DNA of 62,415 nucleotides, counting the filler, from Nitrospinota bacterium (GTDB lineage: Bacteria > JAUXIQ01): the NCBI GenBank assembly GCA_030620925.1. It is 11 parts of 11 records of this genome, joined end to end, with 100 filler letters (N's around TTAATTAATTAA, not from the genome) between each part and the next. Parts side by side here need not be neighbours in the genome. Positions count along the whole stretch, not along the records: positions 24,076 to 27,345 come from JAUXIQ010000340.1; 10 more parts are not named here. One strand, 5' to 3'. Both the position numbers and the translations under genes were made by a program. A model generated the notes under the pieces. The model did not search any database and was not told the origin of the DNA. It saw only the letters and a list, made by a program, of their open reading frames with translations. Positions 1 to 62,415 of the stretch are shown here, piece by piece. Numbering within the stretch: the first letter of the stretch is position 1; each line of letters starts with the position of its first letter.

Positions 1-43
1 CGAGCAATTTTAGAATGGGAATAAGTTTAAAAAGGAGGGGAAA

Positions 44-1142
44 ATGGTAGATGAGATGGAAAGAGAATATGAGGTAATCCGGAACAGAATTAAAGCCATG
101 GGAGACCGTCTTTGACCTGACTGATAAACAGGAAAAAATCGTCAGGCTAGACAAAAAGGCGGCTGAGAAAGATTTCTGGGAAGAGCAGGAAGAAGCCCAG
201 AAAGTGCTCAAAGAGAAGGCGGCTTTACAGTCTTTCCTGGATTCCTGGGGGCATCTCAATGACCTTGCTGAAGAGCTGGAGCTCATGTTGCAGTTGAGCA
301 GAGAGGAGAAGGACAGCTCCCTGGGCCCGGAAATGGAGCACAGCCTGCAGAAGTTGAACGAAGAGCTCGAGCGTTTCAGGCTCAGGGTGATTCTCAGCGG
401 TGAGCATGACGGCAAAGACGCCATCCTCTCCATAAACCCCGGTGCCGGGGGGACGGAGTCGCAGGACTGGGCGGAGATGCTGTTGCGCATGTATCTTCGC
501 TGGGCTGAAAACAGGGGGTTCAAAACGCACATCCTGGATATCCAGCCGGGTGAGGAAGCAGGCATAAAGAGCGTAACGGTTGAGGTTTCCGGAGAATACT
601 GTTACGGCTATATGAAGGGAGAGGCCGGCGTGCACAGGCTGGTGCGCATTTCCCCCTTCGATGCCAGCGGCCGCCGCCACACCTCGTTTGCCGCCGTTTC
701 CGTTATACCGGAGGTGGAGGATGAGGTGGAGGTGGTCATCGACGAAAATGATCTGAAGATAGATACCTATCGCGCCAGCGGGCACGGGGGGCAGCACGTC
801 AACGTGACCGATTCGGCGGTGCGCATTACCCATCTGCCGACGCGCATAGTTGTGCAGTGCCAGAACGAAAGATCGCAGCACAAGAATAAAGCTTCTGCCA
901 TGAAAGTCCTTCGCTCCAGGCTCTTCAAGCTCGAAGAAGAGAAACACCAGGCCAAATTAGACGAACTGCACGGCGAGAAGAAAGATATAGCCTGGGGGAG
1001 CCAGATACGCTCCTACGTCTTTCAACCTTATCAGTTGGTGAAAGACCACCGAACAGAGGTGGAGATGGGTAACGTGGACGCGGTAATGGACGGGGCGCTG
1101 GACCGCTTCGTGGAAGCATATCTTCTGGCGGAAAGCAGTTAA
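44..1142 (+). CDS. prfB: Peptide chain release factor 2, made by +1 programmed frameshift at CTT TGA C (110-116)
   Basis: AGGAGG RBS before ATG at 44. A 23-codon ORF ends CTT-TGA(113-115); the +1 frame continues into the 204..1142 ORF, which has the SPF (ISPFD) and GGQ (GHGGQHVN) motifs. Confidence 0.96.
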
Positions 1143-1300
1143 ACTGAGGCGCTTCCCCTTGATTTTTAACCCGGCGACGGTTATATTTTTTGCAATCCGG
1201 GGTTATAGGGAGGGGCGTTATACCCCGTAGCAGATGATCGCATAGCATAAACCGGCTACTTTGGGCTCTGAAATCCCTTTTTCGCACAACAACTCATTCC

Positions 1301-1330
1301 TTGTTCTTACCCACCTCGATATGTTATAAT
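1301..1330 (+). promoter_or_regulatory. Putative sigma70 promoter (extended -10) upstream of lysS
   Basis: TG-T-TATAAT at 1322-1330, with TTGTTC 18 nt upstream of the -10. Confidence 0.45.
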
Positions 1331-1474
1331 TAAGCCCGGATAAAATTAGTCGCCTTTTATCGAGGGGGAAAATAGCGACAATTGAAAATTTTTAACTATA
1401 GTTATATGGTAATATTTATGTGATCGAGGTGGTTACTGAAGCTATAAGCAGGAATTTTAAAACTGAATATAAAA

Positions 1475-2959
1475 ATGAATGATATTAAGGAAGAGAGCAC
1501 CGAACAGATTGCGGGGCGCAAGGCCAAATTGGCCGACCTGAAGGCCAGGGGAATAAACCCCTATCGCCATCGGTTCAAAGTCTCCCACAGAATAGAGGAG
1601 ATAATAGAGCGTTTCGAGCAACTGGAGACTGAAGAGTTGGAGGGGATGGAGGAAGAGTTTACCGTAGCCGGAAGAATGATGACTCGTCGCAAACACGGGA
1701 GAACCACTTTCCTGGACTTGAAGGACGGCACCGGCTCCCTGCAGATCTATGCGATGAGAGACGACCTGGGCACCGAAGAATATAAAGATCTCCTGGATTA
1801 CGACCTGGGGGATTTCCTGGGGGTAGAGGGGAAATTATTCAGGACGCGCACCGGCGAGCTGACCATCAAGAGCAGTACGGTATCTCTGGTGAGCAAGGCT
1901 CTGCGACCGCTTCCCGAAAAGTGGCACGGACTCAAGGATGTGGAGACCAGGTACCGCCAGCGCTATGTGGACCTCATCGTGAACCCGGAAGTTAAGAAGG
2001 TGTTTCAAGCTCGCTCCCTGATAATCAAGAAAATTCGTCGATTTTTAGACGATCGGGGTTTTCTGGAAGTGGAGACACCTATATTGCAGCACCTGCCCGG
2101 AGGCGCTGTGGCCAGGCCGTTTAAGACGCACCACAACGCATTGGGCATAGACCTATATCTGAGGATCGCCCCCGAATTGTACCTCAAGCGGCTGGTGGTG
2201 GGGGGGATGGAGCGAGTGTATGAAGTAGCCAAAAACTTCAGGAACGAGGGTATATCGAAAAAGCACAATCCTGAGTTCACCCTTTTGGAGTTCTATATGG
2301 CTTACGCCGACTATAATCACCTCATGACCTTGACCGAGGAGCTGTTTGAGTTCCTTGCCCGGGAGGTTTTGGGCTCCACCTCCCTTGATTACCAGGGTCA
2401 GAAGATAGATTTGTCCGCTCCCTGGCCTCGCTACACTTACTTTCAAGCATTAGTTGAGATAGGGGGGGTTTCTGCCGATATATTAAAAAACGATGATAAA
2501 GCCAAGGAATATGCACTAAGCAGGGGAATCGACTGGGAAGGAGACCGCCATAGGCTCATCGAGCAGTTGTTTGACGAGCTGGTGGAGCCGAATCTGGTGC
2601 AGCCCACTTTTATAAAAGATTACCCTGCTCAGCTATCACCCCTCTCCAAGACCAAAGAAGACGACAGTAGTCTGGTGGAACGCTTCGAGCTTTACATAGG
2701 GGGTTGGGAGCTGGCTAACGCCTACACCGAGCTTAACGATCCCCAGGAGCAGGAGGAGCGGTTCAGGGAACAGGCGCAGAAGAGAGATGAGGGCGATCTG
2801 GAAGCTCACATGATGGATGCAGATTACATCAGGGCCCTGGAATACAGCATGCCCCCTACTGCGGGCGAGGGAATAGGATTAGACCGGCTGACCATGCTGT
2901 TTACCGATTCCTCCAACATAAGGGAGGTCATACTGTTCCCTCAGTTACGCCCCGAGTAA
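1475..2959 (+). CDS. lysS: Lysine--tRNA ligase (class II)
   Basis: [29 protein letters not shown] and [10 protein letters not shown] motifs; follows prfB. Confidence 0.97.
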
Positions 2960-3052
2960 TCCGGCTCTGACGGGCGCATCGGCTTCAACCGGCCTGAAGC
3001 TGCAATTAGCGGGTGTTTGCCCCCGGAGCCGAAGTGAAGGTTTAACGGAAAT

Positions 3053-4312
3053 ATGTCCTTCGAAATGATGGTGGGCCTTCGATACTTGAAGGCCAGCCGT
3101 AAGCAGGGCTTTATATCGCTGACCACCTGGCTTTCCATGGGTGGGGTGGCCCTGGGAGTGGCCTCGCTGATACTGGTGATGGCCGTGATGAACGGCTTCA
3201 GGGAAGGCTGGCGGGAGCAGATTTTAGGCACATCTCCACATATTGCGGTATACAGCTATGAGCCGGGAGGAATTAAAGATTACAATGACGTAGTTGCCGA
3301 AGTGAGGTCTTTTCAGGGGGTCAAAGCCGCAGGGCCTTTTATCGAAAAGCAGGCAATGTTATCCTCCGAGAGCAGGGTGTCGGGGGGAATTATCAAAGGT
3401 GTGGAATTGGATTCAGTGAGGGATACCCTGGGAAAACAGATTGTGGACGGCGACTTGAACCTCATTAATGAATTCACCCTCGAAAAGAGCCTGGGTTCGC
3501 TGAGTGCCGGAGCAACCTCCGAGGGGGGCATCATACTGGGGATCGATCTGGCCAGAAATATGGGTCTAAGTCTCGGGGAAGAGGTAACCCTCATATCTCC
3601 CGCGGGAGCACCAACGCCCATGGGGATAATACCGAGAATGAAAAAGCTTCCGGTAGTGGGGCTGTTCCAGACGGGAACAGGCTACGATGCGGCCCTTGCC
3701 TATGTTTCGCTCCAGAGGGCCCAATCGTTTTTCGCCATGAAAGGGAAGGTTGACGGAATTCAGGTATGGGTCGGGGACATTTTCAAAGCCGGTGCTCTGG
3801 GGGGCAGAATAAGCGATAAGCTCGGCTACCCCTTCTGGACCAGAGACTGGAAAGAGGCTAACAGAGCGCTTTTCGCCGCCCTGCGCTGGGAGAAGGTGGC
3901 CATGTTCATTATACTTGGTCTCATGGTGTTGGTTGCGGCTTTCAGCATTGTGAGCACCCTGGTTATGATGGTCATGAGGAAGGGTAAGGATATCGCCGTT
4001 CTTAAGTCTCTGGGAGCCACCAGGAAGAGCATAATGAAGATTTTTACCCTCCAGGGGATGGTTATAGGGATTATGGGCACGGGCATTGGAGCGGCCGCTG
4101 GGTTTATTGTAGGTAAGATTCAGCAGACATATCACGTTATAAGACTTGACAGCGGGGTATATGGACTTGATATACTTCCTATAAGGATAGAATACTGGTG
4201 GGGGTTCATGTTCGTTTGTATAGTGGCAGTGGTCCTCACCTTTTTAGCTGCCCTCTACCCCTCCAGGAGGGCGGCGCATGTTGACCCTGTGGAGGCGTTG
4301 CGTTATGAATAA
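3053..4312 (+). CDS. lolE: Lipoprotein-releasing ABC transporter permease (LolC/E type)
   Basis: GVALGVASLILVMAVMNGF, KDIAVLKSLGA, LYPSRRAA..DPVEALRYE; next to lolD. Confidence 0.9.
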   Translation: MSFEMMVGLRYLKASRKQGFISLTTWLSMGGVALGVASLILVMAVMNGFREGWREQILGTSPHIAVYSYEPGGIKDYNDVVAEVRSFQGVKAAGPFIEKQAMLSSESRVSGGIIKGVELDSVRDTLGKQIVDGDLNLINEFTLEKSLGSLSAGATSEGGIILGIDLARNMGLSLGEEVTLISPAGAPTPMGIIPRMKKLPVVGLFQTGTGYDAALAYVSLQRAQSFFAMKGKVDGIQVWVGDIFKAGALGGRISDKLGYPFWTRDWKEANRALFAALRWEKVAMFIILGLMVLVAAFSIVSTLVMMVMRKGKDIAVLKSLGATRKSIMKIFTLQGMVIGIMGTGIGAAAGFIVGKIQQTYHVIRLDSGVYGLDILPIRIEYWWGFMFVCIVAVVLTFLAALYPSRRAAHVDPVEALRYE

Positions 4313-4337
4313 GGCGTAGGGCACGTCGGGTTTAGGA

Positions 4338-4346
4338 TGTTATAAT
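4338..4346 (+). promoter_or_regulatory. Putative extended -10 internal promoter before lolD-clpC
   Basis: TGTTATAAT about 40 nt upstream of the lolD start. Confidence 0.35.
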
Positions 4347-4385
4347 TGTTTGAGGGAGTTATATTATAAATAGGACGGAAAAGGG

Positions 4386-5093
4386 TTGGCTGAAGGAAAG
4401 CCTTTGATCCAGGTGAAAAACCTGCACAAGTCCTTCATATCAGGCGAGGGGACCCTTGAAGTTCTGAATGGCATAGACCTGGAAATCAAGACCGGCGAGA
4501 TGACGGCGATAGTGGGGGCGTCCGGGGCCGGGAAAACCACTCTGCTATACATTATGGGAGCCCTGGAGAGGCCCACAGAAGGAAATGTTTTATTCGAGTC
4601 TCGAGATGTTTTCGAGCTGAATGAAAAGGAACAGGCGAAGTTTAGAAACCGTAATATAGGCTTTATCTTTCAGTTGTATTACCTGTTACCTGAGTTCACC
4701 GTCCTGGAAAATGCGGCAATGCCCGCCCTTATAGGGAGCAGGTCGACGAAAGAAGCTCTGGCCACAGCCAAAGAGTTGCTTTCTGAAATTGGGTTGGCCG
4801 AGAGAGTTCATCACAAACCGGGAGAGCTTTCCGGTGGTGAGCAGCAGAGAGTGGCAATAGCACGGGCTCTTGTAAACAGACCGCAAGTGGTATTGGCGGA
4901 TGAGCCCACTGGGAATCTGGACAGCCGAACTGGAGAAACTATTTACAATTTGCTGAGAAGGCTCAGCCTGGCTAGGGAACAGACTTTTGTGATAGCGACT
5001 CATAACATTGCCCTTGCCAATAAATCGGACAGAGTGCTTCATCTTGCGGATGGCAAAATAGACCGGACAGGAAAAGGAGACTTCGATGTTTAA
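4386..5093 (+). CDS. lolD: Lipoprotein-releasing ABC transporter ATP-binding protein
   Basis: Walker [32 protein letters not shown]. Confidence 0.9.
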
Positions 5094-7521
5094 GAGGTTT
5101 ACGGAAAGGGCCAGGAGAGTGATTATATTGGCCCGGGAGGAGGCCGAGCGCCACCAGCACGAGTTCTTGGGGACCGAACATATACTCCTGGGCGTACTAA
5201 AGGACGGTGGTGGTATAGCAATAGCAGTTCTCCAGAAACTGGGCATCGATCTAGAGCAATTAAAGATTGAATTGGAGAATAATTTGCCCAAGAGCAGTAA
5301 TACACTTATAGTGGGAGAAATCCCTTTTACTCCCAAAGCCAAAAAGGTTTTGGAGTATTCCGTGGAAGAAGCCAAGCTCATGGGCCATAACTATATAGGC
5401 ACCGAACACCTGCTTCTGGGGCTGGTGAAGGAGAAAGAAGGGGTGGCCTCGAAGGTGCTGAGCAATTTCGGAGTTCGGCTGGTGGAGACCAGAGAGCAGA
5501 CGCTGAAACTCCTTCAGGAACCCGAAACCCAGGAAAAGGGCAAAGAGAAGACGCCCGCCCTGGACGAGTTCGGGCGCGACCTGACAGAGCTGGCGGGGGA
5601 AACCAAGCTGGATCCCGTGATAGGCCGCCACAATGAGATCGAACGCGTTATCCAGATACTTTCCAGGCGCACCAAAAATAACCCCGTTCTCATCGGTGAG
5701 CCGGGCGTGGGGAAGACAGCCATCGTTGAAGGCCTCGCCCAGCGTATAATGGATAAAGACGTGCCTCAGATGCTTTACGGCAAGCGGGTGGTTAACCTCG
5801 ACCTCGGTGCACTGGTAGCGGGCACCAAGTACCGCGGCCAGTTCGAGGCCCGGCTCAAGACCATTATGAAAGAGATTAAGTCGGCTGAGAACGTTATACT
5901 GTTCATTGACGAGCTCCACACCCTGGTGGGTGCCGGTGCCGCCGAGGGTTCGGTGGACGCCTCCAACATGCTGAAACCAGCCCTTTCCAGGGGCGAGGTA
6001 CAGGTAATCGGAGCAACCACCCTGGACGAATACAGAAAATATATAGAAAAGCATGGAGCTCTGGAGCGCCGCTTTCAGCCCATAATGGTGGAACCCCCCT
6101 CTGCTGAGGAGACTGTCGCCATACTCAAGGGGCTGCGGGACAAATATGAGGACCACCACAAGGCTAAGATAACCGACGAGTCGATTTCGGCGGCCGTGAA
6201 GTTCTCCGACAGATATGTCTCCGGCCGCTATCTGCCCGATAAGGCCATTGACGTCATAGACGAGGCCGGCTCCAGGGTGCGCTTGAAGAAGGTGACCCTG
6301 CCGCCTGAACTCAGAGAGCTTCAACGCGAAATCGAGGAGATAGTTCGAGAGAAGAAGCGGTGTATCGAGAGACAGGAGTTTGAGAATGCAGTAGAGCTGC
6401 GGGACAAGGAGGAGAACCTCAAACGTAAGCTGGAACTCCTCAAGAAAGAATGGGAAGACGATCAGGACGACTCCGAACCGGTGGTCAACGAAGAAGATAT
6501 AGCACACGTCGTTTCCCGGATGACGGGTATCCCTCTGATGAAGATCGAGGATACCGAGTCCGACCGGCTGCTCAGGATGGAAGAGGAAATCCACAAGCGA
6601 GTGGTAGGCCAGGACGAGGCGCTTACCGTGGTATCCAAGGCGGTGCGCCGCGCGAGGGCGGGCCTCAAGGACCCCAAGAGGCCCACGGGCATCTTTATTT
6701 TCCTCGGCCCCACCGGGGTAGGAAAGACAGAGCTTGCGCGGGCCCTGGCGGAATTTCTATTCGGAGATGAGAACGCCCTCATACGCGTGGACATGTCGGA
6801 GTACATGGAGAAGTTCAACGTCTCCAGGCTCACCGGCGCTCCTCCGGGCTATGTGGGTTACGAAGAAGGCGGACAGCTCAGCGAACAGGTGAGACGAAAA
6901 CCTTATTCGGTAGTGCTTCTGGACGAGATAGAAAAGGCTCATCCCGACGTGTTTCACATATTGCTGCAGGTGATGGACGATGGACATCTCACCGATAACT
7001 TCGGCAGACGTGTGGATTTCAAGAACACGGTTATCATCATGACTTCCAACCTCAGCGCACGAGCCATAGAGAAGGGCACTTCGCTCGGCTTCCAGCCCGC
7101 TGACGAACGGACTATGATGGAAAAAATGAGTGACAGCATAACCACAGAGCTAAAGCGCACTTTCAATCCTGAATTTTTGAACAGGATTGACGAAACGGTT
7201 ATTTTCCACTCCCTTACCAAGGAGAATATAATCCGGATAGTGGATATTCTTCTCGACACGCTGAAAGACCAGGTGGTGGAAAAGGGGTTGACGCTGGAGG
7301 TTGATCAAGAGGCGAAAGAGTGGTTGGCCAGCGAGGGATTCGATCCCGCCTATGGAGCCAGACCGCTCAAACGTACCATCAGGAAGTATATGGAAGACCC
7401 CCTCTCCGAGAAGCTCCTTAAAAGCGGCTTCAAGGAGGGAAACGTTATTCTGGCCAAATTTGAGGGGGGGAAGATTGTCTTCGAAGAGAGGCAGGCTGTT
7501 CCTTCAGATGTGTTGGTGTAG
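5086..7521 (+). CDS. clpC: ATP-dependent Clp protease ATP-binding subunit ClpC
   Basis: Two Clp N repeats ([16 protein letters not shown]), two AAA+ modules ([16 protein letters not shown]), coiled-coil middle domain, LGF ClpP-docking loop. Confidence 0.93.
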
Positions 7522-7641
7522 TCGGGTAACCTAATTAACCAGACCCTTCGTTTAATGCCGGAGGTATCAGGTGATTCCTCCGGCTCATTCTTATCGTCCC
7601 CTGTATCTGATAATATAAGTAGTAGTAAGTGAGTCCAGGAA

Positions 7642-9984
7642 TTGAATCAGCCGAGAACTGACCAGCCGAATACCAGAAAATCCAGGATCGTAAAGCTCTC
7701 ACTGCTCCTTTTCTTTTCCATCGGGATCATTCCGTTTTTCTCCGGAGAAGTTTCCGCCCAGGCCAAACAGGCTCCCGCAATTCACGAGGTTAAAATCACC
7801 GGCAACGAACTCGTTGAAGAATCTACCATCAAATACTATCTTAAGACCAAAGAGGGTGATCAGTTTTCTGTAATAACCGTTCGTAAAGACATACAGAAAC
7901 TTTATTCACTCGGTTTCTTCGACGACATAGCGGTGGACGTCCAGGAATTTGAGGGACGCCTGATAGTTACCTTCATGCTCAAAGAGAAACCCGCCATCGA
8001 TGAGGTAATAGTCGAGGGGGCGGATAAAATCTCACAGGAGGACATCTATAAAGTAATCACCGTCAGACAGAACACCATAATCAATAAGAACCAGATACAT
8101 GAAAGCCTGGAAAAAGTTAAATCCCTCTATGAAGAGAAAGGCTATTATTTCGCTGAAGTCGATTATGAGGTCCGGGAGCTCGAAGGCCGCAGGGTGAAAG
8201 TCCTTTTCAAGATAGCCGAAGGGAAGAAATACAAGATAAAAGATATAGAGTTAAGCGGTAACATTCATTTGAGCGACAGGCAGTTGAAAAAGGTGATGGA
8301 GACCAAGGAGGCCAGGCTTTGGAGAACCATCATTTCCTTTGGCAAGGCCGGCAAACTGGTGATGAAAAAATTGGAGAATGACAGACGCCGCCTGGCCGCC
8401 CTCTATGCTAAATACGGGTTTATAGAAGCTGATATAAAAGCACCCTCCATAGATTTGAGGGAAGAGAGGGGAGGCATAGTAATCGTCCTGACCATCGTGG
8501 AAGGTAAGCAGTACAAGGTGGGAAGGGTTACCGTAGTCGCCGACGAGGAGTTTCCCGTAAACGAGCTGAAGAGGGTTTTCGGCCTTAACGAAGGAGACGT
8601 TTTCGACGGGACCAGCATCCCCAACAGAGTGCGCAAGCTCACCGAATACTATACCGAGAGGGGCTATGCCTTTGCTGATGTGAATCCCAGAGTGAAGCAC
8701 AGGCCTGAGGAAAACCTGGTAGATATGAGCCTGGTAGTGGAAAAAGGGGTGAAGGTAAAATTTGGGAAGGTGGATATAAGAGGTAATGAGCACACCAGGG
8801 ATAAAGTCATACGCAGGCAAATAGCTATGGAAGAAGGTGCGCTCTACGATAGCTCTCGGATCAATAAGACAAGAATGAGGCTTCAGCGGCTCGATTATTT
8901 CAGCGAGGCGGAAATAGGCTCAAAGAAACGGCCTGATCAAGATGTTGTAGACCTGGAAATCACCGTCAAGGAGAAACAGACCGGTTCTTTTTCCGGAGGC
9001 GGGGGGTTCAGCTCCCAGCAGGGAGTTTTCGTCGTGGGCAGGATCACTCAGAGGAATCTTTTCGGCAGGGGCTGGATTATCGCCGCGGAGGGGGTTTTAG
9101 GAAAAGACAGAACTGACATAACTTTCAACTTTACAGAACCATATTTTCTGGATACCAGGTTGCGAACCAGCTTCGAGTTCAAGAACCGCTTTGAAGATTT
9201 TGATACCTTTGATATAGATACGTTGAGCGGATCGCTGACCCTTGGCTACCCCTTGAGCTATAACCTGTCCGTCGCTCTGGGATATAGTTACGAAGAGAAT
9301 GAAATATCCGATTTGGATCTTAGCAGTGAGGCCCAGCAGATATTAAGGGTAGTGGAGGGCTTCTCCGTTACCAGCGCCCTGCTGCCCTCCATCGGTTATA
9401 ACAATCTTGACAGGCCCATGAAGCCATCGAGGGGATTGAGGGTGAGTTTTAGGAACAAGATCTCAGCGAAATTCCTGGGCAGTGACCTCGATTACTACAA
9501 GGGCGTGCTGGATACCAGGTATTATATCCCCGTCCCCAAATCGATACTACCCCTGACCCAAACTCCCATTCTCTTACTAAGGAACGTCCTGGGATACGCA
9601 GAGGGGTTCACGGGAGATGAATTACCCATTTACGAGAGGTTCTTCCTGGGCGGAGCGAGGAGTCTGAGAGGGTTCAATTTCAGAGATGTGGGCCCAGTGG
9701 ATAAATTCGGGCAGCCTTTGGGGGGCGCCAGCTCCCTGCTGTTTAGTGTCGAGCTGTCTTATCCCATAGCGAGCATCCTGGATGCGGTTTTTTTCTTTGA
9801 CGCCGGAAACGTTTATCTCGAGGGGAATGCCCTGGACGTAACCGATCTGCGTTTTTCGGCTGGTCCGGGCTTCAAGGCCAACACGCCCTTCGGGCAAATA
9901 GCCATATTTTTAGGATTCAAGCTGGATAGAAAAAATGGAGAAAATGTTTCCGAATTTCACTTCGATATGGGGAGAGGATTCTGA
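7642..9984 (+). CDS. bamA: Outer membrane protein assembly factor BamA
   Basis: Signal peptide, POTRA-like repeats, RFFLGGARSLRGF motif, C-terminal Phe; upstream of skp. Start codon uncertain. Confidence 0.92.
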   Translation: MNQPRTDQPNTRKSRIVKLSLLLFFSIGIIPFFSGEVSAQAKQAPAIHEVKITGNELVEESTIKYYLKTKEGDQFSVITVRKDIQKLYSLGFFDDIAVDVQEFEGRLIVTFMLKEKPAIDEVIVEGADKISQEDIYKVITVRQNTIINKNQIHESLEKVKSLYEEKGYYFAEVDYEVRELEGRRVKVLFKIAEGKKYKIKDIELSGNIHLSDRQLKKVMETKEARLWRTIISFGKAGKLVMKKLENDRRRLAALYAKYGFIEADIKAPSIDLREERGGIVIVLTIVEGKQYKVGRVTVVADEEFPVNELKRVFGLNEGDVFDGTSIPNRVRKLTEYYTERGYAFADVNPRVKHRPEENLVDMSLVVEKGVKVKFGKVDIRGNEHTRDKVIRRQIAMEEGALYDSSRINKTRMRLQRLDYFSEAEIGSKKRPDQDVVDLEITVKEKQTGSFSGGGGFSSQQGVFVVGRITQRNLFGRGWIIAAEGVLGKDRTDITFNFTEPYFLDTRLRTSFEFKNRFEDFDTFDIDTLSGSLTLGYPLSYNLSVALGYSYEENEISDLDLSSEAQQILRVVEGFSVTSALLPSIGYNNLDRPMKPSRGLRVSFRNKISAKFLGSDLDYYKGVLDTRYYIPVPKSILPLTQTPILLLRNVLGYAEGFTGDELPIYERFFLGGARSLRGFNFRDVGPVDKFGQPLGGASSLLFSVELSYPIASILDAVFFFDAGNVYLEGNALDVTDLRFSAGPGFKANTPFGQIAIFLGFKLDRKNGENVSEFHFDMGRGF

Positions 9985-10109
9985 TCTTCTGACGGGGCAG
10001 GCAAAAAAAGTTTAGAAATGAAAGGCATTTTGCGGTAATATTTTATAACTATATTTTTTCTGGTGGTGCACCTTTAACGAATAATCCTAGCTTCCAAATG
10101 GGTGATTAA

Positions 10110-10652
10110 ATGGGACGGTTTGTAAAATCGCGCTGTCTGGCTCTGGTGTTGGGGACAATTTTTGTGTTTTCTCTCCTTCCTCTATCAGCCGGCGGTGAGC
10201 CGAACTTAAAACTGGGGTATGTAAACTTACAAAAAGCTCTCTCACTATCAATAGCGGGAAAGAGCGCCGCCGATAAGCTCAAGGAGGATCGCGATAGCGT
10301 CCTGGTGGAGATCAAGGAAAAGGAAGAAGAGCTTAAGTTGATGCAGGAACAGTTGTCCAAACAGGCGTCTGTACTCACCGAAGATGCGCTGAAGGAAAAA
10401 CGAGAAGAGTTCAGAAAGAAGATGAAGGATTATGAGCGGTTCCGAACCGATTCCGTTCAGGAGTGGGAACGAAGGAAAAAGGAGTTGGAGGAGAAAATAT
10501 TAATCGAGCTGGTTAAAGTGGTTCAGGGGCTCGGAGAGGAGAAGGGGTTTTCGATAATATTTGCCAGGGAGCAGGGAATATTATACGCCTCGGATTCGGT
10601 GGACCTCACAGACGAAATAATCGAGAGGTATGACGCCAAACAGCAGCAGTGA
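10110..10652 (+). CDS. skp: Periplasmic chaperone Skp/OmpH
   Basis: Signal peptide, KLGYVNLQKAL, coiled coil, DLTDEII; lies between bamA and lpxD. Confidence 0.9.
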   Translation: MGRFVKSRCLALVLGTIFVFSLLPLSAGGEPNLKLGYVNLQKALSLSIAGKSAADKLKEDRDSVLVEIKEKEEELKLMQEQLSKQASVLTEDALKEKREEFRKKMKDYERFRTDSVQEWERRKKELEEKILIELVKVVQGLGEEKGFSIIFAREQGILYASDSVDLTDEIIERYDAKQQQ

Positions 10653-10689
10653 GGGACACCTATTAGTATGGGATGGTTATTATTAAGCC

Positions 10690-11724
10690 ATGAAGATGAC
10701 ATTATCGGAAATAGCAGACCTTGTTGAAGGGAAACTCTCCGGCGACCCGCACTTGGAAATAAACGGTGTATCGGGAGTGGAAGATGCCGGCCCGGGCCAG
10801 ATAACCTTTGTCGCCGACAAGAAAAACCTCAAGCTCCTTGAGAGCAGCAAGGCTTCGGCGGTTATAACTTCCGAAGGGGATGAGGTAAAAATCCCCGCTG
10901 TAAAAGTGGGTAATCCCTATCTGGCCTTCGCCAAGATGATTGAGGTTTTTTATCCGCCCTCCAGATTGGAGCCGGGGGTCGATTCCAGGGCCTGCCTTTG
11001 CCAGGGTGTCCAGTTGGGCCGAGAGGTCAGGGTGTTCCCGCTTGTATACATTGGGGAGGATGCCCGGATAGGGGATAGGGTAGTCATTTACCCGGGCACG
11101 AGCGTAGGAGAAGGCGTCACCATTGGTGATGATACTGTGGTCCACTCAAACGTAAGCATCTATGATGGAATCAGCATAGGCCGGAGGGTGATAATTCACA
11201 GCGGTGCAGTGATCGGAAGCGACGGATTCGGCTTCATCAAGACTGAAGACGGGAGCCATTACAAAATACCTCAGGTGGGTACGGTAGAGATCGAGGACGA
11301 TGTGGAATTAGGCGCCAACGTGTGTATCGATCGAGCGAACCTGGGGGTGACGCTGATTAAAAAGGGCACCAAGATGGACAACCAGGTGCACGTTGCCCAC
11401 AACAACGTGGTGGGAGAAAACAGCATTCTTTTGGCCCAGGTAGGTCTTTCAGGAAGCTGTCGATTGGGCAGGAACGTCATTCTTGCCGGCCAGGCGGGAA
11501 CCATAGACCATATATCCATAGGAGATAACGCCGTGGTGATCGCCCAATCGGGCGTGGCCCAGGATGTGCCTCCCGGCTCTATGATGTCAGGCACGCCCGC
11601 CATACCCCACAATCTCTGGAAAAAGGTGCAGTTGAGCCTTAACAGATTACCGGAAACGATAAAGAACATCCGGAAGCTGGAGAAGAAAGTCGATAAACTG
11701 GAGGACATGGAAGGGAGCGTTTAG
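10690..11724 (+). CDS. lpxD: UDP-3-O-acylglucosamine N-acyltransferase
   Basis: Hexapeptide repeats, IGSDGFGF, KIPQVG, KMDNQVHVAHN. Confidence 0.95.
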   Translation: MKMTLSEIADLVEGKLSGDPHLEINGVSGVEDAGPGQITFVADKKNLKLLESSKASAVITSEGDEVKIPAVKVGNPYLAFAKMIEVFYPPSRLEPGVDSRACLCQGVQLGREVRVFPLVYIGEDARIGDRVVIYPGTSVGEGVTIGDDTVVHSNVSIYDGISIGRRVIIHSGAVIGSDGFGFIKTEDGSHYKIPQVGTVEIEDDVELGANVCIDRANLGVTLIKKGTKMDNQVHVAHNNVVGENSILLAQVGLSGSCRLGRNVILAGQAGTIDHISIGDNAVVIAQSGVAQDVPPGSMMSGTPAIPHNLWKKVQLSLNRLPETIKNIRKLEKKVDKLEDMEGSV

Positions 11725-11754
11725 CCTTTACAAGGAAATAATCGAGGAGGTCTC

Positions 11755-12195
11755 TTGAAGGATATAATGGAGATTCAGCGTTACCTGCCGCACCGCTATC
11801 CGTTCTTGTTGGTTGATCGTATTCTGGAACTGGAGGAAGGGAAAAGGATTGTAGGCCTGAAGAACGTTACCATCAACGAACCCTTTTTCCAGGGCCATTT
11901 CCCCGGACAACCGGTCATGCCCGGGGTTCTTATTCTGGAGGCGATGGCCCAGGTGGGGGGATGCCTGGCGCTCTCCTATCTCAAGAAGGAGGGGGAGCAG
12001 GCGGTCTATTTCATGGGTATAGACAAGGCCAAATTCAGAAAACCCGTGATACCGGGCGACAACTTGAGATTGGAGGTGGAAGTCCTCAAGCGGAGGGGAA
12101 ATATATGGGTGTTCAAGGGTGAAGCCTACGTAGAAGATACTCTGGTCAGCGAGGCGGAGCTGATGGCCATGATGGCAGGGGAGGAGAAAAAATAA
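11755..12195 (+). CDS. fabZ: 3-hydroxyacyl-ACP dehydratase
   Basis: [35 protein letters not shown]. Confidence 0.96.
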
Positions 12196-12362
12196 GAAAT
12201 GGGGTTGATTTTTCAAACAAATAGAGCGGAAATCGGGTATAATAATTCTTAGTATATATAACGTCCTTAATTGAGACTTTTTCGAGGGCCTTCATTTCCC
12301 CTGCAGGTGATGGGATAAGGGGTGGGCCCTCTTTCTATAGTAGTGAAAATTACAGGGTTCTT

Positions 12363-13133
12363 ATGGAGATTCATCCGACAGCCGTCATCCATCCTACTGC
12401 GGAGATAGGACATGAGGTGTCCATAGGCCCCTATACAGTAATCGGCGAAGGGGTGACGATAGGAAATGGTTGCCAGTTGGGGCCCCAGGTGACTATCGAG
12501 AAGTGGACTGAGCTGGGTCCCAACTGCCAGGTGGCTCCAGGAGCCGTATTAGGTTGCCCGGCGCAGGACCTGAAGGTTGAAGGCGGTAAATCTTTTGTAA
12601 GGATAGGGGCCAACAATCTGATAAGGGAATTCGCTACCGTGCACCGCTCGAATCACGAAGGGGGAGCCACGGTAATAGGGGACGACAATTTTCTCATGGC
12701 CTACGCCCACGTCGGCCACGATTGCGAAATAGGAAATAATACCGTTATCACCAGCTTCGCCGGTCTCTCGGGGCATGTCAAGGTGGAGGATAAAGCTTTT
12801 GTATCCGGCTTAGTAGCCGTGCATCAATTCGTCAGCATCGGAACGATGGCCATGATAGGCGGTGGCTCGCGGGTGGTGAAAGACGTTCTCCCCTACGTGC
12901 TAGCAGAAGGCAACCCGTTGCGCATCCGCGGGCTCAACTCTGTGGGTATGCAGCGAAACGGAGTTCCCCCGGAGACCAGGGAAATTTTAAAGAAAGCTTA
13001 CAAGCTTATATTTCGCTCAGAGCTCAATACCAGCCAGGCCGTGCAGGCGATTGAAAGCAGCCTGGAACCGATTCCGGAACTTGAGCGAATGATGACATTC
13101 ATAAAGAACTCATCCAGAGGAATATCTAAATAG
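12363..13133 (+). CDS. lpxA: Acyl-ACP--UDP-N-acetylglucosamine O-acyltransferase
   Basis: IHPTAVI, QDLK, IREFATVHR, MAYAHVGHDC, HQF. Confidence 0.95.
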   Translation: MEIHPTAVIHPTAEIGHEVSIGPYTVIGEGVTIGNGCQLGPQVTIEKWTELGPNCQVAPGAVLGCPAQDLKVEGGKSFVRIGANNLIREFATVHRSNHEGGATVIGDDNFLMAYAHVGHDCEIGNNTVITSFAGLSGHVKVEDKAFVSGLVAVHQFVSIGTMAMIGGGSRVVKDVLPYVLAEGNPLRIRGLNSVGMQRNGVPPETREILKKAYKLIFRSELNTSQAVQAIESSLEPIPELERMMTFIKNSSRGISK

Positions 13134-13151
13134 CAGCGGAGGGAATCATTA

Positions 13152-14129
13152 ATGAAAAAGGTAACGAGAGTCGGGGTTGTTGGTGTGGGCCATATGGGCC
13201 GCTATCACCTGGGGGTCTACGCCGACATGTACAGAATAGAGCTGGGCGGTATTTCCGACATCGATAAGAATACCTGCCACCGGCTGGCGAGAAAATATAA
13301 GACCAGGGGATATATCGATTACCGCCGCCTTTTGGACAAGCTGGATGCAGTCAGCATTGCCGTCCCCACGGAAATGCATTACAAGGTGGCCAGGGATTTT
13401 CTGGAAGCCGGAGTGCACGTTCTTGTGGAGAAACCCATGACCGACAGCCTGCCGCAGGCCAGGGAGCTCTTCCGGCTGGCAAAGGAGAAGAAGCTTGTGC
13501 TGCATGTGGGTCATGTGGAGCGCTTTAACGGAGCAGTCCAGGAGCTCAGAAAGATCGTAAGAGAGCCCATGTTCATCGAGAGCCGCAGGATGGGGCCCTT
13601 CCCTAACAGGAACGTGGAGGACGGGGTGATCCTGGATGTCATGATTCACGACCTGGATATCATATTAGGGCTGGTCAACTCCAGCGTGATGGAAATTCAA
13701 GCCGTCGGCGCTAAAGTCTTCTCTCACAGGGAAGACCTGGCAAGCGTGCAGCTTATCTTCGAGAACGGATGCTTGGCCAGTCTCACTGCCAGCCGATCCA
13801 CACAGCATAAGGAGAGGACGCTGGCCATAACCCAAAAGGACTCCTACATTTTTCTCGATTATACCGACCAGGATATCCGGATACACAGGGATGCTTCTTC
13901 ACATCATACAATCTCCAAGCAGGAGCTGAAATACAGACAGGAGTCCACCATAGAGCGAATCTTCGTCCATAAGGACAATCCCCTGAAGCTGGAGATAAAA
14001 AATTTCCTGAATTGTGCGCTGAACAGCACCGTCAAATCGGTTTCGGTGAAGGACGAACTCTATTCCATACAGGTGGCATTGGAGATTATAGACAGGATGA
14101 AGAACATCGACTCTTTCCCCTCTTCGTAA
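13152..14129 (+). CDS. Gfo/Idh/MocA-family oxidoreductase, GnnA-like
   Basis: GVGHMG Rossmann motif, HVLVEKP, VGHVERFN, DVMIHDLD; located between lpxA and lpxI/lpxB. Confidence 0.8.
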   Translation: MKKVTRVGVVGVGHMGRYHLGVYADMYRIELGGISDIDKNTCHRLARKYKTRGYIDYRRLLDKLDAVSIAVPTEMHYKVARDFLEAGVHVLVEKPMTDSLPQARELFRLAKEKKLVLHVGHVERFNGAVQELRKIVREPMFIESRRMGPFPNRNVEDGVILDVMIHDLDIILGLVNSSVMEIQAVGAKVFSHREDLASVQLIFENGCLASLTASRSTQHKERTLAITQKDSYIFLDYTDQDIRIHRDASSHHTISKQELKYRQESTIERIFVHKDNPLKLEIKNFLNCALNSTVKSVSVKDELYSIQVALEIIDRMKNIDSFPSS

Positions 14130-14134
14130 CCCCT

Positions 14135-14986
14135 ATGAAAGTAACTCCGGCCAAGGAAAAGAGCATTGGACTCATAGCGGGCACCGGCGAACTTCCCGTT
14201 ATGGTGGCCAATTCAGCCAGGGAGCATGGATTCCGGGTGGTTACCATTGTGCTCCAGCGCGAATCCTTGAGCCTGATCGAACCTTACAGCGACCGCTGCT
14301 ACGCCTTCGGTATAGGGCAGTCCAACAAAATCTTCAGGGCCCTCAAATCCGAGGGAGTGCATGACGTACTCATCATAGGCGGGGTGGATAAGAAAGTTAT
14401 TTTCAACAGGTTGAGGTTCGACCTGCGGGCCATAAAATTGTTGCGCAGAGCGGCAAACAGCGGCGATACCACCCTCATGCAGGAAATAGAAAAGGAGTTT
14501 GTGAAAGAGGGCCTGCGCATAGTGGATCAGGCTTCTTTCATAAAAGAACTCAGCGTGGAGGAAGGCGTGCTTTCCAGGAGAGCTCCTTCCTCTCACGAAA
14601 ATGAAGACCTCTGCTATGGCTTCGAGCTGGCAAAAGAGATAGGCCGGCTGGATATAGGCCAGACGGTTGTGGTGAGGAATCGAGCCGTGTTGGCTGTAGA
14701 AGCGATAGAGGGCACCGATGAGGCCATAAAGCGCGGGTGTTCACTGGCCCGGCAAGGGGCGGTAGTGGTGAAAGTGAGCAAACCGGGGCAGGACCTGCGT
14801 ATGGACATCCCCGTGGTGGGGCCGCAAACCATCAAGAATATGAAGGAAGGACGAGCCACCGCACTGGGCCTTGAAGCGGAGAAAACGCTCTTCGTAAACA
14901 GAGAAGAAGCCCTGCGCATTGCCGATGATGCGGGTATGGCGGTGGTGGGTTTAACCGGTTCCCGGGTTTCGGAGCAGGGAGAATGA
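14135..14986 (+). CDS. lpxI: UDP-2,3-diacylglucosamine diphosphatase LpxI
   Basis: IGLIAGTGELP, DIGQTVVV, AVEAIEGTD, QDLRMDIPVVG. The ATG at 14135 is preferred over the longer track ORF. Confidence 0.88.
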   Translation: MKVTPAKEKSIGLIAGTGELPVMVANSAREHGFRVVTIVLQRESLSLIEPYSDRCYAFGIGQSNKIFRALKSEGVHDVLIIGGVDKKVIFNRLRFDLRAIKLLRRAANSGDTTLMQEIEKEFVKEGLRIVDQASFIKELSVEEGVLSRRAPSSHENEDLCYGFELAKEIGRLDIGQTVVVRNRAVLAVEAIEGTDEAIKRGCSLARQGAVVVKVSKPGQDLRMDIPVVGPQTIKNMKEGRATALGLEAEKTLFVNREEALRIADDAGMAVVGLTGSRVSEQGE

Positions 14987-16134
14987 GCGGGGAAGAGGTT
15001 AACCCCGGCGGCAGAATTTTTATTGTGGCCGGGGAAAAATCCGGAGATCAACGCGGGGCGGAGCTGGTAAGTGCCATGCGTTCTCGAAGGCCGGACTTGG
15101 CTTTCGTGGGTATCGGCGGCGAGCAGATGAAGAAAGCCGGGGTGGATATAGTCTTACCGGCTGAAGAAATTTCCGTGGTGGGTTCAGTGGAAATCCTGGA
15201 AAGGTTTCCATCCCTGGTGAAGGCGTACCTGAAAGCCAGGCGGATTATTACTAAAGGCCCCTTGTCAGCCACCATTCTCATAGATTTTCCCGGTTTCAAC
15301 CTCAGGATGGCCGGAGTGGCCAAAAGAGCAAACGTCCCCGTTTTCTATTACGTAAGCCCCCAGGTTTGGGCCTGGCACAGAGGGCGCGTGCGCACTATTT
15401 CCCGCCTGGTGAACCATATGCTGGTCATTCTTCCCTTCGAAGAGCACTTCTACAGAGAGCATGGTGTTGAGGTGGAGTACGTGGGGCATCCCCTGCTGGA
15501 AAAGATGGAGTCTTTTATCAGGGCCCGCGGCTCCGCTCCTGCATGGCAGCCGGATCGACCGGTCATAGGGATCATGCCCGGCAGCAGGCAGCGGGAGGTG
15601 AAGCTTATGCTGCCTCGCATGCTGGAGGCGGCGCGGAATATAAAAAAAGAGATACCCGGCGCCAGGTTTGTGATGCTCCTGGGCAGGGAGATGGATGAGG
15701 AGATAGCACTCGGACTCATCAAGGAAGCGGCACTGGAGGTGGAGATTGAAAGGGGACCCGACTATGAGGTGATGTCCGGTTTCGATTACCTCATCGGCAC
15801 TTCAGGAACCGCCACTCTCGAGGCCGGGTTGCTGAGCATCCCCATGGTCATAGTATATCGGGCACACATGATCACCTGGCTGTTGAGCAAGCTTCTGGTG
15901 AAAGTGCCGGACATGGGATTGCCCAACCTCGTTGCGGGGAAGAGGATCGTGCCCGAGCTGCGCCAATATAAAGTTAATGGTAAAAGGATAACCCGGGAGG
16001 CCCTCAAAGTCCTCAAAGATGGAAAGGAATACCAGAGGATGTGGGATGATCTGGGCCGGACGGCCGGTCTGTTCGGTGAGGGAGGGGCCGCCCGAAGGGC
16101 TGCGGAAGCGATTATCTCCAAACTCGATGCATGA
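14983..16134 (+). CDS. lpxB: Lipid-A-disaccharide synthase
   Basis: AGEKSGD, IDFPGFN, YVSPQVWAW, VGHPL, PGSR, SGTATLE. Confidence 0.95.
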   Translation: MSGEEVNPGGRIFIVAGEKSGDQRGAELVSAMRSRRPDLAFVGIGGEQMKKAGVDIVLPAEEISVVGSVEILERFPSLVKAYLKARRIITKGPLSATILIDFPGFNLRMAGVAKRANVPVFYYVSPQVWAWHRGRVRTISRLVNHMLVILPFEEHFYREHGVEVEYVGHPLLEKMESFIRARGSAPAWQPDRPVIGIMPGSRQREVKLMLPRMLEAARNIKKEIPGARFVMLLGREMDEEIALGLIKEAALEVEIERGPDYEVMSGFDYLIGTSGTATLEAGLLSIPMVIVYRAHMITWLLSKLLVKVPDMGLPNLVAGKRIVPELRQYKVNGKRITREALKVLKDGKEYQRMWDDLGRTAGLFGEGGAARRAAEAIISKLDA

Positions 16135-16158
16135 GAGGGAGCGCCCCGCTGCCTGTAA

Positions 16159-16848
16159 TTGCAGGTAGGCATTATCAGGATGAACCTTCTGCCAAAAGGT
16201 TTCCTCAATAAGATCGGGCGGGCCTTGCTCTCCGTTATAGGGGCGGTGGTCGTCTGGTTCGTATGCACCACCATTCGAAATTCTGTAATAGACAAGAAAT
16301 GGGAGGATCAGGCCTGGGCCACGGGTCCGGGAGTGATCTATGTTTTCTGGCACGGCCGTATGTTCTATTTTTTGTACCACTTCAGGGGGTCGAAGACCTA
16401 CATACTCGTCAGCCAGAGCGAGGACGGCCAGCTGATCGCACGGGTGCTGAAGCTTTTCGGGTTTAAAATAGTGCGCGGATCCAGGAGCAGGGGCGGCTTG
16501 GAAGCTTTACGGACGACATCCCGGAAATTAAAGGAAGGGGAATCTGCGGCGGTAACCCCCGACGGCCCCCGGGGGCCCGGATTTAGCGTCCATGAGGGGG
16601 TGATAGCGCTGGCCCGTATGACCGGCTGCCCCCTTTTGCCCATAACCAATGGATTCAAGAATAAGAAGGTCTTCAACAGTTGGGACGGCTTCGTGCTGCC
16701 CTACCCCTTCACACGGGGTCGATTGATTTTCGCGGAGCCGATGTTGGTGCCCCGAGACGCAGACCCCGCTTTCCTCGAGGCCAAGCGGCTGGAGCTGGAG
16801 AAGACCCTCAATGAAATAACTGAGCGGGCGGATGCCCCCTTCGAGTGA
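16159..16848 (+). CDS. DUF374 lysophospholipid acyltransferase family protein (LpxJ-like secondary lipid A acyltransferase)
   Basis: FWHGR, SQSEDG, RGSRSRGG, TPDGPRGP, FNSWDGFVLPYPF; lies between lpxB and waaA. Confidence 0.8.
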   Translation: MQVGIIRMNLLPKGFLNKIGRALLSVIGAVVVWFVCTTIRNSVIDKKWEDQAWATGPGVIYVFWHGRMFYFLYHFRGSKTYILVSQSEDGQLIARVLKLFGFKIVRGSRSRGGLEALRTTSRKLKEGESAAVTPDGPRGPGFSVHEGVIALARMTGCPLLPITNGFKNKKVFNSWDGFVLPYPFTRGRLIFAEPMLVPRDADPAFLEAKRLELEKTLNEITERADAPFE

Positions 16849-18170
16849 GCCGGGTGTTATTGATGTATTTCCTGTACAACTTTTTTTTGATGACTGCTTC
16901 GGTGGTCTGTGCGCCCTATTTTTCCATTAAACTCGTTTCCAGCGAGAAATACAGGGAGGGGCTCGGGCAGAGGATGGGTCGCCTGCCCCTGGAAGTGAGC
17001 GCTGAGCGGGGAGAGGGGAAGTGCCTCTGGGTGCATGCCGTTTCCGTGGGGGAAGTGTTGGCCTGTGCTCCTCTTATAGAAGAGCTCAAGGGTAAATATC
17101 CGGAGCTGAGGATCGTGCTCTCCACCGTTACCCGGACGGGCAACCAGACCGCCGTCCAGAAGGTGAAGGCCGCCGATCAAATAATCTATTTCCCCTTCGA
17201 TTTCCCCTGGACGGTGCGCAAAGTGATACGGGAGATAGCCCCGGACGCAGTGGCCATTGTAGAGACCGAGCTCTGGCCCAATTTCTTGAGACGTTTACGG
17301 CAGGAGCATATCCCTTCGCTGATAGTCAACGGGAGAATATCGCCCTCCTCTTTTAGGGGTTATAAAAAGGTGCGTTTCTTTATCAAAAACGTTTTGGCAG
17401 AGGTTAACCTGTTCAGCATGCAGAGCGAGGAAGACGCTCGCAGGGTCGTGGAATTGGGAGCGGACGGCGATGCGGTCGAAGTCACGGGAAACGTCAAGTT
17501 CGATCAGTCGCCATCTCAGGTGTCGTCTGTACTCGCCGCGAAGTATCGAGATATGCTGGGGCTTGAAGATCAACGGGTATTTCTGGCCGGAAGCACCCAT
17601 GAGGGAGAGGAAGAAGCGGTTATAGAGGCCTACGATGTCCTGAGAGAAGAGTTCCCCGACCTCCGACTGATCATAGCTCCCAGGCACCCCGAACGATGGG
17701 ACAGGGTGGAGAAGTTGATCGCCGATCACGGGTACGACGTGAGACGGCGCTCCGGCCTGGAGCCCCAAAGCGGGAAGTGGACGGACCGCTCGGTCGTCCT
17801 CCTGGATACCATCGGGGAACTGGCCGAGCTGTATGCCGTTGCCACGGCGGCGTTCGTGGGGGGCAGCCTGGTTCCAACGGGCGGCCATAACGTGCTGGAG
17901 GCCGCGGCCCAGGGGAAGGCCGTCCTATTTGGTCCCCACATGTTCAATTTCAAGGAGATTTCAAGGCTCCTGCTGGAAGTGGGGGGCGGCCTTGAAGTGC
18001 AGAATACCCAGGATATGGTTGAAAAAATCAGAAGATTGTTGCACAATACTCATGACAGAGAAGATATGGGAAGACGCGCGCTTTCCGTAGTGCATGCCAA
18101 TCAGGGTGCCGTGAAGCGGAACGTAGAGTTGCTGGAAAGGTACCTTAACCTTTCCACCGATGCTGCGTGA
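16845..18170 (+). CDS. waaA: Kdo transferase
   Basis: WVHAVSVGE, ETELWPN, TGNVKFD, AGSTHEGEE, APRHPER, GGHNVLE. Confidence 0.95.
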   Translation: MSRVLLMYFLYNFFLMTASVVCAPYFSIKLVSSEKYREGLGQRMGRLPLEVSAERGEGKCLWVHAVSVGEVLACAPLIEELKGKYPELRIVLSTVTRTGNQTAVQKVKAADQIIYFPFDFPWTVRKVIREIAPDAVAIVETELWPNFLRRLRQEHIPSLIVNGRISPSSFRGYKKVRFFIKNVLAEVNLFSMQSEEDARRVVELGADGDAVEVTGNVKFDQSPSQVSSVLAAKYRDMLGLEDQRVFLAGSTHEGEEEAVIEAYDVLREEFPDLRLIIAPRHPERWDRVEKLIADHGYDVRRRSGLEPQSGKWTDRSVVLLDTIGELAELYAVATAAFVGGSLVPTGGHNVLEAAAQGKAVLFGPHMFNFKEISRLLLEVGGGLEVQNTQDMVEKIRRLLHNTHDREDMGRRALSVVHANQGAVKRNVELLERYLNLSTDAA

Positions 18171-19288
18171 GGGCGATGGAAACAGACGATATTCCTCATA
18201 CAGACCATCGAAAGATTTCAGGGGAGTGGTGGCGCTTCTTATCTGAGAAGAAAGCGGGCCGACTTGTGAGCCTGGGCGTCCACCCCCTTTCCTGGGCTTA
18301 CGGCTGCTGCCTGCTGGCGCGCAGAAAGCTCTACTCGTCAAAGGTCCTGCCTGTTAGAAGACTCCCCTGCAAAGTGATAAGCGTGGGCAATATCACTCTG
18401 GGGGGGACGGGCAAGACGCCCACGGTTATATCCATCGCCAGAACCCTCACTGAAAGGGGCGTTAAGACGGCCGTTATCAGCAGGGGGTATCGCGGCAAGT
18501 ATACCAGCAAGACCGCCATCGTATCAGACGGGGAAAGCGTCTTCATGAAGCCCGAAGAAGCGGGTGATGAACCCTATATGATAGCCAGGGCGCTCGAATC
18601 CGTTCCCGTTATAGTGGGGAGAGACAGGTATACGGCGGGGCTTCTGGCCTGGGAGAAATTTAACGTCCAGGCGGTCCTCCTGGATGACGGCTACCAGCAA
18701 TTGGGCCTGGCCAAAGACCTGAACATTCTGCTGGTCAACCGGCGGTGTTCGGAGAATGAGCTGCGCCTCTTCCCTCTGGGTGGACTGCGTGAATCCCTCT
18801 CGCAGACCAGCCGGGCTGATGTTATCCTCTACACCATGTGCCGTGAGGGGGAAGAGCATCCCCCTACTCCTGTTTCACTGAAAGAAACTCCCACCTTCAT
18901 GAGCGGGTACAAAGCCACGGGGCTTAGAATGATTAAAGACCGGGGGTTGCTGCCCCTGGAAGCCGCCGTAGGCAAGAGAGTGCTCGCCTTCTGTGGTATT
19001 GCCCGCCCCGGCTCCTTTCTCGATACCCTGAAGGAAGCGGGCCTGAAGGTGGTGGATTTCGTCAGTTACCCCGACCATCATTATTTTGCTTCCAGGGAAC
19101 TTGCGGAGCTGACTGAAAGGGCCCGAGCGGCCGGCGCGGAGATGATAGTGACCACCGAGAAGGACGCGGTGAAGATAGAGGGTTTCGCTTCAGGGGAGCC
19201 GCCCTTTTTGGCCCTGATGGTGGAGATGGCGCTGCTCGGCCACGAGGAGGAATGGGAGTGGTTTTTGATGGGTGGCATAGAGGGCTGA
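18167..19288 (+). CDS. lpxK: Tetraacyldisaccharide 4'-kinase
   Basis: VGNITLGGTGKTP, SRGY, GDEP, LDDGYQ, TTEKDAVK. Confidence 0.95.
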   Translation: MRAMETDDIPHTDHRKISGEWWRFLSEKKAGRLVSLGVHPLSWAYGCCLLARRKLYSSKVLPVRRLPCKVISVGNITLGGTGKTPTVISIARTLTERGVKTAVISRGYRGKYTSKTAIVSDGESVFMKPEEAGDEPYMIARALESVPVIVGRDRYTAGLLAWEKFNVQAVLLDDGYQQLGLAKDLNILLVNRRCSENELRLFPLGGLRESLSQTSRADVILYTMCREGEEHPPTPVSLKETPTFMSGYKATGLRMIKDRGLLPLEAAVGKRVLAFCGIARPGSFLDTLKEAGLKVVDFVSYPDHHYFASRELAELTERARAAGAEMIVTTEKDAVKIEGFASGEPPFLALMVEMALLGHEEEWEWFLMGGIEG

Positions 19289-19301
19289 GCCTGGTACAAA
19301 T

Positions 19302-20381
19302 TTACTGTCTGACGCCAAGAATCATGTAGAGACCCAGGAGGGAGAGCAGGATGTTCGCCCCCCAGGCGGCCAGTACGGGGGGAAGTAGACCGCTGTGTCC
19401 CAGTGATATGCCGGCGAAGAAGAGCACCCAGTAGAATACGCTTATTATTATTCCCATCAGTATCCCCCGGGAGAGCTTCCCGCCTCGTTCCCACCCCAGC
19501 GAAAAGGGTATTCCCAGGAGCACCATTACCAGGCTGGCCAGAGGGTAGGAGAGCTTCGAATGCATGTCCACGGTCAGGGCTGTCGATTGAAGCCCTACCG
19601 CCCGACGTTTTTTGACGTTCCTCCGCATTTCCCGAAAGCTGGTCCTTTCCGGCTTGGTGGATTGGGCTTTCAGGTCTGAGAGGCTGATATTCAGAGGCAG
19701 TATCGCGCTATCCAGGAACCGGGTGGAAGTGATCTGACCGTCCGTAAAATTTCTAACGTAAGCCCCTCTGAAGAGCCACCTTTCACCTTCTTTAACTACG
19801 CTCTGTGCGTCGACCCGCATTTTGAGAGCTTTGTTCTCGTCGAAAGAGAATATCACCACTTTCAGCATCTTCATCTCAGCGGGTTGAAATCTTGAAATGT
19901 TCCATATTTCTTCGCGCCCGGTTTTAACCCATATGTTGTATTGCTGGTATATGTTGGAGCTTTGGCCTGTGATCTTCGTCTTGTATACGTAATCCATCTG
20001 CTTCAGTGACTGACCCACCACGAATTCCCCCCATGTGAAAACGAATGCACTCACCAGCAGGCTCACGACAATGAGGGGCGCCGTCATCCGCAACAGGCTT
20101 ATGCCGCAGGTTCTGATGGCTATCAGCTCTCCGGTGCGGATCAACTGGTTCATGAGCAGGATGGTGGGGAACAGGATGGCCACGGGCGTTATCTGGTAAA
20201 TAATGAGAGGCAGCTTGTATAGAAAGTAGAGCAGGGCGTTGGTTATCGAGGAGTGGTGTTCCACAAAATCGTCTATGCGCTCGAAAAATTCCACTATCAG
20301 ATAGACGCCCACCAGACAGGCCAATACCAGCCCCGTGAGACGGAAGAACTCTTTGAGATTGTACCTGTTCAGCGTATTCAA
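19302..20381 (-). CDS. lptG: LPS export ABC permease LptG
   Basis: YjgP/YjgQ architecture (GELIAIRTCGIS, LPPVLAAW); second gene of a tandem pair. Confidence 0.85.
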   Translation of the reverse strand: MNTLNRYNLKEFFRLTGLVLACLVGVYLIVEFFERIDDFVEHHSSITNALLYFLYKLPLIIYQITPVAILFPTILLMNQLIRTGELIAIRTCGISLLRMTAPLIVVSLLVSAFVFTWGEFVVGQSLKQMDYVYKTKITGQSSNIYQQYNIWVKTGREEIWNISRFQPAEMKMLKVVIFSFDENKALKMRVDAQSVVKEGERWLFRGAYVRNFTDGQITSTRFLDSAILPLNISLSDLKAQSTKPERTSFREMRRNVKKRRAVGLQSTALTVDMHSKLSYPLASLVMVLLGIPFSLGWERGGKLSRGILMGIIISVFYWVLFFAGISLGHSGLLPPVLAAWGANILLSLLGLYMILGVRQ

Positions 20382-20385
20382 ATCC

Positions 20386-21558
20386 TCAATCCTTCCCGCC
20401 CTGCGATCGTTGCGAGCGTATCTTTATGAAACCGACGATCAGGTCTCCCAACCCGATGGACGTTTCCCTGTTCACGCGGGGTATGGAGAAGAGGCAGTAA
20501 CCGCAGAGTATGATGTTCGGCAGCCACGCCGCCAGCAGGGGAGGCAGGACGTTTTCATCGCCCAGTCCCTTTCCCACCGTGAGGATGGTGTAGTAGAGGA
20601 AAGCTATTACTATGCTCACCACGAACCCACCCGATCTTTTCAGCCTCCGGTTGCGGATACCCACGGTGGCTCCGATGAGGGCGAAGAGGAGAACGGCGAA
20701 AGGCGCTGCAAACATTTCATGATATTCCATGAGCATAGGGTAGTAGAGTCGGTGGTCGCTGCTCAAGGTTTTTAACTTTTCCCTGAGTTTGATGACGTCT
20801 AACTTCTTCTTCCTCTCCAGCCTCCTTTTAGTGGAGGTCAGGGCCTTGTTTACGTCCAGGGAAAGGTCGTTTTGGGAGAAGGTGAGAAGGTTATACTTCC
20901 TCCCGTCGTCTGACGGGCTGTGAATGCTGCCGTCTTTCAGCTTCAAGGTTATCTTGAATGCCTCCGGGTCTCTCAACAGGTAGCCCTCGCGGGCGAAGAT
21001 GGCCCGGGGGGTCTTTCCTCCCCTGTAATCGACGATCATTATCCCCTTCAAGGTGCTGGAAGCGGGCGGTATCTCCTCCAAGTAGATGACGAACTGGTCG
21101 AAATCTTTAATGAAAGCGCCCTCTTTGAGTTTCAGGCTGATGTTCGAGCTTATTATCCTGAACGCCTCACTACGGAAGGCGTTGGCACCCCACGGCTCGG
21201 CGAAAAGGGCCAGATAGAACATCACTGCCAGAGCCATGCTTCCCAGGAGCAGCGGAGGGACCAGGAGTTTATAGAGGCTCTGGCCGGCCGCTTTCATGGC
21301 GGTTATCTCACCGTCTGATGAGAACCTGCTGTAAGTCATCGCCGCCGCTGCAAGGATGGCGGGTGGGATGGAGAGGGTCATCAGGGGAAGCGCCATGTAT
21401 CCCATCAGCTTGAGCACTTCGGACACCGGGACACCCAGGAACACCAGCTCGCTGAAAAAGGGGATGCGCCAGAGGGAGATCACGAAGGTGAACACCAGCA
21501 GCAGTATTCCGAGAAGGGAGAACAGCTCTCTGAAGATGTATCGGTCGAGGATTTTCAT
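20386..21558 (-). CDS. lptF: LPS export ABC permease LptF
   Basis: MKILDRYIFRE, SDGEITAMKAAG, LPPLLAAWLPNI. Confidence 0.85.
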   Translation of the reverse strand: MKILDRYIFRELFSLLGILLLVFTFVISLWRIPFFSELVFLGVPVSEVLKLMGYMALPLMTLSIPPAILAAAAMTYSRFSSDGEITAMKAAGQSLYKLLVPPLLLGSMALAVMFYLALFAEPWGANAFRSEAFRIISSNISLKLKEGAFIKDFDQFVIYLEEIPPASSTLKGIMIVDYRGGKTPRAIFAREGYLLRDPEAFKITLKLKDGSIHSPSDDGRKYNLLTFSQNDLSLDVNKALTSTKRRLERKKKLDVIKLREKLKTLSSDHRLYYPMLMEYHEMFAAPFAVLLFALIGATVGIRNRRLKRSGGFVVSIVIAFLYYTILTVGKGLGDENVLPPLLAAWLPNIILCGYCLFSIPRVNRETSIGLGDLIVGFIKIRSQRSQGGKD

Positions 21559-21635
21559 GCCCTGATACCCCACGTGGGAAAAACAGTAAAGAACGAGCAG
21601 GCCGCGACAGGTAATTATACATCACCTGTCTTGAA

Positions 21636-22928
21636 TCATACCCCGACTTTGTTCAGAGAGAGGTCGAAGGCGGTCTTTTTGCTCTTACCCGAAGGTTTGA
21701 AGCCGCCATCAGGCGGCGGATCAAAGGCGTGGGGATTTTTCCATACCTCGATAGGCAGGGGTGTGCCCTGGGGTATGGCATCGATATACTGTTTTCTGAA
21801 CAGGGGGTCTTGCATCCTGCACTGGCCGTGGGCGTCTTTGTAAGCGGAGTGGGAGAGCATCCTCTGCCAGATTGCTGCCAGCGGCTCCTCCCTTATGCTG
21901 CCGAAGGAGAGGGGTGTGAAATCGCAGGGGCCGATGTCTCCCCAGGCGGTCATGTAGAACTGTTCGTTGGCCGCGAAGCAGCCCGAGCCCTGGGGGCTGT
22001 TAACCCAGGCCTGGGAGATACACTGGGGGTAATCGGGGTCTTCCCGCCACTTTTCGGTGAGACTGCGGACTTCGTTCTTCTCATCCTGGTCGAGGATACA
22101 GTCGCAGTTGTGCAGGTACTCGCCGGTGGGCACGGTATCGAATATGGTCAGCTCGTGGACGCCGATTTCCTTGCCCAGCTCCATCATTTTCTGTAGTTTG
22201 CCTTCTTTCAGGTTTTCATGGCTGGCGTAAGTGGATATGCCCACCAGGACGCCTTCTTCCAGGAGGTTGCGCATCCCCTCCACGGCCTTCTTGAACAGGC
22301 CGGGGCAGCGCCTCATGGAATCGTGTTCCTCTTCCTGGGGGCTGTCCAGGCTGACCATAACCGAGAAGATGCCCGCCTCGTTCAGGTCGCGGGCCATTTC
22401 CCTGGTGAGGCCCATGCCGTTGGTGAACATCATGCAGTTGGCCCGGGCAGGGTCCACGTGGGAGATTATCTCCAGGATATCTTTCCGCATCAGCGGCTCG
22501 CCGCCGCTCAGCGTTACGTTGACCACCCCCAGGTCCAGCGCCTGGTCCACCAGGTTTTTGAACTCTTCGGTGGTCAGCTCCTTTTTGTCTTTGCGGGACA
22601 TATTTAAAGCGGCGCTGCAATGGACGCACTTTGCCTGGCAGCGGTTGGTGGTCTGGAGGGTGCAGGTGGAGGGGTAGAGAGTCTTGGTAAAAGTCCTCAT
22701 CAGCTTGCGGGTGAGGTCCGCCACCGCGGCTTCGCTGGGTATGGGAGGCTGGTAGAGGGTGTAGACGTTGCCTCCCCCTTTGGTCGCTATCACCCGGTTT
22801 TTATTCAGCCCCTGCAAAAACAGCGACAGGTAGCCGTTCAGCAGGGAGCCCATGGTGCCAGTGGCTCTGCCCTGAACCTGCCCGTCGGCAAGCTCCAGCT
22901 CCAGCCCCAGCACTTCGTAATGCGGCAT
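21636..22928 (-). CDS. Radical SAM protein with SPASM/twitch-like C-terminal domain
   Basis: CQAKCVHC (CxxxCxxC), SGGEPL, GC..G.IGPCDF. Confidence 0.88.
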   Translation of the reverse strand: MPHYEVLGLELELADGQVQGRATGTMGSLLNGYLSLFLQGLNKNRVIATKGGGNVYTLYQPPIPSEAAVADLTRKLMRTFTKTLYPSTCTLQTTNRCQAKCVHCSAALNMSRKDKKELTTEEFKNLVDQALDLGVVNVTLSGGEPLMRKDILEIISHVDPARANCMMFTNGMGLTREMARDLNEAGIFSVMVSLDSPQEEEHDSMRRCPGLFKKAVEGMRNLLEEGVLVGISTYASHENLKEGKLQKMMELGKEIGVHELTIFDTVPTGEYLHNCDCILDQDEKNEVRSLTEKWREDPDYPQCISQAWVNSPQGSGCFAANEQFYMTAWGDIGPCDFTPLSFGSIREEPLAAIWQRMLSHSAYKDAHGQCRMQDPLFRKQYIDAIPQGTPLPIEVWKNPHAFDPPPDGGFKPSGKSKKTAFDLSLNKVGV

Positions 22929-23129
22929 TTGATTATTCCTGGATAATGACGTATTATTGCCTTTTCAACGGCCTCAAACTTACTTTCGGTAATATAAATA
23001 AACTAATTTAATATTATCTCGAAACTGCTGTTTGTCAAGGTTAAAGAGGCGGCAGAGCTTGCGGATAAAGGCTTCGCGGTCGGCTAATAAAATGGCGTTG
23101 AAAACGAGAAAAGGAGGGGAACGGTTTCT

Positions 23130-23975
23130 ATGAGCCTATCCAGAGAGGAATTGGAGCGGATCGACCTGTACTTCCATCCCGAAAGCGTGGCGGTTGTGGG
23201 CGCATCGGCCAACCCGGTCAAGTTCGGCTACCAGGTGGTGAAGAACCTCATAAACTTGAACTTTCCGGGCGTAATTTACCCTATCAACCCCACCGCCCCC
23301 GAGGTGCAGGGGTTCAAGGCCTACCCGTCCGTCGTGGACGTGCCCGACGGCATCGACGTGGTGGTCATGGCCGTTCCTTCGCACGTGGTGCCCGGTGTGA
23401 TGCGGGATTGTGAGCGCAAGGGCGTTAAGAACGTGGTGATCGTCGCCTCCGGTTTCGACGAGGCGGGTCCCGAGGGGCAGGCATACCAGCGGGAGGTGCT
23501 GGAAACGGCCCGCAGGGGCGGCATCCGGATCGTGGGGCCCAACACCACGGGCATACTGAACCCTTCTTACGGGTTCACCAGCACTTTCGTCCCCCTGGAT
23601 GAGGTCAAGTCGGGGGAAATATCCTTCATCTCGCAGACGGGGATGTTCGCGGGGATGATGATGGAATGGATCGTATCCAGCCAGGAGTTCGGGTTTCGCA
23701 AGGTGGCGGGGTTGGGCAACAAGTGCGACGTCGCCGACCACGAGATACTCTTCTACCTGGGGCAGGATGAGGGCACCAGGGTCATTCTCATGCACATGGA
23801 AGGCACCAAGCAGGGGGCGAAATTTTTCGAGGCGCTGAGAAGCGTCACCAGGGTTAAACCCGTGGTGGTGCTCAAATCGGCGATGTCGAAAGCCGGGGCC
23901 AGGGCCGCATCTTCCCATTCGGCTTCTCTCGCCAGTGACGACAAGGTCTTCGGCGCCATGCTGGCGCAGAGCGGC
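23130..23975 (+). CDS. ADP-forming acyl-CoA synthetase alpha-like CoA-binding protein (3' truncated at contig end)
   Basis: PESVAVVGAS, YPINP, GIRIVGPNTTG, SQTG, GNKCDV. Confidence 0.85.
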
Positions 23976-24075
23976 NNNNNNNNNNNNNNNNNNNNNNNNN
24001 NNNNNNNNNNNNNNNNNNNTTAATTAATTAANNNNNNNNNNNNNNNNNNNNNNNNNNNNNNNNNNNNNNNNNNNN
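23976..24075. other. Artificial contig spacer (also 27346-27445, 30578-30677, 35799-35898, 40595-40694, 43217-43316, 46340-46439, 51377-51476, 54974-55073, 59463-59562)
   Basis: Ten identical blocks of 44 N + TTAATTAATTAA (stops in all six frames) + 44 N; genes are cut at these points. Confidence 0.98.
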
Positions 24076-24076
24076 C

Positions 24077-24463
24077 ACGTTTATTAATTCACCGCGTCTG
24101 CTGCGCCCTACCCTTCAACTGAGGGAAAACGACAGCATCTTTTTCGCGGGGCAGATTACCGGCGTGGAGGGCTACGTAGAATCGGCTGCCGCCGGCTTGT
24201 TGGCGGGTATAAACGCGGCGCGGGTGCGAAAAGGGCTGGAGGCCGTCGTTCCTCCGCCCTCCACCGCGCACGGCGGCCTGTTATCCTACATCTCTAACCC
24301 GGAAAAAGAGGATTTCCAGCCTATGAACATGAACTTCGGGTTGCTGCCGCCTCTTTCCGAAAAAATCAGGGATAAGCGACAGCGTAGAAGGGCGATGGCT
24401 GAGAGAGCACTGGCGGATTTAGAGAAATGGGCCCAATGCCAGGTTATTCATATAGGCCCCTGA
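24077..24463 (+). CDS. trmFO: tRNA (uracil-54) methyltransferase TrmFO, C-terminal part (5' truncated)
   Basis: Frame is open from the contig start: TFINSP...FFAGQITGVEGYVESAA...FQPMNMNFGL. Confidence 0.92.
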   Translation, partial: TFINSPRLLRPTLQLRENDSIFFAGQITGVEGYVESAAAGLLAGINAARVRKGLEAVVPPPSTAHGGLLSYISNPEKEDFQPMNMNFGLLPPLSEKIRDKRQRRRAMAERALADLEKWAQCQVIHIGP

Positions 24464-24492
24464 TCGGCCTTTTAGTCTGAAAGGGTAACAGC

Positions 24493-25950
24493 TTGATTCC
24501 TCATCTAACAGAGTTTAATAGATATCTGGCCCTGGAGCGAAACTATTCAACCCACACCATAAGGGCATATATTAGAGATATCGAGCAACTCGGAGACTTC
24601 CTCAAGAAACAGGGAGCGCGTGACGCCGAAGGGTCTATACCATGGGATAACGTGGACCATCTCATGGTGCGGGCCTTCATGGGCAAACTGTACAGTTCGG
24701 GCATCAGCAGCTCCACGGCGGCGAGGAAGCTGTCCGCCATCAAGACCTTCTTCAAGTTCCTGGAGCGCGAAGGACATATCGACGTAAACAAAGTCCGGCT
24801 GGTCACCGCCCCTAAAAAAGAGAAGAACGTGCCCGTTTTCCTGACCGTGGACGAAGTATACGGGCTGCTGGGACTCACCCCCGATGCAGACCCTCTCTCC
24901 TTGAGGAACCGCGCCCTGATCGAGCTGCTTTATGCAACGGGCATACGGGTAGCGGAGCTTGTCTCCCTCAGCAAAAGAGACATGGATCTCCGCAGCCGCC
25001 TGGTCCGCGTGAAAGGCAAAGGGGGGAAGGAGCGGATCGTTCCTCTGGGTATACCCGCCGTCAAGGCACTCGAGGAATATATTGAACGTATGGGTGAGCT
25101 GCGAGGGAAACAGGGCGGCATGGACGCGGAAGCGCTGTTCATAAACAACAGGGGCAAGCGGTTGACCGACAGAGGAGTGCGCGACATGCTATCGCGCCTC
25201 ATCAGAAAGGGGGCCATGAATAAGAAGATCAGCCCGCATTCACTGAGGCATACCTTCGCCACCCATCTATTAAACGCCGGTGCGGACTTGAGGATCATCC
25301 AGGAGCTCCTGGGCCACGCCAGCCTTTCCAGCACCCAGATCTATACGCATCTGGAGCTGGACAAGCTCATGCACGTTTACGACCAGGCCCATCCCAGGGC
25401 ACGTAAAAAACCTGTCATCAGGTCCACCACGGTTCTGACCATGAGGCACAAAGGCCGGGTGGTCATGGCCAGCGACGGACAGGTGAGCATGGGTGATGTT
25501 ATAATGAAACATGGAGCCAGGAAGGTGCGCAAGCTTTTCGACGATAAAGTGCTGGCCGGTTTTGCAGGTGCAGCCGCCGACGCCTTCGCCCTCTTCTCCC
25601 GCTTCGAAGCCAAGCTGGAGGAGCATCAGGGCAACCTGACACGCGCCGCCGTGGAGATGGCCAAAGACTGGCGCACCGACCGCATACTCAGACGACTCGA
25701 GGCACTGCTGGCGGTGGCTGACGAAGAAAACATACTCATCCTCTCCGGCACGGGCGACGTCATAGAGCCGGACCAGGGAGTGATAGGAATAGGCTCAGGG
25801 GGCGGTTACGCTCAGGCCGCCGCCCAGGCACTGATGGAGAACTCCCAGCTCGACACTATACAAATCGCGAAAGAGGCCATGCGCATAGCGGCTTCTTTGT
25901 GCGTCTACTCCAACGAAAACATAACCATAGAAGAATTGCAACTTCAGTGA
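24493..25950 (+). CDS. xerC/hslV: Fusion: tyrosine recombinase XerC (aa 1-~303) + HslV/ClpQ protease (from Thr312)
   Basis: Xer[49 protein letters not shown]. Then, with no stop, RS-TTVL..DGQVS..ARK(33)..[18 protein letters not shown]. Sits in trmFO-xerC-hslV-hslU synteny. Confidence 0.9.
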
Positions 25951-25971
25951 AACAGGCATAGAGAAAACATC

Positions 25972-27345
25972 ATGGAACAGCTCACGCCAAAACAGATAGT
26001 CAAGGAACTGGACAAATATATCATCGGGCAGCATAAAGCCAAGCGGTCCGTGGCCACCGCACTCAGGAACAGGTGGCGCAGGCAGCAACTCCCCCCGGAG
26101 CTCAAGGACGAAGTTGCACCGAAAAACATCATAATGATAGGCCCCACCGGAGTGGGCAAAACGGAGATCGCCCGCCGCCTCGCCTCACTGGCCAGGTCTC
26201 CCTTCCTGAAAGTGGAGGCCACCAAGTTCACCGAAGTAGGCTACGTCGGGCGAGACGTGGAATCCATGATAAGGGACCTCACCGAACTGGCCAGGAACAT
26301 GATCCACCAGGAGAAAACCGAGGAAGTAAAGGAGAAAGCCAGGGTCATGGCCGAGGAGAGGGTGCTCGACCTGCTCATCCCTCCCACTCCTGCCCAGCAA
26401 AGAGAGTTCTCACTGGATGATGAGAAAGAAGAAGGTAGTCCAGTGGAAACACCCCTGGACAGTTACCAAACCACGAGGGAGAAGTTCAGAAAATATCTCA
26501 GGGAGGGAAGACTGGACCACCGACAGGTGGAGCTCGAAGTGGCCGACCGCTCCTCCCCCATGATAGAAGTTATAAGCGGCGCGGGAGTGGAAGATATAGA
26601 CATCAACCTTAAAGACATGCTGGGGAACATATTCCCGCAGCGCACCAAGCGACGGAAAGTGGACCTGCCCGAAGCACTGGAAATACTCACCGCCGAGGAA
26701 GCGGATAAGCTGGTAGACATGGACAAGGTCACCAAAGAGGCTCTGGAGCGCGTAGAGCAATCGGGGATCATATTCCTGGACGAGCTGGACAAGATTACCG
26801 GCCGGGAGACCGTGGCGGGGCCCGACGTCTCCAGGGAAGGAGTGCAGCGCGACCTCCTGCCCATCGTAGAGGGTTCCACGGTGGGGACCAAATATGGTAT
26901 GGTAAAGACGGACCACATCCTGTTCATAGCCGCAGGGGCGTTTCATGCATCCAAACCCTCAGACCTCATCCCCGAGATGCAGGGGAGGTTTCCCATACGC
27001 GTGGAGCTGGGTTCGCTGGGTAAGGCGGAGTTTATCAAGATACTCACCGAACCCCAGAACGCACTGATAAAACAGTATAAAGCGCTCCTGGAGACCGAAA
27101 ACATCCGCCTCAACTTTACTGAGGACTCTATGGAGGAGATCGCCTCCCTCGCCGAATCGGTCAACGAGCGCACGGAGAACATCGGCGCGAGGCGCCTGCA
27201 TACCATAATGGAAAAACTGCTTGACGACATCTCTTACGAGGCGCCGGAAAGCGAAGAAGTTGAAATAACCATCGATGCCGCTTACGTCAGGGAAAAACTT
27301 GCGGATATCGCCAAGGACGAAGACTTGAGCCGCTATATTCTGTAG
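25972..27345 (+). CDS. hslU: ATP-dependent protease ATPase subunit HslU
   Basis: [17 protein letters not shown] pore motif, [14 protein letters not shown]-terminal DEDLSRYIL. Confidence 0.97.
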
Positions 27346-27445
27346 NNNNNNNNNNNNNNNNNNNNNNNNNNNNNNNNNNNNNNNNNNNNTTAATTAATTA
27401 ANNNNNNNNNNNNNNNNNNNNNNNNNNNNNNNNNNNNNNNNNNNN

Positions 27446-28437
27446 AGTCCGCCGTGGGTATTCACGGGGAGCTCGCCGCCCAGCTCGATTCGTCCTCCTT
27501 CCACGAAGGAACCGCCCTCGCCCTTTTCGCAAAACCCCAGGTCCTCCAACTGGCAGAGGACGATGTAGGTAAAGCAGTCGTATACCTCCGCTACGTCTAT
27601 GTCTTTATGGGAGACACCGGCCATCTCGAATGCCTTGGGAGCGGCCTTGGCGGTGCCCAGGCGGGTAATGTCGGGGCGCTGGGTGATGGTGCTGGGTGAA
27701 TCGGGATGCCCCTCGGCCACGCCCATGATGTAAACGGGGGTCTGTTTCATGTCTTTGGCCCGCTCGGCGCTGCTCACGATTACCGCCGTTCCGCCGTCGC
27801 TCTCCAGGCAGCAATCGAAGAGGTGGAGGGGCTCGGAGATCATGCGGGAGTTCTGGTGGTCCTCCAGGGTCATGGGTTTATTCATGAGGGCGTTGTCGTT
27901 CATCATGGCGTGTTTGCGCATGGTCATGGCTATCTGCGCCAGCTGCTCGCTCTTGGTTCCATAGAGCTCCATGTGGCGGCGGGCCATGGGCGCGTAGTAT
28001 TGGGCGGGAGCGTTGGCCCCGATGGGCATCTCGTATTCGGTAACGGTTTTGAACTGGGGCAGTTGTGAAACCCGCGTGCCCACGCGGCCGCCCGAATAGC
28101 CGTTCCTCCCCACCACGCACAGCACGTGGTTGGCTACTCCGGTGGATACGGCCATGGCCGCGCTCTGCAAGGAGGCCACGCAGCTTGCGCCGCCCATGGG
28201 GGTAGTGGCCGAGTAGCGGAGGTCGTCGATGCCGAAGTTGGTGATGAAATCCTCCGCTACTGTTCCCGTGGTGGCATAGGGGATGACCCCGTCTATGTCC
28301 TTGGGGGAAAGTCCGGCGTCTTCTATGGCACGAAGCGATGCCTGGAGCTGCAGCGCCAGTATGCTCATGCCCGAGCCTTTAGTATATTCCGTCTCTCCCA
28401 CGCCGGTTACTGCGGCGCGTTCTTTAAGCCAGCTCAT
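27446..28437 (-). CDS. Thiolase-superfamily protein (SCP2-thiolase/Ltp-like), 3' truncated
   Basis: AAVTGVGET, DCCLESDGG, EVYDCFT, LPVNTHGG. Confidence 0.85.
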
Positions 28438-28468
28438 CGCCTGCTCCTCTCGGTTATTATTGAATCGA

Positions 28469-30103
28469 TCATTCTTCGGATATGTTCAGTTCCCTGGAGG
28501 CTATCTTACTGAGATTGAACTTCTGCACCTTGCCGCTGGCGGTCATGGGGTAATCCTTCATGAACAGCACGTATCGGGGGCGCTTGAAGTTAGCTATATC
28601 TTTACAGAAATCCATAAGCTCCTGCTCGGAGACGTTGGCCCCGTCGTTGAGGATGACGCATGCGGCCGCGACCTCGTTCAGCCTCTCGTCGGGCACGCCC
28701 ACCACCTTCACCTGGTTCACCGCCGGATGTTTCATCAGGTGGCCTTCCAGCTCCACGGGGTCCATGTTCTCCCCGCCCACCTTCAACATTTCCTTATAGC
28801 GCCCCATGAAGCGCAGGTAACCGTCTTCGGTGAGGAGGCCCATGTCCCCCGAGAGGATCCAGCCGTCCTCGTTGATGGTTTTGGCCGTTTCCTCCGGCTT
28901 CTTGTAGTAGCCTTCCATCATCATGTAGGTCTTGCAGTATATCTCGCCGGGGGTGTTGGGGGGCAGCTCTTCGCCGGTGTCGGGGTCTATAATCTTGAAT
29001 TCGTAGCCTACCAGGGGGTAGCCCGATAAGCTGGCGTTGAACTCTGCAGGATCGTGGGGAAAACCCAGCCCACCTCCCGCGCCCACCTCGGTCATCCCCC
29101 AGCCGGAGACGAAACCGCCCAATTTTTCCTGGGCCATACGGGCGATGGGTATGGAGCTGTCCATTCCTGAGGCCACCAGGCCGGTGCGGATGCTGCTGGT
29201 GTCCCGGGTATCGAAGTCGGGGTGCTGCAAGATGTCGTGGATGTGGGTATCAAAGCCGTGGGTCATGGTGCATTTTTCCTGTTCGATGAGCTGGAGCGCT
29301 TCTCTAGGGTCGAATTTGGCCGTGAGCACCATTCGCGCGCCGGATACGAAGGATATGAGCGTCCCCTCGTAGATGCCGAAGGCGTGGAAGAGGGGGAGGT
29401 ACATCAGATTGACGTCGTTCGGTTTAATGCCTAACCTGCTGACCTGGTCCATGATATTGCGGATGATGTGGTGGGAGTGCATGACTCCTTTGGGGAATCC
29501 GGTGGTGCCGGAGGTATACATTATAGTGGAGATATCGTCGGGGTTGATTGAGTTTTCCCGCTGGTGCAGCTCTTCCTCGCTGACCGATTCTCCCATCTCC
29601 AGCACCTCTTTCCAGCCGTATGTGCCGGGGTATTTATTATCGCTCAGGATGACCACCCGCTCGAGCTGGGGGAATTTGGCCAGCGACAGGTTTTCCCTGG
29701 GTGAGGTCTCGAGCTCGGGGCACAGCTCCTGGATCATCTTGATATAGTTGATGGGGCCGGAGACGTCCCCCGATACGAGGGTGGTGGTGTCCGACTGATT
29801 CACCACGTAATCCAGATCCCCGGTGCGGAACTGCGTGTTGATGGGCACCAGCACGGCCCCCACCTTTGCCAGCGCAAACTGGATGAAGACCCACTCAGGC
29901 ATGTTCAACAGCCACAGGGATACCTTGTCGTCGGGCTGAATACCCAGGGCCATGAGCCCCCTGGCGGCGCGGTCTGTCTCCTCTTTAACCTGGTTGAACG
30001 ACCAGCGCTTACCCTCGAAGTACATAAACTCTTTGTCGCCATACTTGGCGGCAGCTCTATTGACCAATTCGCCGTAGGTGATCTTCTCGAACCAATCAGC
30101 CAT
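28469..30103 (-). CDS. AMP-forming acyl-CoA synthetase
   Basis: YTSGTTGFPKG, WGMTE, SGDMG, GRYKEMLKVGGEN, PMTASGKVQK. Confidence 0.92.
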   Translation of the reverse strand: MADWFEKITYGELVNRAAAKYGDKEFMYFEGKRWSFNQVKEETDRAARGLMALGIQPDDKVSLWLLNMPEWVFIQFALAKVGAVLVPINTQFRTGDLDYVVNQSDTTTLVSGDVSGPINYIKMIQELCPELETSPRENLSLAKFPQLERVVILSDNKYPGTYGWKEVLEMGESVSEEELHQRENSINPDDISTIMYTSGTTGFPKGVMHSHHIIRNIMDQVSRLGIKPNDVNLMYLPLFHAFGIYEGTLISFVSGARMVLTAKFDPREALQLIEQEKCTMTHGFDTHIHDILQHPDFDTRDTSSIRTGLVASGMDSSIPIARMAQEKLGGFVSGWGMTEVGAGGGLGFPHDPAEFNASLSGYPLVGYEFKIIDPDTGEELPPNTPGEIYCKTYMMMEGYYKKPEETAKTINEDGWILSGDMGLLTEDGYLRFMGRYKEMLKVGGENMDPVELEGHLMKHPAVNQVKVVGVPDERLNEVAAACVILNDGANVSEQELMDFCKDIANFKRPRYVLFMKDYPMTASGKVQKFNLSKIASRELNISEE

Positions 30104-30287
30104 GTTTTCGTTCCTCTCCCCGTTTTTATACCACTTAGCAGGTTTTCGACTGAATAAGCTAGTTTAGCATAATGTAAACGTCCCGAAAAAGTCAATCCCG
30201 GGATGTTCTTTATATACTAAGAGAAGGACAGGGATTTTAAAAAGGTTTACCCGGGTTAAACCGACCTTGAATTATTCGGCCCTGAGA

Positions 30288-30577
30288 TTATTCTTCTTTT
30301 ATTTTATTGGTTATAATGTCCCGGAGGACGAATTTCTGCACTTTGCCGCTGGGGGTCATGGGAAACTCGCCGACTATCTCCAGCCGTTCAGGATAATACT
30401 GCTTGGCCATTTTCTGTTCGGTGAGGAAATCTATCATTTCCTGGAAGGTAAGGGTTTCTCCTTCCTTGAGGATTACGTAGGCGCAGCCTTTTTCCTGCAT
30501 GCGTTCGTCGGGCATGGCAACGATGGCTGCGTTCATTATCTTGGGGTGCTTATGAAGGATGTTTTCCACCTCCACCA
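30288..30577 (-). CDS. AMP-forming acyl-CoA ligase, C-terminal fragment (5' truncated)
   Basis: EVENILHKHP, MPDERMQE, PMTPSGKVQK. Confidence 0.85.
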
Positions 30578-30677
30578 NNNNNNNNNNNNNNNNNNNNNNN
30601 NNNNNNNNNNNNNNNNNNNNNTTAATTAATTAANNNNNNNNNNNNNNNNNNNNNNNNNNNNNNNNNNNNNNNNNNNN

Positions 30678-30957
30678 CTAACGTATAGGGAGGGTCGATC
30701 GCTTCACCTTTCATGCGAGCTTCCATTATCGTCGCCAGGTCGGGAATGCCTGATTCCTCGAATTTTGTTGACAGCCCAACGTCGCGGTTGTCGAACCGAA
30801 TGACGAAATGTCCCCTATCGACGAGCTGTCCGCAGAACTCTTCATCCCAGACGATCATTTGGAGAGCAAATCCAGCAATCAAAAGTAACGGTCGGGCTGA
30901 AGGGTCTCCGAAAGTGTCATATTCAATCTGTATTCCGTTGGCTTTTACATTTGGCAT
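30678..30957 (-). CDS. Alpha/beta hydrolase, N-terminal fragment
   Basis: ANGIQIEYDTFGD, VIRFDNRDVGLS, PPYTL. Confidence 0.85.
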
Positions 30958-31028
30958 AATCTTTTCCTCCTCGTTTGAAGTGTTTCAGTTCCTCCGGGTC
31001 TTCTGTTTCTGTAATCCTGTGAACAATT

Positions 31029-32570
31029 TTAATAACTGGTTCCATATTTTTCACGGAGCGCTTTCCTGAGGATTTTACCGGTCGGGTTTTTAGGCAGCTC
31101 TTCTTGAACGAACAGGACGCTCCGGGGCTTCTTGTAGCCCGCCAGGTTGGCCCTGCACAACTCGATTATCTCTTCTTCCGTTGCGGCCGAACCTTCTTTC
31201 AGCTTGATCACGGCCCTCACCGATTCGCCCCATGCTTGGTCGGGATAACCGATAACCGCCGCCTCCATCACCGAAGGATGCCGGTATATTACCTCCTCCA
31301 CCTCCCTGGGGTAGATATTCTCCCCGCCGCTTAAAATCATGTCTTTCTGCCGGTCGGTGATAAAAATGTAGCCATCCTCGTCCACCCAGGCCATATCCCC
31401 GGTATGCAGCCACCCGTTTACGATGGTTTCCGCCGTGGCTTCGGGCTGGTTCCAGTAGCCTTTCATTACGCTGTCAGACCGCACCACTATCTCTCCCATC
31501 TGACCGTCCGGTTTTACGTCGCTTCCTTTTTCGTCCACCACGCGCGCCTTTACGTTCATCATCTCTTTTCCGCAGGAAGAAAGGCGCCGCACGAGCTTCT
31601 CCGGCCCCTGGATGATGTGCTCCTCCGGCTTAAGGGCGGTAATGGGGCCCGTGCTTTCCGTGAGGCCGTAAGACTGATAAAACAGATTCCCAAACCGCTC
31701 GATGCCCTCGCGCAGAAGCTCCACCGGCATGGGCGATGTGCCGTAAGCGATCTGTCTCAGGGAGCTTGTATCATACTTATCGATTTCGGGTTGACGCAGC
31801 AGGAAATTGAACATCGTAGGCGCAAAGATGGTGACGCTTATCTTTTCCTTCTCTATGATGCTCAATGCGTGTTGGGGATCGCATTTCTTCATTAGGTGAA
31901 CGGTGGCGCCGCAGCTCAACAGGGTCAATACCGTGCAGCACCCGACGTGGAAGAGGGGGAGGTTGAACAACGATACGTCGTCGGACGAGTAGTTTCTGCT
32001 CCGGGCGAGGCTGAAGAACGTGGATATGGCGTTCTTATGGGTTATCATGACCCCTTTGGGGGAACCCGTGGTGCCGCTGGTGTAAATGAACCACGCCGTG
32101 TCGTCTTGGGTCTGGGTCGTATCCGGTTTGTGCAGTGGAAATCGGGCTGAGAAGTTCTCATAATCGATCATGCCCAGGGGGGGTTTACCTATGTAGAGGA
32201 AGTGCTCGACGTCCGGAATATCGCTGCGCAAACTTTCAGCGCGGTCCGCATAGTCGTCCAGAACGATCAGTACCCTGGCGCCCGAGTCGTTTATGATAGA
32301 CGCCATTTCACGTTCGGCAAGCCTGTAGTTGACCGGCACGAGGATCATCCCCGCGCAAGGCGCGGCGAGGTATAGCTCGACGTATTGGTGGCAGTTCTCG
32401 CCGAGAACAGCGATCCTGTCGCCGGGGCGGGCAATGGAAAGCAAAGCGTTTGCGGCCCTGTAAACCCGGTCTTTAAGTTGTGAAAACGTTATCCGGTTCC
32501 CCTCAAAACAGACTGCTTCTTTAGCGGGATAACGTCCGGCATTCAGATCGATCACATCGCCAAGCAGCAT
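31029..32570 (-). CDS. Long-chain-fatty-acid--CoA ligase-like protein
   Basis: YTSGTTGSPKG, YGLTE, GWLHTGD, GGENIYP, LPKNPTGKILR. Confidence 0.92.
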   Translation of the reverse strand: MLLGDVIDLNAGRYPAKEAVCFEGNRITFSQLKDRVYRAANALLSIARPGDRIAVLGENCHQYVELYLAAPCAGMILVPVNYRLAEREMASIINDSGARVLIVLDDYADRAESLRSDIPDVEHFLYIGKPPLGMIDYENFSARFPLHKPDTTQTQDDTAWFIYTSGTTGSPKGVMITHKNAISTFFSLARSRNYSSDDVSLFNLPLFHVGCCTVLTLLSCGATVHLMKKCDPQHALSIIEKEKISVTIFAPTMFNFLLRQPEIDKYDTSSLRQIAYGTSPMPVELLREGIERFGNLFYQSYGLTESTGPITALKPEEHIIQGPEKLVRRLSSCGKEMMNVKARVVDEKGSDVKPDGQMGEIVVRSDSVMKGYWNQPEATAETIVNGWLHTGDMAWVDEDGYIFITDRQKDMILSGGENIYPREVEEVIYRHPSVMEAAVIGYPDQAWGESVRAVIKLKEGSAATEEEIIELCRANLAGYKKPRSVLFVQEELPKNPTGKILRKALREKYGTSY

Positions 32571-32607
32571 ATTTCTTCCCCCGCCTTGCCGGGGAGCGGC
32601 CCCCGCG

Positions 32608-33738
32608 CTACAGCTTCCAGAACCGGCTCTGGGCCTCTCGAACTTCCTGGAGGGCCCGCTCCGTATCCAGAGACACCTCTCTGGAGGGCCTCAGCCCGGC
32701 GACGGATTCGGCCGCCGGGTCTTCTATGGCCGACTTGACTCCGCTCAGCTCCTCGATTACGGCCAGGCCGCAGTAGGGAGCGTAACTCTCGCTGTAGCCG
32801 CCTTCGTGCACCATGACCAGCCGCCCTCCGCAGAGCTCTTCCGCCGCCTGGAGCATCAGGCGGGTCATCCTGCGGAACCCGTCGGCGGAGACCACCATTC
32901 GCCCCATAGGGTCTGACCGGCTGGGGTCCAGCCCCGAGGAAACCATCAGCAGGTCGGGCTGGTGCTGCCTGGCTATGGGAACCACTATCTGCTCGAAGGC
33001 GGTCGCGTAGCCCATGTCGCCTGTACCCGCGGGCAGAGGCAGGTTTACGGTGAATCCCTCGCCGGGGCCTTCGCCCGTTTCTTCCACCGTCCCCGAGTCG
33101 AAAGGATAGAGTCCCTCCTGGTGCAGCGATATGAACACTACCGAGGGGTCGGAATAGAAGGCCGCCTGTGTTCCGTTGCCGTGGTGTACGTCCCAGTCAA
33201 CGATGAGGATACGGTCGACGTTGTGGACGGCTTTGGCGTGTTTGGCGGCGACGGCGACGTTATTGAAGATGCAAAAACCCATGCCCTTGTCGGCCACGGC
33301 GTGGTGACCCGGGGGACGCAAGAGGGCGTAGATGTTCCGGGTCCGGCCCTGCAGTGTGGCGTCCACGGCCGCCATGGCGCCCCCCGCCGCCAGTAGGGCG
33401 ATCTCAAAGGAGCCCTCGCCCATCAGGGCGGCTTCGCCGGCGTCGCCGCCGCCCTGGACGACGCTGATCTCAAGAACCCGCCGGATATAGTCCGCCGTGT
33501 GGTAGCGCTCTATATCCGGGATTTCAGCAGGGTAGGGGGACACCTCCAGAAGATGCTGCGCCAGGCCCGATTTATCCACCAGTTCTTTGATACGGCTCAC
33601 CCGCCGGGGGCTTTCGACGTGTGGGTCCTGGTCATCGTAAGGGTATGGCCGGGGGGGCCAGCCAATCATGGCGACCCCCGGATCGTGTTTCAGGTAAGCG
33701 GGATGGAAGACAAAGCCGGTGCGGGGGTTATCCACCAT
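32608..33738 (-). CDS. Zn-dependent histone-deacetylase-like amidohydrolase (class II type)
   Basis: RPPGHHA, GFCIFNN, DWDVHHGNGT, HEGGY. Confidence 0.92.
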   Translation of the reverse strand: MVDNPRTGFVFHPAYLKHDPGVAMIGWPPRPYPYDDQDPHVESPRRVSRIKELVDKSGLAQHLLEVSPYPAEIPDIERYHTADYIRRVLEISVVQGGGDAGEAALMGEGSFEIALLAAGGAMAAVDATLQGRTRNIYALLRPPGHHAVADKGMGFCIFNNVAVAAKHAKAVHNVDRILIVDWDVHHGNGTQAAFYSDPSVVFISLHQEGLYPFDSGTVEETGEGPGEGFTVNLPLPAGTGDMGYATAFEQIVVPIARQHQPDLLMVSSGLDPSRSDPMGRMVVSADGFRRMTRLMLQAAEELCGGRLVMVHEGGYSESYAPYCGLAVIEELSGVKSAIEDPAAESVAGLRPSREVSLDTERALQEVREAQSRFWKL

Positions 33739-34159
33739 GATCGATGACCTCCCTCTGCGAATTTATTATGGTCTCAGCCGTGAACCGCGGTTAACCCCCC
33801 CCATCTTGAGGGGGCATTGTTTGCATACTCAAGCGTATGACGACAATTCTAACGGGTGCCAGAGGGGCTTAGCCCGGACCGGCCTTTCGTCTATTGCGGC
33901 AGACCCCGGCGTTCCATCCGAACCGGAGTTTCCAAAGGATATCGTCGCCCCACCCGCATTAATTGTACCGATGATTTCTGCAATAAGCCCATATCCTACC
34001 ATAAAAACCTGACTGATTGAGGAAGGGGGTGATTATTGATTCACTCAAAAGGAAGGTAAAATTTTCAGTTATTCTGGTAAATTCTTGCAGTTTCTTTCAA
34101 TTCGCTGTAAATTTATGGTTAACATAATTAACATAGTTAATATAATGGTAATATAGAGG

Positions 34160-34188
34160 TTGATATGGGTGATGGGTATATGTATAAT
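34160..34188 (+). promoter_or_regulatory. Putative sigma70 promoter for the thiolase gene
   Basis: TTGATA-17 nt-TATAAT in an AT-rich divergent intergenic region. Confidence 0.55.
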
Positions 34189-34320
34189 TAATTGTGCCTC
34201 GCACGGGTTAGAGGTGGGCAAGGAGGAAGGTTTCAGTTTTAGGTACAATATTATGGCGAGGATAGGGATTCAACCCGGAATTTATTAAAGGACGGTATCA
34301 ATTGAGGAAGGAGTCGCGAG

Positions 34321-35526
34321 ATGACAAAAGGCATCAAGGATAAGGTAGTTATTCTGGGCATGGGCTGTTCCAAGTTCGGTGAGCGTTGGGAAGCTGGCTC
34401 AGAAGATCTTCTGGTAGAGGCGTTCGTGGAATGTATCGAAGACGCGGGAATCGACAAGAAGGAGCTCGAGGCCTGCTATTACGGATGCCAGATCGATGAA
34501 GTTAACGTGGGCAAAGGGGCCAACCCCTGCGCCACCACGCTCAAGTTACCCTATATCCCCGTGACCAGGGTGGAGAACTACTGCGCCACCGCCACCGAAG
34601 CCTTCAGGGCTGCGGCATACGCGGTAGCCTCCGGAGCCTACGATATCGCTCTGGCTATAGGCGTGGAAAAATTGAAAGATACCGGCTACGGGGGGCTCCC
34701 CGGCGGTAACGGCGGCGGTCAGATGTCGGTTAATATCGGCTTTGACGGCACGGCCCCCGGGATGTTCGCCCAGTTAGCCACCGGCTACTCAAATAAGTAC
34801 GATATACCCATGGATAAGCTGAAGGAAGCCATGGCCCACATTTCCTGGAAGAGCCATAAAAACGGCGCCATGAATCCCAGGGCGCATCTCCGCAAAGAAG
34901 TGAGCATGGAACAGATACTGAAAGCTCCCATGATCGCTTATCCGTTGGGCCTGTTCGACTGCTGCGGCGTGAGCGACGGTGCCGCCGCCGCTATTATCAC
35001 CACCCCGGAAATAGCTAAAAAACTGAAGCCGAACGATGATATCGTCAAAGTCAAGGCGCTCCAGATTGCAGTCAGCTCCGGTGAGGAAGCGTTATACAAC
35101 ACCTGGGACGGAGCGCATATAGAGACAGTCAAACGAGCCGCTGCCTCAGCCTACCAGGAAGCGGGCATAAAAAATCCCCGTGAAGAGATCAGCATGATGG
35201 AAGTGCACGACTGCTTCTCCATCACCGAGCTCTGTGTCTATGAAGACCTGGGGATTTCCCCCAGGGGTGAGGCCGTAGACGACATCATGAACGGGTTCTA
35301 CGATCTGGACGGCCAGATACCCTGCCAGAGCGACGGCGGGTTGAAATGCTTCGGCCATCCCATAGGGGCTTCAGGGTTGAGGATGATCTACGAAGTCTAC
35401 AACCAGCTTCTCGGAAGATTGCCCGCAGAAAGGCAGATCAAAGACCCCGTCAAGGGATTGACTCATAACCTGGGCGGTTCACCCAGCCAGAATGTCAGCA
35501 GCATAGCCATTCTGGGCAAAGATTAA
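34321..35526 (+). CDS. Acetyl-CoA acetyltransferase (SCP2-type thiolase)
   Basis: TRVENYCAT (catalytic Cys), EVHDCF, GHPIGASG, HNLGG. Confidence 0.9.
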   Translation: MTKGIKDKVVILGMGCSKFGERWEAGSEDLLVEAFVECIEDAGIDKKELEACYYGCQIDEVNVGKGANPCATTLKLPYIPVTRVENYCATATEAFRAAAYAVASGAYDIALAIGVEKLKDTGYGGLPGGNGGGQMSVNIGFDGTAPGMFAQLATGYSNKYDIPMDKLKEAMAHISWKSHKNGAMNPRAHLRKEVSMEQILKAPMIAYPLGLFDCCGVSDGAAAAIITTPEIAKKLKPNDDIVKVKALQIAVSSGEEALYNTWDGAHIETVKRAAASAYQEAGIKNPREEISMMEVHDCFSITELCVYEDLGISPRGEAVDDIMNGFYDLDGQIPCQSDGGLKCFGHPIGASGLRMIYEVYNQLLGRLPAERQIKDPVKGLTHNLGGSPSQNVSSIAILGKD

Positions 35527-35576
35527 CGAAAGTCGTAGAGTCGGTTCCTTTTCAGGGAATCGACCCGGAGAAAAAT

Positions 35577-35616
35577 ACGAAGCCCCGTTCTTCGGAACGG
35601 GGCTTCGTCTTTTTTT
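35577..35616 (+). terminator. Intrinsic terminator
   Basis: Perfect 14-bp stem ACGAAGCCCCGTTC/GAACGGGGCTTCGT with a TTCG loop, followed by C and T7. Confidence 0.9.
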
Positions 35617-35669
35617 GGATAAAAGCTGATTATCGCCTGCTCGAGCAAGCCCACGTTCTTAATCATGGA

Positions 35670-35782
35670 CAATTACCCCGCCATACGCGGGACGCCCCTA
35701 CGAGAAATTGCTGGGGACGTTGGGGGGTTGTAGGGGCGTATTGCATACGCCCAATAGGGCGGGTTATAAACCCGCCCCTACG
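35670..35782. repeat. GTAG-type REP-like palindrome cluster
   Basis: GTAGGGGCGTATTGCATACGCCC plus inverted GGGCGGGTTATAAACCCGCCCCTAC; a near-identical doublet occurs at 56641-56694. Confidence 0.85.
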
Positions 35783-35900
35783 TTGTGTCTTTGTGGTCNN
35801 NNNNNNNNNNNNNNNNNNNNNNNNNNNNNNNNNNNNNNNNNNTTAATTAATTAANNNNNNNNNNNNNNNNNNNNNNNNNNNNNNNNNNNNNNNNNNNNAC

Positions 35901-36164
35901 CTCGTGGGCGAGGGGGACCTGGTCGCCCAGTACCGCTACATCTACCAGAAGATAGGCATGATGCTCGATGAGGCGGGCGGCTCCCTGAAAGATATAGTCC
36001 TCAGCCGCTATTATCTGGTCACTCAGGAAAATCTGGAGGGGCTGCTCGAGGCGCGGGCGGAGATTTTTAAAGACAACTTTCCGGCGGCCACAGGTATCGT
36101 GGTGGCCGGTCTGCTCCTTCCCGGTATTCTCCTCGAAGTGGAAGCCATCGCCGTTATAGGATAA
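35901..36164 (+). CDS. RidA/YjgF-family protein (5' truncated)
   Basis: LDEAGGSLKDIV, FPAAT..V..L..LLEVEAIAV. Confidence 0.85.
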   Translation, partial: LVGEGDLVAQYRYIYQKIGMMLDEAGGSLKDIVLSRYYLVTQENLEGLLEARAEIFKDNFPAATGIVVAGLLLPGILLEVEAIAVIG

Positions 36165-36189
36165 CCTTTGAATTTGCCGAGGAGCGTTC

Positions 36190-37407
36190 ATGGATTGGGA
36201 AGAGCTGTTCGCTGACAGGGTGGAGGCCATCGGGGTCTCAGACCTGGACGGGCTGTTCGCGCTCATCGAGAAGCCTGAAGTAATCTCCTTCGCGGCGGGC
36301 GTACCCTGCGCCTCATCCTATCCGATCGACCGCATCAAAGCGGTCGTGGATCACACTTTCGCCACCGACATCGTACAAGCACTGGGCTACGGCGCCGACA
36401 GGGGCTGGAGCCCGCTCAGGGAATGGGTGGCGGAACACGTGGGCACCGTAGAGGGGCTGAGCGCAGGCAAAGACAACATCCTCATAACCTCCGGCAGCCT
36501 GCACGCCTTCGATCTCATCAGCAAGATATTGATCAGCCCCGGGGATACCGTGCTGGTGGAAGAACCCTCCTATCTCGCCGCCATCCAGACGCTGCGCAGC
36601 TACCAGGCCCAGATCGTCAGTATCCCCATGGATGACGGCGGTGTGGACGTGGGCAGGATGGAGGGCATCCTTAACGTACTGAAACGCTCCAGGATAAAGC
36701 CCAAGTTCTTTTACACCATCTCCTCCTTTCAGAACCCCACCGGTATCACCCTGAGCGGGGAGCGCAGGCCCAGGCTGGCCGAACTGCTCCGCAGTCACCG
36801 CGTGGTCCTCGTGGAAGACAACACCTACGGCGAACTCTATTTTGAAGGCGAACCGCTTCCTTCAGTCTCCTCCTACATGCCCGAAGGGGCTATCTACATG
36901 GGGACCTTCTCAAAGATTTTCGCCCCCGGGGTGAGACTGGGATGGGCCGTGGCCCATCCACAGGTAATCGACAAGATGGCCATCGGGATGCAGTGCACCG
37001 ATCAGTGCCCCAACTCGTTCACCCAGCGCATAGTCTACGAATACGCCCGTCGGGGTTGGATCGGAGAACAGGTGAGCCGGGCGACGAAAATATATAAGCG
37101 CAAGCGCGACCTCATGCTGAAAGCTCTTAAGAAACATCTCCCCTCCGAAGCTGACTGGACTGTCCCCCGTGGAGGTTTCTTCCTGTGGGTGCGCCTCCCC
37201 AAAGACGTGGACACTTACACCATGTTCAAGCCCGCCGTGGAAGAAGAGCTGGTGGCCTACGCCGCCGGCTCCTCCTTCTACCCCGACAGGCGCCGCACCA
37301 GCGAACTGAGACTCGCATACAGTCAGGTGCAGCCTGAGCTCATCGAAGAAGGCATCAGCAGGCTCGGCCGCGCCATAGAAAAACATCGAACCCGCCCATC
37401 ACCTTGA
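36190..37407 (+). CDS. PLP-dependent aminotransferase (class I/II, LysN-like)
   Basis: ISFAAGVP, FQNPTG, EDNTYGEL, GTFSKIFAPGVRLGW. Confidence 0.9.
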   Translation: MDWEELFADRVEAIGVSDLDGLFALIEKPEVISFAAGVPCASSYPIDRIKAVVDHTFATDIVQALGYGADRGWSPLREWVAEHVGTVEGLSAGKDNILITSGSLHAFDLISKILISPGDTVLVEEPSYLAAIQTLRSYQAQIVSIPMDDGGVDVGRMEGILNVLKRSRIKPKFFYTISSFQNPTGITLSGERRPRLAELLRSHRVVLVEDNTYGELYFEGEPLPSVSSYMPEGAIYMGTFSKIFAPGVRLGWAVAHPQVIDKMAIGMQCTDQCPNSFTQRIVYEYARRGWIGEQVSRATKIYKRKRDLMLKALKKHLPSEADWTVPRGGFFLWVRLPKDVDTYTMFKPAVEEELVAYAAGSSFYPDRRRTSELRLAYSQVQPELIEEGISRLGRAIEKHRTRPSP

Positions 37408-37543
37408 CCACGAGGTAAAAACCGATAGCGTCTTGTCAAAAACAGGGCTCTGTGCGATATTGAAAACGAAAGAGCTCGATTATCCGCAACGTATCCAGCT
37501 GATATATTTTTTATCGCGCCTGGAAGGCGCTCTTACTGAGGCT

Positions 37544-37864
37544 GGGGGGCGATCCCGCCCTCCGCGGGGCACCCCTACGAAATATTACCCGGAACGTTGT
37601 GCAGTCGTATGGGCGGGTTTCAAACCCACCCTCCAAGATTATGAGAATTTTAAAAAAGCAGGTTTGATCCTGCGGTGTGAAACTTGTCCTATGATATATT
37701 GTCAGAAATGTTGTGCAGTCGTAGGGGCAGGCCCCTGTGCCTGCCCAAATGACAAAAACGTCCATGAGGGGCAATCCCGCCTGCCGCGGGACGGTTGCCC
37801 CTACGGTTATTGAATATATGAGTGGATTAGGTTTGATCCCGTGTCGCGCGGGACTCAGAATGAC
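37544..37864. repeat. REP-like palindrome cluster
   Basis: GTAGGGGCAGGCCCCTGTGCCTGCCC, ...TTGCCCCTAC, GGGCGGGTTTCAAACCC, duplicated GTTGTGCAGTCGTA, ...CTCAGAATGAC. Confidence 0.8.
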
Positions 37865-37875
37865 GGAATAAGGAA

Positions 37876-38877
37876 ATGTTCAAGAAATTAAGATTCGGCA
37901 GGAAAAAAGACAAAAAATCGGAGGAAGCATCCGCCCCTCTCGCCGGGAAGACCGGAGGAAAAGACAGCTTCTTCTCCCGGCTGGTGCAGGGTCTGGCCAA
38001 GACGCGCAAAGGCTTCATTTCCAACCTCCGCTCCGTCCTGCGGGGGAGAGTCATCAACGATGAGCTGCTGGGTGACCTGGAAGAGGTGATGATCACCGCG
38101 GACATGGGCGTCCCCACCACCACCCGAATCATGGAAGACGTGCGCCGAAAAGCCTCGGAGCGGAGCATCAGGGAAGCGGAAGACATAATAGACCTGATCA
38201 AGGAAAGCATAGGAGAATCCCTGAAGGATCTGGCCGCACCTCTGAACGTAGAGGGTGGGGACCCCGCGGTAATAATGGTCCTGGGTGTAAACGGCGTGGG
38301 CAAGACTACCACCATCGGCAAGCTCGCCTACAATCTCAGAGATAACGGCAAGAAAGTCATACTGGCCGCAGGAGACACCTTCAGGGCCGCCGCTATCGAG
38401 CAGCTCGAGGTGTGGGCGGACAGGGCCGGGGCGGATATAATCAAGGGGCGCGGCGGCGGCGACCCCTCAGCGGTGATCTATGATTCGATACAGGCTGCGC
38501 GGTCCAGGAACTGCGACGTGGTCATTGCCGACACAGCGGGACGGCTGCACACCAAGGTAAACCTCATGGAAGAGCTCAAGAAAATGAAACGAGTGATAAA
38601 CCGGGAGGTGAAAGGTGCGCCCCACGAAGTGCTTCTGGTGCTGGACGCCACCACCGGCCAGAACGCCGTATCCCAGGCCCGTGTGTTCCACGAGGCACTT
38701 GGGGTCACCGGCATCGCCCTCACCAAGCTGGACGGCACGGCCAAAGGCGGCGTGGTGGTGAGCATCGTCACCGAACTGGACCTGCCCCTCAAGCTCATCG
38801 GTATAGGCGAAAAAATCGACGACCTGCGCCCCTTTGACCCCGCCCTGTTCGTAGAAGCCCTCTTCCAGGACGCATGA
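37876..38877 (+). CDS. ftsY: Signal recognition particle receptor FtsY
   Basis: GVNGVGKTTTIGKLA, DTFRAAA, DTAGRL, TKLDGTAKGG. Confidence 0.96.
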   Translation: MFKKLRFGRKKDKKSEEASAPLAGKTGGKDSFFSRLVQGLAKTRKGFISNLRSVLRGRVINDELLGDLEEVMITADMGVPTTTRIMEDVRRKASERSIREAEDIIDLIKESIGESLKDLAAPLNVEGGDPAVIMVLGVNGVGKTTTIGKLAYNLRDNGKKVILAAGDTFRAAAIEQLEVWADRAGADIIKGRGGGDPSAVIYDSIQAARSRNCDVVIADTAGRLHTKVNLMEELKKMKRVINREVKGAPHEVLLVLDATTGQNAVSQARVFHEALGVTGIALTKLDGTAKGGVVVSIVTELDLPLKLIGIGEKIDDLRPFDPALFVEALFQDA

Positions 38878-39056
38878 TACAAGACACAGGACCCAAACCT
38901 CTTCAAATTTCCGCCCGACATGACCCTCGACTCTGTGCTGGTGAAAACATAGCTGCGAAATTTTATTGTAGGTGCAAGTAAAATGTAATAACGTAGGAGA
39001 GACCTTCGCCGCTCACGCCATCTTTGCGGTCAATCAATAAAAGGGGGGAACGGCCA

Positions 39057-40034
39057 ATGAAGATAGATATGCACAACCATTTCTACCCGGCGGCATACCT
39101 CGACGCGGTGGAAAAAACCGAGAGCAGCCTCTCCATCGAGAAGGACGGGCGAGGCCGCAACGTAATCACCGACGGGGGCGTCCGCATCGTCACCCTCACC
39201 GAACCTATGACCGAGCCTGCCCGCCGAATAGAGGACATGGACAAGTGCGGGGTGGACATGCAGATCATATCTCTCACCGCACCCAACGTGAACTTCGTGG
39301 AAGCCGAACAGGGTCTGGAGCTGGCCCGTGCGGCCAACGACGGCATCGCCGAGGTAGTGAGCCTCTACCCGGATCGTCTGGTGGGCCTGGCCAGCGTTCC
39401 ATTGAAGAACGTTGATTTAGCCTGCGGCGAAATGACTCGCGCCGTGAACGAATTGGGGCTGAAGGGCGTCGCCATCGGCTCCAACATAGCGGGCATTCAG
39501 TTGGACAACCCCCTACTGATACCCTTCTATCAGAAAGCGGCGGAAATGGACCTGCCGGTCTTCATCCATCCCATGACACCCGCCGGCTCAGAAGTGATGA
39601 AACAGTACCGACTGGCGCCCCTCATAGGGTTCGAGTTCGACCTGACCCTGGCCCTCTGCCGCCTGGTCTACAGCGGCATCATGGAGCAACTGCCCGAACT
39701 GAAGATCGTCATCTCTCATCTGGGCGGCGCCATACCCTATCTCTTTGAGCGCATAGACAACGGCTACCGCGCCTATCCCGAGTGCAGCGAAAATATACCC
39801 CGACTTCCGAGCGAGTACATGAAAAGGGTTTACTACGACACGGTCTCTTTTTACCAGCCCGCCCTGCTCTGCGCCTACCTGGCGGTTGGGGCGGAACAAC
39901 TGGTCATGGGCAGCGACTACCCCCACGTCATCGGCGACCTGGAGCGTTCTGTAACCACCATCGAAGAAATGGAGATACCCCAGGGGGAAAAGGAAAAAAT
40001 ACTTGGTAACGCGGGTAGTATCCTGAACATGTAA
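39057..40034 (+). CDS. Amidohydrolase_2 family protein (ACMSD-like decarboxylase/hydrolase)
   Basis: IDMHNH, FIHP, SHLGGAIP, GSDYPH; ATG at 39057 follows a G-rich RBS. Confidence 0.87.
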   Translation: MKIDMHNHFYPAAYLDAVEKTESSLSIEKDGRGRNVITDGGVRIVTLTEPMTEPARRIEDMDKCGVDMQIISLTAPNVNFVEAEQGLELARAANDGIAEVVSLYPDRLVGLASVPLKNVDLACGEMTRAVNELGLKGVAIGSNIAGIQLDNPLLIPFYQKAAEMDLPVFIHPMTPAGSEVMKQYRLAPLIGFEFDLTLALCRLVYSGIMEQLPELKIVISHLGGAIPYLFERIDNGYRAYPECSENIPRLPSEYMKRVYYDTVSFYQPALLCAYLAVGAEQLVMGSDYPHVIGDLERSVTTIEEMEIPQGEKEKILGNAGSILNM

Positions 40035-40039
40035 AGCGT

Positions 40040-40594
40040 TTAGGGACACCGTCCCACCTTCCGTGGGATGTCTTTAGAGCAGGGGTAATCTTCCGAGAAG
40101 TTTTTTAATTTATTGTAATCCTCAGGCCCTGTCCATACGCTGCATCTTGTCATTCTTCACTCCGTCCCGCCTTCCGCGGGATGGAGTGAAGAATCTCGCC
40201 TGCCCGTGCAAACCCGTTTTCTTTGGGCTTTTGCAACCCCCCTCCCCTTTTTCCCCTCCCTCCAGGGGTTTTTTAGGGGAGAAAAACCGAATAGCTCGGA
40301 TGTGCGAGATTCTTCGCTTCGCTCAGAATGACAGTAGCCTGTGAGCGTGTTTTCCTTTCGAATCACGGCGGTATGCCGCTCCTACGATAATTTAATTCCG
40401 CAGTTCCGTGGAAGGCGGGGTCAAGGAAGGGGGAATTACTACACGGCCTGCTTTGTAGGGGCAGTCCCGCGTTCGGCGGGCTCTGCCCAGGGCTCGGCCC
40501 GCCGTGCCCCTGCGATTCAGCATCCTGTCATTCTGAATGGAGTCCCGCCTTCCGCGGGATGGAGTGAAGAATCTCGCCTGCCCGTGCAAACCCG
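40040..40594. repeat. REP-like/palindromic repeat cluster running to the contig end
   Basis: ~53-nt direct repeat GTCCCGCCTTCCGCGGGATGGAGTGAAGAATCTCGCCTGCCCGTGCAAACCCG at ~40164 and ~40542; GAGATTCTTCGCTTCGCTCAGAATGACA; GTAGGGGCA..TGCCC. Confidence 0.85.
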
Positions 40595-40695
40595 NNNNNN
40601 NNNNNNNNNNNNNNNNNNNNNNNNNNNNNNNNNNNNNNTTAATTAATTAANNNNNNNNNNNNNNNNNNNNNNNNNNNNNNNNNNNNNNNNNNNNC

Positions 40696-41829
40696 GACCT
40701 GGCCCAGTCTCTGATAGAGGTCGAGCATCAAGTAAAAGGGGCCGGCGGCGTTAAGCTGACCGGCCTCGTCTCCGAGCCCGCTCTGAGCCGCAGCGGCAGG
40801 GATATGCAGTTCACTTTCGTCAACGGCAGGTGCGTGCGGGAAGCGGTGGCCATGGGCGCCATCTCCCAGGGTTACAGGACCCTCCTCCCCAGGGGAAGAT
40901 TCCCGGTGGTCTTTCTTTACCTGGAGGTCGACCCCTCCAGCGTGGATGTGAACGTGCATCCGGCCAAGCTTGAGGTCAAATTTCAGGACCATCGAAAGGT
41001 CCATGAAGCCATCGTGGAATCTATAAACCGGGGCCTCTTTTCCGAACGGCAGCCCGCAGGCAGGCCGCACTACGACTCACATGCAGGGTGGAAGACGTCT
41101 TCCTGGACAAGTGGACGCCAGGGGTTCATGTCTCCGGCGGAGGGCCATACCGCCGGTTCCGTTGCGCCGGAGGCTTCTGATGAGACGAGGGCCCCGAGTC
41201 CGGTGGCCGCTAAAGCGCCGCCGCTGGAATGGCAGATGCGCTTGCCGGTATCATCCGGATTCTCACCATTGGGACAGGTGCACGACGCTTTTATAGTGGC
41301 GGGGAGCAGCGAAGGAATCGTCATAATCGATCAGCATACCGCCCATGAGAGGATACTATACGAAAAGATCGTTCAACAGTTTAAAGAATCCAGGGTGAGT
41401 AGCCAGTACCTGCTTATACCCCAGCCGGTGAACCTCTCCCCGCTGGAGACGGCCCTGATCGAGGAGAAGCGAGAAGAGCTGGAGAGGCTGGGTTTCTCCG
41501 TGGAGGCTTTCGGGAAGGGAACGGCCCTGTTGAGAAGCGTGCCTGCTCTGCTGTCCGAGAGGGATTACAAGAAGATATTTCAGGAAGTGGCCGCTCATCT
41601 TGCGGAGCAGGGAAGGCTGAAGCCTTTCGAGGAGGTGGCCGATGAACTTGCGACCATAATGGCCTGCAGGGGGGCCATAAAGGCCGGAGAACCTCTGGAC
41701 GAGGTGAGAACGGCTTCCCTGTTGCAGGAGTTGGAGTCGCTGGAGAAAACCGCGTCCTGTCCTCACGGCCGGCCCATATATTTACTGCTGGGTATCGATG
41801 AGATAAAGAAAAAGTTTCTGCGGAATTAA
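40696..41829 (+). CDS. mutL: DNA mismatch repair protein MutL, C-terminal part (5' truncated)
   Basis: VDVNVHPAKLEV, DQHTAHERILYE, QYLLIP, ACR, CPHGRP. Confidence 0.94.
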   Translation, partial: DLAQSLIEVEHQVKGAGGVKLTGLVSEPALSRSGRDMQFTFVNGRCVREAVAMGAISQGYRTLLPRGRFPVVFLYLEVDPSSVDVNVHPAKLEVKFQDHRKVHEAIVESINRGLFSERQPAGRPHYDSHAGWKTSSWTSGRQGFMSPAEGHTAGSVAPEASDETRAPSPVAAKAPPLEWQMRLPVSSGFSPLGQVHDAFIVAGSSEGIVIIDQHTAHERILYEKIVQQFKESRVSSQYLLIPQPVNLSPLETALIEEKREELERLGFSVEAFGKGTALLRSVPALLSERDYKKIFQEVAAHLAEQGRLKPFEEVADELATIMACRGAIKAGEPLDEVRTASLLQELESLEKTASCPHGRPIYLLLGIDEIKKKFLRN

Positions 41830-41949
41830 GCGCGATGTGCTGTGCACGATCCATGATGAATCACCTGTGCATCGAAAATATAGCAGGCTTAACGGTGCTT
41901 TGCTCATCATGAGTTATCTGTCCAGAATTTTTGATACTACAATGAAGAG

Positions 41950-43216
41950 GTGGCCAAAATGATTGAGGAAATGCTTCCTGAAGGGCTGGCTTTCGATGAT
42001 GTGCTTCTCCTCCCCTCCAGAGCCAAAGTGATGCCCAAAGACGTGGATGTTTCCACCCGCCTTACCCCGGGCATAGGAATCAACATGCCCCTGGTGAGCG
42101 CGGCAATGGATACGGTGACCGAGGTTGAGCTGGCCATAGCACTGGCACAGGAGGGAGGGATCGGCGTCATCCACCGCAACATGTCTGTTGAGCGCCAGCG
42201 TGAAGAGGTGGATAAGGTCAAACGCTCGGAGAGCGGAATGATCGTGGACCCTATCACCATCTCCCCCCACGAGAAGGTGAGCGCGGTGCAGGAGATAATG
42301 CACAAGTTCCGCATCTCCGGCATCCCGGTCATCGAGGACGGAAAGCTGGTAGGAATAATCACCAACCGCGACCTGCGCTTCGAGACCGACACGGACAAGA
42401 AGGTCTCAGAGCTAATGACCAAGGATAAGTTGGTGACCGTTCCCATAGACACCACCCTTGATGAGTCGAAGGAAATACTGCACCGAACAAAGCTCGAGAA
42501 GCTGTTGGTGGTGGACGATGATTTCAACCTCAAGGGGCTCATAACCATCAAGGACCTGGAGAAGCGCAAGAAATACCCCAACGCCTGCAAGGATGAGCTG
42601 GGCCGTCTGATGGTGGGGGCCGCGGTGGGGCCCGGCGAGGACCTGGAGTACAGGGTCAAAGAGCTGCTGGACGCAGGCGTGGACCTGCTGGTGCTCGATT
42701 CCGCCCACGGCCATTCAAACCCCATCGTAGAAGCCATCGAAAAAATCAAGTCCAACCACCCTGAAGTGCAGCTCATTGCGGGCAACGTGGCCACTCAGGA
42801 AGCCACGGCGGAGCTTATCGTGGCGGGCGCCGACGCAATCAAGGTGGGCATCGGTCCCGGCTCGATATGCACCACGCGCATTATCGCCGGGGTGGGTGTG
42901 CCTCAGCTTACCGCCATATCACAATGCGCCAGGGAAGCGGATAAGAAGGGCATACCCGTAATTGCCGATGGCGGAATAAAGTATTCCGGCGATATAACCA
43001 AAGCCATAGCCGCAGGGGCCAGCGTGGTGATGATAGGCAGCCTCTTCGCCGGAGTGGATGAGAGTCCCGGCGAGATGGTCCTCTATCAAGGGCGCACCTA
43101 CAAGGCTTATCGGGGTATGGGATCCCTGGGCGCCATGCACGAGGGGGGAACCGGCCGGTACATGCCGGGCGTTGAAAGCGGAGCCGCCAAGCTGGTGCCC
43201 GAGGGCGTTGAGGGCC
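41950..43216 (+). CDS. guaB: IMP dehydrogenase (3' truncated)
   Basis: [11 protein letters not shown] pair, [29 protein letters not shown]. Confidence 0.96.
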
Positions 43217-43467
43217 NNNNNNNNNNNNNNNNNNNNNNNNNNNNNNNNNNNNNNNNNNNNTTAATTAATTAANNNNNNNNNNNNNNNNNNNNNNNNNNNN
43301 NNNNNNNNNNNNNNNNCAAAAACACACTTTTCCGACAGTCTCGCTATCTATTAACGCTTTTTAATGGCTCAAAAGGTTTCGATAACCAGATGAATTCTTG
43401 AGTTTTGAAAAGTCATGATCATGATATTGTAAGATTCCATTAACTCTGTTGGTTAGAAATCCCCTCA

Positions 43468-44415
43468 TCAGTTCACCGCGTTCCGTTTCTTACCTCTCAG
43501 ATAGGCTTTGAGATTTTCTATGGCCATGTTGAGCTGATTGGAGCCGGCTTCACTGGTGTTGAAGCCGATATGGGGGGTGAGGACAACGTTTTCCAGATGT
43601 AGCAGAGGATGATCCGTGGGAACGGGTTCCGTTTCAAAAACGTCCACCGCCGCTCCCGCGATCTTTCCCTCCCTCAACAGCTCTATCAAAGCCTCGTTAT
43701 CAACCAGCGCGGCCCGGGCGGTGTTAATGAACATTGCATCCTTTTTCATGCTGTTAAGGAGCTCCCTGTCTATCATCCCCTCTGTCTCGCGGTTATGGGC
43801 CAGATGAAGAGAGACCACATCAGCTTTCATGAACAGCTCGTCGAGCTTCACCATCTCCAATCCCAGGGCTCTCCTCCGGTCGTCCGGCGAGCGGGTCCAG
43901 GCGATCACCTTCATTCCTATACCCAGGGCCAGCCTGACCATATCTATCCCTATGGGCCCCAGCCCGACGATGCCTATGGTCTTCGCCTTCAGCTCAATAC
44001 CCTTGAAGCTCGACGGCTCCCATCTGCCCTCCCTTGTGCTGTTATACGAGCGGAGAAGGTGGCGGGCCAGGGCGAGCATCAGGGCCAGGGTGTGTTCGGC
44101 CACCGAGGTTGAGCCGTAGTCGGGCGTGTAGTTAACCGATATATTCCTCCGCGTGGCCTCTTCGACGTCAATATAATCCTTGTAACCTATACCCAGAAAG
44201 CAGACCACCTTTAAACGACCGCACTCCGCCAGGATATCCGCAGTCAACCTCGAATAGTCCAGTATTATCGCATCCGCATCGCACACCCTCTCAATCAGGT
44301 CCGATTTTTCAGTGGGCAGGTTATCGTAGACCACAACCTCGCCCAACTCTCTCAACGGTTCGAGATCACTATCTCTATTAATACAGGCTGCGCCGTCCGG
44401 AAAGACAATCTTCAT
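43468..44415 (-). CDS. D-isomer-specific 2-hydroxyacid dehydrogenase
   Basis: SVAEH, GLGPIG, INTARA, DVFETEP, TPHIG. Confidence 0.9.
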   Translation of the reverse strand: MKIVFPDGAACINRDSDLEPLRELGEVVVYDNLPTEKSDLIERVCDADAIILDYSRLTADILAECGRLKVVCFLGIGYKDYIDVEEATRRNISVNYTPDYGSTSVAEHTLALMLALARHLLRSYNSTREGRWEPSSFKGIELKAKTIGIVGLGPIGIDMVRLALGIGMKVIAWTRSPDDRRRALGLEMVKLDELFMKADVVSLHLAHNRETEGMIDRELLNSMKKDAMFINTARAALVDNEALIELLREGKIAGAAVDVFETEPVPTDHPLLHLENVVLTPHIGFNTSEAGSNQLNMAIENLKAYLRGKKRNAVN

Positions 44416-44441
44416 TCAATCACTCTCAGGAAATCAAAACC

Positions 44442-44966
44442 CTAAAGCTTTACAATTCGGCCCCTGATCTCTTGTTCGACTTCAAGTATGCCCACCGATT
44501 TGTATGGTGCGAAAAAGTTGTCCGTGGGGCTTCCGGGATTAAAGAAGAGGACCCCGTCGATGATTTCATTGAACGGTTCGTGAGTATGTCCGTAGATAAT
44601 GACGTCGACATCCTGGAAACGACTCCTTATTCGCTGCTGAATCCCCCCTGGTGCACCCCAACCGTGCACCACGCCTATTTTACGCCCTTCTATCTCTAAA
44701 ACTCTCTCTTCGGGGAGGGAGGACAATTTAGACCTGTCCATGTTTCCTTGTACGGCTTCTACCGGGCCGAATTTCTTCAGCTCGTCAAGGACGGTTTGCG
44801 ACGTTATGTCGCCGGCATGGATCACCATCTCCACATCGGTGAAGACCTCTTCCAGGCAATGGATAAGCTCTTCAAGGGTCTCAGGGCCCCTGCCCAAAAT
44901 GCTGCGCCAGCCGCCCGACTTTTTAGTACCCGTAAAATGGGTATCAGACAATACGCCTATCCTCAC
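44442..44966 (-). CDS. Metallophosphoesterase (YfcE/MJ0936-like)
   Basis: SDTH, HAGD, GNMD, HG, GHTH, NPGS. Confidence 0.9.
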   Translation of the reverse strand: MRIGVLSDTHFTGTKKSGGWRSILGRGPETLEELIHCLEEVFTDVEMVIHAGDITSQTVLDELKKFGPVEAVQGNMDRSKLSSLPEERVLEIEGRKIGVVHGWGAPGGIQQRIRSRFQDVDVIIYGHTHEPFNEIIDGVLFFNPGSPTDNFFAPYKSVGILEVEQEIRGRIVKL

Positions 44967-45071
44967 CGCCCGACATATCTCCTACATACTATCCAGGGCA
45001 CACGATTCAGACACTTCTCCGGGCACGCCTCCCTCCGACGAAAAGCGGAAATCTTGCATCAGCGGAATACT

Positions 45072-46337
45072 TCATTTACTCTTTATAGCCGCCAGCACCC
45101 GCTCAGGGGTAAGGGGCAATTCATTTACGTCGGCGCCCACCGCGTTTCTCACCGCGTTGGCTATAGCCGCCGCAGTGGGAACGTGGGGAGGTTCGCCCAC
45201 CCCTTTAAGCCCGTGCGGACCGGGGCCGGTGGGGTTCTCAACAAGCACCGGCTCCACCCGGGGGACGTCCACAGCGGTGGGCATCTTGTAGTCCATGAAG
45301 TTGGGGTTCAGCAGTTTTCCGTCCCTGTATACGTATTCCTCGGTGGTTGCGAAGCCGAGCCCCTGGGCCACCCCTCCCTGTATCTGACCCTCAACGGACA
45401 AGGGGTTTATGGCGAATCCCACATCCTGAGCGGCGACTATCTTCAACACCTTGACACCGCCCGTATCCGGGTCCACCTCCACCTCCGCGGCCTGGGCACA
45501 AATTACGAGGTGTGGGGGTAGAGGGGCCGCGGAACCTTTCCCTAAAATCAACCCCCCACTGGCATTCTGGCTGGCCAGCGAAAGCTGGGCCATACTCATG
45601 GCCTTATCCTTGGAGCCGCGGGCGTAGACCATGCGGTCTTCAGCCACCAGGTCATCCACATCCACCTTCATCAGCTCGGCCGCTATCTCAAAGAGCTGCT
45701 GCCTGGCGTCCTGGGCGGCGATCCTGGCGGCGTTACCGATGTTGTAGGTGATCATGCTGCCGCCGCTGGGCGGGCCGTACATCGTGGTGTCGGTATCCCC
45801 CACCACCACCAAGACGTCCTCCATGGGGACGCCCAGCTCCTCGGCTACTATTTGGGCGATGGAGGTGGTGGTGCCCGTAAGGTTCACTGCTCCGGTTATC
45901 AGGTTTATGGTGCCGTCTTCGTTTATTTTCAAGTTGACGCTTCCGGGGAAGCCCCCCACGTTCCAATGGCCGCAGGCGACGCCGCGACCCCTGTTGGGTG
46001 CGGTCTTCTTACCCCAGCCTATCTTCTCCGCCACCGCCGCCAGGTTATCTTTGAAAGAAGAGCGCTTGAGGCGCTCCCCGGCGAAGGTTACGTCGCCGTC
46101 TTTAAGTCCGTTCTTCATGCGCAGCTCCACGGCGTCCATACCCAGCTCAAGGGCCGCGGCATCCATCATGCGCTCCACGGCGAAGATGGCCTGGGGAAAA
46201 CCGGGCGCCCGGTAGGCCCCGCTGCTCAGTTTATTGGTATAGACAGCGTAGCCTCTGAAAAGACCGTTGGGAACATGGTAAGGACCTCTGGTGGCGGAAG
46301 CCGCCCGACCGGCGGTGGCCGGACTCAGGTCAGCGTA
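45072..46337 (-). CDS. Xanthine dehydrogenase-family molybdopterin-binding subunit (5' truncated)
   Basis: Frame open to the contig edge: GPYHVPN, GAYRAPG, EVEVDPDTG, GQIQGGVAQGLG, KGVGEPP. Confidence 0.9.
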   Translation of the reverse strand, partial: YADLSPATAGRAASATRGPYHVPNGLFRGYAVYTNKLSSGAYRAPGFPQAIFAVERMMDAAALELGMDAVELRMKNGLKDGDVTFAGERLKRSSFKDNLAAVAEKIGWGKKTAPNRGRGVACGHWNVGGFPGSVNLKINEDGTINLITGAVNLTGTTTSIAQIVAEELGVPMEDVLVVVGDTDTTMYGPPSGGSMITYNIGNAARIAAQDARQQLFEIAAELMKVDVDDLVAEDRMVYARGSKDKAMSMAQLSLASQNASGGLILGKGSAAPLPPHLVICAQAAEVEVDPDTGGVKVLKIVAAQDVGFAINPLSVEGQIQGGVAQGLGFATTEEYVYRDGKLLNPNFMDYKMPTAVDVPRVEPVLVENPTGPGPHGLKGVGEPPHVPTAAAIANAVRNAVGADVNELPLTPERVLAAIKSK

Positions 46338-46439
46338 TGNNNNNNNNNNNNNNNNNNNNNNNNNNNNNNNNNNNNNNNNNNNNTTAATTAATTAANNNNN
46401 NNNNNNNNNNNNNNNNNNNNNNNNNNNNNNNNNNNNNNN

Positions 46440-46532
46440 CACTTCAAACTCCTCGGCCAACGTCCTGAACACATGCGTGGAACAGGGAGCACAACAGATG
46501 TGCAGAAGCAGCTTCGGTTTGTCCCTTCCCAT
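46440..46532 (-). CDS. queH: Epoxyqueuosine reductase QueH (DUF208), N-terminal fragment
   Basis: Hand translation gives MGRDKPKLLLHICCAPCSTHVFRTLAEEFEV; LLLHxCCAPC is the QueH N-terminal signature. Below the ORF-track size cutoff. Confidence 0.8.
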
Positions 46533-46564
46533 ATCGTTATCTCTCACGGATAATTATAGCACGC

Positions 46565-48637
46565 CTAGCAACGGCTGAAGAAACAACCTTTGCAGAAAAA
46601 GCACCCCTCCGAGACTTCAAGCTGGCCGCCGCATTCAGGACATATCTCCTTCAGGGCGCTCAGCTCCGGCTCTTTGCCCGTATTTTCTTTAAGATAACGG
46701 GTCATCACCTTGGCGATTGCATCCGGTATGGAGAGCACCGACCCGCCCTGGTGCATAATCTGAGAGCTTCCGCTTATACCGCCGAGTTGATGGATGAGCT
46801 TCTCCATGGATACGCCGTGCTGCAACGCGACTGAGACCAGCCTCCCGATGGCCTCGGTCTTGGCCGTGACGCTCTGGCCCGATTTTCCCAGAATGGCGAA
46901 AAGCTCAAACGGCTTACCGTCGATCTCATTTATGGTGACGTAGAGGTTACCCATTCCCGTGTTCATTTTATAGGTGTAACCGGTGACTTTGTCCGGGCGG
47001 CCTTCTCTCAGTATGGCCTCTTCTTTAACCAGAACCTCCCGTCTGCGGCTCCCCTCGCGATAGACGGTAAGCCCCTTCAGGCCCGCATTGTAGGCGAGAA
47101 CGAAAGCTTCCGCAACGTCCTCCCGCGAGGCGCCGCCGGCGAAGTTGATGGTCTTGGAGACCGCGGCATCCACATGCTTCTGAAACGCGGCCTGCATCCT
47201 TATGTGCCACTCAGGGCTTATCTCCGTGGCTGTCACGAAGTGGCCAGGCAATGGCTCCTCCTGCTCCAGGTACGGCTCGGCAAGGGGATGATAATCGGTC
47301 ATGGCGGTGTCCAGAATGAGCGACACCGTCTTCCAGGAGAAGTTGGGCTCTATGCCCGAAGACGTCCCCGCGATGCGGGCGATGGTGCCCGTGGGGGCGA
47401 TGGTGGTGCGGCAGGCATTGCGCATGGGCCGGCCCTTGTATACGCTGGCAGGAATGGCGGGGAAGCTGCCTTTCTCCACGCCCAGTTTTTCCGACTGGTC
47501 GGCGGCTGCGTCTGCTATGAAGTTCATGACCCGCTGTGCCCACTGCAGCCCCTCCTCGCTGTCGTATCTCACTTTAAGCCTGAGCAGCATGTCGGCGAAA
47601 CCCATAACGCCGAGACCTATCTTCCTGTTCCGGAGGGTGGCCTCTTTAATCTCCTCCAGGGGATAACCGTTGACGTCTATGACGTCGTCCAGAAACCTGA
47701 CCCCTTTCCTGACCACCCCTTCCAGGCGCACCCAATCCAGATTAGAGTCTTTCACGAAGTTGGAGAGGTTGACGCTGCCCAGGTTGCACGATTCGTAGGG
47801 GAGGAGGGGCTGCTCCCCGCAGGGGTTGGTGCTCTCTATCAAGCCCTCGAGGGGATGGCAGCGGTTTACGGTGTCTATGAATATCACTCCCGGCTCGCCG
47901 TTTAGCCAGGCATGCTCGGCGAGCAAGTTGAAAACTTCTACAGCATTCAGGCTGCGGGTAGCTTCACCGGTGTGAGGGTCTACCAGGGAGTAATCACCGT
48001 CATTGAAAAGGGCCTCCATAAACTCATCGGTTATGGCCACTGAGATGTTGAAATTGTCCAGCCTGCCCTCTTCCGCCTTGCAGGTTATAAACTCCAGAAT
48101 GTCTGGGTGATCGACTCTGAGCATGCCCATGTTCGCCCCGCGCCTGGTACCTCCCTGTTTAATCTCCTCGGTGGCACTGTCGTAAACCTTGATGAAGCTC
48201 ACCGGACCGGATGATATTCCATGGGTGCTGCCCACGATAGAGTTTCTGGGCCTCAACCTCGAAAAGGAAAAACCGGTCCCCCCGCCGCTCTTGTGTATCA
48301 GGGCCGCGTCTTTCAGGGTATCGAAAATGCTTTCCATGGAATCTTCGATGGGGAGGACGAAACAGGCGGCCAACTGGCCCAGCTCACGGCCCGCGTTCAT
48401 CAGGCAGGGGGAGTTGGGGAGGAAGTCGAGGCCGGCCATCATGTCATAGTAGGCCTCAGCCCAATGCTCCTTTTCCTGCTCGGCAGCAGCCACGGCACAG
48501 GCCACGCGCAGGAACATCTCTTCGGGGCTCTCAAGCACTTCGCCCCGCTCGTCCCTCTTGAGGTAGCGGGAATTGAGAATGCGGAGGGCGTTTTCCGTCA
48601 GGTTTATCGCCCTTCTTTTATTACTCTTCAGCTCCAA
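46565..48637 (-). CDS. nrdJ: Class II (adenosylcobalamin-dependent) ribonucleotide reductase with C-terminal Zn-ribbon-like domain
   Basis: FLPNSP, QLAACF, RRGANM, TNPCGEQPL, TIAPTGT, SKTIN; C-terminal CPEC..C..C..C..C. Confidence 0.93.
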   Translation of the reverse strand: MELKSNKRRAINLTENALRILNSRYLKRDERGEVLESPEEMFLRVACAVAAAEQEKEHWAEAYYDMMAGLDFLPNSPCLMNAGRELGQLAACFVLPIEDSMESIFDTLKDAALIHKSGGGTGFSFSRLRPRNSIVGSTHGISSGPVSFIKVYDSATEEIKQGGTRRGANMGMLRVDHPDILEFITCKAEEGRLDNFNISVAITDEFMEALFNDGDYSLVDPHTGEATRSLNAVEVFNLLAEHAWLNGEPGVIFIDTVNRCHPLEGLIESTNPCGEQPLLPYESCNLGSVNLSNFVKDSNLDWVRLEGVVRKGVRFLDDVIDVNGYPLEEIKEATLRNRKIGLGVMGFADMLLRLKVRYDSEEGLQWAQRVMNFIADAAADQSEKLGVEKGSFPAIPASVYKGRPMRNACRTTIAPTGTIARIAGTSSGIEPNFSWKTVSLILDTAMTDYHPLAEPYLEQEEPLPGHFVTATEISPEWHIRMQAAFQKHVDAAVSKTINFAGGASREDVAEAFVLAYNAGLKGLTVYREGSRRREVLVKEEAILREGRPDKVTGYTYKMNTGMGNLYVTINEIDGKPFELFAILGKSGQSVTAKTEAIGRLVSVALQHGVSMEKLIHQLGGISGSSQIMHQGGSVLSIPDAIAKVMTRYLKENTGKEPELSALKEICPECGGQLEVSEGCFFCKGCFFSRC

Positions 48638-48738
48638 TCCTATTCCTCACGCTGACAGACCATCCCCATAAACGGTCTCATTTTAAAAATATAGAATAAT
48701 ATGTCATGAACCGCACCCTCCACCACCTCTGAACCTCA

Positions 48739-48767
48739 ATTATGTTGGTTAACCCCCATCTTGTCAA
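48739..48767 (-). promoter_or_regulatory. Near-consensus sigma70 promoter for nrdJ
   Basis: Minus strand TTGACA-17 nt-CATAAT, about 100 nt upstream of nrdJ. Confidence 0.65.
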
Positions 48768-48910
48768 TAAGACTCAAAGCATATTTCGATACCCGGGGGA
48801 GGATGGCCCGGGGAGCGGAAGGAAGATGGTTATCCTTCTATGGTTGCATAGGCATCGGGGTTGTGCTAAAAATACAAACTGTTTTCATCTAAATACAAAG
48901 GAGAAGGAAC

Positions 48911-49828
48911 ATGTCTATAGAGAGGGTGTTGTGCATGGGCTCGGGCCCCATCGGCGTTCAGGGGGCGGCCCGCCTGGCCCAATCGGGGGTGGAGGTACGT
49001 TTTATGACCTACCGCACCTATCTCAACTACCTGGAGAAAGAGGCCGCCGGAGAGGAGATTTCCGAGACAGATGAAAGGACGGAGGCCGGATTGCAGACCA
49101 TCCAAAAACTCATGGAAAACAACTGGGAAAGGGGAAACATCACCGAAGAGCAATATAAGGATGGCTGCGCAAAGCTCATCGGTTACACCGACCTGAACAA
49201 AGCGGTGCAAGGTATCGATCTCTTCATCGAAAGCATTCCCGAAAATATTGAAGAGAAGAAGGCTCTATTCATCGAAATGGATAAACGCTGCACTCCGCCC
49301 ATTATACTGGCGAGCAACACCTCCTCACTCTGGATCTCGGAAATGGCCGCCGTTACCTCTGAGCCCGCACGTGTGGCGGGCTTCCACTTCGCAAACCCCG
49401 CCCACACCAATAAATACCATGAAGTGGTAAAATGCCTGGATACGGAGGCCGGGGTTATCGAAGATTTGCTCCAACTGGCCATCCGCATGGGAAAGGATAC
49501 GGCCGTAGTGTCTGATTTACCGGGCTTCTCCCTTAACCGCATCCTCATCTCATATCTCAATGAAGGAGCTTACATACTGATGGACGGCGTGGCCGAACCC
49601 GAGGACATCGATAAGTCCGCCGTCCTGGGCATGGGATTTCCCATAGGCCCCCTGGCGCTTCTGGACTACGTGGGCATCGACCTGGCCTACAGGGTGATCA
49701 GCGTTTTTCATGAGGCTTACGGCGAACGGTTCAGACCCTGTCCCCTGATTATTCAAAAATACAAAGCAGGCCATTACGGCAGAAAAACAGGTAAGGGTTT
49801 TTACACCTATCCCAAAAAGGATGCGTGA
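48911..49828 (+). CDS. 3-hydroxyacyl-CoA dehydrogenase family protein
   Basis: GSGPIG, ESIPENIEEK, ASNTSS, GFHFANP, DYVGID, GRKTGKGFY. Confidence 0.88.
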   Translation: MSIERVLCMGSGPIGVQGAARLAQSGVEVRFMTYRTYLNYLEKEAAGEEISETDERTEAGLQTIQKLMENNWERGNITEEQYKDGCAKLIGYTDLNKAVQGIDLFIESIPENIEEKKALFIEMDKRCTPPIILASNTSSLWISEMAAVTSEPARVAGFHFANPAHTNKYHEVVKCLDTEAGVIEDLLQLAIRMGKDTAVVSDLPGFSLNRILISYLNEGAYILMDGVAEPEDIDKSAVLGMGFPIGPLALLDYVGIDLAYRVISVFHEAYGERFRPCPLIIQKYKAGHYGRKTGKGFYTYPKKDA

Positions 49829-49888
49829 CGCAGGAGGGGTTGTTCCTGACCAGTGCATAATTCACCATAAAGGGAGGGAGAGAGGAAG

Positions 49889-50677
49889 TTGAGCAAAGAT
49901 CATATCCTGGTGCAAAAGGAAGCCGGATTAGCCACCGTGGTGTTCAACAGGCCGGAGATGCGCAACGCCATAAGTTATCAGATGTGGCAGAGCATCCCGC
50001 AGATAATGGAAGACCTGGAGCAGGAGCAGGAGGTAAGGGTGGTAATCATCCGCGGGGCCGGCGACAAGGCTTTCATCGCCGGAGCGGATATTTCAGAATT
50101 CAAGACGCTGCGCAGCGATCCCGAAAACGTAAAAATGTATAATACCGCCACCGCGGCGGCCACGCGCGGCCTGTACAATTTCCCCAAACCCCTCATCGCC
50201 ATGATCAACGGGTTCTGCATGGGGGGAGGCACTTCCATCGCCGTCTGCTGCGATCTGCGCATCGCCAGCGAGGGATCGATGTTCGGAGTGCCCGCCGCCA
50301 GACTGGGGCTCGGCTACGGCTTCGAGGGGACTAAAATACTGTCGGACATAGTAGGCCCCGCCTTCGCCAAGGAAATCCTGTTCACCGCCCGCAGGTTCAA
50401 CGCGCAGGAGGCGAAGGAAATGGGTCTGGTCAACAGGGTGATAGCGGCGGAAGAGCTGGAAACCTACGTTCTGCAGCTTGCGCAGTCCATAGCCGTAAAC
50501 GCCCCCCTCACGGTAAAGACCTCCAAGTTCATCGTCAGCCAGTGCTGCCTCGATCCAGAGCGCAGGGACATGGAAAAGGTAAACAGAATGGTGGAAGCCT
50601 GCTTTCAGAGCGAAGATTATCGAGAGGGCGCACAGGCATTCATGGAAAAACGCAAGCCCGACTTTCAGGGCAATTGA
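49889..50677 (+). CDS. Enoyl-CoA hydratase/isomerase
   Basis: NRPEMRNA, AFIAGADI, CMGGG, EDYREG..AFMEKRKPDF. Confidence 0.92.
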   Translation: MSKDHILVQKEAGLATVVFNRPEMRNAISYQMWQSIPQIMEDLEQEQEVRVVIIRGAGDKAFIAGADISEFKTLRSDPENVKMYNTATAAATRGLYNFPKPLIAMINGFCMGGGTSIAVCCDLRIASEGSMFGVPAARLGLGYGFEGTKILSDIVGPAFAKEILFTARRFNAQEAKEMGLVNRVIAAEELETYVLQLAQSIAVNAPLTVKTSKFIVSQCCLDPERRDMEKVNRMVEACFQSEDYREGAQAFMEKRKPDFQGN

Positions 50678-50688
50678 CGGGGTAAGAG

Positions 50689-50961
50689 ATGGAGTTAAGA
50701 ATATTAGGGAGCGTTTTTATCTCTATATTCCTTGCCGAGCTCGGAGATAAAACCCAATTGGCCACCCTCTCCTTCGCCGCAGCGGGAAAAAACAGGCTGA
50801 GCGTCTTCCTGGGATCAGCGGCCGCTCTGATACTGGCCAGCCTCATCGCCGTCTACTTCGGAAGCATGATCTCACGAGCCGTTCCGGCAAATTACATCAA
50901 GATAGGAGCGGGTTGTCTGTTCCTGGCCATAGGGGCGCTTCTACTGTTCAACAAGCTCTGA
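50689..50961 (+). CDS. UPF0016/GDT1/TMEM165-family single-domain membrane protein
   Basis: AELGDKTQ motif and three hydrophobic segments. Confidence 0.87.
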   Translation: MELRILGSVFISIFLAELGDKTQLATLSFAAAGKNRLSVFLGSAAALILASLIAVYFGSMISRAVPANYIKIGAGCLFLAIGALLLFNKL

Positions 50962-50990
50962 AAGTTCAGGTGGCGGGGGGCCGTTCACCC

Positions 50991-51356
50991 CTACATCCAG
51001 CCGTCGTCTTCCCCGGCTATTTCCTTGACTATCTGCTCTCCCCGCTCACAGCTTCCCATCAGAGCAAAAATGGTGCGCGGGGCGCGGTACATCCTTATTA
51101 TCTCCTTCGCACATCCCCGGAACGCCGCCTCATCCCCTGAAGAGAGGGTAACCACCGTCTGGGTGATTTCTTCGATGGTGCTGTTCATAGTTTCCTCTCG
51201 CATTATACCGCCTTCTTCGGAGCGGTTTTTACCCTCCACCTCTTCCAGAGATATCTTGACCCCGTATTTTTCTTCAAGATTTTGTAAAGTGCCTTCTTCT
51301 ATGGGAACGAGCACATCTCCGGGATACCATCTCATCCTGGCTGTTATCTCCGCCAC
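50991..51356 (-). CDS. Hypothetical acidic protein (121 aa)
   Basis: Strong RBS (AAAGGAGGGAGA) before a GTG start and protein-like composition; no recognised motif. Confidence 0.7.
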   Translation of the reverse strand: MAEITARMRWYPGDVLVPIEEGTLQNLEEKYGVKISLEEVEGKNRSEEGGIMREETMNSTIEEITQTVVTLSSGDEAAFRGCAKEIIRMYRAPRTIFALMGSCERGEQIVKEIAGEDDGWM

Positions 51357-51476
51357 TCTCCCCTCCTTTGCTTATCNNNNNNNNNNNNNNNNNNNNNNNN
51401 NNNNNNNNNNNNNNNNNNNNTTAATTAATTAANNNNNNNNNNNNNNNNNNNNNNNNNNNNNNNNNNNNNNNNNNNN

Positions 51477-53630
51477 ATGGACATGACGGGCATGAGTCCT
51501 GAGATTAAGAAGAGCAGGATACTCGAAGCCTTGAAGCAAATCGTCCTCAAGGGTTCAGAGATGCGCCCCCTGATCATGGCCGTGGAGGACCTCCACTGGA
51601 GCGATCCGACTTCCGAGGATACATTCAAATACCTGCTGGATAACATATCGGGGGCTAACGTCCTCCTAATATTCACCTACCGGCCCGAATACGTGCACAC
51701 CTGGGGCGGGAAGTCCTACCACAATCAACTGAACCTGAACCGGCTCTCCAACCGCGAGAGCCTGACAATGGTGACCCATCTCCTGGGCACGGAAGACTTA
51801 GAGAGCAATCTCGAGGAGCTTGTCCTGGAGAAGACGGAGGGTGTCCCCTTCTTCATCGAGGAGTTAATAAAGTCCCTCAAAGAGCTGAAGATCATAGAGA
51901 GGGTGGACGGCAAGTATTGTCTTACCAAAGACACCGTAGACGTGGCCGTCCCCAGCACCATTCATGACGTCATCATGGCCAGGGTTGACTCACTGCCCGA
52001 TGAGGCAAAGGGTCTCCTACAGACCGGTTCCGTGATAGGTAGGGAGTTCGGCTACGAGCTTATCAAGAGGGTAACCGGCCTGCCGGAGCAGGAGCTGCTA
52101 TCCAACCTGTCGGCCTTAAAGGACACAGAACTCCTCTATGAGCGGGGCATATTCCCGCAATCCAGCTACATCTTCAAGCACGCCCTGACCCAGGACGTGG
52201 TCTATGATTCCATGCTGAGTAAGAGGAAAAAGGAGCTTCATGCTAAGACGGGTGGAGCTATCGAAGAGCTCCATGCTGACAGGCTGGAAGAGTTCTGCGA
52301 GAGACTGGCCCATCACTGCACGGAAGCGGACCTAATAGAGCGGGCCATTCCTTACTGGCAACAGGCCGGCCAGCGAGCCATCCAACGCTCGACCTATGCG
52401 GAAGGCATCAACCACCTCAACAAGGGGCTGGAACTGCTCAAAACTCTGCCGGAATCAACAAAGCGCAACCAGCAAGAACTCATGCTGCAAATCACCTTGG
52501 GCCCCGCACTGAGTGCAGCCAGGGGTTACGCTGCCTCTGAAGCGGAAAGCGCCTACACCCGGGCACGAAAATTGTGTCAACAGGTTGGAGAGACCTCTCA
52601 GCTCTTCCCTGTGCTGCTGGGACTGTGGTTGTTTTATGTAACACGAGGGAAAATTCAAATAGGTCGCGAGCTGGCAGAGCAGCTCCATAGCCTGGCTCAA
52701 CAGCAACAAGACCCAACCCAGCTCCCGGGTGCCCATCGTTCAATGGCGGTTACTTTGTGGGTGCAGGGAGAGTTTATCCCGGCCCTGGAACATGCTGAGC
52801 AGGGGATCGCCATCTACAACTCCCAAAAGCATCTCCCTTATACATTTCGTGAAGTGCAGGACCCTGGTGTTGTATGTCTATGTTTTGCATCTCTATCACT
52901 GTGGCCACTCGGCTACCCGGACCAGGCCCTGGAGAAAATAAATGATGCGATATCCCTGGGCAGGGAGCTTAATCACCCTCACAGCCTGTGTTTTGTCCTT
53001 AATTTTGCAACCATAATCCATCGTATGCGAAGAGAGGGAGAAGCGTCACTAGAAATAGCAGAGGAGCTCATTGCAATATCCACCGAGCAGGGATTTCCGC
53101 AGTGGATTATTTCAGGAAATATACACCGGGGCGCCGCGCTGGCCGCACAGGGAAAGATAGAAGAGGGAATCACTCTTATGCTCCAGGGTATGGACGCCTG
53201 GCGTGGCATGGGGGCAGAGGGGGGACTGTCGATTTTCCTTACTGGACTGGCAGAAGCGTATAGAGAATTAGGAAAAGCCGAATATGGGCTGACACTGATG
53301 GCCGAGGCGCTAAGCTTGGTAGACAAAAATGGCGATCGAAATTTTGAAGCGGAGCTGTATCGCCTCAAGGGGGAACTGTTGCTGGCCCAATCGGAGGGGA
53401 ATCAGGCAGAGGCGGAGGCATGCTTTCATAAAGCCCTGGAGTTTGCCCGGAGCCAGCAGGCTAAATCATTTGAGCTGAGAGCGGCCATGAGCCTGAGCCG
53501 CCTGTGGGATAAGCAGGGCAAGCGAGCAGAAGCCCGCGATCTGCTGGCCCCTGTCTACGACTGGTTCACCGAAGGGTTCGACACCGCCGACCTCAAAGAC
53601 GCCAAAGCGCTCTTAGAAGAGCTGAGGTAA
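51477..53630 (+). CDS. STAND-type ATPase/TPR signalling protein (adenylate/guanylate-cyclase-associated type), 5' truncated
   Basis: EDLHWSD, GVPFFIEEL, YIFKHAL, helical repeats ending WFTEGFDTADL. Confidence 0.82.
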   Translation: MDMTGMSPEIKKSRILEALKQIVLKGSEMRPLIMAVEDLHWSDPTSEDTFKYLLDNISGANVLLIFTYRPEYVHTWGGKSYHNQLNLNRLSNRESLTMVTHLLGTEDLESNLEELVLEKTEGVPFFIEELIKSLKELKIIERVDGKYCLTKDTVDVAVPSTIHDVIMARVDSLPDEAKGLLQTGSVIGREFGYELIKRVTGLPEQELLSNLSALKDTELLYERGIFPQSSYIFKHALTQDVVYDSMLSKRKKELHAKTGGAIEELHADRLEEFCERLAHHCTEADLIERAIPYWQQAGQRAIQRSTYAEGINHLNKGLELLKTLPESTKRNQQELMLQITLGPALSAARGYAASEAESAYTRARKLCQQVGETSQLFPVLLGLWLFYVTRGKIQIGRELAEQLHSLAQQQQDPTQLPGAHRSMAVTLWVQGEFIPALEHAEQGIAIYNSQKHLPYTFREVQDPGVVCLCFASLSLWPLGYPDQALEKINDAISLGRELNHPHSLCFVLNFATIIHRMRREGEASLEIAEELIAISTEQGFPQWIISGNIHRGAALAAQGKIEEGITLMLQGMDAWRGMGAEGGLSIFLTGLAEAYRELGKAEYGLTLMAEALSLVDKNGDRNFEAELYRLKGELLLAQSEGNQAEAEACFHKALEFARSQQAKSFELRAAMSLSRLWDKQGKRAEARDLLAPVYDWFTEGFDTADLKDAKALLEELR

Positions 53631-53675
53631 TGAGTACCTGATATTGAAATCAATCCTACAAGGAGGCACGGCTTT

Positions 53676-54973
53676 ATGGGAGAAATACTTGATCTCGCGG
53701 TAGCGCTCTGGAAGGAGGAGGTAAACACTTATACCTATCATCCCATAGGCCCGCCATTCGGTATAGAGCCGATCGCCGAGGGCACCTGGTTCCACAAAGG
53801 CTTCTCCAATACGATTATCAGGGAAACGGATGACGGCCTGATTATCATAGACCCCAGCGGGGCAAGGGACCAGCAGGCCAAGTTCGACGCTGTCCGCTCA
53901 GTGGTGCAGGATCGGCTGCACACCGCGGTCTACACCCACGGCCACCTCGATCACATTTTCGGCGTGCAGCAGTACGTCGATGAAGCCGTTTCCAGGGGCT
54001 GGCCGCGGCCGCAGGTCATTGCCCACGAGGACGCCCTCCCCCGCTTCAAACGTTATCGGGAAACCGCCGGTTATAACGGAACCATCAACAGCCGCCAGTT
54101 CTGGGGAGGCAAGATTCAATTCGACTTCCCGGTCGATTTTCATCATCCCGATATCACCTTCAGGGATCAGCTTACGGTAAGCGTCGGTGGCGCCAGCGTC
54201 TTTCTCAAACACGCCCGCGGTGAAACCGACGACCATATCTGGGCCTTTTTCCCCGATACCCGCGTGCTCTGTCCGGGAGACCTGATCTTCTGGTGCGTAC
54301 CGAACGCAGGCAACCCGCAAAAGGTCCAGCGCTATTGCAAGGACTGGGCCGTCGCCCTACGGGAGATGGCGGCGTTGGAGCCCGAAATCATGGCACCGGG
54401 GCACGGGTGGCCCGTTATGGGAGCGAGCCGCGTCCGGCAGGTTTTGGATGATACTGCATCTTTACTGGAATCCCTCCATGAACAAACCCTGGACCTCATG
54501 AATAAGGGGGCTTCGCTGGACGAAGTGCTCCACAACGTAAAAGCTCCGCCGGAACTTCTCAAGCGGCCCTACCTTCAGCCCGTTTACGATGATCCGGAGT
54601 TCATCGTGCGCAACATCTGGCGCTTGTACGGTGGCTGGTATGACGGGACACCCTCACACCTGAAACCCGCACCTGAAAAATCGCAGGCCGAGGAGATCGC
54701 CCGGCTGGCGGGCGGCGCGGATAAGCTTGCGGCAAGGGCAAAGGAGCTTACGACCGTGGGCGACCTCCGCCTGGCCTGTCACCTGGCCGATTGGGCGCAT
54801 CTCGCTGCCCCTGAAGACGGCAAGATAAAAGATATCGCAAGTGAGGTTTACGCGGCCCGTGCGAAAGCTGAATCTTCCACCATGGCCATAGGCATCTATC
54901 TGTCGACCGCAATAAAGATGGGCGGGGAGCCGGAAGAAGTTATGCCGAAAGGTAACGTGATACAAACCCAGTC
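53676..54973 (+). CDS. Alkyl/aryl-sulfatase-like metallo-beta-lactamase protein (3' truncated)
   Basis: THGHLDH, GETDDH, PNAGNPQKVQRY, PGHG, YGGWYDG. Confidence 0.85.
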
Positions 54974-55261
54974 NNNNNNNNNNNNNNNNNNNNNNNNNNN
55001 NNNNNNNNNNNNNNNNNTTAATTAATTAANNNNNNNNNNNNNNNNNNNNNNNNNNNNNNNNNNNNNNNNNNNNGAATTTTTTGTGTGCACTTGATGTCGT
55101 ACATTATATTATTGTGTATCAGGTTATTGTAAGATTCTAAATTAAATTATCACATTCCTGCCATTTGTCAAATTTAAAACAGGGCTTCGGTTTGGAAAAT
55201 TTGTGGTGAAGGGTTGTTTCCGGAATAGACGACAGCAGATAAGAAGAAAGGAACGCTGAAA

Positions 55262-56167
55262 CTGAATCTCAATCCCTGTTACGTATCTCTGCATGAAAAG
55301 GGCGGCCTGGTCGGAAGGGGAGAAGCCCTTATGGCCTTTCTGGAGAGCTGCACCCTCTGCCCCAGAAAATGCATGGTGAATCGTCTGGATAAAGAACGGG
55401 GGGTCTGCAGGGCCGGGAGCCAGGTGATGATTTCCTCCGTGTTCCCTCATTTTGGCGAAGAGCCTCCCCTGGTGGGCTATCAGGGCTCGGGGACCATCTT
55501 CCTCACTAACTGCAACCTGCACTGCACTTTCTGCCAGAATTACGACATAAGCTTTGAAGGCCGCGGTACTCCGGTGACTCTCCAACAGCTGGCGGAACAG
55601 ATGATATATCTCCAGGAGAGCGGATGCCATAACATCAATTTCGTCACCCCCACGCATTACGTGCCCCAGATAGTATCGGCGTTGCCCATGGCCGTGGAAC
55701 GCGGGCTGCGCCTCCCTGTAGTATACAACTGCGGCGGGTATGAGTCGCTTGAGGTTATAAAGCTGCTCGAGGATATTGTGGATATCTACATGCCCGACAC
55801 CAAGTTCGCTCAAACTGACCCTGCATCGAAATATTGCAAGACTCCCGACTATCCCCAGGTGGTTAAATCCGCCCTGAGGGAGATGCACCGGCAGGTGGGG
55901 GACCTGGCTGTGGACGATAGAGGCATCGCCGTGAGGGGGCTGCTCATTCGCCATCTCGTTATGCCTGAGGGACTGGCGGGCACCGGCGAGTTGATGAAGT
56001 TCATCCATGATGAAATCTCACCGGACTCGTATGTAAATATCATGGCCCAGTATCGTCCCGCCTACCGGGCCAACGAGTTTCCGGAGATAAACCGCCGCAT
56101 ATCCACTCAGGAATTTAAGGAAGCGGTGGCCCTGGCGCGGGAGATAGGCCTTAAGCGCGGGTTTTAG
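55262..56167 (+). CDS. PflX-like radical SAM protein (start probably at an upstream CTG)
   Basis: CTLCPRKC, HFGEEPPL, CNLHCTFCQN, RHLVMP, MAQYRP. Confidence 0.87.
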   Translation: MNLNPCYVSLHEKGGLVGRGEALMAFLESCTLCPRKCMVNRLDKERGVCRAGSQVMISSVFPHFGEEPPLVGYQGSGTIFLTNCNLHCTFCQNYDISFEGRGTPVTLQQLAEQMIYLQESGCHNINFVTPTHYVPQIVSALPMAVERGLRLPVVYNCGGYESLEVIKLLEDIVDIYMPDTKFAQTDPASKYCKTPDYPQVVKSALREMHRQVGDLAVDDRGIAVRGLLIRHLVMPEGLAGTGELMKFIHDEISPDSYVNIMAQYRPAYRANEFPEINRRISTQEFKEAVALAREIGLKRGF

Positions 56168-56279
56168 GGCCGACCGGCCGGACATCCCTACGCTGGATTT
56201 GGTGGAAGCGGCATTTTGCAGCGATTTTACTTCTTGTATGAACAAACGAGATTCTTCGCCCCCCCACTCCGTGGAATTT

Positions 56280-56694
56280 GTAGAGACAATTCATGAATTG
56301 TCTCTACGAGAACAAGGGCGACCGCCGGTCGCCCCTACGACTCCCATACGTTCCCAACAACGTCTCGTAGGGGCGAACCTCGTGTTCGCCCGTCATTGAT
56401 CGGTGTTTATATTATTCGGGCAAGCTCAGGGGCCTGCCCCTACGCAGCATCATGTCATTCTGAGCGAAGCGAAGAATCTCGCCTACCCTGGCAAGTCCGC
56501 TTTCTTTGGGCTTGCAAAATCTCCCCTCTCCTTAATCCTCTCCCTCCAGAGGAGGAGAAATTTATTGCTGGCAGAATCGCGGCAGGATGCCGCTCCTACA
56601 AGAGCCAGGTAGTCCCGCGTGCCGCGGGACAGGCGCGATTGTAGGGGCGTATTGCATACGCCCCAGTTGGACGGGTTATAAACCCGCCCCTACG
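56280..56694. repeat. Large REP-like cluster between convergent genes
   Basis: GTAGAGACAATTCATGAATTGTCTCTAC, GGGCGACCGCCGGTCGCCCCTAC, GTAGGGGCGAACCTCGTGTTCGCCC, GTCATTCTGAGCGAAGCGAAGAATCT, and the doublet at 56641-56694. Confidence 0.88.
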
Positions 56695-56764
56695 CTTTTT
56701 ACAAAACCCCTTCACTTTTTCCCTTACAGCGATACACCTGGTAAGGGTGTCATGGGTGGAGACG

Positions 56765-57547
56765 CTACTTTATGAGGCGGCGGTGAACCAAGTTGGCGGA
56801 TAAAATGAAAAATAAAGCGCCGATAGCCAGCATCCATACCATATCCAGTATCACGGCAGGACCGGCTGTACCCAGGATCAGGCTCCGGGAGGCTTTGACT
56901 GCGTGGCTGAGGGGGGAGAACCAGGCCAGCGTCTGCACCCACTGGGGGAACCTGGAGAGGGGGAAAAAGACCCCGGAGAGGAAGAACATGGGGGATATGA
57001 GGAGGGTGAAGTAGTAGTTGAAGAACTCGTAGCTGGGCGAGAGGGCCATGGCCGTCATACCCATGGCGGCGAACAGGAAGCACTCCAGGACAACTACCAG
57101 CGGCAGGAAGACCACCATGGGAGAATGCACTAATCCGAAGAGTGAGATTATCATGAGCATCACCATTCCGCTCAGGAGCCCTTTGGTGGTGCCCCACATC
57201 ACCTCACCCCCCACAATGTCTCCCACGCTTAGTGGAGTGGACAGGATGGCTTCGTAGGTTTTGTGTTCGGACATGCGGGTGTAGGCCCCGAAGGTGCATT
57301 CAAAGGTGGCGGCGAACATGGCGGAAGAGACTACCAGGCCGGGGCCTATGAACTGAATATAGGACATCCCGTTTATGCTTTGCAGATAAGCTCCCACGCC
57401 CAGCCCCATTCCTATCAGATACAGGAAAGGTTCGCCCAGATTGCCTATGAGGCTGGCCTTTAAGAACCGTTTGTAGGAATCGCGGTTGCGCTGCCATACT
57501 TTCACCGCGCGCCATGATACGTCTGGAGGATGGATTATCGACCTCAT
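56765..57547 (-). CDS. ABC-2 exporter permease (NodJ-like)
   Basis: VWQRN, PMFFLSGVFFP, PLSHAV; ATGA overlap with the upstream ATPase stop. Confidence 0.87.
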   Translation of the reverse strand: MRSIIHPPDVSWRAVKVWQRNRDSYKRFLKASLIGNLGEPFLYLIGMGLGVGAYLQSINGMSYIQFIGPGLVVSSAMFAATFECTFGAYTRMSEHKTYEAILSTPLSVGDIVGGEVMWGTTKGLLSGMVMLMIISLFGLVHSPMVVFLPLVVVLECFLFAAMGMTAMALSPSYEFFNYYFTLLISPMFFLSGVFFPLSRFPQWVQTLAWFSPLSHAVKASRSLILGTAGPAVILDMVWMLAIGALFFILSANLVHRRLIK

Positions 57548-58470
57548 TCTCTCAGCCCCCTTCCTGTCAGTTTCAAAAAGAGGTCTTCCAGCGTAGCCGG
57601 CCTCTGCAGCAGGTGGTGGTAGCCCTTTTCCCAAAGGGCTTGAATGTATTCCTTGCCGTCGTCACAGAAAAGATAGACCTTATCTCCGGCTGCCTCGTAG
57701 GGTATGCTCCAATCCTCGATCATAGGGAGGAGCTTACCGTCTTCCTCGTTGTCGAGCTGCACTTCCAGCACTTCTTTCCCGACCCGCTCCTTGACCAGGT
57801 GCATGGGGTTCCCTTCCAGCAGGGTTTTACCTTTGTCCATTATCGCCACGCGGTCGCAGAGCTGCGTTGCTTCTTCCATGTAGTGGGTGGTGAGAAGCAT
57901 GGTGACGCCGGTGCGTTTGAGCGCCCGGAGCCTCTGCCAGGTGAGATGGCGGGCCTGGGGGTCGAGGCCGGTGGTGGGCTCGTCGAGAATGATTATGCGG
58001 GGGCTGTTTATCAACGCTCTGGCTATGACCAGTCGGCGTTTCATGCCTGCGGACAGCTCGCGTATGCGGGAGTCTCTCCGCTCATCCAACTGTACGAAGG
58101 CCAGTAATTCCTCGGCGCGTTCCCGGGCCGTCTTTTTTGGTATATTGAAATACCGGGCGTAGACCAGCAGGTTTTCGATAACGGTGAGCATCTCGTCCAG
58201 GTTGTTCTCCTGAGGCACCACCCCTATAAATTCCTTGATGCTCCGGCAGTCTTTTTTGACGTCAAGCCCAAGGACAGAGATTTCCCCGCTGGTCAGCGGA
58301 TAAAAGCAGTGCACCAAGCGCAGCGTGGTGGTTTTTCCCGCCCCGTTAGGACCCAGCAGGCCGTAGCACTCACGCTCTTTAACCGTGAAACTCAGCTCGT
58401 TTACGGCCAACTGCTCACTGAAACGTTTAACTATGTTATCCGCCTTGACGGCGTAATCCAATAATTCCAT
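57544..58470 (-). CDS. ABC exporter ATP-binding protein (NodI-like)
   Basis: GPNGAGKTT, LSAGMKRRL, DEPTTGLDPQARH, TTHYMEEA. Confidence 0.88.
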   Translation of the reverse strand: MELLDYAVKADNIVKRFSEQLAVNELSFTVKERECYGLLGPNGAGKTTTLRLVHCFYPLTSGEISVLGLDVKKDCRSIKEFIGVVPQENNLDEMLTVIENLLVYARYFNIPKKTARERAEELLAFVQLDERRDSRIRELSAGMKRRLVIARALINSPRIIILDEPTTGLDPQARHLTWQRLRALKRTGVTMLLTTHYMEEATQLCDRVAIMDKGKTLLEGNPMHLVKERVGKEVLEVQLDNEEDGKLLPMIEDWSIPYEAAGDKVYLFCDDGKEYIQALWEKGYHHLLQRPATLEDLFLKLTGRGLRE

Positions 58471-58686
58471 ATATCTACTGACAATCCTTCTGTTTTGGAC
58501 CTCTGACGTTTAGCCCACTAAGCGCATAATGCGTTTAAACAAAACCCTTAGATTAAAATGAACGGTAGGGCGAAAAAAATCAAGGGGAAAACTATTCTTA
58601 TCAATTCCATAAGTGGTCTCTCTACGAGGGTTGGTCCGACATAACATGGGATATTTTCCGGTTCACGGCCGTTGCCAAAAAAGATT

Positions 58687-58715
58687 ATGACAAACACTTC
58701 ATTAAGTCTTATAAT
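58687..58715 (+). promoter_or_regulatory. Putative sigma70 promoter for mgtE
   Basis: ATGACA-17 nt-TATAAT. Confidence 0.55.
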
Positions 58716-58780
58716 GAAAATTTTAAATTGATGTATGCCCTCAGAGCCTAATATTTCCCCATTTCCAGGGTAATGCCGTT

Positions 58781-59462
58781 ATGGAAGACCGGCACGTCGA
58801 AATATATATCGATACGCTTCGCAAGCTGAGCCATCGGAAGGCGGTTCATAATATCCGCAAGATAATAGATAAGCTTCATCAGGCGGATATGGCGAACATT
58901 TTGCGCCATCTTGAAGCGGAAGACAAAATTTATATTTTCGACCTCATAGATGACGCCGTACTGAAAGCGCAGATACTGGGCGAAACGGAGGAGATAACCA
59001 CCAGCGAACTCCTGGAGGGGATGGATGCGGAAAAGATCGTGGACATATTGCAACACATGCCCTCCGATGAGCTGACAGATATCGTCGGGATACTGCCCGA
59101 GGAGGTGGCTCAGCAGGTCCTCTCTTACATGCAGGAGATAACCTCATCCGAGGTGGAAGAGCTCCTCAAGTATGACAAAGAGACGGCGGGGGGTATTATG
59201 ACCCCTCGCTTCCTCGCTCTCAGTGAAGACACCTCCGCCGAAGAAGCCATTATAGAGGTCAGAAAAGCCTATGAAGCCGAGACCGTCTTCTATATCTACG
59301 TGGTTGATCAGGAAGGCCATTTTCTGGGCGTACTCTCGCTCAGAGAGCTGATAATAGCGCCTCCCAATGCCCGTCTCTCAAGAATAATGAAGACCGACGT
59401 CTGGAAAGTGCATACGGATATGGACCAGGAACAGGTTGCCCAGCTAGTCTCCAAATACAACA
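58781..59462 (+). CDS. mgtE: Magnesium transporter MgtE, N-terminal part (3' truncated)
   Basis: LHQADMA, MPSDELTD, ETAGGIMT, YIYVVD, CBS domains, DQEQVA. Confidence 0.9.
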
Positions 59463-59562
59463 NNNNNNNNNNNNNNNNNNNNNNNNNNNNNNNNNNNNNN
59501 NNNNNNTTAATTAATTAANNNNNNNNNNNNNNNNNNNNNNNNNNNNNNNNNNNNNNNNNNNN

Positions 59563-59778
59563 GGGCCCTACTTCAAAAAGGGCCTCTACTGTTGACGATT
59601 TCTCAGAAGACCTGATCACCTCCGGCGAGGACCTTCCCCCGAGCACCAGGGTAAGGGCCCCCACAATGATAGACTTTCCGGTTCCTGTTTCGCCCGACAG
59701 CACATTAAGGCCCTCAGAGAAAGAAAGGTTAAGGTTCTCAATGATGGCGAAGTTCCTAATGTGAAGCTCTCGTAGCAT
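59563..59778 (-). CDS. recN: DNA repair protein RecN, N-terminal fragment
   Basis: MLRELHIRNFAII, SGETGTGKS; downstream of nadK. Confidence 0.92.
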
Positions 59779-59812
59779 TGGATCGTTATAGGGGCAAACG
59801 CCTTTTAAGATT

Positions 59813-59873
59813 CCGTTTGGGTTGAACGGTTACGGTTGCGCAGCGCGAATCAGTATTCGTTGATCGGTTACGG
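59813..59873 (-). repeat. Leader repeat, copy A (upstream of recN)
   Basis: 48/62 aligned identity with copy B at 60988-61049 (hand alignment). Confidence 0.8.
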
Positions 59874-59942
59874 CCAAAACCTGATTTTCTTTTTCCCTTA
59901 AGCTTCTCTTCGTGTTCTTCGTGGTTTCATTCAGTTGCTGGA

Positions 59943-60797
59943 TCAGCGCTCCCCCCACCTCAGCTTAGTCCTTAAGAGTTCAAAATATGTCTTGAAGGGG
60001 GACCTGATTAAGTGAATGTGCGTTCCTGCCTTTTTAGCCTCCACCACATCTTCAGCTCTAAGCGGCCTCTCCGCCTGTCCGACCAGGGTGATGTGAACGT
60101 CCTGGTTGACAGACTTGAGAACCACTTTAACGACAACGCTGTCAGGCAACACGAGGGGCCTGTTGGTCAAGGTGTGAGGGCAAATAGGGTTCATGATAAT
60201 AGTGTTGAGAGAAGGATATAAAATAGGGCCTCCCGCCGCGAGAGAATACGCGGTGGAGCCTGTAGGGGTCGAGAGAATGAGCCCGTCTGCCTTAAAGGTC
60301 GTTAGGTACCCCCCGTCTATGTACGTCTCCAGGTCGATGATCCGCGCCAGGGCCCCCTTGTTGATCACAATGTCATTGAGCACGGTGTTTCGCTCTACCG
60401 CTTTCCCTCCCCGGTAAATGGTTGCCTCAAGCATCAATCGCTTGTCGGTTTCAAATTCCCCCGCTACCACTTTCTCCAAAACCTGTAACATCTCCTCCTT
60501 ATAGGTTTCTGTGAGAAAGCCCAGGCTGCCCACATTAATTCCCAGGATAGGTATGGTCTCGATTCCCTTCAGACGGGCCACGCTTAAAAGAGTTCCGTCT
60601 CCCCCCAGGACTATAAGCATTTCTGCCTGTGATGGAATGGCATCTTTCTCCAAATGGTGGGGGTGTCCCAGTTTTTCAGCAACTTCATTGTCAAGCAGGA
60701 CTTTTATTCCCCTCTTCTCAAGCCACGCAATCGCCTTTTTGGCGAGCGCTAACGCTTCGGGCTTGTTTCTCTTCACGATAATGCCGCATGCTCTCAT
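59943..60797 (-). CDS. nadK: NAD kinase
   Basis: [33 protein letters not shown]. Confidence 0.95.
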
Positions 60798-60987
60798 GGT
60801 CCCTTCCCTATCGTTTTCTATCAGCTTGCTTTTTTCTCTCTAAGCAGTTTACCAGGATTTTCTATCATGAATCTATCGCGATGTCTACGCAAAAAAATCG
60901 ATTGAAAGCACGCCGTGGGTGTGTTAATTTATTATTTGCATAATCATCTCGTCCAGAAAAAAGGGGGGGGGTGGCTTTTGTCTTTAC

Positions 60988-61049
60988 CCGTAGCCGATCA
61001 ACGAGCGCCGATTCGAGCCACGCAACCTTAAGCCGCCCAACCCAACCGT
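60988..61049 (+). repeat. Leader repeat, copy B (upstream of rarA)
   Basis: CCGTAGCCGATCAACGAGCGCCGATTCGAGCCACGCAACCTTAAGCCGCCCAACCCAACCGT matches the reverse complement of 59813-59873. Confidence 0.8.
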
Positions 61050-61068
61050 TAGTTTATATGGTGACCCA

Positions 61069-62406
61069 ATGGATTTGTTTGAACGCCCCCGCACGCTCGA
61101 AGCAAAAAAAGATGCTCCTCTGGCCGATCGGATGAGGCCTGGCAGCCTGGACGACTTTTTCGGGCAAAAGCACCTTTTGGGACATGGCAGCGTGTTGCGC
61201 TCAGCCATAGAAAGCGGCGAAGTATGTTCTCTCCTTCTCTGGGGCCCTCCGGGGACGGGCAAAACAACTCTCGCTCATATCATAGCCAAAAGCTCCAACT
61301 ATCACTTCGTCTCTTTCAGTGCGGTTACCTCAGGAATTAAAGAGATAAAACAGGTGATACAGGAAGCGGCCGCACAAAAAAGCCTTACCCGTCAAAAAAC
61401 TCTCCTTTTCATAGATGAGATACATCGATTTAACAAGGCCCAGCAAGATGCGTTCCTGCCCCACATTGAAAATGGCACCATTACCTTTGTTGGCGCCACC
61501 ACTGAAAACCCCTCTTTCGAAGTTGTGGCCCCGCTTCTTTCTCGTGCCAGGGTTGTCGTGTTAGAGCTTTTGGACCAGGACGATCTGCTTGCCATTCTCC
61601 ATCGCGCCCTGGCGGACGAGAAGAAGGGCATGGGAAAGCACACGATTGAGATAGACCCTCGGGCCTTACGGCACATAGCCCGCTACTCTCATGGAGACGC
61701 GCGCGTCGCCTTAAATGCCCTGGAGCTCGTCGTGCTCACCACGACCCCTGACGCCAAAGGGCAGCGGACCATCTCTCTGGCCCAGGCAGAAGAGGCCATG
61801 CAAAAAAAATCGCTCCTCTATGACAAGGACGGCGAGGAGCACTACAATCTCATCTCTGCGCTTCATAAGAGCATGCGAGGAAGCGATCCGGACGCAGCCC
61901 TCTACTGGCTGGCCAGAATGCTGGAAGCGGGGGAGGACCCGCTTTATCTGGCCCGCAGGATGGTGCGTTTTGCATCAGAAGATATCGGCAACGCAGATCC
62001 CCGGGCTCTGCAGGTGGCCATTTCCGCCAAGGAAGCATTCCATTTTATAGGATTGCCCGAAGGCAAGCTGGCGCTTGCCCAGGCCGCAGCGTATCTCGCC
62101 ACCGCGCCAAAGAGTAACGCCATCTATACCGCCTATGCGTCCGCCCAGAAAGACGTCAAGCGGGAAGGGGCCCTGCCGGTTCCTCTCCACATAAGAAATG
62201 CCCCTACCGAATTAATGGGAAAGCTGGGCTACGGGAAGGAGTACCGCTATGCTCATCACTATTCCAATGCATACGTTAAGCAAGACTATCTTCCGGAGAA
62301 ACTGCTGGGGAGGACCTACTATCGTCCCAGCGAAAGAGGATTTGAAAAGATCATAAAAGAACGGTTGCAAAAGTGGAAGGGAGAAAGCAAAAAGAAACCC
62401 GAGTGA
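61069..62406 (+). CDS. rarA: Replication-associated recombination protein A
   Basis: PLADRMRP, GPPGTGKT, DEIHRFNKAQQD, ISALHKSMRGSD, HIRNAPT. Confidence 0.95.
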   Translation: MDLFERPRTLEAKKDAPLADRMRPGSLDDFFGQKHLLGHGSVLRSAIESGEVCSLLLWGPPGTGKTTLAHIIAKSSNYHFVSFSAVTSGIKEIKQVIQEAAAQKSLTRQKTLLFIDEIHRFNKAQQDAFLPHIENGTITFVGATTENPSFEVVAPLLSRARVVVLELLDQDDLLAILHRALADEKKGMGKHTIEIDPRALRHIARYSHGDARVALNALELVVLTTTPDAKGQRTISLAQAEEAMQKKSLLYDKDGEEHYNLISALHKSMRGSDPDAALYWLARMLEAGEDPLYLARRMVRFASEDIGNADPRALQVAISAKEAFHFIGLPEGKLALAQAAAYLATAPKSNAIYTAYASAQKDVKREGALPVPLHIRNAPTELMGKLGYGKEYRYAHHYSNAYVKQDYLPEKLLGRTYYRPSERGFEKIIKERLQKWKGESKKKPE

Positions 62407-62415
62407 ACGATTAAC

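Follow-up and report, generated by a model that had tools for sequence, protein, structure and literature searches.

HslV is active as a protease only with a free N-terminal threonine. What, then, becomes of this residue in a Nitrospinota bacterium (GCA_030620925.1) in which hslV continues the reading frame of xerC, and the essential threonine lies 311 residues inside a protein that begins as a tyrosine recombinase? The analysis presented here suggests that the threonine is probably freed by self-cleavage of the fusion.

One reading frame for a recombinase and a protease

The fusion was found in a window of 62,415 nucleotides, the whole stretch of DNA that was analysed, in which separate contigs are strung together with N44-TTAATTAATTAA-N44 spacers between them. 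Two such spacers (23976–24075 and 27346–27445) bound the contig piece that bears the fusion (24076–27345); because this piece measures 3,270 nt, physical linkage holds just for a trmFO fragment, xerC-hslV and hslU. The trmFO (gid-like) fragment, a C-terminal part truncated by the contig start (24164–24463, plus strand), matches the Pfam family GIDA (PF01134) marginally, at profile positions 367–389 of 391 (E 1e-4, 22.0 bits against a cutoff of 22.1). It precedes a single plus-strand open reading frame of 485 aa (24493–25950) with a TTG start and AAGGG 7 nt upstream of it. The ATG of hslU follows at 25972, 21 nt past the TGA stop of the fusion (25948–25950), exactly as an earlier note on this DNA had stated; hslU (25972–27345, plus strand; 457 aa; Pfam AAA_2, AAA and ClpB_D2-small), which encodes the AAA+ partner of HslV, is separately translated and intact. 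The gene order trmFO-xerC-hslV-hslU is that of Bacillus, and the corresponding operon of B. subtilis is of the codV-clpQ-clpY type. By tblastn, the window holds this one tyrosine recombinase and no other.

Both enzymes are complete, as the earlier note had read them. The XerC domain (aa 1–303; 24493–25401, plus strand) ends in HPRA and has the make-up of XerC/XerD recombinases, i.e., an N-terminal SAM-like domain (Phage_int_SAM_1, PF02899, aa 6–94, E 1e-20, 74.2 bits) and a catalytic domain (Phage_integrase, PF00589, aa 116–287, E 2.1e-49, 168.1 bits) with the full R-K-H-R-H-Y set: R152, the lysine of KGGKER, H249, R252, H275 and Y284. Among solved structures, XerD (1a0p) aligns with residues 5–295 (E 7e-53). 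The HslV domain (aa 312–485; 25426–25950, plus strand) comprises 174 aa with a mass of 18.8 kDa and belongs to the HslV/ClpQ family (MEROPS T1B, PF00227) by profile, structure matches, catalytic residues and the hslU partner alongside. Its Proteasome match (PF00227) spans aa 310–480 (E 6.8e-27, 94.8 bits against a cutoff of 22.4), and Thr312 aligns with residue 1 of the mature HslV structures 1m4y_A, 1e94_A and 1ned_A (E about 1e-63; residues 312–482 against residues 1–171 of 1m4y_A, E 1.9e-63). The S. aureus HslV chains 6kr1_A and 6kui_A match the same domain (E about 1e-56). Thr1 (T312), Asp17 (D328), Lys33 (K344), Gly45 and the GSG motif (G434-S435-G436) are all present.

The full product has a mass of 54.0 kDa. 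AlphaFold2 folds both domains without fixing their mutual orientation (mean pLDDT 82.7, pTM 0.46), from an input alignment (A4) in which the XerC part is covered, in any stretch, by just 12 rows. The pLDDT falls below 50 in aa 298–307 only, and in this model the segment is a flexible tether between the two domains.

The junction

The XerC part closes with H300-P301-R302-A303, followed by an eight-residue linker, R304-K305-K306-P307-V308-I309-R310-S311 (RKKPVIRS, aa 304–311; 25402–25425, plus strand), encoded by CGT AAA AAA CCT GTC ATC AGG TCC; Thr312 is ACC at 25426. The junction codons bear out the earlier reading that neither a stop nor an ATG, GTG or TTG separates the two parts, and the nearest such start codon in frame upstream of Thr312 is the ATG at 25369 (M293), 19 codons away. 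Comparison with unfused relatives indicates that the linker unites two native-type ends, the RKK tail of XerC and the xVIRS tail of an HslV propeptide, the latter minus its Met: the tail HPRARKK followed by a stop is found in the unfused locus L044, and the HslV propeptides of unfused relatives include MKIRS, MIRS and MHKPIIRS.

In unfused loci, the xerC stop is followed by a ribosome-binding site, an ATG and a short HslV propeptide, the ribosome-binding sites being of the GGAGG type and lying 6–9 nt before the hslV ATG. The fusion is without such a site; the only purine-rich match of ribosome-binding type near the junction is AGGG (25396–25399), 17 nt before the ATC at 25417, the nearest candidate for a non-canonical start. 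A promoter scan by consensus matches finds no promoter-like site inside xerC upstream of the junction, and the sole plus-strand one nearby (25476–25505) lies downstream of Thr312. Nor, as the earlier note had argued for a single indel in the A6 run, would a change of frame yield two normal genes: the −1 frame meets a TAA at 25404–25406, where XerC would end in HPRAR and hslV would be left without a canonical start, and the +1 frame meets a TGA at 25436–25438. Programmed frameshifting was considered and rejected for want of an in-phase slippery heptamer (X XXY YYZ). As a rule of thumb, transcriptional slippage needs a run longer than A6, and an alternative genetic code has no bearing here, as the frame contains no stop that it could recode.

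A conserved fusion in a small lineage

The earlier note had proposed mapping reads across the junction and looking for the same pair of domains in relatives. The junction is crossed, with no gaps and no indel, by contigs from four runs, which come from four studies: X1 record 1 (24493–25926), X2 records 11 and 13, X3 record 24 (24884–25712) and X20 record 17 (25363–25526; X20 is labelled RNA-Seq but marked as probably DNA). The contig comparison lists no variant letters from 25358 to 25526, and strain variants over the whole gene are synonymous in 13 cases and non-synonymous in six. Six distinct fused proteins (P0001, P0121, P0122, P0002, P0003 and P0123), 76–99% identical, keep the frame and share the junction HPRARKK[PAQT][VT]IRS followed by TTVL; the catalytic residues of XerC and HslV, the I-R-S motif and M293 are invariant in all six. 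In the deepest fused pair, 216 of 303 XerC residues and 142 of 171 HslV residues are identical, i.e., the HslV part is better conserved than the XerC part (83% vs 71%). Among the 120 matches listed, all six relatives with an HslV part at least 83% identical are fused, and the best stand-alone HslV is 77% identical. By these comparisons, the fusion is a real and conserved gene on which purifying selection acts, which sets aside both a deletion made in assembly and a newly formed pseudogene. The carriers are uncultured bacteria from sediment and form a small group.

Normally the two genes are separate neighbours, as the earlier note had stated. No uninterrupted fusion was found among 25 metagenome loci with xerC and hslV or among 401 sampled genomes. 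In 35 of the 401 genomes, xerC and hslV lie in one frame, parted by just one to three stops. A scan of genome contigs by exact eight-residue patterns, which would miss a relative at 83% identity, gave no close relative (best XerC 49%), and a scan of metagenome contigs, covering at least 598 stretches, gave none among the matches kept. The best 150 matches in a representative protein library include no full-length fusion and are headed by tandem recombinases, a weak census because the fusion's own cluster is not represented there by a fused protein. The ESM Atlas returned XerC clusters only, every score being below 0.9, and these serve as leads. Literature searches on HslV/XerC, xerC-hslV-hslU operons and CodV/ClpQ found nothing on such a fusion, and the words fusion, fused, integrase and recombinase are all absent from a survey of proteasome homologues (PMC8665760).

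A putative self-cleaving precursor

The earlier note implied that Thr1 is normally bared by removal of Met. This premise does not hold in these lineages, where a short propeptide precedes Thr1 in every one of the 57 relatives examined; among stand-alone HslVs, the closest have annotated N-terminal extensions of 11–23 residues. The fusion therefore lengthens an existing propeptide, with the maturation mechanism unchanged. In the relatives' HslV loci, the residue at −1 is G, S or A (57/57), that at −2 is R, H or K (54/57), and that at −3 is hydrophobic (55/57), most commonly Ile (24/57). I309-R310-S311 of the fusion (25417–25425, plus strand), which would form P3–P1 of the predicted autolysis site Ser311/Thr312, fits this hydrophobic-(R/H)-(G/S/A) pattern of self-processing precursors.

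We lean, if only slightly, towards a polyprotein that cuts itself at Ser311/Thr312, probably on binding of HslU-ATP, and releases XerC and HslV 1:1. N-terminal-nucleophile autolysis of this kind matures proteasome beta subunits and those HslVs whose propeptide is short. From the observed fusion and its conserved residues we infer the cleavage, its HslU dependence and the activity of both products. In the proposed sequence of events, xerC and hslV, ordinarily adjacent in one operon, would have merged into a single gene in this lineage, xerC losing its stop and hslV its start codon along with the ribosome-binding site between the two. The HslV domain would fold, and its own Thr312 would attack the Ser311-Thr312 peptide bond, most likely upon docking of ATP-bound HslU. 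The cut would free equal amounts of XerC (aa 1–311, 35.2 kDa, with an eight-residue tail) and mature HslV, which could then assemble with HslU. This model fits because I-R-S is kept, the catalytic residues and hslU are intact, and separate hslV start signals are missing. It also fits because, in S. aureus HslV (ClpQ), an eight-residue extension is cut before the catalytic residue, Thr9, and only with HslU and ATP or AMP-PNP (Jeong et al., 2020; PMC7468587). Processing there requires the Thr itself, the T9A variant wholly loses protease activity, the processed amount tracks activity across the mutants tested, and unprocessed HslV assembles poorly (PMC7468587). In both proteins an N-terminal extension precedes the catalytic Thr, which is thus not residue 2; the extension is a short peptide in S. 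aureus, whereas here it is a complete, conserved XerC of 311 residues with tether, and cleavage is predicted. Ordinary xerC-hslV-hslU operons resemble the fusion in gene order, gene content and the end motif of the propeptide, and differ in that the fusion, without stop, ribosome-binding site and ATG, is one reading frame.

Several points weigh against a self-cleaving polyprotein. No known HslV or proteasome propeptide comes near a length of 311 residues, and none is known to be an enzyme with its own fold. In the HslV double ring, Thr1 points into the inner chamber, which is too small for twelve 35-kDa domains; cleavage would therefore have to precede double-ring assembly. Proteasome propeptides measure tens of residues, have no enzymatic function of their own and mask the active site until assembly, and their cleavage follows ring dimerisation. 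The beta-subunit precursors of the 20S proteasome reportedly autolyse at Gly-1/Thr1 (Huber et al., 2016). These precursors belong to the same family as the HslV part (PF00227), have, like the fusion, a small residue at −1, and share its Thr1/Asp17/Lys33 chemistry; unlike them, the fusion would probably be prevented by its 35-kDa appendage from dimerising rings before cleavage. S. aureus HslV, moreover, is only about 20% processed in vitro (PMC7468587).

Whether XerC itself would need the cut is a separate matter. PDB entry 5dcf, which presumably belongs with the engineered Xer-FtsK-gamma fusions, is among the solved-structure matches of the fusion. XerC-gamma, joined by a linker of 14 aa, carries out recombination in E. 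coli; E. coli XerC thus tolerates a C-terminal fusion, and its function alone needs no cleavage (Grainge et al., 2011; PMC3130261). XerC-FtsK-gamma and XerD-FtsK-gamma likewise carry a foreign domain on the Xer C-terminus behind a short linker, but they are artificial, with a 14-residue linker and a small regulatory domain (PMC3130261), whereas XerC-HslV is natural, has an eight-residue linker and carries a ring-forming protease subunit. A stronger version of the proposal, which we consider doubtful and put forward tentatively, is that XerC acts as a working 35-kDa pro-domain and that the polyprotein would stay latent, forming neither protease nor double ring, until HslU-ATP triggers autolysis and strict 1:1 release.

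Alternative explanations

The alternative that survives best, though it is unlikely, is that ribosomes also begin inside xerC, at the in-frame ATG at 25369–25371 (M293, plus strand). This would give a 193-aa, 21.1-kDa HslV precursor with a 19-residue propeptide that matures like those of relatives, and the 54-kDa protein would be just XerC or a tolerated by-product. A GGAG (25353–25356) lies 12 nt upstream, the propeptide falls within the normal range set by the stand-alone HslVs, M293 is invariant among the fused proteins, and XerC accepts a C-terminal fusion (PMC3130261). However, M293 and the Leu-Glu codons that give rise to GGAG are conserved in unfused XerC (LMxVYD), so nothing marks M293/GGAG as a start that has evolved; a spacing of 12 nt is long, inside xerC the ATG has no promoter-like site before it, and the same cut at Ser311/Thr312 would still be required.

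We find it still less probable that the fusion is never cut, and that its HslV domain is proteolytically silent and provides XerC with a module for oligomerisation or HslU docking, or that active HslV comes from another gene. Thr1 is indeed blocked in the primary product, and XerC-gamma fusions are functional in E. coli (PMC3130261). Yet Thr1, Asp17, Lys33, GSG and I-R-S are invariant though the XerC part has diverged by 29%, the HslV part is the more conserved of the two, as for a working protease, and the adjoining hslU is kept intact. Separate translation of hslV from the ATC of I309 (25417), with read-through of XerC-HslV as an incidental event, is very improbable: ATC is a rare start allowed by table 11 and I309 is invariant in the fused proteins, but AGGG lies at 17 nt rather than 6–9 nt, Ile is simply the commonest −3 residue of propeptides, and the fusion protein would be made anyway because xerC still has no stop. 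Least credible of all is an indel introduced by assembly or sequencing, or else a recently inactivated gene, which the shortness and low coverage of this metagenome contig, the A6 run near the junction and the resemblance of many further fusions of the two families in databases to frameshift artefacts might suggest, but against which stand the identical junction in four studies, the frame and catalytic residues kept in six sequences, the excess of synonymous variants and the lack of an hslV start in either shifted frame.

Implications

Studies of how HslVs with N-terminal extensions mature have so far been confined to one species (PMC7468587). The fusion offers a natural precursor as a convenient substrate for asking how extended HslVs mature: since the "propeptide" is a folded 35-kDa protein, the cut would give a large, easily scored shift from 54 kDa to 35 and 19 kDa, and one can ask whether autolysis can come before ring assembly and whether HslU is the trigger. 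It is also the sole gene-fusion hint so far that the xerC-hslVU order, which is frequent in the loci and genomes examined, may reflect shared function. If the protein is merely cleaved, it would be a tidy case of an operon junction collapsing into a polyprotein, the downstream protein already processing its own N-terminus. If XerC does act as a pro-domain, this would be the first natural proteasome-family protease with another enzyme as its propeptide, and a "Rosetta-stone" sign of a real link between chromosome dimer resolution and HslUV that could explain the widespread synteny of xerC and hslVU.

The Fused Gene and Its Junction

An open reading frame encoding 485 aa (24493..25950, + strand), which the earlier note had described as an in-frame fusion of XerC and HslV, is present as described in the ORF listing and begins with TTG, with AAGGG located 7 nt upstream. 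Pfam assigns Phage_int_SAM_1 to aa 6-94, Phage_integrase to aa 116-287, and Proteasome to aa 310-480, while a search of solved structures aligns aa 5-295 with XerD (1a0p, E 7e-53) and pairs Thr312 with the first residue of the mature T. maritima and E. coli HslVs (1m4y_A, 1e94_A; E about 1e-63). Both halves possess the catalytic residues attributed to them: R152, the KGGKER lysine, H249, R252, H275, and Y284 of the recombinase, as well as Thr1, Asp17, Lys33, GSG, and additionally Gly45 of the protease. As also claimed, hslU (457 aa; Pfam domains AAA_2, AAA, ClpB_D2-small) starts 21 nt past the TGA stop of the fusion. Taken separately, the two halves are ordinary representatives of their families; the novelty is the architecture.

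The gene lies on a contig of 3,270 nt (24076..27345). Spacers built as N44-TTAATTAATTAA-N44, ten in all (23976-24075, 27346-27445, 30578-30677, 35799-35898, 40595-40694, 43217-43316, 46340-46439, 51377-51476, 54974-55073, and 59463-59562) separate the window's contigs, whose size is put at ~2.5-5 kb each; the window is no single molecule, and genes on opposite sides of a joint are not true neighbors.

Between HPRA (aa 300-303) and Thr312 stands the expected eight-residue linker, RKKPVIRS, encoded by CGT AAA AAA CCT GTC ATC AGG TCC. Read codon by codon, it contains no stop, ATG, GTG, or TTG, and the closest in-frame canonical start 5' of Thr312 is ATG 25369 (M293), 19 codons away. In relatives, XerC ends in HPRA-stop, HPRARKK-stop (metagenome locus L044), HPRARKR-stop, and similar tails, and HslV propeptides read MKIRS, MIRS, MNIRS, or MHKPIIRS. 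The linker is therefore a native XerC tail, RKK, followed by a native HslV propeptide without its Met, PVIRS. Deleted from between the two are the stop, the ribosome-binding site with its spacer, and the start codon. AlphaFold2, run on an alignment in which only 12 rows cover any of XerC, folds both domains confidently (mean pLDDT 82.7, pTM 0.46), and the sole stretch with pLDDT < 50 is aa 298-307; the model resembles two independent units joined by a flexible segment, and no fixed contact between them is predicted.

Reality and Distribution of the Fusion

At least part of the stretch is present in 20 rows from 12 studies, of which four runs from four studies, one possibly the window's own source, were compared with the window over 24493-26100 by means of their Logan contigs. 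These runs, recorded as sediment and marine-sediment metagenomes, all bridge the junction free of gaps: X1 record 1 (24493-25926, 13 substitutions), X3 record 24 (24884-25712), X20 record 17 (25363-25526, 0 differences), and X2 records 11 and 13 (25147-25425 and 25397-25744). No insertion or deletion relative to the window was found in the four runs over this range, and from 25358 to 25526 the list of variants has no entry. Of its 19 variants, 13 are synonymous and 6 non-synonymous; a few, at conserved positions, may stem from other organisms.

An assembly deletion, against which the earlier note had suggested consulting reads and relatives, is also contradicted by the latter. Six distinct proteins carry the same fusion with neither a stop nor a separate hslV start: P0001 (its contig, too, is recorded at 3,270 nt), P0122 (99%), P0121 (95%), P0002 (a 296-aa fragment, 89%), and P0003 and P0123 (76%). 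They derive from NCBI, ENA, JGI, and Logan, where their contigs measure 2.1-22 kb, and share the junction HPRARKK[PAQT][VT]IRS|TTVL. Across the deepest branches, identity amounts to 216/303 in XerC, 6/8 in the linker, and 142/171 in HslV; as frame, catalytic residues, and conservation pattern are kept, the gene is not dead. The fusion is genuine and has become fixed in one small group of uncultured bacteria; an artefact or pseudogene is extremely improbable.

PF00589 and PF00227 occur together in 15 of the best 120 protein matches, and among 16 sequences inspected, most of those outside the clade, assessed by eye, are scrambled by what look like frameshifts, as is typical where assemblies are error-prone or of high GC. 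Two clean singletons, P0006 (455 aa, Logan, junction HPRA-RS|TTVL, 50% identical) and P0133 (a 219-aa fragment, junction …HPRARRKADDHELHG|TT, 62% identical), are one sequence each with their own junctions, and it is possible that the fusion arose independently in other lineages. P0005 and P0008 retain an internal Met ahead of the propeptide. P0010 (373 aa), with an N-terminal part of HslV followed by a C-terminal part of XerC, is probably a chimeric assembly. P0124, P0125, P0131, P0150, and others (~620-870 aa), in which the XerC query matches two stretches, resemble two tyrosine recombinases in tandem, or else XerC joined to another large domain.

A script found the fusion in 0 of 25 metagenome loci with a XerC C-terminus ≤400 nt 5' of hslV; in 22 further hslV loci no xerC end was detected, some of which the regular expression may have missed. 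At one metagenome locus (L058) the junction reads HPRA*MDTIRA|TT; a single substitution would suffice there, so that the junction is predisposed to fusion. The 401 genomes sampled represent one phylum, that of the Desulfuromonadales MAG with the best XerC match, which may not be the window's. Among the matches listed for them (a further 974 score lower), none is an uninterrupted fusion, and in 35 of the 401 genomes (L112-L126 and 20 more) a match spans both domains in a shared reading frame with 1-3 stops between. In 10 of the 15 fetched loci (L112-L126), those where the script located hslV, the order is xerC stop, GGAGG-type ribosome-binding site, ATG, and 2-7 more propeptide codons (e.g., HPKAKLKKG*DDMKIRS|TT, HPRAKKKD*…ESMIRS|TT).

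Among the 120 best short proteins, stand-alone HslVs reach 77% identity at most, the closest being named NC10, Methylomirabilis, and Rokubacteria by their sources, and hence every known relative above 77% is fused (6/6). Neither the representative library nor the ESM Atlas shows a fused family, although both have little power as censuses of a clade this small. In the open-access papers and preprints searched, and in the text of a survey of proteasome homologues (PMC8665760), no account of a recombinase-HslV fusion turned up.

Proposed Maturation of the Protease

HslV activity requires the free amino group of Thr1. An N-terminal extension precedes this residue in all 57 HslV loci read (among L001-L126), ending in hydrophobic-(R/H)-(G/S/A): position -1 is G (32), S (17), or A (8), position -2 mostly R (31), H (18), or K (5), and position -3 mostly I (24), F (10), M (7), Y (7), or L (5); the Met-Thr type of E. 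coli occurs in 0/57. For the closest relatives with a stand-alone HslV, annotations give extensions of 11-23 residues. Maturation by endoproteolysis is therefore the rule in this branch of the family, and the fusion would merely lengthen the piece removed. I-R-S before Thr312 is invariant in all six fused proteins; positions 307-308 vary.

In a study on S. aureus HslV (Jeong et al. 2020, PMC7468587), an eight-residue extension is removed exactly before Thr9, only with HslU plus ATP or AMP-PNP. T9A abolished protease activity, and across mutants the processed amount tracked activity. Without processing, assembly is poor, the protein being a trimer in solution and a twisted ring in crystals, and processing in vitro reached only about 20% (PMC7468587). 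The balance tips modestly towards the proposal of the earlier note, in which XerC serves as a giant propeptide: the protein would cut itself between Ser311 and Thr312, probably in response to HslU-ATP, into XerC aa 1-311 (35.2 kDa) and HslV (18.8 kDa). Thr1 points into the inner chamber of the HslV double ring. As this chamber cannot house twelve 35-kDa XerC domains, cleavage should come before double-ring formation, the weakest step of the scheme.

Translation might instead start internally at ATG 25369, 12 nt downstream of a GGAG, giving an HslV precursor of 21.1 kDa with a 19-residue propeptide; however, both elements are ordinary conserved XerC codons that unfused relatives possess as well, and this route is unlikely. 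In 14/57 hslV loci the reading frame from the preceding stop to Thr1 contains no ATG; some have GTG or TTG in its place, and at L046 and L065 the nearest canonical start is 18 codons upstream, which suggests that unusual starts are frequent in hslV. A fusion that stays uncut and has a silent protease domain would agree with the finding that E. coli XerC tolerates a C-terminal domain attached through a 14-residue linker (PMC3130261), but the invariant protease residues and the intact hslU speak against it and make it distinctly improbable. ATC 25417 as a rare hslV start, without a ribosome-binding site at usable distance, is very improbable.

Significance

Fusions of operon neighbors are common. 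The architecture, in which an entire second enzyme takes the place of the pro-region in a proteasome-family precursor, is new. The XerC-HslV fusion lends itself well to experiments on HslV maturation, and its exciting, hypothetical aspect is that regulated self-cleavage might couple recombinase and protease functions.
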